This document shows, one piece after another, positions 1 to 64,000 of a stretch of 64,000 nucleotides of DNA; within the stretch, counting starts at the first letter, position 1; every line of letters starts with the position of its first letter. Below the pieces are notes generated by a model that saw nothing but the letters and a program-made list of their open reading frames with translations, searched no databases and had not been told where the DNA came from. The translations under genes and the position numbers were made by a program. Location of the stretch: positions 31,434,001 to 31,498,000 of the forward strand of contig OX597835.1 in NCBI GenBank assembly GCA_951406725.2, given 5' to 3'. Origin of the DNA: Octopus vulgaris. Taxonomy: Eukaryota.

Positions 1-102
1 TTCGACCAATCTCCAGCCGCAGTCTTCAGTTGTCTGTGAGGCGGCATGACGTCACCCTCACTAGAGACACACCCAAAGACCATAACACTTTGGGGAAACT
101 TG

Positions 103-531
103 GGATCTTTTCGGTTTGAACGGCAGTTTTTTAAAATAATTTCCACGTAACTAAACACTTTTAAACTTCGTAAACTGGTAGAATGTGCTTATAAAACATC
201 TTTAAAATTCTATAGTTTGTAAGATATTTGTTGTTTTTTTCCTTCAATTTCTGCAATTTCAACCAATCAGGGACGTCTATTGAGTTAAAAAGCATTCTGT
301 ACCGTATGAATATGTCCCTCGTTTAAGAAACAGATTGGGTTTATTTACATTTCTGAAGAAAAAAAGATACTCTTCCCCCACCCCTAACCCTAACTAACCT
401 TAATTAACCCTAACTCTAACCCTAATCCTAAAACCTATTGAAATGCAATAGATCGATACTAGGGTCATAATTATGGGTGACAATTTCATATGACACCGCT
501 AGAAAAACTGGCATTCAAACCGAAAAGATCC
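103..531. mobile_element. MITE with ~29-bp TIRs and internal telomeric CCCTAA repeats (copy 1)
   Basis: TIRs GGATCTTTTCGGTTTGAACGGCAGTTTTT / AAAAACTGGCATTCAAACCGAAAAGATCC; exact 8-bp TSD GAAACTTG at 95-102 and 532-539; CCCTAA variants at ~382-434; homologous copies at 11461 and 44849. Confidence 0.9.
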
Positions 532-724
532 GAAACTTGTCTTTCATGACGTTCATGTCACGTCTTATAGCATTGCACAGCATTCAGGATGTTGGCATTT
601 TGATACCCGACGCGAGTCATCATGATAGAGGAAACTCTTTTCGAATTTTCAAATGGCTTGCAGTCCTCCATATCAAGTAACGTTTTCTCAACTACAACTT
701 TAATCGTTTTTCTCTCCAACACCG

Positions 725-962
725 ATGCCTATTTCTTTACTATCCACAAGGGGCTAAACACAGAGTGGACGAACAAGGACAGACAAACGGATTAAGTTGA
801 TCACATCGACCCCAGTGCGTAACTGGTACTTATTTAATCTACCCCGAAAGGATGAACGGCAAAGTCGACCTCGACGGAATTTGAACTCAGAACGTAGCGG
901 CAGACGAAATACCGCTAAGCATTTCGCCCGACGTGCTAACGCTTCTGCCAGCTCACCACCTT
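725..962 (-). mobile_element. tRNA-derived SINE, family B (octopus OR/OK-type)
   Basis: Reverse complement matches the 62537-62770 copy; B-box-like GAGTTCAAATTCC on the minus strand. Confidence 0.85.
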
Positions 963-1822
963 AGATACCTCCAACACCGATACCTGTTCACCAATATATC
1001 AAGTTATTCCTGGGTAAAGAATGACATAGACTGTCATCATATTTAGCCAGAAGACTATGTATATGGAACTCATCTATAACGTGAAGCTGATGCCAACAAT
1101 TTTATCAGAACAAAAGACAGAAGTGCAAGCAACATATGATTCAAGGGAAATGGTAGATGTACACCACGGAAGAAGTACTCAAACTGTATCTAACCCTGAC
1201 TTCAACAAAGCTAAAAGAAAATCGATTCAAAAGAGATCCTCAAACGGAACTGTCTGGAAAATCTCTCTGTGAAAGAACAAAAGCGTAACACTTAAGCAAT
1301 TCATGTCAATTATGCAAGCCATATGCATTAAATTTTCCTACAAAGCAAAGTAAACATATACTGGAATATTATTCTCAGAGAAAGAAAATTTCTTTTGAGA
1401 CGAAGAACCAGAATCTTAAATCTTTTAAATGGACAACTTCAGGAGAGCGAAAATGCCGTCTGAAACTCCTAGACATAGAAAACAGAATTAAATACTCCTA
1501 GACATTGACAACAAAACGAATACATACATGAAAATGTGAGCGAAGAAAGCGGAACCAAGGCTGTATAGAATGTATAACAAGGAACAAAAATGTGTTGTAT
1601 ACATCAGCTTCGGAATTATACAAAACAAGTCTACTTTTCCAAGAAGTTAACTTACCGATTGTGGACTTCAAAAAGATAAGTAAAATTTTGAATAATTTCT
1701 AAAATAGTTTTACGTCTCCGATGAGATGCTTACAAAAGAATAAACCAAATGGGTTAGTCAGCATGGAGAGTTCTACTTTCGAAGGCAGAAAATATCGATT
1801 TGATTAAGATAAACAAGAAATA

Positions 1823-2029
1823 CAGTTCTATATTTAAGAGATGAGGAATTATGTACATTATTTACATTATTTACATTCGACGGATATTTGTCCTCATCTT
1901 GTTTGCTGTTAACACAACTTTTCGGCTGATATACTCTCCAGCCTTCATCGGGTGTCTTGGGTATATGGTGTAGTGGCTAAGAGCGCGGGCTTCTAACCCC
2001 AAGATTCCGAGTTCGATTCCAAGCAGTGA

Positions 2030-2116
<87 letters not shown>

Positions 2117-2299
2117 CAACAGCAACAACCATAATAATAATAATAATAATAACAACATCGAAAAATACCTTAGGAATGAGAACACAGGTTCGAAATTTCC
2201 CCAAGACACCTGGTGAAGGGTGGAGGGTATATCAGCCGAAACGTTGTGTTAACAAACAAGACGAGGATAAATATCCGTGAAATGTAAATAATGTTAATA
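1823..2299 (+). mobile_element. Non-autonomous Penelope-like element: inverted arm + tRNA-like head + (AAT)n + hammerhead
   Basis: Arms ~1853-1961 and ~2200-2299 are reverse complements; A box TGGTGTAGTGG 1966-1976, B box GAGTTCGATTCC 2009-2020; (AAT)n ~2034-2150; flanking direct repeat ATAAACAAGA(A/T)ATA at 1809-1822 and 2300-2313. Confidence 0.75.
2205..2250 (+). ncRNA. Minimal type I hammerhead ribozyme (core mutated, CTGGTGA)
   Basis: ACAC-CTGGTGA-AGGGTG..CAGCC-GAAA-CG-TT-GTGT; the antisense copy at ~1912-1955 reads ACAC-CCGATGA-AGGCTG..CAGCC-GAAA-AG-TT-GTGT. Confidence 0.7.
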
Positions 2300-3399
2300 A
2301 TAAACAAGATATAGTGTTGCCAAATAAATTAGTTCGCTTTTTTTTTCTAAACAATTTCAATTAATACTGGAAATATCTTTTCTCTTAATCTTTTTTTTTC
2401 TGTATTTTACTTTTGTAGCTCTATTCTTCAAATACAACTTTTGATTATTGTTTTTGAATTTTAAATAAATTTTATCTCTTTTCAGACATACAACTTTGGA
2501 GTTCCAGGTAGAGAAAGATGAATATTTTTTGACACCTGCTTCTTTTCGCTATTCCATCGTTTCTAAAGCTGGTAAAGACACTCGAAACGTTTGTGTTGTG
2601 CATTGAAGAGCAGGCGCTATTATAGAAAGAACTCGAACTGCACAGAAATTGTTTATACGCTTAAAGGAGTCGGGCGGAATCGACTTCATAGACGCTCCGT
2701 GTTCTGGCCAACCTGTTCAGTTTGTAGCAGATTCGAAACCGAATCACCTGACAGCCGTGCGCATACCACGTTGAAATCATTGTCATTTAACGTAATCGAT
2801 CGATCGACCGACCAATCAACAACAAGCCATCACGTGATCCTACTTTTTAGGACTTTCTAATGAACCTTATAAATGGTGGATTTTTGGCGGCAACTTCAGA
2901 ATGTCGAGGTAGCTGTTATGACTCCATTTTAATTTTCCGTTCGCTAGCTGAGAAGATTATGAAGCTTTTACTGTCATGAACTTAATGTAGTTATTTTCCT
3001 AGTTGTGATGAACTAGTCAGAGACTGATGCATTCCATTAAGCTGCTGTAGACCCTAGTAGTATATATCTCCCAGTGTGTACAAATCCTTGCTTTCATTCT
3101 TCATCCAAAGACCAAAAAAGAAAATACTGTGTGCTGTAAATAAAGCTATTACTAATTGTTTGTGAGTGATGGTTATCCTTTTACATGCAGCCCCACAAAG
3201 ACATTTTCATTCTCCACGGGCATCAAGGAACAGCCACAATAGAAACTCCCGCACCACAACTTCAAAGAGGTATATATAGTATATGATATAAGCCATAGTT
3301 AAAAATAGTTCTAAACTCATTTGCAGCAATAGTTCTATAAAAATAAAATCAGACTTAAGCTAAACTACTTCAGCTTCTTTTCCAAATCTTTTGCAGAGG

Positions 3400-3900
3400 A
3401 GAAGGTAAAGGAGATACTAAAACCAACAGACTTATCTCTCTGATTTCACTTATCAACAAAGTCATTAGCGGATTTCTCCGAGGAAAATTAATCATGTTCT
3501 TAGAAGAAAAAATTACGCGCTGACTCTTAGCATGCATTCCGTTTAAGTAAAAGCTTCTTCGACTCTAACAACTTCTACATTACATGAGTTGAACCTTTTA
3601 ATCAACTATTCAAACAAAGGCCAGGTTTATTTAGCCTTAAATAAATTGCGCAATCACGGCATAATTGGAAAAATATGGCTTTTTAAGAGGCAGAAGTCAG
3701 GTAGAAGCAATCAACACTCTTTCCTCAAAAGGAACAATATTTATTAACTGAATCCCTCCTCCTGAGAACTGTCACCTCCATCAGATATGCATATGGTATA
3801 AAAGTATCACAGAGTCTCAGGGACCTTTTGATGATGCCACAAGCTTATGGGAAATTCGAAATTCAAAAAAACTATCGCAACCAGGATATAGAGCACCTGT
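3400..3900 (+). pseudogene. Highly decayed non-LTR reverse transcriptase fragment
   Basis: ~3672-3722 translates to KYGFLRGRSQVEAINTL (RT Q-GFR-GRS--D-I-TL motif), followed by an FDDATSLWEI-like segment; many stops and frameshifts; boundaries approximate. Confidence 0.4.
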
Positions 3901-4469
3901 AGGAAGGGGAACCCAGATGCATATTCTCTTCGTGACTAGGGACAAATATCCGTAATGACGTCATAAGATTTTTAAGGCTTTCAAGAGAAGCTCGTGAATT
4001 CCGTATTGTGTCCAGATAACAGACGAATGATCTGTATTCGATCTGAACTCAAGAATTCAAGAACTCAAGAATTCAAGAACTCAAGTATCTCATTGGTCAG
4101 AGTCTTTTCAGCTTTGTATACTCTGGTGTACTTTTAATAAGCAACATTTCGATACCTTGGCAGTCATGTTAAATCAGACTTGTTAATGTTTAAGCCGACC
4201 AAATCTTTGATTAAACTGAGCAGCTGTGATGGCATCCTATCGTTGACATAGAGATATCAACACCTGTTTCTCATTCAGGAATCTCGGCTGATTGATTTAA
4301 GATAATCTCATGTCTGTGCATGTTAATGCTCAAAAACCACCCCGAACCTACCCAAATCAGCTGCAAGGATTCATGTGGCGGTGGGGGTGACCAGATGGTT
4401 TTGACTCTACTCAACTAACATACTTGACACATTCACCTGTTGCTTGCTTTTATTTTAAATATGTTTTAT

Positions 4470-4680
4470 TCTTTTTTTTTACTTGTTTCAGTCATTGGAC
4501 TACGGCCATGCTGGGGCAGCACCATGAATGGTCTTAATAGAACGAATCTACACCAGTACTTATATTTCTCAAGGTATGGTACTTAATCTATCGGTCTCTT
4601 ACACCGAAACGCTAAGTTACTGAGACAAAAAAACAAGCCTGTTTTCAAGCATTGATGGGGCACAAATACAAGGAGACACG
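4470..4680 (-). mobile_element. SINE family A, diverged 3' part
   Basis: TACTTGTTTCAGTCATT..GGCCATGCTGGGGCA.. similar to the 3' half of the 37271-37683 copy. Confidence 0.7.
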
Positions 4681-4728
4681 TACGTATAATTATACACACG
4701 TACACGCGCACGCATACATACATATATA

Positions 4729-5937
4729 TCAAGTCATTAAGAATGAAATGACCGATTTTGAACTGAAAGTGTATTTTACTTTATCTCGACAAAAAGCAAT
4801 GCAATTAATCAAAGTATGCACGTAAACCATCAACACAATTTTGCCATTTTATCGGTAGCTTATTTATGCCAGCAGTGAAGAATTCTGGAGAGGAAGATGT
4901 GATGAAATCACAAAAGGCAGTTTTTGAGGTTTTTTCCTTGCGAAAAGTGGTCTAATTCCTGGAAAACATGATAGTCAGTTGGTGTAAGGTCTGGTGAATA
5001 TGGTGGATGACAGAGTAGTTCCAAGTTCAGTCCTTGTAACTTGAGTAGTGTTCTTTTTGCAACATGTTGTCGACCATTGTTTTACAAGAGAATTGGCCTG
5101 TCTCTATTGACCAATCTCGGTTGTTTAATTGCAAGTTCACTCATCATTTCATCCAGCTGGTTGATGCATACATCCGCTGTAAGTGACTTACCAGCCAAGT
5201 CTCATGAAACCCTAGTAGATGATACCAGCGCTGGACCACAAAACAGACGTCATTAGCTTTTTTGGTGAATGTTCTTTTATGGATTGTGTTTTTTTACTTC
5301 GTCTCTATCCAACACCCGTGAAGAGCGCTTACTATTGTTGAAAAGAATTCATTTGTTTCATTACACGTAACAACATGATGCAAAAATGGTTCGCTTTTTT
5401 ACCGTAACAACAAAGAAAAGCAAGTTTCAAGACAACGTGTCATTTGATGCTCGTTCAGTTCGTGTGGTACCCACTTGTCCAGCTTCTTTACCTTGCCTAT
5501 TTGTTTTAGATGGTCCAATACAGTTGGAATCGAAACATCAAACCTTGCTGCTAACTCACCCGTAGAGGATGTATTCGCTTCCATTACAGTATCCATTTTG
5601 GTCTGAGTTCTTCGACAGGGATGATTTTCAAGAGTCACGATCGAAACTTCTCAATCCATCGACGCGCAATGCGTTCATTCGCCACATCTTCACCAAACAC
5701 CTCGTTGATGTTTCGAACCGTCAAGGTTGCATTGGTTCCACGGCGGAACTCATATCCATAAGCAACACGAATTTTCGATCTATCTATGGGTTCACAAAAA
5801 TTGATTTACATTTCGAAAAGTGATGATGTAACTTTCCAATGTTGTAAAACAAAGAATAGTTAGGATAAAACATAAGAGTTAACGACTGTCAAATTTGGTG
5901 CATAAGAAAATCGGACATTTCATTCTTAATGAACTGA
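4729..5937 (-). mobile_element. Mariner (DD34D) transposon with decayed transposase
   Basis: TIRs TCAAGTCATTAAGAATGAAATGACCGATTT / AAATCGGACATTTCATTCTTAATGAACTGA, TA on both sides; minus-strand KLDKWVPHEL and PYSPDLTPTDYH motifs, frameshifted. Confidence 0.92.
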
Positions 5938-6018
5938 TACATACATACATGCATACATACATACATACATACATACATACATACATACATGCATACACAC
6001 ACACATATATATATATAT

Positions 6019-6225
6019 AGTTAATCCAAACATGAAAACACAAAGAGAAAACACAACAACGCGAGGACGTGGAACAAGTATAGTATTATTGGACGCTCAG
6101 GAAAGAAGGCAAGAAGGAGGGTTTAACGTTTCGAGCGGAGCTCTTCGTCAGAAACACAGGAAAAGGAAAGATCCAAAGAATGGAAGTCGGAGGAAAAAAA
6201 TCGCCAACGGTACACACACGGTCAT
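6019..6225 (-). mobile_element. Penelope-like pLTR fragment carrying a hammerhead
   Basis: Homologous to 27355-27600 in opposite orientation; bounded by (TA)n. Confidence 0.75.
6121..6155 (-). ncRNA. Minimal type I hammerhead ribozyme, intact core
   Basis: GTTT-CTGACGA-A-GAGC-TCC-GCTC-GAAA-CG-TT-AAAC; palindromic stem III. Confidence 0.85.
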
Positions 6226-6444
6226 ATATATATATGTATGCAGCACGGAATTTTGTCAGAGAACAGGTCGCGGTTTCAAAGCAACGAAAATATATTGACA
6301 TATTAGATTTAAATATTGAAGTGAATCTAACGGTTTTTGTATGTTTTTAAATGGGTTATAAACACCTTCCCTGCTGCAATTGTACATATGTACATATGTG
6401 TGAGTGTTTGTGTGTGTGTGTGTGTCTGTGTGTGCGCGTGCGTG

Positions 6445-6752
6445 AAGGCACGAGGTTTAGTGGTTAGGACGTTCAGCTCACGATTGTAATTCCCGGCATC
6501 TCGTTGTGTCTTTGGGTAAGACACTTTATTTCACGTTGCTCCCGTTCACTCAGCAGGCAAAAATGAGAAGTACCTGTATTTCAAAGGGCCCGCCTTGTCA
6601 CACTCTGTGTCACGCTGAATCTACCTGAGAACTACGTTAAGGGTACACATGTCTATGGAGTGCTCAGCCACTTGAACGTTAATTTCACGAGCAAGCTGTT
6701 CCGTTGATGGTATCAGCTGAGATTCTCGTCGTCATAACCGACGGAATACTCC
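6445..6752 (+). mobile_element. tRNA-derived SINE, family C (Nin/CORE-like central domain)
   Basis: GGCACGAGGTTTAGTGGTTAGG head, CTTTATTTCACGTTGCTCC..CACTCAGC core; near-collinear with 60250-60558. Confidence 0.85.
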
Positions 6753-6753
6753 T

Positions 6754-6845
<92 letters not shown>

Positions 6846-6856
6846 AGTATGTATGC

Positions 6857-6932
<76 letters not shown>

Positions 6933-6959
6933 CTATAACTGTATGTGTATGTGTGTGTG

Positions 6960-7172
6960 TGTATGTTTATCCCTCATCACTGCTACACAATTCGTGATGC
7001 TGTGGTCACGTCCACTAAACTTAGCGGTTTAACAAAAGTCACTAACAGAATCAGTACCAGTCTTTATATAAATTAGTACAAAGATCGATTCATCCGACTG
7101 AAAGTCTTAACGGCGGTGCCCCAGCATGGTCGCAGTCTAATGACTAACAAGCAGAAGATAAAAAATAAAAGA
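6960..7172 (+). mobile_element. SINE family A, diverged 3' part
   Basis: ACTTAGCGGTTT..GGCGGTGCCCCAGCATGGTCGCAGTCTAATGACT. Confidence 0.7.
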
Positions 7173-7501
7173 TAATTAAGAAACCGTCTACTATTTTGAT
7201 ACAGACAATTATTTTTGTTAATAATATAATTACATACTACCGAAAGCATACATTGCTCAATCAGTTTATTTCGGCCCTATATATTTGAGTACGTTGCAGT
7301 GGAATCTCTATTAAGGGTATTATTGGTTTCAAATTCTGGCTCAAGGCAAGCTATTTCGAGAGTGGGGCTAAGTACAGGCGGTCAACTTAGCAATTTTATT
7401 GTTAGTATGCTCGGTGAGCGCCAAAACAACAATGGCGGAATGATTCTGTTGTCGAATCAGTTCGCTATTTACCTGAAAAATAAAGAGGTGGGCTAGATTT
7501 G

Positions 7502-7732
7502 GGTGACCGGTAATAAAGTCACAGGAAAAAAGTCACAGTAATAAAGTCACAATTTTAGGTGGGAAAAAAGGGACAGGAAAAGTCACGAATATTTATGGTG
7601 GCCGGTAATAAAGTCACAGAAAAAACAAGTTCCAGTTAATTTATGGGATCCGGACAAACTCCGCTTGGACAAAACCCTCGCGGACAAAACACCTGTGACT
7701 TTTTTTCCTGTGCCCTTTTTTTACCTAGATTC
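7502..7732. mobile_element. MITE with subterminal AAAGTCACA repeats (Mutator-like)
   Basis: Tandem GG(T/A)AA(T/A)AAAGTCACA units on the left, inverted TGTGACTTTTTTTCC on the right; internal GGACAAAA repeats; 8-bp flanks TAGATTTG/TAGATTTT. Confidence 0.7.
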
Positions 7733-8417
7733 TAGATTTTCGAGCAATCAAGGTTTTGTTAAAAACAGAAATGTTAAACTCACTAAGTCAATTGCTTAAA
7801 ATTGGTCTCAATGTATCTGTAAGCCCTTGAATATATATGTGTGTTTGTATGTATGTGTGTGTGCATGCTTGTGTGTGATTTTTTGTCTATGTATGTGCAT
7901 GTGTGTGCATTCGTATAGAGGCATAATCCTTTAGTTATGTCATATAATAATTCCACGTGCAATATGTCATATACATATATTTGTATTGCGAATAGAAATA
8001 AGCTATAGTTTCGTTGTTTGTCTAATTGATTCCGCACAAGAATATGTTGACAAAGGCATCTCCACTAAAGCTGTCCTGTACACAAACGAACAGCATACAG
8101 TTATACATTCACACATTGACAGACAAACATCTACACAGTACACCACATTTGTATACACGTATACACAGGCATTACAAACATCCGTACATACGCATGGACA
8201 CATACACGTTCACGCATCAATATGTGCCATATATTTCTTTGCATATCATACATGCACGAGCATGTAAACATGTTTCGTTTGACAAAAAATAACCAAATGT
8301 ATTAGTTTGTATATCGGATAAAGGCTACAGCTGACACCGTGGAATATTGATACGTACATCAAATATACATATACAAACGTGCATTAATATATAAAAACCT
8401 AAATACATGTGTGTATA

Positions 8418-8461
<44 letters not shown>

Positions 8462-8499
8462 CATATATATATATATTGACATAAATAAATATATATATA

Positions 8500-8717
8500 T
8501 ATTTTATTCTTTTACTTGCTTCAGTCATTTGACTGCGGCCATGCTGGAGCACCGCCTTTAATCGAGCAACTCGACCCCGGGGCTTAGTCTTTGTTAGCCT
8601 AGTACTTATTCTATCGGTCTCTTTTTGCCGAACTGCTAAGTGACGGGGACATAAACACACCAGCATCGGTTGTCAAGCAATGCTAGGGGGACAAACACAG
8701 ACACACAAACGCACACA

Positions 8718-8774
<57 letters not shown>

Positions 8775-8928
8775 GACAGGCTTCTTTCAGTTTCCGTCTA
8801 CCAAATCCACTCACAAGGCATTGGTCGGCCCGAGGCTATAGTAGAAGACACTTGCTCAAGGTGCCACGCAGTGGGACTGAACCCGGAACCACGTAGTTGC
8901 TAAACAAGCTACTTACCACTCCTGCGCC
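8500..8928 (-). mobile_element. SINE family A, near full length
   Basis: Reverse complement of the GGCGCAGGAGTGG..GGTTCAGTCCCACTGCG head through the GAAGCAAGTAAAAGA tail; internal (TA)n. Confidence 0.92.
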
Positions 8929-9314
8929 TTATATTTATTTATTTATGTCTATATGTATATGTATGTATGCATGTATGTATAAATAAATATGCATGTTTGT
9001 ATGTATACATATGTACATTTTCACAGTTATAGAGAGGTCAGCTGTCCCGCAGATGCGAGGTTTTCTCACGGAAAGCCGCTTAGAGATTTATAGCTTCTCA
9101 ACTTAGATTATGTATATTTATACTAGATTCTGCTCATAATAATTGGTGTACTTTGGTATGTTAGTAAATATATCAACAGTGATATTGGAAAACGGAGAGA
9201 ACTGAAGCAAAGAAAATGAATGACCAACTTATTCGCAATTCCGATATATGTTTGCTATCCCTGTAGGTTCTCCGTCACTCAAGCTGAACCATGCAGTTTC
9301 ACATGTATTTTCTA

Positions 9315-9465
9315 TCCTTTATTTGTTTCAGTCATTAGACTGCGGCTATGCTGGGGCACTGCCTTGAAGAACTTTTAGTTGAATGAATCGACCTCCCAAT
9401 ATTTATTTTTTGTTAAGCCTAGGACTTATTTTATCGGACTCTTTTTTCCGAACCGCTTAGTTAAG
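9315..9465 (-). mobile_element. SINE family A, 3' fragment
   Basis: TTGTTTCAGTCATTAGACTGCGGCTATGCTGGGGCAC..CCGAACCGCTTAGTTA. Confidence 0.7.
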
Positions 9466-9471
9466 GGGTTG

Positions 9472-9878
9472 GGGATAAGGAGATAGACAGAGAACATGTT
9501 TTACCAACATCACAGTTGTAACATGTTTTACCAACAACATCACAGTTACAACTGTGATGTTGTTGGTAAAACAGGTCCTTTGCCTATCTCCTTATCCACT
9601 TGGAGATTTTGAGTAAAATTATACTAATTTGTCCATCTAATTTAATTAAATTCTATGTCTTTGTGCAACTGAAGATTGCTCTAAATTTTAAATTGATGTA
9701 ATGAAATGATGGCATTGTTCAATTAAATGGAGTCGCATGAAACGATCGTACTGCATTACTTCCGGATATCCTTGTTGCTTATTTTGATTTTAATCACCTT
9801 ATTTTGAAATTGTATGGATAATATACTAAATTCTGGTGCCTCAACTTAAGTACCATATTCATCTGAATCTAAATTTAT
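9472..9878 (+). mobile_element. Penelope-like fragment with 5' fold-back and hammerhead
   Basis: Inverted repeat 9472-9597; hammerhead GTGCA-A-CTGAAGA..GAAA-CGATCG-TA-CTGCAT at 9663-9756; 3' part homologous to 61825-61950 and 55657-55790; ends at (TA)n. Confidence 0.7.
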
Positions 9879-9886
9879 ATATGCAT

Positions 9887-9966
<80 letters not shown>

Positions 9967-10029
9967 GTATATATGTATACATATGTATGTATATATGTAT
10001 ATATATGTATGTATGTATTTATTTATATT

Positions 10030-10250
10030 TGTCTGTGTTTGTCCTCCCTCCATCACTTGGAAATCGATGCTGGTATTTTTATGTCCCCGTAGCTTAGTTA
10101 TTCGGCAAACGAGACCGAAAGAATAAGTTCTAGGTTTACAGAGAATAAAGTGCTGAGGTTAATTTCTTCGATGAAAACCCTTTAAGGCGGTGCTCCAGCA
10201 TGGCCTCAGTCACATGACTGAAAGAAGTAAAAGAATAATTGAATAAAAGA
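10030..10250 (+). mobile_element. SINE family A, 3' part
   Basis: GTGTTTGTCCTCCC..GGCGGTGCTCCAGCATGGCC..GACTGAAAGAAGTAAAAGA. Confidence 0.8.
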
Positions 10251-10545
10251 AAATACCCAGCTTGTATTCCCTTTTCCTTCCATGTAAACTCCCTTTTAAC
10301 CATTAATCTCCTGCTGTGTCACATCGCTAGTTCTGTTCCTTCTTATCTTACATTTGTTCCTTTCTTACTGACTTGGATTATTTTATGATCACACGTCTTG
10401 AACGATATTTTTAAAAAATTTACACTCAGATATTCACACACAAAGACGTATACACACAATCTCTCACGCTCACACACATTTGCACACACACACACATACA
10501 CACCCGTATACTCACACAAACACTCGTATTCACGAATAAAAATAT

Positions 10546-10576
<31 letters not shown>

Positions 10577-10779
10577 CTATCTATCCATCCATCTTTCTGT
10601 TTGTCTCTCTCACTTTATGCGCGCATACACACACACACACACACACACACACAGATAGATGCATAGATTAGCTATCTATATACACGCTCACTCACAATTA
10701 TCTATTCTTCTCTCTCTCTCTCCCTCTCTGTCTGTCTATCTATTTATCTATCTATATCTATCTATCTATATCTATCTAT

Positions 10780-10824
<45 letters not shown>

Positions 10825-11059
10825 TCTACGTGATAACGCCATGCTGAAAATAGCAGTCTTACTCTAAAACCACATTAAATGTTCATACAGCACAAGGAGA
10901 GAAGACAAAAAGACAAAATAAACAATTATGATTTTAATGATAATTATTACCTTTGAAGGTTTTTATTTCCATGCTGGCCACTTGATAAGATCATTATTTA
11001 ATTCAAATTAACGATCTTATCCTTATATATATATATATACACATACACATACACATCAT

Positions 11060-11405
11060 GGGCTTCCCCGTCGTTGTCGACCCTTGAGGATTCGGCAATT
11101 TTTTGCCGAACAACCACACAGATGATTTGTTTATAGTGATCAAATGTTTGTGTTTACATAAGCTCACTCCCTCCATCAAATCGACATTACCTGCACAGGT
11201 GCCCCGTGTACCACATGTCAGATGATCGCCGAGCAACGTAAAATGAAGTGCTTTGCTCAGGAACACAACTTACATTCGCAATTCCGATGTATGTTTGCTA
11301 TGCCTGTAGGTTCTCCGTCACTCAAGCTGAACTATGAAGCTTGACAATGTGGGAATCGAACCCACGATCTCGCAATCGTGAGTGCAAAGTCCTAACCACT
11401 AAGTC
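11060..11405 (-). mobile_element. tRNA-derived SINE (family C-related), interrupted by a ~75-bp insert
   Basis: Minus strand TAGTGGTTAGGACTTTGCACTCACGATTGCGAGATCGTGGGTTCGATTCCC head; GTGTTCCTGAGCAAAGCACTTCAT core. Confidence 0.75.
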
Positions 11406-11460
11406 ATATGTGTATATATGGGTGTGTTTTGGTGTGTATATTTGTATGTGTGTGTGTGCA

Positions 11461-11879
11461 GAGCTTTTCGGTTTGAACGGCAGTTTTTAAAAATAATTTC
11501 CACGTAACTAAACACTTTTAAACTTCGTATACTGGTAGAATGTGTTTATAAAACATCTTTTTCTCTTGGCTTTATCGAGAAAATTCTATACTTTGTAAGA
11601 TATTTGTTGTTTTTTATTTCTTCAATTTCTGCAATTTCAACCAATCAATGACGTCTATTGAAGGTGAAAACATTCTGTGCCGTATGAATATGACCCTCGT
11701 TTAAGAAACAGATTGGGTTTATTTACATTTCTGAAGAAAAAAAGATACCCTTCCCCCCACCCCTAACCCTAACCCTAAAAGAGTTTGAAATGCAATAGAT
11801 CGATACTAGGGTCATAATTATGGGTGACAATTTCATATGACACCGCTAGAAAAAACTGCCATTGAAACCGAAAAGATCC
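11461..11879. mobile_element. Telomeric-repeat MITE, copy 2
   Basis: Same TIRs and body as 103-531; (CCCTAA)3 at 11761-11778; left terminus eroded. Confidence 0.88.
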
Positions 11880-12613
11880 ATGAAGTGCTATGCTCAGGAA
11901 CACAACACAACATCCGCTCTGTTAATCGAACCCACGATCTCGCAATCGTGAGTGCAAAGCCCTAACCACTGAGCCATATGTGTATATATGCGTGTGTATG
12001 TGTGTGTATATTTGTATGTGTCTGTGTGTGCGCGATTCCGTGTGTGTGTATGTGCCATCATATGATATTTGTACGCATTTCATTTTGCTCTTAATAGCAA
12101 TGCTCTTTTCTCTTCCTCACCTCTCTATAAGCTTCTTTTTTCACCCCTCCGGCTCCTCCTTTCCACCACCCGCCCACTCCAGACGAGGAAAATTGTTTAT
12201 TTAAAATAGATAAAGAGAAAGATAGCGACGGAAAGACAGTAAAGAAAAGCGGAGAGAAAATTAGATGTTATAATCGGTGAGAAAAAATATTGTTAAAACA
12301 ATAAAGAGGAGCCATTTTAGAAACCTCTACACTATCTATTTATCAATGTGCGTGTGTGTGTGTATGCATGACAGTCAGTGCATGTGTGTGTGTACGTCTG
12401 TGTTTGTGAGTGTGTGTCTTCATCTATCTATTTATCTATTTGCATCTTAATATGTTTTCTGCTTTTTACGATTTTCTTCGTTTCTTTCGACTCACGCTGA
12501 TTTCTTTTAAAGACATATTTTCATATAAACATCCATGTCTGTGTATATATATATATATGTGTGTGTGTGAGTGTGAGCGTGTGTATCTATCAATCTCTCT
12601 CTCTCTCTCTCTG

Positions 12614-12647
<34 letters not shown>

Positions 12648-12667
12648 CATACATATATATATATATG

Positions 12668-12816
<149 letters not shown>

Positions 12817-12970
12817 GGCGCAAGAGTGGCTGTGTGGTAAGTAGCTGGATTACCAGCAACATGGTTCCGGGTTCAGTCCCACTGCATGGCATCTCGACTA
12901 AAGACGGTGTTCCAGCTTGCCCTTAGTCAAAATGACTGAAACAAGTAAAAGAGTAAAAGAATAAAGGAAT
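12817..12970 (+). mobile_element. SINE family A, internally deleted
   Basis: Head GGCGCAAGAGTGGCTGTGTGGTAAG joined directly to tail TCGACTAAAGACGGTGTTCCAGC..GAAACAAGTAAAAGAG. Confidence 0.85.
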
Positions 12971-13003
<33 letters not shown>

Positions 13004-13188
13004 CATTGCTTGAAATGAGGAGGAGATGGACAGCTGCCTATTAAAGAATGGTCCATTCTCTGTGTTAACCTGTGCTTTCCATTATTATCTTGTTTTACGT
13101 ATTTCATGTTATTTGCATCATTGGTGTCGTCCTGTACCCATATATGCATGTATATATATGTGTGTGTGTGCGTGTGTGTGTGCATGTA

Positions 13189-13236
<48 letters not shown>

Positions 13237-13314
13237 CATATATATATATATTATGTATTATATCATATTTATTATTCATTATATATATAGGTACACACAC
13301 ACACATATATATAT

Positions 13315-13419
<105 letters not shown>

Positions 13420-13876
13420 CATATATATACATCATGCAAACGGATACATGTGTGTGAGTGTGTTTGTGTGTATGTATAGTCACACATTCATACACAACCC
13501 TATACAGCAAATCTTAAATCTTACGAAAATCTCATATCAATAACAGTTGAACTTTGATGATTATCTCCTCGCAGTGTTGTTCTCGCAGCCGAGTGTGTGT
13601 TTGTTTGCATGCGTTCGTATGTGTGCATGTATGTATGCGTGTGTGTGTGTATGTGTCTGTCTCCCGTCTTATCTCCCCTTCTCTCCGTCTCTCTCTCTCT
13701 GTCTTTCTCTCTCTTTCCCCACGATCTCTCTCCTGTTAATGTTTATGAGAGATGTAATTATAAAAGGGTGTCGGATATAAAGAAAAAAATGTGAAATTAA
13801 TGAAACGTTACTTGGTGCATCCAATTTCTTATCGTCATTTGAAAGCACGGAATTCTGTTCGAGGTTCGCCGGGAAC

Positions 13877-13992
13877 GTCGTCGTCGTTGTCATCATCATC
13901 ATCGTCATCACCACCACCACCAACAACAACAACAACAACAACACCACCACTACCACCACCACCATCCTCATCACCACCACCATCCTCATCAC

Positions 13993-14030
<38 letters not shown>

Positions 14031-14305
14031 ACATCGTCGTCGTCATTGTCATCAGATGCAGCAGCAGTAGCAGCAACAGCAGCAACCTCGACCTCATCGT
14101 CATCTTCATCATCATCATCATCATAGGTATCATCGTCACCGTTGTCATCGTCATCTTCATTATCGTCACCGCTGCTGCCGTCGTCTTGTCGTCGTTGTTG
14201 TCGTCGTCAACTTCATCATCATCATCAACACCACCAACACAACCACCATTACCACCACCACCACCACCATCAACACTACCGCCATCACCATCACCACCAC
14301 CACCA
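13877..14305. repeat. Compound trinucleotide microsatellite (TCA/CCA/CAA/GCA/TCG)
   Basis: Direct inspection; explains the poly-amino-acid ORFs here. Confidence 0.95.
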
Positions 14306-14379
14306 ATATTATAAATGATGGTCTTGAAATATTGCCTGTGAATACTATCTCGATAGTTGAAACCTATCATCAAGAAATA

Positions 14380-14422
<43 letters not shown>

Positions 14423-14600
14423 GCGTATATGTGTGTGTGTGTATGTGTGTGTGTGTGCGTGTGTGTGTGTGTGTGTCCACACTCTCCACGGACACGTGTA
14501 GCAGTGGGAGCATCAGCAAGACACAGAAATACATAGCGCTTTGAAATACAGGTACTGTTCCCTTTTGCCAACTGAGTGGAGTGCTCCTATATATATGCAC

Positions 14601-14636
<36 letters not shown>

Positions 14637-14639
14637 TTT

Positions 14640-14808
14640 ATTTATACCAGTTCTATTCTAGCAAAAACTGTCCGATGAACGGCAACGTGAAACTCAGAGT
14701 AACAGGTTTTGTAGAATTTTCTGCTGCTTAAAATAAAGCATATTACTCTGCCACTGGGTTTTGAGTACTCTTTTTTTCCACCTTGCTTCACATTTATGTG
14801 TTTACTCC

Positions 14809-14812
<4 letters not shown>
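14640..14812 (+). mobile_element. Penelope-like fragment with hammerhead (14668-14705)
   Basis: CTGT-CCGATGA-ACG-GCAA-CGT-GAAA-CTC-A-GAG-TA-ACAG; embedded in (TA)n; second copy at 30890-31035. Confidence 0.78.
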
Positions 14813-14852
<40 letters not shown>

Positions 14853-15280
14853 TATATATATATAAAACAGAGAATGGAGAAATATTGATGAACAACAATT
14901 GTCTTACGTCAATTATTATTTATTAATTCGATACAAATAAACTGGACTGTATCCCAACTAACAGCTGTTTCTGCTTCCAGTGTTGCATGGTATTTCCATT
15001 GATATACTAAATTTGGTAATAAAACCCATCTGAAACATGGAGCTTCAACAGAATGAAGAATAAAAAAAAGAAAGACCCTAGAGCAGAAAAAGGTAAAGTT
15101 GAATATAGCTATAATCATACCATTTTGCATGAGTATCACTTTGGGACATTAAGTAAATGTCTAAATTTAAAATAGCATTTGGTGGATTAATCGTTTGTAC
15201 AGTGTAGGGGAATCGGATGATAAATAATACAAATATAAAAAATAATAGTGGGATACGCCAATAGTTTTAGTCGGAGAAGG

Positions 15281-15344
<64 letters not shown>

Positions 15345-15345
<1 letters not shown>

Positions 15346-15800
15346 TTAATAATTAGGATTCAGCAAAGATTTACTTTACCACATACCGAAGTTTAGAAAT
15401 ATCAGCCAAAAAACCTTAGCTATTTCTACTACTTTCTTCTACTTTCTTTGCAGAACCCTAATTATTAAGTATTACCGTGAAAATGTCCTTTTTCATGCCG
15501 AATTCTACTTGGTGAAATTATTGATTACTTCTTAATTAATTAATTAATTTTACTCTTTGTTATCATATATATATATATATATATGCGTAAGCATTTAAAC
15601 ATACAATGAATATGTCTAGCGCATCTGGCGTCACTGAAATGCCGATTCAAAACACCATGTGATCCGCCTTGACCAATAGTAGCCCATTTTTTCAGCAGTA
15701 ACCTTGAACTTCGTGTATTTTTCATTTGCCAATCTAAGCTTGACGATCCGGGTTTCTGCTAGAAACCTGCAAAGCAAACTGTTTTAAATAATAATATATG
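15345..15800. mobile_element. Probable Penelope-like fragment with short inverted duplication
   Basis: CTTAATAATTAGGATTCAGCAAAGA (~15345) inverted at ~15445-15470; adjoins (TA)n. Confidence 0.4.
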
Positions 15801-16138
15801 TAACTGCTACTAATGTGTTCAGTGTTTTTTTTCTATCGTTTGCCCACCTCAATCCAATACATACATTCATACACACATACTCCCTCTCATACACACATTT
15901 TCCCCTCTCTCCCTCCCTCTGTGCACACATACATATATCCACATATATTCATTTATATCAATCAGAAATGTCTGTGGGAACAAAACCCCGATTTTCTTTA
16001 TCTCGTCAACAATGGCTCTTGTTGCTTCTCACCATTATAGGGGGTATACTTATGGTATGTATGACTACATGCATATAAGTATATACGTATATAAGAATGC
16101 ACACACGCATTATATATATATAAATATATATATCTATA

Positions 16139-16217
<79 letters not shown>

Positions 16218-16318
16218 AAACATACGCATATATCTTTAGTAAATTACGTATATGTATGTCTGTATGATGTTAATATGTTTTGACTTGTATCTGTTATCTG
16301 ATTAACTGCGGTAGAAAG

Positions 16319-16402
<84 letters not shown>

Positions 16403-16717
16403 TATATACATATTTATATATACATATATTGAGCGTGTTTATGTATGCGTTTTTGCATCGACTAATAGTGAAAAAGATAGAAAGAATCAAAGAGAATATG
16501 TCTGAGTGAAAGAAACAGAGAGACAATGAATGAGGGAGCGATAGTGAAGAGCGTCAAACAAGGGACGGAAACCAAGGGGTTCAGAGGAACATACGGGTGC
16601 GTATTATACTTTATGATCCTTACCCTATGTATACGCAAATAGTAGCCTGCACAGGAGGTCGTTGAGTAATATGAGCGAAGGAAGAAAGATGTACATTAAT
16701 ATATATGTATATATATT

Positions 16718-16921
16718 TCTTTACTACCCACAAGAGGCTAAACAAGGACAGACAAAGGGATTAAATCGATTACATGAACTCCAGTGCAAAACTGGTACTT
16801 TATTTATCGACCCCGAAAGAATGAAAGGCAAAGTCGACCTCGGCGGAATTTGAACTTAGAACGAAACGACAGACGAAATAAGCATTTCGCCCGGCACGCT
16901 AACGCTTCTGACAGCTCGCCA
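16718..16921 (-). mobile_element. SINE family B
   Basis: Homologous to 725-962. Confidence 0.85.
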
Positions 16922-16927
16922 TTAATA

Positions 16928-16959
<32 letters not shown>

Positions 16960-17038
16960 CATACATACGTATATATACATATATATATATATACGTATGT
17001 ATGTATATATATATATATATTTATATATACGTATGTAG

Positions 17039-17085
<47 letters not shown>

Positions 17086-17092
17086 CGTATAT

Positions 17093-17139
<47 letters not shown>

Positions 17140-17189
17140 CATACATACATACATATGTATATATATATGTGTGTGCATACATGTATCCT

Positions 17190-17750
17190 ATGTCTGCATC
17201 AAAAGCTTCTCGGTGAAGTTCTGTAGCGCGCCAACAGATGGCGGTCCACCGTTGGATGTATTGTGAGATCCAACAGTAACCTTCATGATGTAGAGTGTCG
17301 CGTGACATCGTTGTGTTTACTTCACTAGTTGTGAAATTTGCGTTTATGTGATCACGTGTATGCTGTAGTCTGCGTTATTGTCTTGGAAAAGAACAAAGAA
17401 CCAACGTGAAATTTTGCGTTAAACTTGGGAAGTCTCCTACGGCGACGAGGCAATGGGTCGTACGCAATGTTTTGAGTGGCACGGACCCTTCAAAAGCGGA
17501 AGAACGTCCCTGAAAGATGATGAGCGATCAGGAAGACCTGCCATAAACGTCACCACCGGAAATGTGGTATGGCGCATCGACAATTCGTTCTCCACTCCCA
17601 GGCCTGACTATCAATTGTGAGCTCTACTGCGATGTTTTGAAGCGTTTGAGAGCGGACATTCGGCGAAAACGACAAGTCTCTCGTGCGCAAAATACCTGGA
17701 TACTTCAAGACGACAGTGTACCATGTCCCCGAGTTCTCCTCACTCGCTAG
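17190..17750 (+). mobile_element. Internally deleted mariner fragment
   Basis: HTH region (FKSGRTSLKDDERSGRP) followed by YCDVLKRLRADIRRKR..WILQDDSVPC (LHHDNAPCH-like). Confidence 0.75.
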
Positions 17751-17976
17751 ACTGAGAATCTGCGGGAACACACACACACACACACACGCATATACTTACA
17801 TACATATCATTATGGCTGCCCCCTCGTTATCGAGTATGGCCATTGCACGAAGCTTAACTGTTACTGGTGCTGTGATCGAATGTGACTTTTTAGCCCAGCT
17901 AAAGATCTACAATGTCTTGTACAAAATTGGCAACTAAAACCTTTACTGGTAATAGCCGGCTGAAGTTGTAACATAC

Positions 17977-18007
<31 letters not shown>

Positions 18008-18564
18008 CATACATACATACATACATACATACATACATGGATAGACACCAAGAACACAGAACAAGGTGCAGAGCGGACACACACATGTACCTAAACACCC
18101 ACATACAAATGGCTCGCAACAAAACCTGATAAAGAGCCACGCGTTAAGCGGGTAGATCGGTAGGGGTGCTGATTTGGGAAATTGTGAATTAATGAGGGTA
18201 AATGCTGAGAAGTGTGACTGTCCAACAGGAAACAATTTAGATAACGGAATGGATCATTTTTATTTATATAAACCTCTCCTTCACTCCACACTAGAGTTTC
18301 TTTTCCTCTCTCACAATCTCTCTCTCTTTCTTTCTCTCTCTTTCTCTCTCTCTCTTTCTCTCTCACCCTCTCTCTCAGTCTCTCTCTTTCTCAACTATTC
18401 TCAAATATCTATCTGTCTTCGACTCTACCTCAGTGACTCTATATTTATCTTTCCGCCTATCACATTGCTATAACTTCCACTTTCACTCTATCATCTCTCA
18501 TATATGTGTGTGTGTGTGTGTGTGTATGTGTGTGTGTCTGTGTATACAAATATATATATGTTTA

Positions 18565-18610
<46 letters not shown>

Positions 18611-18791
18611 TATATGTATACATATGTATATATGTATATATGTATATATGTATATATATGTATATACATGTATATATGTATATGTGTATATATGTATATA
18701 TGTATATATATGTATATATGTATATATGTATATATATGTATATATGTATAGATATGTATATATGTATATATATGTATATATGTATATATAA

Positions 18792-18831
<40 letters not shown>

Positions 18832-18940
18832 TCAAACATATAGATGCATAGCAATATTTATGAACGTATATAAGCATTTATATCTATATCTTTATCTATC
18901 TGTCTATATACCTAATCTACCTACATATGTATATATGTCC

Positions 18941-18975
<35 letters not shown>

Positions 18976-19268
18976 AGATATATATTGGATACACTCACAC
19001 TACACTTATAAGTGTAGGAGTGTGGTGTACATGTGTGACAAAGGGGCAAATTTACAATTTAACTCTGATTTGACCTACACCATAACCTCCTTATCCCATC
19101 TGATAACATCGTATTATAAACCTGTTTCTAACATAGAACGTCACTCTCAGATTCTCTTACCAATACCTCACTTTCTTTTCCTTCCTATTTCTCTCTTTCT
19201 TTCTCACCATTTTCTGCCTCTCGCCCCTCTCACACTTCAGATTTTACACACACATATATATATACATA

Positions 19269-20586
19269 CAGGGGTTGGACAAAATAATGGAAACACCTAA
19301 CAACATAGCATTATAATTTTGGAACATCTATAAAACCGTCGAAAGCTTGTTTATTTTTTATGGTTTTTGATTTATTATTAGTGTTGTTTAATACGTTTTT
19401 CTAAAATTGCTGTTTATTTTCAGATATCATCAGAAAAAAGTAATTAAAATTCATTAAAATTACAGATTTATCGGACTTTCAAAGAGATCAAATTGTTGTT
19501 GCTCATATGGCAAGTGCTAGCGTAAGGAAACCAGCCGAAATGTTTGGTGTATCAGGAAGTATTCTCTCGAAAGTAATGACCCCCTGTGAAAGGGGGGAAA
19601 AACCTCCTCGTCGAAACAAATCTCCGGAAAAAATAACTTTCAGATTAGGATCGGCGGACTCTTACGCATATTATTAGAAAGGATCACAAAAGTACAGCTC
19701 CCAAAATTACTGCAGGGATTAATGAACACCTTGAGAACCCAGTTTTCACAAAAACTTTTCATCAGGAGCTGCACAAAACCGAATTTCACGGGAGGGTTGC
19801 AATAAAAAAACCACTACTTTAAAAAAAAAAAACGTTTCAAAGCGTTTAGATTAGAGTAAAAACCTACAGAATTGGTCCATAGAGCAGTGGAAGAATGTTA
19901 TTTTCTCGGACGAGTCATCCTTTACCTTATTTCCGACCACTGGCCGAGTATACGTGTAGAGAAAACCAAAAGAAACATTTGACCCAGACTGCTTTCTTCC
20001 AACTGTTAAACATGTAGGAGGATCTGTGATGATCTGGAGGAGCGATCTGTGATGATCTTGGAAATCTGCGATTATCTGGGGGAGGATCTGGGAAGATCTT
20101 GGAAATCCGTCGACACAATCGTTTCCCTTCATGTTAGAATTAATAGTCAAGACTATTTAAGCATTTTATTTGATCAAATTCATCATATGGTTGCAGAAAT
20201 GGTTCCGGGGGGAAACGCAATCTCTCAGTGTGATAATGCACCAATTCACACCGCTAAATTTGTTACTGAATGGCACGAGGAACATTCTACTGACGTTGAA
20301 CATCTTATCTGGCCACCACATTACCAGATCTCAATATTATTGAACATTTATGGTGCATTTTAGAAAAACAAGTAAGGAGTTGATATCCTCCACCATCAAC
20401 ACTACAAGAACTAGAGCGTATTTTAGCTGAAGAATGGACAAAAATTCCTTTGAAAACAATTCAAACTTTGTACGAGTCCATACTTCGTAGAATTCAAGCT
20501 GTAATTACTGCCAAAGGCGGTCCTACCTGATATTAGAATATATTTGCTTGAAATTTTAAGGTGTATCTATTATTTTGTCCAACCCG
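19269..20586 (+). mobile_element. Full-length Tc1-like transposon with decayed transposase
   Basis: TIRs CAGGGGTTGGACAAAATAATGGAAACACCT / AGGTGTATCTATTATTTTGTCCAACCCG, TA flanks; motifs WKNVIFSDESSF, QCDNAPIHTAK, WPP..PDLNIIEHLW; frameshifts. Confidence 0.93.
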
Positions 20587-20614
20587 TATATATATATGCA
20601 TGTATGTATATAGA

Positions 20615-20775
20615 GGAATGAGTGGCTTAAATAGCAGCAAGAAGCTTGCTTTCTAGTCATATGGTTCCGGGTCCAGTCATACTGTGTGGCACCTTGAGCA
20701 AATGTCTTCTGCTATAAACTCCGGTCGACCAAAAATTGGGTTTGATAGATGGAAACTGAAAGATGCCCGTCGTAT
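20615..20775 (+). mobile_element. SINE family A, 5' part
   Basis: CATATGGTTCCGGGTCCAGTC..GGAAACTGAAAGATGCCCGTCG. Confidence 0.75.
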
Positions 20776-20776
20776 A

Positions 20777-20831
<55 letters not shown>

Positions 20832-20839
20832 TCATATAT

Positions 20840-21935
20840 GCAGTTACTCGCTGTTGTTACTGCTATTCTTTGTGGTGAAGTAGCGAGTTGCTCTTCTCTG
20901 TGTCTCCTGCCACGATGTGGGCTCATCGGGACGTCTTGAGAGGTTTCTATAACCTCTCCGGACGTTCCTTGAAAGCTTCCACATCAACACCATTTAAAAC
21001 TCTAATGTTGTCTGGCAGGATGTTGAATAACTGCGGACCCTAGAAACCCAGTCTATAGCAGGACTATGTCATTTTAGATGGAAAAGAGGGGATCCTTGGT
21101 ACGATGCGGTGCCATCCAGTTCAGCTGTCAATTACAAAATTGTGAGCTAACCCCTCCAAGATCTTCTAGATATATATCATTGCATATATCTCTCGTCTTC
21201 TCTGCAGGGAATAAAGACTCAGCCCCTTTAGCCTCTCCCAGTAGCCCATCTTTTGCATCGAGTCGATCTCCTTTGTGTACAGGTACTGCATTGCCTCGAG
21301 TTCCACAGTATATTTCACACTCTCTGGGGACCATATTTGGGAGCAGTAGTCCAAGCGGCTGAGAATGAAAGTCCTCCATAGGAGTAGCAGGGCATCTCTT
21401 TTCCTAGTTCTGAATGTCCTAAGAATCCATCTAGCCTCTCGCCTGCATAGTGTTATCAACCTGGTAATGTGCACATGGAATGTTGCATCATTGCTCATGT
21501 GAACGCCAGATCACGCACCGACTCTGACTCTGGGATTGTATTGCCTTCTGGTGCAGTGTATTCCAATATTAGCCTGGTGTTGGGCCTATAGTGGAGTGCC
21601 TGCAATTTCATAGCATTGAACTGCATGTTATTTTTGTTAGTCCATTTTTATATTTAATTCAGACCTTTCCGCAGTTTTATGAATTCCTCTGAGTCCCTAA
21701 CAGTATAGCTCGTGAGGTTGGCTGACTGTACTGCGAATGAGATATCTGAAAGGGCCACCACAAACAGTAGAGGCCCCAGTACAGTTTTCTGCAGAACTCC
21801 GCCGAGAATTGGTGTTTCTTCAGAGTGAGCACCATTGACTACAACAGTCTGGTTCCTGCCCTTCAGAAGGTCATGCAACTACTCTCCCAGTTTCCCAGTA
21901 ATAACAAGGTTTCGCAGCTTGTGACATATCACATC
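20840..21935 (-). mobile_element. CR1/L2-group LINE, 3' fragment of ORF2 (RT pseudogene)
   Basis: VVVNGAHSE..GGVLQKTVLGPLLF (SGVPQGSVLGPLLF-like), WILRTF..LSRLDYCSQIWSP, YWERLKGLSLYSLQRRRE; stops and frameshifts. Confidence 0.9.
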
Positions 21936-21984
21936 TACAGCCGACATTTATCTGTTGTTTCAGTACACACACATATATATGTCG

Positions 21985-22125
21985 AAAAAATCAACCCAGG
22001 GACTTATTCTTTGTAAGCCTAGTACTTATACTATCGGTTTCTTTTACAGCGCCGGTACGTTTCGGGGACGTAAACACATCAACATCGGTTGTCAAGTGAT
22101 GGTAGAGAGACAAACACAGACACAC
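21985..22125 (-). mobile_element. SINE family A, 3' fragment
   Basis: GGGACTTATTCTTTGTAAGCCTAGTACTTA..CATCGGTTGTCAAG. Confidence 0.8.
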
Positions 22126-22175
22126 TAATACATACATACATACATACATACATACATACATACATACATTTATGT

Positions 22176-22236
<61 letters not shown>

Positions 22237-22348
22237 CCCACACGCGCATATATATATATATATATTGTATACAGGATCGTGGGTATGGCTAAACCAATAC
22301 CATCATTTATACAATATATTCTACACAATGCTAAATAATAAGTATTCC

Positions 22349-22415
<67 letters not shown>

Positions 22416-23378
22416 CTGTGTTTATTTGTTTGTGTATCTATCTGTGTAGTTATAAGATAGTGTGATGGGAAAAGATCTTGGTGTAAGAAGATAGTAAGCA
22501 CCAATCATGTACACATCTTGTATAGATGATAAGATCCAGCAAATATACAATAAAGGAAGCTTAATGGCTGTCGTTTTTTATACACTTTATCTCTTATCAA
22601 AATCGATGAAAATTTCAATAATTTGACTGCCACCATATTATCAATGAATTTTACCAATGAAATTTACGGTTTGGCAATGAAAATTACTAAATATGCGAAT
22701 ATAAATCAAAGAATAGAAAGAATGGGAAAGGTAAATAAAAACTACATATGTTTCACAGCTAAACTGGAGATATCTTACACAACTCGTAACACAGAAAAAC
22801 AGTTTAACTAATGCTGGTGTTTCATATTTATTCATTTATTAAATATTTTTTAAATGAAATATTCTCGCATTACCCAGATTCCTTCTCCCATGTACATCTA
22901 AAAGAATGTTGCTTGCTTGCTGACACATAATGCCATTGGTCATTTGACCTCGATTTTTCCACTCCCATTCTATAGTGGTCAAGTTAGTGAAGCATTCCCT
23001 GTCGCCCCGCGACGATGTAAACAACAGACGATTTAACTGAACTGTTTTTGTATGTGTCACAGGTTATATAAGACACTTGAAGTTTCTCTTTGAAACATAC
23101 GTAGTCTTTCATTACCTTTCCTATTCTTTACATTCCTTGATAAATATGTATTTATACATGAATATATATATGTGAGTTTGTCTGTGTGTATGCGTGCGCG
23201 GTTCGTGTGTATTTTTGTGAGTTTGTGTATGCGGTATTGGGTATGTAGAACGTGAAAGAATGACAGTGATAAAAATATATATAGACATAGAATCTTTAGA
23301 TATATATGTAAAATTTGTCTACCACCCTGCTTAGCTAGCTACTTACCTACCTACCTACCTACCTACCTACCTACCTAC

Positions 23379-23446
<68 letters not shown>

Positions 23447-23459
23447 ATAGCCAGCTAGC

Positions 23460-23645
23460 TAAAGGGAAAGTTTACGAAAATAAACAAAAGACGAGGACAG
23501 GTGGAGTACAAACAAACAAATGTATTAGTATAGCGCTCAGGAATAGAAAAAGTATTTTACGTTTCGAGCCTTACGCTCTTCGACAGAAAGATACACAGAA
23601 AAAAAACAAGGAGAGAAAAATGCGTGTAGTAGCTAACGATAGCTA
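23460..23645 (-). mobile_element. Penelope-like fragment with degenerate hammerhead (~23555-23590)
   Basis: TTT-CTGTCGA-A-GAGC-GTAAG-GCTC-GAAA-CG-TA-AAA; related to the 6019-6225 family; inside a (CTAT)n/(CTAC)n tract. Confidence 0.65.
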
Positions 23646-23799
23646 GCTACTTACTTACCTACCCACCTACTACACTACAACCTACCTACCTACTTACCTA
23701 CCTACCAACCTACCTACCTACCAACCTACATACCTACCTACATACATACATACATACATACATATATACATAAATATATACCAATGTATCTATTTATCA

Positions 23800-23835
<36 letters not shown>

Positions 23836-23836
23836 G

Positions 23837-23931
<95 letters not shown>

Positions 23932-24827
23932 GTTTGTCTGACGGTCTGTCTATCCCTCTATGCCATTATCAGTATTGTTGTGAGTGATTAAAATATAAAT
24001 ATATCTTCTATCACATTTACAAGCGATATACACACACGTATCTTATAGAAACACACGTTATCGTACTTGCACGTGCGGATATATATGTGTATGTCGGTGT
24101 ATGTCTGTGTTTCTATCGGTGTCAGCTGTGTGTTTTAGCCTGTATGTGTGTAGGTGAGTGTGCGAAAAGATGACAGAGCCTAGAAGAAACAGAAAGAAGT
24201 GTACAAAAAAAGATAACCACGGCTGATCTAAAAGTGCTTCTGTGGCCGCCATTTTATGCGCATTAAGTTATATATGTAAATATACGTGTTTATATATGTG
24301 TGTATATGTGTGTGCATTTGGGATGGATCATGGGAGCGTTTGCATATCTTTTAGATATGTGTGTATGTTTATTGTCTATGTGTATGTATTTATATGTGTC
24401 TATGTGTGTGTGTGGTTATTTCTGGGAGTGGAGGTATGTGTAGCTTGGTGGAGCAGATTTTTCGTTGATAATGTTAGGAAGAATTAAATGAAACTAAATA
24501 AGATAAAAAGAAAATCAAAAGAAAGAGAAAAAAAAGGTTCTTGCTAAACTCACTGAGCGAAGCATGTGAGGCACCAGCTAACGATGGAGTAAACGTTTGA
24601 GGTTAGAAAGCGTTTATATGGTTAAACGGCGTTAATACACACTCACACAGGCACGCACACACTCGTATATATATATATATAACAGCTATAGGCTCATACA
24701 CACCCTTAAGCGCACATGGACATATACATACATACACAAGCCAACACCCCGGTAGATACATAGACGCACACACAGAAAAAACACAAACACATTACCCCCC
24801 CCATATATATATATATATATGTATATA

Positions 24828-24904
<77 letters not shown>

Positions 24905-24947
24905 GTATATATATATGTATATATATATATATGTATATCTATCTATC

Positions 24948-24978
<31 letters not shown>

Positions 24979-24989
24979 GTATATATATG

Positions 24990-25022
<33 letters not shown>

Positions 25023-25745
25023 ATATATATAGACACTACTAATGCATTTATCTTCTCATAGGCAGACATAGTAACATGAGCACAGACACATACATATATA
25101 CACTTATATACACACACATTAACATACTCAAATGAGAAGCACGCGCACACACACACACAAACACACACATGCACACACATACGCACACACTGAAGTCTAA
25201 TCTAAATCACAGAGTGCCACAAACCATTCTCTAAAACCATATTTCCCAACAATTTTCATCAATTCTTCGCCATATCTTATCTCATCCCATCTTTCTTCCT
25301 CCACCCCACATCATTCTCCTCTCCATCACCAAATTTCTTTTCTCTCTTCTATATCATCCCCTCTCGCTCTTTCCTTTTCTCTCTCTCTTGTTCACAATCT
25401 TTCTCATAATTCTTTCTGTTTTTGTTTTGTTTTGTTTTTACCATTTTATCTCATCTCATTCCTCTTAAACTTCCACCCGTGCTCCTTTCCCCCCTCCTAA
25501 CTCTATATCATTGCTTCGTCTATCCTCTTACTTCCCCTCACACACTATCTGTCTCTCCTTTCACTCTGTCACCTTCCCTGTCTCCTGTCTCTGTCTGTCT
25601 GTCTGTCAGTCCAACTGCATCTCTTACTATCTCTTCTCCCTTTTCGTTCGCTCTTCAATCTTGTTATAAAATTCTCTTTTCATTCTTGTCATCCTTACTT
25701 TCTTACACCATTACTCATCTATCTATCTATCTATCTACCAACCTA

Positions 25746-25815
<70 letters not shown>

Positions 25816-26014
25816 AAACATATATATATATATATATATCAATTTGTCTGTCTACCTGTCTGTCTATCTCCCACAATCTATCTATCTATCTATCTATCCA
25901 TCCATCCATCCATCCATCCATCCAACCAACCAACCAACCAACCAACCAACCAACCAACCAACCAACCAACCAGCCAGCCAACCAACCAACCAACCAACCA
26001 ACCCTTTATATATA

Positions 26015-27354
<1,340 letters not shown>

Positions 27355-27357
<3 letters not shown>

Positions 27358-27624
27358 CCTTTTCCTTCCGGTCTTTCAAAATGTGACCTCGTGTGTACCG
27401 TTGGCGATTTTTTTCCTCTGTCTTCCCTTCTCTGGATCTTTCCTTCTACTATGTTTCCGACGAAGAGTTCCGCTCGAAACGTTAAACCCTCCTTCTTACC
27501 TTCTTTCCTAGGCGTCCAATAATACTTTATTTGTTCCACGTCCTCGCGTTGTTGTGTTATTTTGTGTTTTTTGTGTTTTCTTCTTTGGATTAACTATATA
27601 TATTGTTTGGATTAACTATATATA
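27355..27624 (+). mobile_element. Penelope-like fragment with hammerhead (27453-27487)
   Basis: GTTT-CCGACGA-A-GAGT-TCC-GCTC-GAAA-CG-TT-AAAC; same family as 6019-6225. Confidence 0.75.
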
Positions 27625-28022
27625 CTAGCAGTATCGCCCGGCGTTGCTCGGGTTTGTAAGGGAAATTACTATATAAGCATTTTTAGAGATGTAAAGTATA
27701 ATAGCCATCTCAATATGGCTAACCACAAAGGGGGGGGCTGTTACTGTAGCTTTTTACGTTCTGAGATTTAATAATAAATTTTTAGAGAGTTACTTCCCTT
27801 ATATAATAGCCAAAAAATGCATTAAAAATGGGAAAAATTGATGGTAATTTTATTTTTAAATCGTGGACTCATCGTAGACGCGTGCTAATACCCAGAACGG
27901 CTCGATATGAATCACGACTATAAGATACCCGGTTTTGGTTAAACTGCACCGCAAAATGTGGGAGTAGTTAGGAATGTAATTCGTAGGAGACAGACACACA
28001 ACCTCACTTTTATATATAAAGA
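27625..28022 (-). mobile_element. Non-autonomous Helitron
   Basis: Minus strand starts TCTTTATATATAAAAG and ends with hairpin CCCGAGCAACGCCGGG then CTAG; inserted between A and T with no TSD. Confidence 0.85.
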
Positions 28023-28319
28023 TATATCTTCTCTTCCTCCGTCATTTTACGTTCCCTCCCGCCAAACCTATATTTTCCTTTCAAATTTTCATTCCTATTT
28101 TTATTTAAGTATTTATTTGTTCGATTATTCGATTTGGGTTATTCACATTCCTGGATCCGGTCGAGTACTCGGGGCTTTGTAGAAATTAGTAGTGGTGGCA
28201 GTGGTTGTGGTGGTGATAGTTGTAGATGTACTAATTGAGCTGTAATTTTTATAATTAAATCTTTAAAATTATTATTACTGGTTTTATTATTTTTTTTTTA
28301 TTGTTTTCACAATTAGCAA

Positions 28320-28598
<279 letters not shown>

Positions 28599-28599
28599 A

Positions 28600-29108
28600 T
28601 GAATACTCACAGTTTATTTTTCTGGGTATGATGCAATGTGTCAGCCGTCCACAGCCAGCAGACTAAGGCGACTCTTCTTTTACGGATCATGCTTCAAGAA
28701 CCCTGCCAAAGAATTCTTGCAGTTCCAAGCAATGCTGATTTTTGTCGGTGTTCTACCTTCACACTTGCACCGATCTTTTTTCAGTCATGTTGATACCTGT
28801 GTGCTGATACTTCTAAGTGCACCAATTGCTATTGGTATCACGTCTACTCTCTTCGTTGACCACGACCTTCGTATTTCCCACTTCAAATCGTCGTTGTTGC
28901 TTATTTGTTCTTCTTCTTCTTTCTCTTTAATCCTGTTGATTAATGCTATGTGGATCATCATACAAGTTCTTTCTACTTTATTCACCGCAACAATGTCAGG
29001 ATTCCGATGTCTGGTCAGACGATCGTACTGGATCGTTGCATCCCACAGGATTTTGCAATTCTCATATTCAGTGGCTCCTTCTGGGATTTTCTCATACCAC
29101 ATTTTTGC
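28600..29108 (-). mobile_element. R4/Dong-clade non-LTR retrotransposon, 3' fragment (restriction-like endonuclease)
   Basis: KILWDATIQYD..RHRNPDIVAVNK..CMMIHIA..DLKWEIRRSW..VIPIAIGAL (RLE PD-(D/E) domain); 3' end faces (TAA)n. Confidence 0.85.
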
Positions 29109-29149
<41 letters not shown>

Positions 29150-29152
29150 GAC

Positions 29153-29192
<40 letters not shown>

Positions 29193-29504
29193 ACCATCAT
29201 CATCATCATCATCACCACCATCACCACCACCACCACCACCACCACCACAATCACCATCACCATCACCACCACCACCACCACCACCACAATCACCATCACC
29301 ACCACCACCACCACCACAATCACCATCACCACCACCATCACCACCATCACCTCCAACACCACCATAACCACCACCACTACCATCACCATCACCATCACCA
29401 TCACCATCATTATTATTATTATTATCATTATTATATTATATTATTAGTAGTATTATTAATGTTATTATTATAGGTAGTAGTAGGAAGAGTAGTAGCAGCA
29501 GCAA

Positions 29505-29537
<33 letters not shown>

Positions 29538-29665
29538 CAGCAGCAGGAGTAGTAGCAGTAGTAGTAGTAGTAGTAGTAGTCGTAGTAGTAGTAGTAGTAG
29601 TAGTATCATCATCGACATCGTCATGATCATCATTATCATCATCACTATCAACATTATCATTATTT
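29109..29665. repeat. Compound trinucleotide microsatellite (TCA/CCA/TTA/TAG)
   Basis: Direct inspection. Confidence 0.95.
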
Positions 29666-30026
29666 CGCTATCTGCTTTATCTAATGCCAGCATCTTCTGC
29701 TGAGTCGAAATTTCTTTTCAGTGACACTTATCAAATAGTGACAAGATTAGTGCTAATGGAGGAGGAGGGAGAGGGGAGAATGATGCTGATGATGATGAGG
29801 AGGAGGAGGAGGTGTGATGGTGTGGAAAATATGCATCTAAATGTAATGGTGGGGTGAACTAAATACGCTTACATTAGAAAAGAATTAAGAATAGAAGCAA
29901 AATCAAGGAAAGTGTAGAAATATATTATTACACACGCACACACACACATGCATATATATACATGTACATATGTATACATATACATATATATGCATGTATA
30001 TGTACATACACACACACACACATATA

Positions 30027-30723
30027 TGGATCAAAACAGTGATTCAAATTCGTCGGAAGTTCGAGAGTTTCAAGGATGATGGTAATCTTCAGCCATTTTG
30101 AATTTGAATGAAAGAAGTCGATTGTTATAACGGTAAAGAGGAGGCGCGTGGCTTAGTGGTTAGGGTGTTGAACTCATGATCGTAAGGTTGTGGTTTCGAT
30201 TCCTGGACCGGGCGATGCGTTGTGCTCTTGAGCAAAACACTTCATTTTCACGTTGTTCCAGTCCACTCAGCTGGCAAAAATGAGTAATCCTGCGACGGAC
30301 CGGCGTCCGGACCAGGTGGGGAATTTCTACACCACTAAAACCGGGAAACCGGCACTTATGAGCCTGGCATAACTCGAGAACGAACTTCTCTCTTTCTAAA
30401 GTGGGCTGTGATTGGTCGAGGAAGGTCACGTAGTGTCGTGGTAGGATCTTGGTATAACCGTATATCGGTGACCACAGTTAGATGGAAAACATCGCATGAC
30501 AAACAGGAAATCAACCACGTGGTGTTTTCTAACTAAATGTAACTGATATACCGTTATACCAGCATTAAACCACGACACCACGTGACTTTCCTCGACCAAT
30601 CGCACCCTACCTTACGGTAATAACAATTCACTGCCGTCATTCAAATTCAAAATGGCTGAAGATTAGCATCACGCTTAAAACTGTCTGAGTACCAACAAAT
30701 TTGAATTAAACTGCTTTGATCCA
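30027..30723. mobile_element. Fold-back MITE with long imperfect TIRs, interrupted by a SINE
   Basis: TGGATCAAAACAG..AATCTTCAGCCATTTTGAATTTGAATGA mirrored by TCATTCAAATTCAAAATGGCTGAAGATT..CTGCTTTGATCCA; inner arms ~30405-30480 and ~30530-30610; TA flanks. Confidence 0.82.
30139..30375 (+). mobile_element. SINE family C nested in the MITE
   Basis: GGAGGCGCGTGGCTTAGTGGTTAGG..GGTTTCGATTCC..CTTGAGCAAAACACTTCA..CCAGTCCACTCAGCTG. Confidence 0.9.
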
Positions 30724-30889
30724 TACATGAAACTCCCAATAAATGTGTTAAGCGCCCTTCTTTCGCTTGTCCACACACACACTCGTATATACACATATAC
30801 ATACATAATGTTATAAATTCATACATACATACATATATACATACATAATACATACATACATACATACATACATACACACACAAAAAAAG

Positions 30890-31034
30890 AAACTGTCCGA
30901 CGAACGGGAACGTAAAACTCCGATTAACAGCTTTTGCTAAATTTCTGCTGCTTTTAAATAAAGCATATTACTCAACCTCTGGTATTTGAGTACTCTTTTT
31001 TCCACTTTGTTTCACATTTATGTGTTCACTCTGG

Positions 31035-31035
<1 letters not shown>
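30890..31035 (+). mobile_element. Penelope-like fragment, degenerate hammerhead
   Basis: Homologous to 14660-14812; CTGT-CCGACGA-ACG-GGAA-CGT-AAAA-CTCCGAT-TA-ACAG. Confidence 0.7.
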
Positions 31036-31090
<55 letters not shown>

Positions 31091-32429
31091 CATACAGAGC
31101 AACAATTTCTTCACAGGGTGTACATTTGAGAACCATAGAAACGTACACAGTGAGTGTACTTGTTATTTATAGAACGCGTTCATGTGCAAGATTTTTCGCA
31201 TAAGCTGACGATTGTACGACGTACGTGAAACCCCCTATTTCCGTTTCAGAACGATATTTAGTACCACAATAAATACTAGTAAAATTTGTACTTCTACATA
31301 TTTTTTGTGCGTTTATTTATAAATTTGTACCTAGATTTTATTCTTTCTAGCAAATTACGTTGCAATAATAATATATTCTACTAACAATTGATTGAATGAT
31401 TGCCTATGTTATTGCCAAGCCTTCACCTTTTTAGTCTTGAACAATGCCTATATTTTTACATAATAAATTTGCCTACCATATGTACTATTGTACTTTGCAT
31501 AAAACTTTATCTATATTGGTACTTTTGGCTCTCATCTTTTAATTATTCTTAGTGTGTCAATATTTTAACAAAATGATGGTACCTCTTTTAATTATAATGT
31601 TACTTTGTAAATTAAAACAAAGAAATTTTTAATATTTAAATTTTATACTTAGCTGCAATATTTTAAGTAAATTTTTTTTGGTTCTGTACTTTACCAAATG
31701 TAATGACTTGTCCTGTACTTTTCTTATGAATATTATTTCTCTTGCCCGAATTTTTCCATGTAATCCATATTTTGACCGGGCTATACTATTATGCTAATTA
31801 ATAATCTTTCAAATGTTTCAATTAGCGGTGACGTTGAAAATTGTTTCCTAATCTCAATATGCCGGTGACATATATTGAAAGAACCCTAGAACTATATCCA
31901 TTGAAAAAGTATAGAACTATATTATCACCCTCAAATTTGAGAAACAAACACCCACAACTTTTTTCCATTTAAAACTTCATAACATAAGATTGGTACCAGG
32001 AAATTCCTCGAATCGAGCACTATCATTTAATCTTAATTAAAATATAGTTGTTTTTTAAAATAAAAAATAGTTAATTATACTTAAATCCAATTTTTATGCC
32101 TTGCTTATAATTTTTTCTTGATATTTTGCCTCATAACTTTTTTTATACAAATTGTTGTTGCATGGGACCAAAACTATGAAATTCTTCACGCTCTCTTCTC
32201 TCATTGAAGCTAAGATAACTATATTTTGCTTTTAAAATAAAAAAAAAGTTATTTAGATCTAAACTTATATGGCTGAAGCGGGAAGACCGAAAATGGCTTG
32301 AAAGTCATAACATGCCGGCGGGAATCATTAGGTGAGACAAGCTGACACTGAATCAGCTTCGCCGACTGACAGGTGACGGTCGTTTAGAGAATGCGCGGGC
32401 TAAAACTACGCGCCTTCACTAGTCAGTTA

Positions 32430-32990
32430 AGGTGAGACAGTGTCACGTGACAACTTGCTGGGGTTGCCTGCTGGAGCCTTGCGGCAGGTATTTAAAGGGG
32501 AAATTTTTACAAGTCAGTCAGTCAGCGGCTGACACTCGCTGACTTTACATCGAAGAGGCTAAGGAACAGAAGAAAGAAGACATGTACCCAACACCAGAGC
32601 TGAAGACACCTCCGAAAGGGGGGAGGTTGCGCCGCGTAAACGGTAGAGGAGTAGGGGCCGAAACCGGACGTGGTTCCTCCTGATGATGGCTTGTGCTAAC
32701 TTGATCCTATAAAGGAGCGGTTGTGGTAGCAGACCACGAAACACGGTAGTAATTCCTCCTTCGTGGCGTGACTTATTCTCCTATAACTTTGCTGCATATT
32801 TTGATGTAAACATTTTTCTACTGGACCATATCACAATTTTCTTTTCCAAAATAAAGCTTAAGACCAGTCCTCTTCAACAATGTTAACGGTTTTCCATTTG
32901 GTTAGGAATTGAAGTAGCGACGAGTTCTGAAACATGCTGCATGTGAATAAATTGCAGCCTTAAGGATATTATTCAACTACGGTTAAATAT
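32430..32990 (+). mobile_element. Probable Penelope-like pLTR with two hammerhead-like motifs
   Basis: GC-rich island with TATTTAAA; CTGAAGA(32600)..GAAACCGG(32660) and CTGATGA(32680)..GAAACAC(32738); ends near (TA)n. Confidence 0.45.
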
Positions 32991-33039
32991 ATATATATAT
33001 ATATTTATGTGTATGTGTGTGTTCGTGTGTGTGTGTCTG

Positions 33040-33250
33040 AGTGTGTTCCCTCATATCGCTTCACAACCGACGTTGGTGTGTTTACGTACCCGTAACTTAG
33101 CGGTTCAGCAAAAATACACCGATAGGACAAGTACTAGGTTTACATAGAATAAGTCCTGGGGTCGATTTCTTCTATTAAAAACTCCTTTAAGGTGGTGCTG
33201 CAGCGTGGCCACAGTCAAATGACTGAAACAAACAAAATAGTAAAAGAATA
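33040..33250 (+). mobile_element. SINE family A, 3' part
   Basis: CAACCGACGTTGGTGTGTTTACG..AATGACTGAAACAA. Confidence 0.8.
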
Positions 33251-33378
33251 CATGTATATACACATGCACGTGCATACATTTGTGTGTGCGTGTGTAAGAG
33301 AATATGTGGAAGGTTAAACCATAGATATTTCTGTACGTTGTTTCACGCTAGCAACAGAAACTTAGATCGCTGCATTTG

Positions 33379-33410
<32 letters not shown>

Positions 33411-34053
33411 TGTACATGCACACACACACACACACACTCACACACACACACTCACTCGCACATACACACATATATATATATACACGTGTGTGTATGTGTC
33501 CGTCTACATTCTTGCATGCATATTATATGTCTGTGAATCTACGTTTATGGTGATATATATATATGTGTATGTCTATGGAAGTATATGTAAGCCTATATGT
33601 GAGCCAGTCTGTACGTGTTTGCCTGTGCGCATGTGTATGTCTGCATATGCTTGTGTCTTTATGCGTACCCGTGTGTGAGTATGCGGGTATGTTTTCAGTC
33701 ATGAGTGCGTATATGTGTTTGTGTGTGTGCGTTTACATGAAAGAAAATCTGTGATTAATTCATGGTGACATTATCATATCTGATAACACGGATTCTCCAA
33801 TTATGTTGATTAGCAATATATATATATCACCTATATTCACCCTGGCCCTGCAGGGGAGTAGCATCGATATAGTCATCATCGTCGACGTCGTCGTCGTCGT
33901 CGTCATCATCATCATCTTCTTCATCATCTTCATCATCTTGAATATTATCAGATGTCACGCTCCGAGATATATACATATATACACATGACACCTTCATATT
34001 CATATTCGTTTACATAATATACATAACATATATATATATATATATATATGTGT

Positions 34054-34086
<33 letters not shown>

Positions 34087-34092
34087 AGTGTT

Positions 34093-34405
34093 GAGGCGAA
34101 ATGGCCGAGTGGTTAGGGCAGCCGACTCGTGATCGGAGGATCGCGGTTTCGATTCCCAGATCGGGCGTTGTGTGTGTTTATTAAGCGAAAATACCTAAAA
34201 GCTCCACGAGGGCCTGGCAGGGGGTGGTGGCGACTCCTGTTGTACTCTTTCGCCACAACTTTTTCTCACTCTCTCTTCCTGTTTCTCGACTAACGCTGCG
34301 ATGGACTTGTGTCCCGTCCAGCTGGGGGGTGGGGGGTGTCACATACGCCACAGAAACCGGGAAACCGGACCCATGAGGCTGGCTAGGCTTGAAAAGGGTG
34401 ACGTT
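34093..34405 (+). mobile_element. tRNA-derived SINE, family C variant
   Basis: GAGGCGAAATGGCCGAGTGGTTAGGG head, GGTTTCGATTCCC B box; 3' part shared with 52445-52695. Confidence 0.82.
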
Positions 34406-34409
34406 TATC

Positions 34410-34457
<48 letters not shown>

Positions 34458-34459
34458 AC

Positions 34460-34725
34460 GCGTGGCTGTGTAATAAGAAGATAGCTTTCTATCCACTTAG
34501 TTCCAGGTTCAGTCCCACAACATGACATTTCGGACAAGTGTCATCTACTATAGCTTCGAGCCGACCAAGGATTTGGAGAGCGACAGACAGAAACTGAACG
34601 AAGTCTGTTGTATATGAGTGCGTGCGTGCGTGTGTGTGCCTGTGTATGACTGTGCGTGTGTGTAGATGTATGTATGTTTGTCCTCCACCACCATTTGACA
34701 ACTGCTGTTGGTATGTTTACGTCCA
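34460..34725 (+). mobile_element. SINE family A, diverged
   Basis: GTGGCTGTGTAATAAG..GGTTCAGTCCCAC..GAAACTGAACGAAG. Confidence 0.7.
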
Positions 34726-35087
34726 CATATGTATATATATATATATATATACATACAAACACATACATATATATATATGAATAAACATACATACATAACA
34801 CGTACATTCATACATACATGCATACATACATACATATACATGTACATACATATTTACATACATATACGTACATATACATGTACATACACACGTACATACA
34901 TACATACATCCATATGTAGGTTACTGAAACTGGATGCTTATGTTGCATATCGTGTTTCACGCCATTGCTATCTTCAGTCGAGAACACACATTTGCACACA
35001 CCCACATGCACATACTCACACACACACATACATACACACACATATACCTACATTCATCTCTCCACAAGCACATAAACTTATGAAGTT

Positions 35088-35142
<55 letters not shown>

Positions 35143-35144
35143 AA

Positions 35145-35430
35145 TTGGTTGACGGAAACTGAAAGAAGTCCGTCGCACACACACAAACGCACACACACAT
35201 ACAGTTTGTGTGTATTTGTGTGCCATTGTATGTTGTTTCCCCTCCATTATTTGACAGCCGGTATTAGTGTGTTTACGTCCCTGATACTTAGTAGTTCGAT
35301 AAATAAAACCGACAAAATACGTACCAGGCTTTATATATAAATAAGTCCTAGGATCGATTCATTCCACTCGAATTCTTCAGTATGGTGCCCCAGTAAGGCC
35401 ACAATCCAATGACTAAAACAAACAAAAGAT
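35145..35430 (+). mobile_element. SINE family A, diverged 3' part
   Basis: GACGGAAACTGAAAGAAGTCCGTCG..AATGACTAAAACAA. Confidence 0.7.
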
Positions 35431-36090
35431 AATATGCATATATATATATAAATATATATACATTTATATATATATAAGTATATATATGTATGTGTGTATA
35501 TATATATATATATGTATATATACGTGTATATTATATACATACATATACATATACATATACGTACACACACACTCACACACACACACACATGCATATATAT
35601 ATATGTATATCCACGAGGCTATGCCAAATTTTATAGACACTCTTGTTTTCTATAATTTATTAAAAAGAAAAGCAGGGACTGAACAATAAACATCATTTTT
35701 CATCATAGTTTCCTTAGCAGGCCAAAAACTTGTTGAACTCTCTTTAAAGACGCCATATAACCCCTTATATCTTCATTTTATTTTTTGGAATTTCTAGAAA
35801 ATTTTTCCGAATTTGTGTTCTACACACAGGAATTCATACGACTATGGAAATGCCAAAAGAAAAAATCTGGTGCATAATTTAAGACCTATTTAGCTGTTAT
35901 TTTTAGCTCATCTCACGACCACTACTTACCCTTTTCTTCTGTTTGTCAGTCCAATGTATTGATGTTTTTCAATATCTTTCCACAAACAAATATATTTAAT
36001 GGCCTATTGTTAGGATTTAAGCCCCAAATTCGGACTGTTTTTATTTTAAAATTATTAACACACAGCCGTGCTTGCGCCTAGGTTTAGCTG

Positions 36091-36635
36091 TTAGGTTGTC
36101 CGGAAAGTTCTGAGCGTTTTCAAGCTAAATCATCTAACGTACCATTGAACACACCCGAAACGTAACAGTTAAAACGTAGAAATTGCTTGAAGCGGTAGTG
36201 CATCTCTTGTTTGTTCCTGACTAAAAATAGATTTATCTTTCATTCCGGTATACCTTTTATTGACATTTGAAATGGATAACCAAAAATTTCATATTCGCGT
36301 TGTAATGCTTTTCTTTTTTAATAAAGGAAAAACATCCTGCAAAGACTTGCAAAAAACATTTGTAAAATTTACGGTGATGATGATGCTGTAGGTGAATCAA
36401 CTGTTCGAAGGTGGTTTGCAAAATTTGAAGATGGAGAGTTTAACTTGGAAGATGACAGTCGCAGTGGAAGACCTTCAAAACGGGATGAAGATATTTTGAA
36501 GGCAAAAATCGAGGAAAACTCAAATATCCCGACTAGAGAACTTGCATTGGAGTTGGAAGTTTCAAAAAATACGGTTCATGAAGTATGTCCCATTTTAGAT
36601 ATTAGAAAACGCTCGGAACTTTCCAGGCAACCTAA
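36091..36635 (+). mobile_element. Internally deleted mariner (non-autonomous)
   Basis: TIRs TTAGGTTGTCCGGAAAGTTCTGAGCGTTTT / AAAACGCTCGGAACTTTCCAGGCAACCTAA; HTH remnant TVRRWFAKF..LEDDSRSGRPS..TRELALELEVSKNTV; no DDD domain. Confidence 0.88.
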
Positions 36636-37270
36636 TATTTACAGCCGAACGGTATGGAGCAACGTAAGTTGCTCAAGAACTCAACACTTCGCCTGTGTCT
36701 GGGAACCGAGATCATGATCATGCGATTGTACGCCATCCGGCTTCATTAGACGAAGATAGGAATACTCCACAATTGTAATCTTGGATCGACTCACTTTTGT
36801 GTGGAAGAGAAAATTGTGATTTTGAGGCGTTAATGCTTCTCTATGTATTGATCACGCAAATGTAAGAGTTATGAAGTGAGCTTAAGGAGGAAAAGAAAGT
36901 CTAACAACTGCAACGGAGATTCAGTTTGATCTGATTGTGAACATCTTGTGAGCAAGCAAAATGTATTTCGATTTTAGCTCTAGATCAAACCCTTCAAAAG
37001 ATGCCAACGGCGACTATGCAACTAGAATTACAGTAGCGAAACTTTTTTTTAAAGATAGATGTGAACGGTAAGGAGAGCATTTTGGTGATTTGAAGAAGAT
37101 TTGGCTGCTATTTTTTCTTTATCAAACAACAGTAGCGAAGATATGTCATTGACTTGAGTACAATTTAAATATTGGTCTGTCAGGTAAATTCGTTCGATTT
37201 CCTTCCATCTCAACCCTACATGGCTCTACTCCATCGTCACAGGTCTGAAAATTTCAAAAACGATGAACAA

Positions 37271-37441
37271 GGCGCAGGAGTGGCTGTGTGGTAAGTAGCT
37301 TGTTTACCAACCACATGGTTCCGGGTTCAGTCCCACTGCGTGGCACCTTGGGCGAGTGTCTTCTACTATAGCCTCGGGCCGACCAAAGCCTTGTGAGTGG
37401 ATTTGGTAGACAGAAACTGAAAGAAGCCCGTCGTATATATG

Positions 37442-37473
<32 letters not shown>

Positions 37474-37683
37474 CGTGTATGTTTGTATGTCTGTGTTTGT
37501 TCCCCCAACATCGCTTGTTTGTTTATGTCCCCGTCACTTAGCGGTTCGGCAAAAGAGACCGATAGAATAAGTACTGGGCTTACAAAGAATAAGTCCCGGG
37601 GTCGAGTTGCTCGATTAAAGGCGGTGCTCTAGCATGACCGCAGTCAAATGACTGAAACAAGTAAAAGAGTAAAAGAGTAAGAG
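37271..37683 (+). mobile_element. SINE family A, full length (octopus OK/OR-type tRNA SINE)
   Basis: A box TGGCTGTGTGG, B box GGTTCAGTCCC, internal (TA)n(TG)n, tail (GTAAAAGA)n. Confidence 0.93.
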
Positions 37684-38111
37684 TTGTTCAGAAAGAATAA
37701 ATATAAAAAAGATTTTTAAAAAACGCCCATAAAACACTACAATAATAATATTTCTTGCTAATTCAAATAACACCGGAAAGAATTAAAATGAATGGGAGAG
37801 AAAATAAGAAACGAACAAATTTATCTGACAGCTCGATATTTGAAAAGTGGTGGGTCGAATGTAATGTTATCAGATGTCTAAACTCATTGTTGGTATAAAA
37901 TCATTATTTCAAAATCAACAGAAACTTCTATGATGTCGATAGATAATTAACGGTATCGATTGATACCACTAAGTAGCACGACGCTTTTTGTCCTTGGTTA
38001 GCAACTGTTATGAAAAATTGCTAGTATTTTCTTTAAATTTTGCTGTTGTTACATTTACTCAAACTCGAACGAATCATTCTGAACACCCCCGCTCATGATC
38101 GAGAAGCAGAT

Positions 38112-38200
38112 ATTGTCAGCCACAAAGAGACATGCTCAACTGGTTAAGGTCAAGCAACTGACAAGCAAATCTGCGGTATTGAGCAGAATATTTGCTTTAA
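38112..38200. repeat. Dispersed repeat fragment shared with 60960-61115
   Basis: CAACTGACAAGCAAATCTG..TATTGAGCAGAATATTTGCT occurs at both loci. Confidence 0.7.
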
Positions 38201-39364
38201 CGATATTTCTGCTTCAGCAACTCAGCGCCGAGTCTGTCTGAAATGTAATGGAAAATAGGTCAGTTTTAAAACACTGATGTCCCGGTTACAAAAGCAAAAT
38301 ATGAAGGGAATAGTAGTCATTTCCTTTGATTTCCAAACAGAAGCAAATAGGAAACAATACATAATGACCAAAGACAAACAAAACAAATTTTAAAATTTTA
38401 AATTTTGTTACACACCGAAGACAACACATGCTGAAACATTCTTGGAAATCATTCACGTCTTGCTTACTTTCTTGTTGATGAGGTCTAATAAGTTTGAAAC
38501 ATGATTTTAAATAAATGCTTTTAATAACAAGGTCCACTGTTAGAAGCACCGATTTAAAAAAAAAAGACATCTATTTCCTAAATATTTCAGTTGCCTGATG
38601 TCATCATACATATTTCTTTACTTGTAAGGTTCGCATTTTATAGAACTCCAGGAGGAGTGTTTATGTCTTAATTACATCCATTAACATAATTAATTGAAGC
38701 GTTAAACTCACTGTCTTACACATGTGAGACCGAGCAGCATGGAAAACGTATCTGCTTTTGCAAAAAACACTTCCGAATGAGTTTCGAGATCCGGAGTATG
38801 GAATCTAGCACTTCTACTCAGGGAAAAAAACCCCCAGAAAAATCAAAGCAATTGGGAGCACGTGTCAGATCCGTGAACTGAAATGAGGCGATGAATGTTC
38901 GACCAACCACCACCACCAACACCAACCCCACCATTTACGTTACCATTTACACACGCTTCCAGACGTTACAGACAACCCCCCCTCACGCCCCCCCCCCCCC
39001 CCCAAGCCTAGAGGCACCGGCAAGCCTGCAGGACAGCAAGGCAGCCACCCAGTCAGTACTGACAGATAAAAGGAGTCAAAATGACGTATGTAGGCCAATG
39101 AGATCAACCTATGTCAAAATAGAGAATCTTACATTAAAAACTCAAAAATAGGGGCCAATCCTGCGAGAAACAGAAGAATCAGTCGCAGAAGAGAAAAAGA
39201 CTTAGAGCATAAATAAAATAAACATAAGAAATAAAAACATTAAAAAAAAAAATAAAATAAATACAGATGAGTATAAAATGCTATAAAAACGTAAAAAAAA
39301 AACAATTTCGATACCTACCACCCTCTCTAAGTATGAGGCACCGTGCGTCTCATTTTTTTCTTTC

Positions 39365-39431
<67 letters not shown>

Positions 39432-39653
39432 TATGTATTTATTTATTAAGTCATTTATTTACAGGTTTAAGTATTTTGCTGTGTGATGTTGGTCCCTATT
39501 GCAAACAAAATGATGTTTTTCGTAAATATTAAAGTACCTCAAGGGAGATAAACGGTATTAGACGAACAGAAAGTCGGGGTGAGTGAAGAAAATTACTTAA
39601 TTGACTAAACAGCTTTATCCTGAATTTTATAAAGAGAGAATGTGTGTGTGTGC

Positions 39654-39685
<32 letters not shown>

Positions 39686-39731
39686 CGTTTGTCAGTGTCT
39701 ATGAGTATATATATGTGCCTGTGTATGCTTG

Positions 39732-39790
<59 letters not shown>

Positions 39791-39914
39791 ATATAAGATA
39801 TATATGTATATAAAATAGAGAGAAACACAGAGAAAATGATATGTATATGTATGTGTGCGAGTGTGAGTATCTGTAGATATGTGCGTGAATGTAAGTTGTA
39901 AGTTCATATATACA

Positions 39915-39946
<32 letters not shown>

Positions 39947-40224
39947 CATACATACATACATATATACATACATACATACATACATACATACATACATACA
40001 TACATACATACATACATACGTACGTACGTACATACATACATACATACATACATTATATATATGTATGTATATGGGCGGATATGTGTATACGTAGAGGCAT
40101 ACTTGCTTACATATAAATATGTATATATCTATACATATATGTGTGTATATGTATGTATATATAGATATATACATATATTGGATATATATATATGAATATA
40201 TATATGTTTATAAATATACATATA

Positions 40225-40278
<54 letters not shown>

Positions 40279-40802
40279 TGTATAGATATGCACACACCTA
40301 CACACATGCACACCTACACTCAGACACGCACATACGTATATATATATCTTGACGAATCTATGCATATTCAAACATAACATGTTTATTTGTTTATTCAGTG
40401 CTGCTCCTAACCAGAAAGACTTTCACGCAGAGTCATAACACTGATCTTATCTGTAGTTTCGAATCCCACAAGGGAAAGGAAAGTGCAAAAACAGGTTTCC
40501 TTTGTTATTTCCTATACGAGCCGCTGGGGAAACATTAGACGCTTCACGATAAGCAACTTTTTCGTTTCCTTTCTTTCTTCCTCTTTTTCCTTTTCCTTCT
40601 TTTTTTCTGTCTTTCTCTCCTCTCCTCCCCTCCTGTCTCTCTAACAATTTATCTGCTTATCTATTTGTCACTCTTCATCAATCTATCTTTGTTTATATTC
40701 TATGTATCTATCTCTGTCAGTTTATACTGGTCTCTGTGGCTTTTCTCTCTGTCTTTGGTTTTGTATAGTGTCGTAGTCATGCATACATACATATATACAT
40801 AC

Positions 40803-40833
<31 letters not shown>

Positions 40834-40919
40834 CATACATACATACATACATACATACACACATACATACATACATACATACATACATACATACATACAT
40901 ACATACATACATACATACA

Positions 40920-40950
<31 letters not shown>

Positions 40951-41167
40951 CTTGAGAAATTAGGCTTCTCAAAACCAGAAAGGAGAAAGCTGATTCGAAG
41001 ATTCAAGCCCTCACTGGAACTGTAAAAATCTGTAAAACTTTCCAGAAGTTTATCATTTAAATATAGATGAGCATTCTAGACATGCAACTAAATGCATGAG
41101 AATATACACGTTAACAAAACATGCAAATCTGCACATATACATACATACATATACATACATACATACA

Positions 41168-41201
<34 letters not shown>

Positions 41202-41834
41202 CATACATGCATACATACATAAATACATACATACCCTGTTGTTGTTGTTGAAATTCCAAGAAAGGAGCCTTGGATCCTAGGTTAAAAACCGGTTCCTTTT
41301 CTATTGGCAAGAAATCTTGAAATAAAACTGAATAACTACCTATACATACATACATGTATACATAGATGCATGCATATATATATGTACATACATACATACA
41401 TACATACATACATACATACATACATACATACATACATACATACATACATACATACATACATACATACATACATGCATAAATACATAAGTTAGGGAGATGT
41501 AATGTAAGCAGCACTGGTTGTCAAGAACTGCTGGGGAACAAGCACCTCACAACACACATGCGCACACACAGTCACTCGCGCGTGCACACGTATTACATAT
41601 ATACTGATACATGCATACATGCATACGCACGTGCATACATGCATACGTACGTACATACACGCATACACACATATATACATACATACATACATACACACAT
41701 ACATACATACATACATACATACATACATACATACATACATACATACATACATACATACATACATACATACATACATACATACATACATACAAGCATACTT
41801 ACTTATATTCATACACACAAATACATTTACAACA

Positions 41835-41990
41835 GATTTGTTTTTCAGTTTCCGTCTACCAAATCCCCTCACAAAGCTCCAATAATTCCGGGTCAATAGC
41901 AGAAAGCAGTTTGCTAAGGTGCTGCACTGTGGAACTGAGGAACTGAACCTGGAACTTCGGAGTTTGAAGAGTCTTAACCATACAGTCAGG
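41835..41990 (-). mobile_element. SINE family A, 5' fragment
   Basis: TTTCAGTTTCCGTCTACCAAATCC.. Confidence 0.7.
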
Positions 41991-41994
41991 AAGG

Positions 41995-43330
41995 ACGAAA
42001 GAATGTATACAACAGAAAGAAAAAAAATATATGTGTATGAGTGAAAGAGATGTAAAAATGACAGAAATATGACAGAATGTAGGAGAAAGGTCTGAAGGTT
42101 TTTGTAACAAACGTAAAACGAAGGAATTAGAAAGCAGGATACAAATTGAAAATCATTTCTTGTAATTATCTGAGGAACCAAAACAAAGTACGTGATATGA
42201 ATGCAATAAGACATGAGGAATAAGGAGAAATGCCGAATGAAATTCTCTCTAAAACCAAAGTATAAGAAACTATGAATAAACAATATAAGACAGGTAAAGA
42301 TAATGCAAAGATATTCTTCAGAACATTTAATCGCAGCCCCGAACCCAACCCCTAACAAAAATCGCAAAACAGCTAAGCACAAATGATCGAAGAGGATTGG
42401 TAAAAGATGTAGGAAAGAAAAAAGAACATTATAAAGAAACTGTCTGGATGAAAATGATAGACAGCAAAAACCAGGAATGTATATCCCATAAGAGTGTCAA
42501 GATATTGCAGACAGCGATATTAATGTTTAAAAGAAAAGCTTTTGTCCCTGAATAGGTGCAGCAGTTAACGTCGGTAAAAGCTCACATATCAATCATCAGA
42601 TGACTGAAAACTGATTGCAGATCTCTGAAGGTGTTATTAAGTCAGTATCACGATGTGTAATACTTGCCTAATCATAAATTAACAAAGATTTTAATGTAAG
42701 TATATTGTATAATAGAAATATGGCATTCATGAAAAGTTGAACCTATTATATCCCTATACTAAAAATATAGGACCAAAAACAGTTGTGTAATTGTGTAATA
42801 GTGTCATAGTGTGACCTGATTTGCTAACATAAAAGAAACTTAAGTGAGCCTGTTGCCTTTTCTGTCCTCAATTATTGCTTATATCCAAATCGCATATAAT
42901 TTTGTTATTGATCGACTAAATCAATCACAAACTAATATTTTTTTCTATAAAAGTTAATAGTAAATAATAACTTACTGTGGATTGCTTTTCCATAAGGAGT
43001 AGAAAATCTGACGTTTCGGACAACTGCCCTACTGCATAATGTATGAATATAGAGATTGATAGCGTAATAAGTAATATGCCAATGAGAAAAGGGAGGGTAT
43101 TGTTGAGGAGGAAAGAAAAGACAGTGTGAGGAGTATTGAGCAAGTGGAGGGATAAGCAATAGGAAAGTAAACGCCTTGAAGAAGTTGATATGAAAACTTG
43201 TAGCAGGAATGAAATCAATGATATGGGAAGTAATAAAAGGTTTAGATAATGTGAATTAGAATTAATGAACTGATGCTAGAGTTGATGTTGGATCGTGAGA
43301 ATTTGTGACAGACCTCCTAAAGAAACAAGG
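41995..43330. mobile_element. Decayed A-rich retroelement remnant, possibly Penelope-like
   Basis: Purine-skewed coding-like composition; half-hammerhead GGGCAGTTGTCC-GAAACGTC on the minus strand at ~43010-43030; no clear protein motif. Confidence 0.3.
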
Positions 43331-43464
43331 TGAATTGTGAACTGGAACTCAGACATGAATTTTTACTATATCTACCCTTCCCACCGTCAAATACTAGACG
43401 ATCCTCACATTTACTCAGCTGTCTATTTCCAGATAATTTTATTGCGTTGATGTATCTTTTACGT

Positions 43465-43680
43465 TGCACTTGTTTTAGTCTTTGGATGACAGATATAGCG
43501 AGGCACCGCGTTGAGAAGTTTTAGTCGAGCGATTTTTCCTTGGTTCTTCTTTTTCTTTTTGAGTATGGTGCTTATACTATCATTCTGTTTTGCCGAACCG
43601 CTAAGTTACAGAGGTCTTAAACAAACTGACAATGGTTGTCAAGCAGGGCATGAGAACAGACACTAACGGAAAGAAACCCA
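43465..43680 (-). mobile_element. SINE family A, diverged 3' part
   Basis: TTTGCCGAACCGCTAAGTTAC..GGTTGTCAAGC. Confidence 0.7.
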
Positions 43681-43731
43681 CACAGATACACACAAACGCA
43701 TATATAAATATGAATACACATACACGTATAT

Positions 43732-43777
<46 letters not shown>

Positions 43778-43778
43778 G

Positions 43779-43850
<72 letters not shown>

Positions 43851-44407
43851 AGTGAGACAAAAGTGTACCTACGCCGCTATATGCTTTATATATAAAAAAT
43901 ACAAAATGGGACAAAACTTGGTGTTTAGGAATTTTCTTTTACATCAAGTTCAAAATTTTATGCCAGCCGTTAAACTGCCACTACGTTGCTGTTCGTCGTT
44001 AAGAAATGCCAGCCATGGTGACTCTACTATCCTCAGGTTCTATCTTTGGTTCTAACTTTGGTTTCAAATATTTTTTTAATTTTTATTCAGCTCGCAAATT
44101 CGTCTGTCCCTTTTAAATGTTAGTGTTTTGCTGTCTGCCTTAAAACAGACCTTTCCATTGTCACTGCCTGATATTTATGATTGATCTTTCAAAATATTTT
44201 CTTTCTCAACTTACTCAAGATCTTTTGTTGTTTATAAATGGGAGAGAGATAGAGAAAGATAGAGAGTAAAAGAAAGCGAGGGAAAGTCCGAGAGAAAGGA
44301 GGAGTAGGAGAGCGGGAAAGTGAGAGAGAAAGGAGAGAGAAACAAAGAGGGAGAATGTGGTGATAAAAAACAGAAAGGAAGCAACAGAAAGTAACAACTA
44401 CACTCTT

Positions 44408-44439
44408 ACCCGCGCGTAGAGCGGGTCACCTTAAGCTAG
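44408..44439 (+). mobile_element. Helitron 3' terminus
   Basis: GC hairpin ACCCGC-GCGTAGA-GCGGGT, ~10-nt spacer, CTAG followed by T. Confidence 0.55.
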
Positions 44440-44848
44440 TTTATTAAATAAAACGAAAATGTACATACTAAGTAGAGGACATCACCAACGAGCGAAAAAT
44501 ACGTAAACACACAACAAGAGAGAAGTACGGCACAAAATACCAAAAGAAGTCTAACTCCACCTCAGTTGTCGAATGTATATTACGAGCTGTTTCGTGCTTT
44601 TAACGAGAGGGCAGGAAAACTTCATAAGACAGCAGGATACAGATATTTATGTATGTATATACAGACGTCACTAAAGTGACTAAGGGAGCTAGTCAGCATC
44701 AATATTGCTAGAAAGAGGAGTCAGAACAACTCTTTGCTACAAGGACTTATCTAACTACTGACAATGAAGACGAGACGAGGGATCTTTTCGGTTTGAACGG
44801 CAGTTTTTATCATAATTTCTAGGTAACTGACAATGAAGACGAGACGAG

Positions 44849-45315
44849 GGATCTTTTCGGTTTGAACGGCAGTTTTTATCATAATTTCTAGGTAACTAAA
44901 AAATTTTAAACTTCGTATACTGGTAGAATGTGCTTATAAAACATCTTTTTCTCTTGGCTTTATTGAGAAAATTCTATAGTTTGTAAGATATTTGTTGTAT
45001 TTTTTCTTCAATTTCTGCAATTTCAACCAATCAGTGACGTCTATTGAGTTAAAAAGCATTCTGTGCCGTATGAATATGTCCTTCGTTTAAGAAACAGATT
45101 GGGTTTATTTACATTTCTGAAGAAAAAAGATACCCTTCCCCCACCCCTAACCCTAACCCTAACCCTAACTAATCCTAACTAACCCTAACTAACCCTAACT
45201 AACCCTAACCCTAAAACAGATTCAAATGCAATAGATCGATACTAGGGTCATAATTATGGGTGACAATTTCATATGACACCGCTAGTAAAAACTGTCGTTC
45301 AAACCGAAAAGATCC
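44849..45315. mobile_element. Telomeric-repeat MITE, copy 3
   Basis: Same TIRs; CCCTAA and CCCTAACTAA array at ~45145-45213; flanks GAGACGAG/GAGACTAA; left end duplicated at ~44757-44828. Confidence 0.9.
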
Positions 45316-45680
45316 GAGACTAATTCGCTGTTCCGCTTGCGATAGGAAACCAGTCTCCCTTGTTTGTCATTAGATTAGTACTTTTCGTGGTTAGGAGTTG
45401 TTCTGACTATTATTTCTAGCAATACTCGTGCTGATTAGTACTTTTAATCACATTTGTTCATTTGGGCTGTAAATTGCGAAAAAAACCTCTTCATAATTTA
45501 CATCTACGTGCTTGCTACACGGGGACCCTTCGAATTTTTCCATCCAAAATGGATTTTCAACCCGTTATTCATATGCAACATATTTATAGATTTGCATGTG
45601 TGCTACGTGACATTCCTTAGTGTGTGTGGGGGGAGGGGAGTTGCGCACAGATTACTCTCTGCACAGAACATTTAGTGCAG

Positions 45681-45711
<31 letters not shown>

Positions 45712-45858
45712 ATAAAAACGCAATGCAAGCATATGTACACAAAAATATATACACCTATAAAATACATACATACATATTTATATGCAGTATTAAAACAAAG
45801 GCCATTGATTTACATACATGTTAGACATCTATACAAAACATATATATATATATATATA

Positions 45859-45962
<104 letters not shown>

Positions 45963-46656
45963 TAGATGTATATATATATTATGTATATACACGTACATAT
46001 ATATATATATATATATATGAATATATATGTATATATATATATATTTATATACATATGTATATACATATGTATATATATATATATATATATACACACAAAT
46101 ATATATGTATATATGCGTATACACACACACACACACATATATAACCAAGCGCGCACTTAGTGAAAGAGTTTGATGGATAGACAGGATGACAGATACATAA
46201 GGAAACAGACAGATATATATGGTTTGATTGGTAGCTATACAGATGGGTATAAAGATAGGTATACAAGCACAAGAAGGGAGAGCAGGAAAGGGAGAGCTAT
46301 GATAAGGTTAGAGAAAGAGGAAGAGCGAGACAGACAGAAGGGGGCAGAGTTAGAAAGTTAAACAAATTAGATAGACGTAATGGTAGAGATACGTAAAAAT
46401 GACAGCCACACTGGAACGCGCGCATGCGCACACGTATAAGCATGTATATATCAGTGTATATTATGTTAATATTTATGGATATCTATCTCCCTATGCAACT
46501 ATCTATCTATCAGTAGATCTATCTATATATCTGTCTATGTAGCTAGCTAGCTATAGGTCTACATCCCTACCTACATATCTATCTATCGATCTATCTAGGT
46601 GTCTAGCTATTTGTCTATCTATTATATCTATAGATCTACTTACCTACTCACCTATA

Positions 46657-46779
<123 letters not shown>

Positions 46780-46786
46780 GTATACG

Positions 46787-46861
<75 letters not shown>

Positions 46862-46952
46862 TTATAAATATATGTATATATAATATATATATATATATAT
46901 ACATATATAAAGACAAGATATATTAGTATACACCCATGTATGCACATATATA

Positions 46953-46996
<44 letters not shown>

Positions 46997-47364
46997 CTAT
47001 GGGTGTATGTGTGAGTATAGCACAAAAACAATTATGGCCAGTGCAAAGAATATTTATATTAATATACATATAACACCATTGACTTTCAACTGTCAATTCT
47101 TTGTATATGATATTATATTATTGCTTCAGATTTTTCAAAGTCATCAGAGCTCAGCCTCCTCGTAAATATTGCACGAAGGAGAACTGGTTGTTGTGTTTGC
47201 CTAATAGTTATTATTTTATCTTATGTAGATAGATACGTAGATAGATATCTCTCCATGAATGTATGTATATATGTATGTATGTATGAACGAATGTATGTAT
47301 ATGAACTTATATATGTATATATATATATATATACATACATACACGTATATACATACATATATGT

Positions 47365-47425
<61 letters not shown>

Positions 47426-47712
47426 TGTGTATATATATGTATATATATATGTATATATGTATATATATATGTATATATATATATATGTGCATATATATAT
47501 ATATATATATATTTATGTATATATGTGTGTATATATGTGTATATATGTACATATATTTGTATATATATGTAGATGCATGTATGTATATATATATATAACA
47601 ATACATATGTACGTTCATGTGTATATAGACATATACCTGTATACATATATATATGTGTGTGTGTGTATGTGTGTGTGTGTACGTACATACGTACATAGAC
47701 ATATACCTATAT

Positions 47713-47764
<52 letters not shown>

Positions 47765-48352
47765 GTGTGTGCGTGTGTGTGTGTGCGCGTATTTGTGTGT
47801 GTGTGTGGATTTATATATGCATACATTCGTATATATATACACATACATTTAGATATAACAATGGAACTAAGGATTTTATTGAAGTATTCAACAATGAAAC
47901 TATTGGTGTACACACACATGCAGAAATACATACATATACATATACTTACATATAATCATACACACGTGTGTGTACCTTTCTACGTATTAGTGCGTGACTG
48001 AATATTTCTTTGAATGTGTATATATACATTTATATACAATTTTGTATGTATGTATCTACGTATGTATTTATATATATATATGTGTGTATGTATGTAGGTA
48101 TGTATGTATGATATACGTGAATGTGTGTTTGTATGTAAATAGCGGCAAACTGCGGCAGATAGATAAATTGATAAATAAACTTGATAAACAAAGACATCTG
48201 AACAAAGGAATTGTCAAAAGAACTGTATTATGGCTTCCATTAGATGTTTCATAGGAAAACAGGAGTGCAACAATTGTAAATCAGTCAAAAGGCAGATCAT
48301 AGAGCAAACACTCAATTTTACATATACACATACACACACACACATGTATACA

Positions 48353-48388
<36 letters not shown>

Positions 48389-48451
48389 TATACATACATA
48401 CATACATATGTATATATAGATAGATAGATAGATATTGGTCCACACACACAC

Positions 48452-48500
<49 letters not shown>

Positions 48501-48865
48501 AGGGTGCCTGTGTCTATCTCTGTATACATGTATGATGTTTCGTATGCGTACCTATGTACCTATGTACCTCTCTGTGTATCTCTTTCTCCCTTTATCTATC
48601 TATCTGTCTTATATATATATATATATGTATATATATATGTGTGTGTGCGTATGTATGTATGTATGCATGTATGTATATAGACATGTATGTTGATATATGT
48701 TGTACTTTTGTATATACATATATACGTGTATACTTGTAATCATTCATTACACACAGACACACATAGTTATGCATAGTAGCATTTAAATGCATACATATAT
48801 ATATATATACATATATAAGTGTGTGTGTGCATGTGTATGTGTGTGTATATACATACAAATATATG

Positions 48866-48909
<44 letters not shown>

Positions 48910-49367
48910 TACATACTCATACATATATATATACTTCTATTTACACACACATATATATTCGTACACATATATTCACCTCCAATCCCTGCCACACACATCT
49001 CATATATACACAGCAAACAATACGCCGCCATTTTTGTCTATTGCATCCTTCCTGTAAGTATGATTGTTGATCAGAAGAAACGTCACTGTTGGGCCTCTTA
49101 ACTTGTCCCTCCTACCATATTCCACTCCTCCATCACTCATTCACCTGCCTTTGAAATATTAATTGATACTAAAATATCTGTTATTTGTCTGCTCTTAGAA
49201 TCTTCATCTTATTCTGGGGTTCCTGGACTAATATAGACGCTACTTATGAATACAAACGTACGTATAACGGTGCGTACATACATATATAAATATATATGTG
49301 TGTGTATATTTGTAAATATTTGTATATCTATATCTACATCTAACTATTTATCTGTATATATATATAA

Positions 49368-49415
<48 letters not shown>

Positions 49416-49516
49416 TTATATATCTACACACATTGTGCACTTCAATATGTAAGTACAGACACACATACTTATGTGTGTGTGTCTAAATTTATATATATAC
49501 AAAGATATATATAATG

Positions 49517-49560
<44 letters not shown>

Positions 49561-49654
49561 GATATAAAGAGAAGCGCGCGCGCACGTGTACACTCACACA
49601 CTCAAATATACATATACTTGTTTGCATGAATTTCGACATTAAGTCCTGCACAAT

Positions 49655-49786
<132 letters not shown>

Positions 49787-49872
49787 GATAGATATACATA
49801 AATATATATAATTACAGACACACATATATATGTATATATATATATTACATATATATATGTATATATATGCAT

Positions 49873-49904
<32 letters not shown>

Positions 49905-49915
49905 GTATATATGTG

Positions 49916-49952
<37 letters not shown>

Positions 49953-50353
49953 GTCTGTGTGTATACATATATATATACATATCTATCCATATGTGTGTGC
50001 GTGTGTGCGTGTGTATTTGTGTATTTATTTGTTATTTCGTGTCTGCCAAATCTGAAATTCTCCATGCGAGATTGGAGATTTAAGATAAAGCCTTTTAAAT
50101 AGAAGTTTTTGATAAGTCTATCATTTTCTAATGTTTTGCTTGAATTGAAATATCTCGTTCCTGTGTACCTTCATCTTTAAACCACAACTTGAAACATCAT
50201 TAAAACATCATGCTGATACACGGATGTATACGTGTATACATACATACATACATACACACTCGGGCAAATACACATATATATACGTACATATATGCGTGTA
50301 CATTCGTGTCTATACGTAAGTAATTGCGTATATAGGCATATATATATACATAC

Positions 50354-50435
<82 letters not shown>

Positions 50436-50476
50436 GAAAGAATGGAGTTGAGCGACGAATTAACAAAATTCCTTTA

Positions 50477-50559
50477 TTCTCGACATATGTTTCGAAGGCT
50501 GCATATTCCTCATTTCGGAGGAATAAGGGGTGCATTATGCCGCCTTCTCATCAGGAAAA
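50477..50559 (-). ncRNA. Type I hammerhead ribozyme with extended stem II, intact core
   Basis: TTTTC-CTGATGA-GAAGGC..GCCTTC-GAAA-CATATG-TC-GAGAA; GUC cleavage site; lies in a ~50430-50612 fragment between (TA)n runs. Confidence 0.85.
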
Positions 50560-50614
50560 ACAAGGAACTTATGTCAGCATCAAGATGAACAAAAACTTTT
50601 AGATGACTGCCCAC

Positions 50615-50698
<84 letters not shown>

Positions 50699-51008
50699 GT
50701 GTGTGTGTGTGTGTACACATACAAATATATGTGTATAATATACATACATACATTGTCCTGTTTTCCGTCCTTGTTTTGTATACATTCGAGGTTTTCTTCC
50801 AAGGAATATAATGCGCTTGGCTTAGATTTTCATTTGGGGCTGGCCAGATTTCGATCTGGCCAGCAATCGCAAGATTAATCAGCCGAAATTGCGAAGATGA
50901 TCCGGTTTTTGACTGAAGATTGAAGGCTTCGAATGTCCCGTCCGTGTTTTTTGTATCGTCTTCTAAATGTTTTGCGCTCCTGTCCCAGTTTGTATTTTTT
51001 TACATATA

Positions 51009-51060
<52 letters not shown>

Positions 51061-51150
51061 TGTAAATACACGATATACATTCATAAATACACACTTATGC
51101 ACATATACACATATGTATATATATGTATATGTATATGTATATGTATATAA

Positions 51151-51205
<55 letters not shown>

Positions 51206-51238
51206 TGTATGTGTGTGTGTATGTATATATATGTATAC

Positions 51239-51275
<37 letters not shown>

Positions 51276-51403
51276 TATTGGTCTGCTCGCTTAGCCAGCG
51301 AGGGTGGCCTCATTTGAAGGCTAAAACAATGCGAAGCGCATTGTGACCAGCGATATGCAGCAACATCTGATAGCCTGGTCTGTCACGGTGATATATATAT
51401 ATA

Positions 51404-52287
51404 CAGGGCGAGATGGATAAATGTCAGTATTTTATATATTTTATTTCGCGCATGCGCATTGTTTGTTTTCCTTCTTTTTTATCGACTATACCTTATAGTA
51501 TGGTCAATTGGGCATTGTCTGTGAGAAAAACTACACCGTTAGACAATTTACTCTGCCAGAAATTTAGAATCGACATGCTGTACCGCTTGACATTCGCCTC
51601 GGTACCTCAAATATGACTATTTCAGGGTGTTTGGGCGTCACTCTGTGTGCAGAGCAATCTGAGGACATTCACCTAGAGTTTATAAGAACCAAATAACCAC
51701 TTGGCTTCATGGTGATCACTAGTGATGGCGATGTTTTGCCTCAATTCATCTACCCACACAGCCTCAGACTCAACATGGAGTTCTACATCAAGTACCTGTT
51801 GGAGGTAGTGCTGCCCTGGGTCAAAAGAGTAGCTGTTGGAAGACCCTATGCCTGGCAACAGGACTCTGCACCATGCCACACAAGGAAGAGAACCCAGTCA
51901 TAGTTGTCAGAAAATTTCTGCAACCACCTCACCCCTAACATCTTGCCACTTAACTCCCCAGAGTACAGCCCCTGTAGATTGTTATATGTGGGACGCAGTT
52001 GAGCGAGAGACCAACAAAATTCCTTGTTAACCAAAGATGAAGTGAAGGCAAATATTATGGCAGCATTCACCAACTTAAACAAGGAGACCACCCAGAAGAA
52101 TTGCTGGAGATTCCGATGTCATCTGGAGGCCGTGATTGAAGCAAATTGCGATTTTATTGAATACATTTACTCTTTAGTATTTCAAGATATTCTAATGTAA
52201 TTTTGGTAAATACATTTGTTAAAATGAGATGTCAGTGTTATTTTCAGTTTTAACCAACTTAAACGACAGCTTATTCACAGCACCCTC
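51404..52287 (+). mobile_element. Deleted Tc1/mariner, maT (DD37D)-like
   Basis: Degenerate TIRs CAGGGCGAGATGGATAAATGTC / GACAGCTTATTCACAGCACCCTC with TA flanks; GRPYAWQQDSAPCHT..PVDCYMWDAVERETNK. Confidence 0.82.
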
Positions 52288-52311
52288 TATGTATGTATGT
52301 ATGTATGTATG

Positions 52312-52345
<34 letters not shown>

Positions 52346-52444
52346 TGTATGTATGTATGTATGTATGTATGTATGTATGTATGTATGTATGTATGTGTAT
52401 ATATACATACATACATACATACATGCATACATATATATATATAT

Positions 52445-52695
52445 GGAGGCGCGTGGCTTAGTGGTTAGAGTGTCAGCATCATGATAGTAAGATTGTTGTT
52501 TCGATTCCTGGACCGGGTGAGCCGTTGTATTCTTGAGCAAAACACTTCATTTCACGTTGCTTCAGTCTACTCAGCTGGCAAAAATGAGTAACGCTGCGAT
52601 GGACTGGTGTCCTGCCCAGCTGGGGAACACATACGCCATTGGAACCGGGAAACCTGGCCCATGAGCCTGGCTAGGCTTTAAAATGGCACATTTAC
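52445..52695 (+). mobile_element. SINE family C
   Basis: Near-identical to 30139-30375. Confidence 0.9.
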
Positions 52696-52710
52696 ATATA
52701 TATATATATA

Positions 52711-52747
52711 GGCGTAGGAGTGGCTGTGTGGTAAGTAGCTTGCTAAC
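52711..52747 (+). mobile_element. SINE family A head (left part of the interrupted copy)
   Basis: GGCGTAGGAGTGGCTGTGTGGTAAGTAGCTTGCTAAC; the SINE resumes at 55268. Confidence 0.9.
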
Positions 52748-53664
52748 TTTCGTCGGAGTTAGACGTGTTTTTTGGCAGCTGCCTCAGATGTCACGTGTTG
52801 CCACGTGAAATATTGAACATTTTACGTCAACGGGTGGGACGTTCGAATATTGTTGGAGGCTTAGTGAGGTTTATTGCCTGCCGTTAATACTTTTTAACGT
52901 TAACGTTATTTAGCATTAATAATTTTTTGCAGATAATAGACTTCACTTTGCTTCGGATATATTTTTTCTGCCTGTTGTCGTATTTAATGTCTCACTTTTT
53001 AGTGAGAATTGTGTTTTTTGAGGAGGCGTAGCCCCTCCGCAAAATATTTTTGATTCATTGGAGTACCCATTTCACTTTTGGATTACCACACGTGAATTAT
53101 TGAACTTTTTGGCAACAGCAGGTAGGACATTTGGATATTTTTAGAGGCCTAGTGAGGTTTATTGCCTGCCTTAATGCCTGTTAACATTAACGTTATTAGC
53201 ATTAATAATTTTCTTGCGGGTAATGGACTTCACTTTGCTTCGGATATATTTTTCTGCCTGTTGTCGTATTTAAAAGTCTCACTTTTTTAGTGAGAATTGT
53301 GTTTTTTGAGGAGGCGTAGCCCCTCCTCAAAAATAATTCGATTCATTGGATTACCTATTTCGCTTTTGGATTACCACACGTGGAATATTGCAGCTTTGGA
53401 TTACCAGGAGGCACCAAGGACATTCGTGGACTGTTTTTACAAGCACCAGAATTACCAAGGATTGCCGTGACGTTTGGCCTGGACTACCTTTTCGGCCCCC
53501 AAAAAATAATTCCTTGCCACATTTGAACTCTTTCCTCTAGCTATCCTTTATTTGAACTCCGAACTGTTTTTATTGTAACTCTCGTTTCCATTTTGTTTTC
53601 TCTTTCTACTTCCTATCACTTTTGTGTTTTTCCTATTTGAACTGTATTTACATTTTTGTTAAAA

Positions 53665-54903
53665 ATGGCAAAGGAACTGATTGTGTGGGAGCTGGAAGCT
53701 CCCAAAAGATACATAAAAACGCTGGAGGATAAGACCGTGGTGTTGAGAACTTATTCAAAGTCGCTCAACGCCATCATGGTTTTTCCAAAGGCGAAAATAA
53801 TTGAAGAGCTGGCAGACTACATGCCAGCCGTGAAATATATCACACGGGGAGCCAAATACGCAACGGTTTGGTTGCTGTTTGACTCCCCAAAAGCTGCTTG
53901 CGAGTTTGCAAGCAAGCCCATTGAGGGCAAAGAAATCTTGTTTCTCCCTAGTTACAAGGGAGAAAAATTGACAAGACTATGGGTCTGCGGCCTGCCACCC
54001 GGCATTGAACCCGAGTGGATAGAAGACTCTATCTGCCGGGGTCTGGGTGACAGGGAGGCAAAAATCCTAATTGTTAGGATACAGCCTGCGGCTGATTGGG
54101 AGGGGTCTAAGGCTACCTTAACCCTATGGACCCAGTCAGCCAAGAGTCTGGTTTTGCCGGACTTTTTAAGAATGGCCGGGTCCAAGTATCCGGTGATGCT
54201 TGAGGGACGCCCCCCACCCAAGTGTCACCTGTGTTTGGAGACCGGCCACATCAAGAAGAGCTGCCCCAGGGACCAGAGTAGGATCCTGGAGCGGCTGATA
54301 TTGGAGCCTCTCCCTGCCTCTTCAATGGAGGGAGAGAAGCAAAATGAGGAGGGGGAAAAATCCTCCTCCAAAAGAAAAAGAATGGTGGGGAGCAATGGCG
54401 ACCCACCAAGGGACCTGAAAGCTGCGGGATGGGAGAACCCGATGCGCACAGCTCCGGAACCTCAGCCTCCCGTGGCCCAGGGCCAGAAGAAAAAGAAAAA
54501 AAAGAGAAACGGAGCGCCGCCGGCGGTTTGCTACACGCAGACGACGTTTCCCGAGTATCCCGGATCCTCTCAGGTGGGTGTGCCGCCTGAGGGACAATTC
54601 GTGGAAGATTTTGTGCTCCTCTTTTTTAAAGGAGAAAACGTGGAAAGCACCGTAAGAAAAGTGAGAAAGAGAGGACGTTGGGAGGTACTCTGGTCCTGTA
54701 AGGAGGACCCCGAGTGGCCTTCGCAGTTAGCTGCGGAGGTTTTGAGAAAGGCTGATCTACGCAGGATCGTGGGTTCCTTCCCAACGGACTCCTTCAAGAT
54801 TATACCTCTGGACACCGGCCTGACCAGCGAGTATTGCCTCAATGAGGCAAGAGCGATGTCGGCCGGGTCACATAGGCTGTGTAACATTTTTGTAACATGT
54901 TGA
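53665..54903 (+). CDS. Gag-like ORF1 nucleic-acid-binding protein (putative RRMs + CCHC zinc knuckle), 412 aa from first ATG
   Basis: Only long complex ORF in the window; CHLCLETGHIKKSC (C-X2-C-X4-H-X4-C) at 54223-54264; RLWVCGLPPGIEPEWI resembles the Tx1/L1 ORF1 RRM start; basic KKKKKKR tract. Confidence 0.85.
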   Translation: MAKELIVWELEAPKRYIKTLEDKTVVLRTYSKSLNAIMVFPKAKIIEELADYMPAVKYITRGAKYATVWLLFDSPKAACEFASKPIEGKEILFLPSYKGEKLTRLWVCGLPPGIEPEWIEDSICRGLGDREAKILIVRIQPAADWEGSKATLTLWTQSAKSLVLPDFLRMAGSKYPVMLEGRPPPKCHLCLETGHIKKSCPRDQSRILERLILEPLPASSMEGEKQNEEGEKSSSKRKRMVGSNGDPPRDLKAAGWENPMRTAPEPQPPVAQGQKKKKKKRNGAPPAVCYTQTTFPEYPGSSQVGVPPEGQFVEDFVLLFFKGENVESTVRKVRKRGRWEVLWSCKEDPEWPSQLAAEVLRKADLRRIVGSFPTDSFKIIPLDTGLTSEYCLNEARAMSAGSHRLCNIFVTC

Positions 54904-55130
54904 AGAGGAGGTTTATTGCCTCCTCTAAAATTTGTAAAATTTGTAAATTGAATGTTAATTTAAACATTTTTGTAACATTTTGAAGAGGAGGTTTATTGCC
55001 TCCTCTAAAATTTGTAAATTGAATATCATTATGAACATTTTTTGTAACATGTTGAAGAGGAGGTTCATTGCCTCCTCTAAAATGTGTAAATTGTAAATTA
55101 TTGTATTGAATGTAATTATTGAACATTGTT
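54880..55130 (+). repeat. Three 72-80-bp tandem units, each with a hairpin
   Basis: AACATTTTTGTAACAT(G/T)TTGA-AGAGGAGG-TT(T/C)ATTG-CCTCCTCT-AAAAT(T/G)TGTAAA; hairpins at 54904, 54984 and 55056. Confidence 0.92.
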
Positions 55131-55267
55131 TTAGAGAAGCGAGAGTCGGCGGGCGCTTTTGACTTCTCCCATCACCATCTTCATCCACCACCACCATCAT
55201 CCATTAATGTCCTTGTCCAGCCCGTAGCTACTCTGTGTGCTGCCCTAGTAGCAAAATATTTGAAATA

Positions 55268-55638
55268 AAGTAGCTTGCTAACCAGCCACATGGGCCCGGG
55301 TTCAGTCCCACTGCGTGGCATCTTGAGCAAGTGTCTTCTGCTATAGCCCCGGGCCGACCAATTCCTTGTGAGTGGATTTGGTAGACGGAAACTGAAAGAA
55401 GCCTGTCGTATATATGTATATATATATGTATGTGTGTGTTTGTGTGTCTGCTGTGTTTGTCCCCCTAGCATTGCTTGACAACCGATGTTTACGTCCCCGT
55501 CACTTAGCGGTTCGGCAAAAGAAACCGATAGAATAAGTACTGTGCTTACAAAGAATAAGTCCCGGGGTCGATTTGCTCGACTAAAGGCGGTGCTCCAGCA
55601 TGGCTGCAGTCAAAATGACTGAAACAAGTAAAAGAGTA
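55268..55638 (+). mobile_element. SINE family A, remainder of the interrupted copy
   Basis: Continues CAGCCACATGGGCCCGGGTTCAGTCCCACTGCG through GAAACAAGTAAAAGAG. Confidence 0.92.
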
Positions 55639-55656
55639 TATGCATATATATATATA

Positions 55657-55790
55657 AGTTCAGTAAAATTTAGATTCAGTTGAATATGGTACTTAAGTTA
55701 AAGGCACCAGAACTTGGCAGGGTATTATCCATATAATTCGAAATGGGTTGATTGCAATCAAAATAAGCAACAAGCATATCCGATAACAGA
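55657..55790 (-). mobile_element. Penelope-like 3' fragment
   Basis: Reverse complement homologous to 9765-9875 and 61830-61950; abuts (TA)n. Confidence 0.65.
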
Positions 55791-55989
55791 TATAGATGCA
55801 AATCTATCCAATCACTTGTCTCTTTCTAAAATTCGGCATAACTTGGCGATCGGCCGTCTTACAACACCGTTTTTCGTCTTGAGTTTACTTGTTACAGTGT
55901 GTTTGTTAACTTTGCAACAAAATCAAGGTAAGCTCTGATTGCGTTCATTACTGGTGTCCGGAACTCTCGAGGGTAAAAATGATTTCGCG

Positions 55990-56400
55990 TCCCAGAGCTT
56001 TTCTTCCTTTCGCACATTTCATTGCCTTCTGAAACTCATGATACGACGGAAGAGTGTTCATCCAACGCTGTGATGGATAGAAAGGGATTTTTCTGAGAAT
56101 GTCATCTGCTGGTTTTTACTCATGATTTAACAGAAAAATGCTCCTTCCATCAGTCAAGGATATTCTGCTGGTCAGTTAGGACGTCATTTGACGACTTTAC
56201 AGGACCAAACAGTATAGAAAATTCTTAGATATCGAGCGTCACCATACGATTGGAAAACCATACTTTCTGTGGCCACTAAGCCTTCTGCAGTTCCCTCGGC
56301 TGGGTGTGGTAATTTGCTTGACCTTCATGTAGCGAGCTTCCTTATACCTGGGTCTTGGTTGTAGTTCACGGGATAACCAGGCCTTTCGTATTTCATCAGT
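55990..56400 (-). mobile_element. RTE-clade LINE ORF2 fragment
   Basis: Minus strand ILFGPVKSSNDVLTDQQNILD*WKEHFS..LPSYHEFQKAMKCAKGRKALG (EN-RT linker motifs). Confidence 0.72.
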
Positions 56401-56501
56401 CAATCCGCTGATTTCCTCTCATACATACATACATACATACATACATACGTACATAAATACATACATACATACATAAATACATACATACATACGTACATTC
56501 A

Positions 56502-56535
<34 letters not shown>

Positions 56536-56637
56536 CATACATACATACATACATACATACATACATACAGACATACATATATACATACGTAGGCATATAT
56601 TTAACAGTGCGTTGCTGTTATTCTGTTGGTCGGTCAC

Positions 56638-56638
56638 T

Positions 56639-56679
<41 letters not shown>

Positions 56680-56774
56680 ATAGTACTACTACCATCACCA
56701 CCACCACTACCACCACCACAGCCACCACCGCCGCTACCGCCACCATCACCACCACCACCACCACCACCACCACA

Positions 56775-56810
<36 letters not shown>

Positions 56811-56820
56811 GCTGCTGATG

Positions 56821-56856
<36 letters not shown>

Positions 56857-56858
56857 GA
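56638..56858. repeat. (CTA)n/(CCA)n microsatellite
   Basis: Direct inspection. Confidence 0.95.
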
Positions 56859-57145
56859 TAGGAAACCTCGAAATAATGATGTGGTTTATAACTGTGACTA
56901 GTGAAGTTAATCAAAGATTTGGCTTTTTAAAATGGCTTCAATATAATTACACACAAACACACAAACACACAAACACACTCACACAAATACATAGGTACAT
57001 GTATATGTGTATGTGTGTGCGTATATTTTTGTATGTATATGTGTGCGTTTTGCTTTTTTTATTGCCATTATTTCTTCCCCACTCTCTTTCTCTCACTTTT
57101 CTCCCAGCGACTCACCTTATATTTTGTTGTACATATTTGATTTAT

Positions 57146-57220
<75 letters not shown>

Positions 57221-57221
57221 G

Positions 57222-57252
<31 letters not shown>

Positions 57253-57659
57253 GTATATATATTTTATATATATATATATGTATATACGTATATATATATA
57301 CATATAAATGTATATATATAAATATATATATATTCTTTCTATGTCATTTATTTTGGAATTCTCCACAATAACACCTTACACTTCACCGACAAAACCACCA
57401 TCACCATCACCAACACCAACACCATACCGCCACAGAACCACGAATGGTTAATGGCTTACAGTAAATTAAGATTGATGATCAAATGTTAATTGGTAATCAT
57501 CGAGTCGTTGTTGTCATTATTCTCATCATTCTTATCAGCATCATTATCACATCAGCATCACCATCGCTATGACCACCTCCACTACCACCACAACGGCATG
57601 GTCAAATTTCTTATATTAGCCACAGGGGCATACTTGAGGGAGACATCACCAGGACAAGA

Positions 57660-59440
<1,781 letters not shown>

Positions 59441-59889
59441 AATATCTTCTAAATAATTAGAAATTAAAAATTGAAAACAGAAATTAAAAGCAAGAAAATT
59501 CAAAGTAACCGTTGTTTCTTAAATAGAATAAAAAGTGAGACTCTAGATCGAGTAGTGAGTTAATTATTTTTTTGTTTATTTTTCTGTTTTTTTTCTTTGT
59601 TTTTTTTCAAAGCATTTCAAATCACTCGTTAATTAACATACATGCATATACGTGTCAGTCGAACGTTAAGGTTGCATCGCCGTTTATGTTCTTTGGGTGG
59701 GGAAAGTACACGAGTTATTCTTTCTCTTTTTGCATTCTTCACCAAATTTTACAAATTTTATGGCAGTTTTGGCTAATGATGCCCTTATTGCTTTTTGATG
59801 CGGTTAATACTTAGTCAATAAGTTTTTCAAGGCCGTCTACGATGAAAGACTGACTGATATTTCCGAATTAATTTCCAATACCTGCAAGT

Positions 59890-60050
59890 ACAGGGTGTGG
59901 TTGTGTGGTTGAGAAGCTGGTTTTCTGACAATGTGTTCTTGGGTTCAGTTCCACAACGTGGTAGCTTGGACCAGTGTCATTTGCTATAGCGCCGGGCAGA
60001 TCGAAGCCTTGTGACTGGATTTCGTAGACTGAAATAGAACGAATGTCGTT
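59890..60050 (+). mobile_element. SINE family A, diverged 5' part
   Basis: GTGGTTGTGTGGTTGAGAAGCT..GGGTTCAGTTCCAC.. Confidence 0.7.
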
Positions 60051-60073
60051 GTGTATGTATGTATGCATGTACG

Positions 60074-60160
<87 letters not shown>

Positions 60161-60249
60161 ATCAATCAATCAATCTATCTATCTATCTATCTATCTATCC
60201 ATCCATCCATTTAACTCTCTCTCTATATATATATCTATCTATCTATCCA

Positions 60250-60556
60250 TCATAGTGGCTTATTGGTTCATGATCATAAAGGTCGTGAGTTCAATTCCTG
60301 GCGACGCGTCGTGTCCTTGAGCAAGACACATTATTTCACGTTGCTCCAGTCCACTCAGCTGGCAAAAATGAGTTGTAGCGGTATTTCAAAGGGGCTAGCC
60401 TTGTCACACTCTGTGTCACACTGAATCTTTCTGAGAACTACATGAAAGGTACACGTGTCCATGGAGTGCTCAGCCACATGCACGTTAATTTCACGAGCAG
60501 GCTGTTCCGTTGATCGTATAAGCTGGAACCCTCGTCTTCGTAACCGACGGAGTGCT

Positions 60557-60558
<2 letters not shown>
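60250..60558 (+). mobile_element. SINE family C
   Basis: GAGTTCAATTCC B box, CTTGAGCAAGACAC..CTCCAGTCCACTCAGCTG core; collinear with 6445-6752. Confidence 0.88.
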
Positions 60559-60623
<65 letters not shown>

Positions 60624-60828
60624 AGATAATGGTGTTATTGAGACCCAAAGGTGTCAGGTAATGCTGAATAAGTGCTATAGACAGACCATAGTTAAGTTCC
60701 AGATTCAGTAATATTGTGAATAAAGGGTTTAACGTTGGTTCTATGTCAGCATGTGTATATAAGAATCTTGCGTAATAAGATTAAAAAAACGAAGACTGCA
60801 TAGATATTAGTGCATTTATAGATAGAAG

Positions 60829-60880
60829 GTCTTACAGCTGTTTCTAGGATATTTATTAATAATATCCCTTCATCGGAGAC
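60829..60880 (-). ncRNA. Type I hammerhead ribozyme (U4C core variant) in a Penelope-like fragment (~60620-60930)
   Basis: GTCT-CCGATGA-AGGGATATT..AAATATCCTA-GAAA-CAGCTG-TA-AGAC. Confidence 0.8.
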
Positions 60881-60959
60881 GGTGTGAGAGGAAAATTACG
60901 TCATAGTTAGTTTAGATGTGATACAAAATGTATATGTATATATACACGTTTATGAATTT

Positions 60960-61110
60960 GTCAAACAACTGACAAGCAAATCTGTTTTATTGAGCAGAAT
61001 ATTTGCTGTAACCCATCTTTTATACCAAGACAAAACAATGTACATGATAACACTTCCAATCATTTAAGATCAGAAGCCACGAGAGCCACTGCCTGGTACT
61101 GCATCAAGGC

Positions 61111-61179
<69 letters not shown>

Positions 61180-61180
61180 G
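60960..61180 (-). repeat. Dispersed repeat abutting (TTA)n, possibly the end of a TAA-targeting LINE
   Basis: Shares sequence with 38112-38200; directly adjoins (TTA)n at ~61112-61179. Confidence 0.5.
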
Positions 61181-61639
61181 GAAAGAAACTGAAAGAAGGC
61201 ACTTTCCTATGTCTTGGAGATGGCAGAGTAATCCGGGATTTTGTGGGGGTTTTACTGTTGGGGATTCTATCTATTTATTTAGTATTATTTATTTCTCTAC
61301 TTTCTATTATATATACTTTTTTTAATATCCTTTAATATGGTAGTATCAGCTCTTGATTGATGTTAACCTCATATGTTTTTGTTTTTGTAATATTTTTGTG
61401 CTGTAACTCGTCCTTCGATATTGCCCTCCATGTCTTGGGCCCTTGTGGCCAATAAAACAAATCAGCATTAATATTATTATCATCATCATCATTATTATTA
61501 TTGTTATTATTATTAATTTACTTTAATCTACATGTTTGTTGCAATAACTTGTCGAGAATCACCCAACGATTGAAGTCTTAGAGATGTTACAGTATAAATG
61601 AAAGCCTGGGGATGAGAAGTGACAGGGCGCAGAAGTGTA

Positions 61640-61681
<42 letters not shown>

Positions 61682-61735
61682 CTCTATAATGTTGCCACTT
61701 GATATGAACATTTTTGTATTAATGGAAAACCGCTA

Positions 61736-61824
61736 TAATTGGCTGATGAGTGCTCAGCATTTTAAAACTGTTGTAATACAACATTTAATCAAATGATGTA
61801 GTACGAAATGATCGCACCAAATTA
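61736..61824 (+). ncRNA. Degenerate hammerhead with long stem II in a Penelope-like fragment (~61680-61955)
   Basis: AATTGG-CTGATGA-GTGCT..AGTAC-GAAA-TGATCG-CA-CCAAATT; U16.1 replaced by C; flanked by (TA)n. Confidence 0.7.
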
Positions 61825-61950
61825 CCGGAGTCATTCTTGTTGCTTATTTTGATTATAATCACCCCACGGATTTATATGGATAACACCATACAAAATTCTG
61901 GTGCATCTAAATTAAGTACCATATTCATTTGAATCTAAATTTTTGCTGAA

Positions 61951-61985
<35 letters not shown>

Positions 61986-62074
61986 TTTAATTCGTTTACT
62001 TGTTTCAGTCATTTGAATGCGGCCATGCTGACAAAGCGATGCTCCAGCTTGGATAAAGTCTAATGCCAAAAAGA

Positions 62075-62435
62075 AGCTGCCCGAAGTACCCTCTCCATCG
62101 GATCTTCTCAGCAGTAACTATCATTAAACTTTCCAACTGTATTCCTTAGCCTGACCAACTGAGACTATGGATATCATCCAACCATCTCCGGTCTTGATCC
62201 ACCTTTAGGGTACCTAAAAGCTGTGAGGGTACAGTCCTCAAGCACCTTTTCCATAGTGTCCTATCAGAATCCACCATCATTACACTCTCTGACTGGTTTC
62301 CGAAGCGTGACCAATTCAGACTATGGAAATCATTGAACCATCTCGGTCTTGTTCTACTCCTTCCACTCCTGCCGTTTGGATCCACTTGAAGAAAATGTCT
62401 TGCGATTCTTTCCTGCGACGTTATTATTCGCATGT
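62075..62435 (-). mobile_element. RTE-like LINE, 3' end of ORF2
   Basis: RIARHFLQVDPNGRSGRSRTRPRWFND..DRTLWKR (RGRP--RW-D motif); ~70-bp internal duplication (62146-62215 vs 62310-62385). Confidence 0.7.
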
Positions 62436-62536
62436 CTGTCGGAGGCCGTTTAGCTTCAAGGTTAAAGCACCCAACCGATAACTGAATTATACGGATTCGA
62501 TTCCCGTAGCCTATCTTCTGGCAACTTTTCTGATGA

Positions 62537-62930
62537 GGCGACGAGCTGGCAGAAACGTTCGCACGCCGGGCGAAATGCTTAGCGGTATTTCGTCTTCTAT
62601 TACGTTCTGAGTTCAAATTCCACCGAGGTAGACTTTGCCTTTCATCCTTTCGGGGTCGATTAAATAAGTACCAGTTACGCACTAGGGTCAATATAGTCGA
62701 CTTAATCCGTGTGTCTGTCCTTGTTTGTCCTCTCTGTTTTTAGCCCCTTGTGGGTTGTAACGAAATAGGTATCTCATCCGTCGCTATGTTCTGAGTTCAA
62801 ATTCCGCCGAGGTCGACTTTGCTATTCATCCTTTCAGTGGTCGATAAAATATGTACCAGTTGAAAATTGGGTCGATGTAATCGACTCATCCGCACTTCTC
62901 CCAAGCTGCCCTTGTGGCAAAAATTTGAAA
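62537..62930 (+). mobile_element. SINE family B plus a second partial tandem unit
   Basis: GGCGACGAGCTGGCAGAAACG..GAGTTCAAATTCC..GAAATAGGTAT, then the B-box region repeated at ~62770-62885. Confidence 0.88.
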
Positions 62931-63329
62931 TAATTATTGTTCTCATGTCCGTGGAACCAGAGCTGTGACCAAAAAATCGATGCTGAGTACCAACTCGAAC
63001 TGGAGAGGCACTCTGATCTCTGGAGTATATGTTATAATCTTCAAATATGGAATACCTTGTTTACAGAGGTTTTGAACCAGGGCCTCGTATTTTCAACATA
63101 ACTCAATTTTTGTTAAAAAAAACAACAAAAAACATCCTATAAAATCGTGTTGAAAGCTACTAGGACGCTGTGTAATTTAGAAATAAGGAATTCATCATCT
63201 AATGACAGAAACAAGTAAAAAATAAACGTTAAAAGATGTCTGCGGAAAACTCAGACACTTATATTTCAATTTGGCCATAGGGAAGTTGAGCTGATCGAGC
63301 AATTGACTGCTCAAACCAACAGAGGATCC

Positions 63330-63755
63330 ATCATCACTACCACCACCAACACCAAGACCGCCACCACCACCACCAAGACCGCCACCACCACCACCATCAC
63401 CACAACAAACATCACCACCACCAACACCACCACTACCATCACCATCAACAACAACAACACGACGACGACGACGACCACCACCACCACCACCACCACCATT
63501 ATCACGATTATCACCTTCATTGATATTCAGCACCGACACCGCAACCAGCATCATCACCATCATCATCATCATCATCATCATCTCCATCGTCGTCGTCATC
63601 ATCATCATCATCATCACCATTTCCACCACTACCATCATCATCGTAATCATCACCATCATCATCGTTGTCATCATTATCATCATTGCCACTACTACCACCA
63701 AATTCAGCATAGACATTATCATCGTTGTCGTCGTCGTCGTCATCACCGCCATGAC
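63330..63755. repeat. Compound trinucleotide microsatellite (CCA/TCA/TCG)
   Basis: Direct inspection. Confidence 0.95.
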
Positions 63756-63928
63756 TACCCCAGCGTTTAAGTTTTATGTACATGAAATTAGTAGACAAGA
63801 TCAAATGCTGTTCGTTGACAGAAAAACTGAGTGACAACTGACAGCCATATTATTACGGATATTTTGATTTATTTGCGATAAACACACACACACACACACA
63901 CACTGACACACGAACACACAGACACACT

Positions 63929-63977
<49 letters not shown>

Positions 63978-64000
63978 ACACACGAACACACAGACACATA

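Follow-up and report, generated by a model that had tools for sequence, protein, structure and literature searches.

The window analysed here is a stretch of 64,000 nucleotides of Octopus vulgaris DNA. It contains a 2,520-bp insert, flanked by identical 15-mers, that divides a host SINE between its A-box-like and B-box-like motifs and carries a single ORF (Table 1). The position between the two boxes, which had been proposed in an earlier note on this DNA, is borne out by these motifs and by the intact copies of the same SINE in the window (for example at 37271-37671 and 26415-26020), in which head and body are contiguous.

Table 1. Features of the insertion and its host SINE (positions in the window)
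Feature	Position	Strand	Remarks
SINE head, 5' portion	52711..52732	+	A-box-like motif at 52721-52731; target-derived
15-nt target site, 5' copy	52733..52747	+	across the family, partly an element-borne leader
ORF1-only non-LTR element	52748..55267	+	2,520 bp; without poly(A) tail
5' UTR	52748..53664	+	917 nt; tandem duplication of ~287 bp
ORF1	53665..54903	+	412 aa here; 394-403 aa in relatives
Two predicted RRM-fold domains	53698..54204	+	aa ~12-102 and ~103-180 of the structural model
CX2CX4HX4C zinc knuckle	54223..54264	+	aa 187-200
3' UTR	54904..55267	+	three repeats of 72-80 bp (54887-55102)
Terminal 4-bp-stem/5-nt-loop motif	55241..55253	+	common to the autonomous LINE; one stem mismatch in the window copy
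15-nt target site, 3' copy	55268..55282	+	target-derived; first-strand nick presumably just 5' of the site
Host SINE body	55283..55640	+	B-box-like motif at 55300-55308; youngest (TAAC) subtype

The two copies of the 5' UTR duplication (52802-53102 and 53089-53390) are 87% identical. The ORF of the insert has no Pfam match to a reverse transcriptase (RT) or an endonuclease, in agreement with the earlier note. It is the longest stop-free frame in the window outside simple repeat, the other ten ATG-initiated ORFs of at least 150 residues being wholly or partly microsatellite. The frame is open and has its CCHC knuckle, as had been described, but it is uninterrupted in a formal sense only: the window copy has a 1-nt deletion near position 54857 that is absent from all 12 of the relatives compared. 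This deletion puts the final ~14 residues into another frame and makes the ORF longer than those of its relatives. The nearest relative of the window copy is 95.7% identical to it (about 4% apart); recent activity can be ascribed not to this copy but to other subfamilies, the youngest of which have copies that are 99-99.5% identical.

T-runs situated right after the junction would stop RNA polymerase III. Transcription by this enzyme from the SINE head is therefore unlikely, and a Pol II promoter is presumed to reside in the 5' UTR. Contigs from sequencing runs that were only guessed to be RNA, and that had no silent control, span most of the element and of the family C LINE described below. 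Three of them (X1, X7 and X11) run from the SINE head into an element; the contig starts coincide with assembly branch points, and these contigs are given no weight here. A second, different SINE-like repeat is situated just upstream of the host SINE, at 52441-52690, with related copies at 30140-30368 and elsewhere.

The host SINE is presumably the octopus OK SINE. The putative tRNA origin of its head is based on the A- and B-box-like motifs; ARAGORN found no tRNA genes in it, and an intact copy gave no tRNA match in Rfam. The SINE can be separated into three subtypes having mean pairwise identities of 0.73-0.80 (the oldest, represented by only 12 sequences), 0.86-0.90 and 0.93, from which they are judged to differ in age. 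The first 20-30 nt of the SINE are often duplicated in tandem (363 pattern matches; L285-L314), while the body is nearly always normal. Such duplications upstream of some insertions could have meant that the entire SINE head is part of the RNA. This reading was discarded, since at 23 of the 24 distinct loci with a duplicated head an ordinary SINE body follows, showing that the duplication is a trait of the SINE.

The structural model of the ORF1 protein covers the part preceding the C-terminal ~100 residues. This model (pLDDT 83) has two RRM folds followed by the knuckle, tandem-RRM matches were obtained at E ~1e-4, and superposition onto the La RRM gave a Z score of 9.2 and an rmsd of 3.0 for 83 aligned residues. 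The knuckle itself matches Pfam zf-CCHC at E 0.055, below the cut-off. The predicted layout is RRM-RRM-CCHC, that is, Type I, the type made up of RRM plus CCHC in the ORF1 classification scheme (PMC5203782).

A genome search with ORF1 gave 11,579 first-look candidates, and all of the 150 that were scored are at least 66% identical. The structure without ORF2 belongs to a multi-copy and old family, the stop codon lying 215-367 nt upstream of the 3' junction in 27 of 30 open ORF1s. For residues 8-205 of 30 ORFs the median dN/dS was found to be 0.17-0.21 for pairs at a dS of 0.05 to >1, the pairs being non-independent and limited to open frames; nine of the 39 ORFs had been dropped beforehand (seven of family C, one of the second lineage described below and one frameshifted). 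The C-terminal ~100 residues have a dN/dS of 0.3-0.55. Judged by these ratios (dN/dS ~0.2), ORF1 is conserved under selection. The sole homologue of ORF1 found in the databases, with 60% identity, is LOC115225585, a gene model of 281 aa from Octopus sinensis, which is probably a copy of the element family annotated as a host gene.

The earlier note had suggested that the element may be directed to the SINE head. This was confirmed upon searching the 2.8-Gb genome for the 3'-terminal 168 nt of the insert, stripped of flanking sequence (1,082 candidates, 40 scored, 30 loci). All 31 of the 3' junctions at the sampled loci open with the target site, beyond which 21 enter the SINE body and 10 another element. 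In a separate set of 30 loci found with the 5' end of the insert, 27 of the 5' ends are at the site, following the SINE head in 25 cases and the end of another element plus the site in two; the remaining three are away from it. There are 1,074 exact junctions of this kind genome-wide, with many distinct 3' end variants among them, as opposed to none for the control, and 53,949 exact empty target sites.

The terminal 3' motif alone has 556 matches in the genome, only 193 of which are followed by AAGT. Twenty matches lacking AAGT were fetched. Twelve of these are members of the element family that occupy the same base, but in an older variant of the SINE (AAGAAG...TTCC). Of the others, one copy is truncated, off target and flanked by a duplication of 15 nt, and seven are unrelated short elements. 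The older ORF1-only subfamilies thus occupy the same base in the older form of the SINE. The hairpin of the 3' motif has hundreds of matches genome-wide. The unrelated short elements (L265-L267, L270-L272 and L276) end in this hairpin but occupy AT-rich sites, and possibly represent another LINE or SINE family with the same 3' signal.

The elements also stack head-to-tail inside a single SINE, with the site retained between units. Such arrays contain three units in L061 and seven in L065-L066, and some arrays are homogeneous, with seven units at a spacing of ~1,990 bp. The largest (G000:C7:13458000-13498300; L111, L064, L063, L062 and L112) has at least 15 element ends in ~40 kb after one SINE head, without the SINE body being reached. 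Its units come from ORF1-only subfamilies and from a second lineage of the ORF1-only kind, along with LINEs that belong to other groups.

SINE sequence lies on both sides of nearly all copies, as would also be the case if one ancient insertion had given rise to a composite of SINE plus insert that spread by means of the SINE tail or by segmental duplication, and some of the homogeneous arrays may indeed be local duplications. Nevertheless, mixed arrays, in which unrelated families and full LINEs each end at the site, exclude a composite moving as a unit as a general explanation. Moreover, 5'-truncated copies meet the SINE head directly with duplications of 6-16 nt. The lineage of the element is also uncoupled from the subtype of its host. 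A C/T variant in the SINE head is linked to the body subtype in occupied and empty SINEs alike: the T-head is found in 7/26 occupied SINEs of the TTAC type versus 3/46 of the TAAC type, and in 7/34 versus 2/66 empty ones (hand count). A single element lineage is present in both subtypes while the linkage of SINE head to body is kept, from which the insertions are judged to be independent. The composite is thus largely refuted and hardly credible as the source of the family.

The two copies of the target site do not have the same origin. Both ends were compared at 76 loci, at which the 3' copy matches the host SINE and the 5' copy matches the element. The identity of the copies over 15 nt was counted on 65 single full-length insertions, leaving out six multi-unit arrays and five truncated copies (L163 was removed as truncated). 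The copies are identical in 26/42 full-length insertions into TAAC-type targets versus 2/21 in TTAC-type targets. In the lineage designated CGAACGG all 12 of the 5' copies have a TCTCAC variant, and in another lineage 14 of 16 have a variant that is one base shorter; both variants are absent from all 76 of the 3' copies. Upstream of the site, the SINE head remains target-derived. Truncated copies have true duplications, 6-16 nt long. The leader of the element happens to equal the SINE subtype that hosts the window copy, which partly explains the exact match of the 15-mers there. The "exact 15-bp TSD" of the earlier note is therefore correct as to identity, but as a duplication it is in part a leader borne by the element. 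By analogy with R1 and R2, the RNA likely starts in or just before the site, so that the cDNA would anneal to the nicked target.

The same junctions might be produced without any leader in the RNA if the second nick were made at about +9/+10. The true duplication would then be 9-10 nt long and the next 5-6 bases would be nothing more than the fixed 5' end of the element, left over from an old target as a fossil. Identity between the 5' and 3' copies does break most often at position 9-10, and several truncated copies have duplications of 10-12 nt, whereas other truncated copies have duplications of 15-16 nt (L163, L279 and L280) and variants at position 5-6 recur within one lineage on different contigs (L036, L037/L124). 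We consider this alternative unlikely, although it deserves to be kept in mind, and prefer a leader carried by the RNA.

A candidate for the autonomous partner sought by the earlier note, having the same site and the same 3' end, was found in a LINE designated family C, which ends at the SINE site in 30 of 30 copies. It is ~5.45 kb at full length. ORF2 is open, with 1,140-1,150 residues, in three of the 18 copies examined to length (L212, L218 and L219), and contains the Exo_endo_phos, RVT_1 and zf-RVT domains; its best match among solved structures is human L1 ORF2p (E 1e-66). ORF1 has a zf-CCHC match at E 2e-5. Copies are up to 99.8% identical. Most are frameshifted, some of them possibly through assembly errors. 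An ORF2 relative was found in Argonauta, and no named Tx1 element is among the 120 homologues listed or the nine clusters looked up. Family C appears to be an L1/Tx1-type LINE: its domain layout, with an APE endonuclease, an RT and a C-terminal zinc domain in ORF2 and an ORF1 of Type I, and its target specificity fit the Tx1 clade. Its 5' end (L218:1924-1960) opens with a short tag, after which the target site appears a second time in decayed form, as though successive rounds had each added a leader.

Family C and the ORF1-only elements have in common the last ~27 nt, which include a hairpin whose 4-bp stem encloses a variable loop of 5 nt. The stem is fully paired in 137 of 149 junctions. Covariation is weak, since the stem is nearly invariant (134/149) and the search pattern fixed one of its arms. 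The motif also ends the unrelated elements (7/20 loci) and, as a variant, LINE group B, showing that the motif alone does not choose the partner. Group B, a related group which served as a control, is at the site in 1/20 copies, namely the query itself, and is ruled out as the partner. The LINE in L064 was rejected as well: its 3' end is shared only through running into a truncated ORF1-only piece, and its group, the related control group A, has other flanks, with 0/30 copies at the SINE site. This abundant, Tx1-like group (L125-L154) ends at a GAGTTAGTTCCC motif in about 9 of 30 copies and at a CACTCGCTAC motif in four or five, and forms tandem copies at a spacing of ~5.28 kb; these recurrent flanks probably mark further target-specific families.

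Family C is not the parent of the ORF1-only elements. The two ORF1s are only 26-27% identical, and in the ORF1 tree the ORF1-only elements form a separate long-branch clade of 17 rows, none of which is labelled autonomous (five are unlabelled). The second ORF1-only lineage (~1.5 kb; L062 and L118) uses the same site but groups with the other ORF1 clade, so that ORF2 has likely been lost at least twice.

Taken together, the insert is quite probably one copy of a multi-copy ORF1-only family that resides at a fixed base in the head of an abundant SINE and for whose copying, in trans, family C likely provides the endonuclease and RT. The shared end and site are observed; recruitment is the step that they suggest. 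Pol II would transcribe the element under the control of the 5' UTR, with a start inside the duplicated target or immediately ahead of it, and the RNA would thus carry a short target-like leader, which is seen in the variants of the copies. The element's own ORF1 protein (predicted RRM-RRM-CCHC), whose conservation is observed, would package the RNA in cis. The ORF2 protein of family C would then grip the terminal hairpin, introduce a nick at the fixed base of the SINE head and copy the RNA by reverse transcription. A second nick at most ~15 nt downstream would leave an overhang to which the cDNA leader could anneal. The 5' site copy takes the variant of the element from about position 5-10, a pattern for which this chemistry is suggested by R1 and R2. 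Since the site remains on both sides of each insertion, any family that uses it could stack head-to-tail.

The main helper might instead be a different autonomous family using this site, or several such families in turn, some of them extinct, with targeting and mobilization in trans otherwise the same. The ORF1-only lineages span a dS >1, the older ones occupying the older SINE variant (identity 0.73-0.80 versus 0.93), and are far older than the 99% copies of family C; the 3' end variants among the 1,074 junctions are many, and the survey covered the top matches of three ORF2 groups. However, no autonomous group other than family C turned up at the site in that survey; family C has open ORF2s, and its age matches that of the youngest ORF1-only subfamily. 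A different main helper is accordingly regarded as improbable, and family C is retained as the likely source of endonuclease and RT.

More tentatively, and at somewhat less than an even chance, these families may form a long-lived guild at one SINE base, in which a site-specific LINE has tracked three successive SINE subtypes together with at least two independent ORF1-only lineages that have a deeply diverged RNA-binding protein of their own, a borrowed ORF2 and a target-matching RNA leader that overwrites the duplication. On the main reading already, the SINE copies would be a renewable landing pad for other parasites, and the SINE head may be the "safe landing site" that the earlier note imagined. 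The sites fall into three layers of age, with more than 50,000 of them empty and more than 1,000 filled, and provide tests, by means of the genome only, of how specificity tracks a changing target. The system also bears on the priming of the 5' junction in an APE-type LINE and on why the ORF1 of a passenger stays under selection, and it cautions that the element itself can contribute part of what looks like an exact target-site duplication (TSD). For retrotransposon-based insertion tools, an endonuclease/RT that is compact, site-specific and accompanied by a natural passenger in trans is of interest. Searches of the open-access literature returned no description of a LINE that targets a SINE head or of this octopus element family, although supplements or Repbase Reports may contain one. 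Each ingredient has a precedent (ORF1-only passengers, repeat targeting by Tx1, TSD-separated arrays and target leaders); no report of their combination, or of a SINE head being targeted by a LINE with single-base precision, was found in the open-access literature.

Tx1 (which inserts into Tx1D), Tx1-Mar with its passenger SINEU, Keno, Kibi and Koshi are target-specific members of the Tx1 clade, and the targets named in PMC4494074 are DNA transposons, LTR elements, snRNA and 5S genes, satellites and microsatellites. The preference for repeats and transposons, and a non-autonomous passenger having the same target, are also found in the octopus. However, the Tx1-clade passenger in that text is non-coding, whereas the octopus passengers keep a conserved ORF1 and the target is the head of a SINE.

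PMC2718515 and PMC3774820 describe R1 tandem arrays split by a 14-bp TSD, and R1 and R2 RNAs some of which bear target sequence from upstream; annealing of this sequence has been proposed to prime the second strand. Arrays separated by the site and a target-matching leader are likewise features of the octopus elements. R1 and R2 are autonomous and inhabit essential 28S rDNA under concerted evolution, whereas the octopus elements target a SINE, which is dispensable, their leader overlaps with the duplication and the trait is shared by ORF1-only passengers lacking RT.

HAL1, according to PMC5753468, is non-autonomous, encodes ORF1p only and arose more than once. The likeness drawn in the earlier note holds insofar as the octopus family is ORF1-only, multi-copy and non-autonomous, and a second, separate ORF1-only lineage exists in the octopus too. 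However, HAL1 derives from mammalian L1, with an ORF1 of Type II in the scheme of PMC5203782. Pfam finds zf-CCHC only and not Transposase_22 in the octopus ORF1, and its relatives are octopus LINE ORF1s; HAL1 is thus an analogy only. The octopus element moreover lacks a poly(A) tail and is strictly site-specific.

HeT-A with TART/TAHRE, as described in PMC5537684, resembles the octopus system in having no pol, depending on a partner and forming mixed head-to-tail arrays. HeT-A is confined to chromosome ends, whereas the octopus arrays are interstitial, in SINEs throughout many contigs, and their units end at a nicked sequence site instead of a chromosome end. If the guild exists, it would form the counterpart of HeT-A/TART at dispersed, non-telomeric positions and would offer a natural way of testing why ORF1 has to act in cis although ORF2 can be borrowed. 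The element works like HAL1 and HeT-A and belongs to neither.
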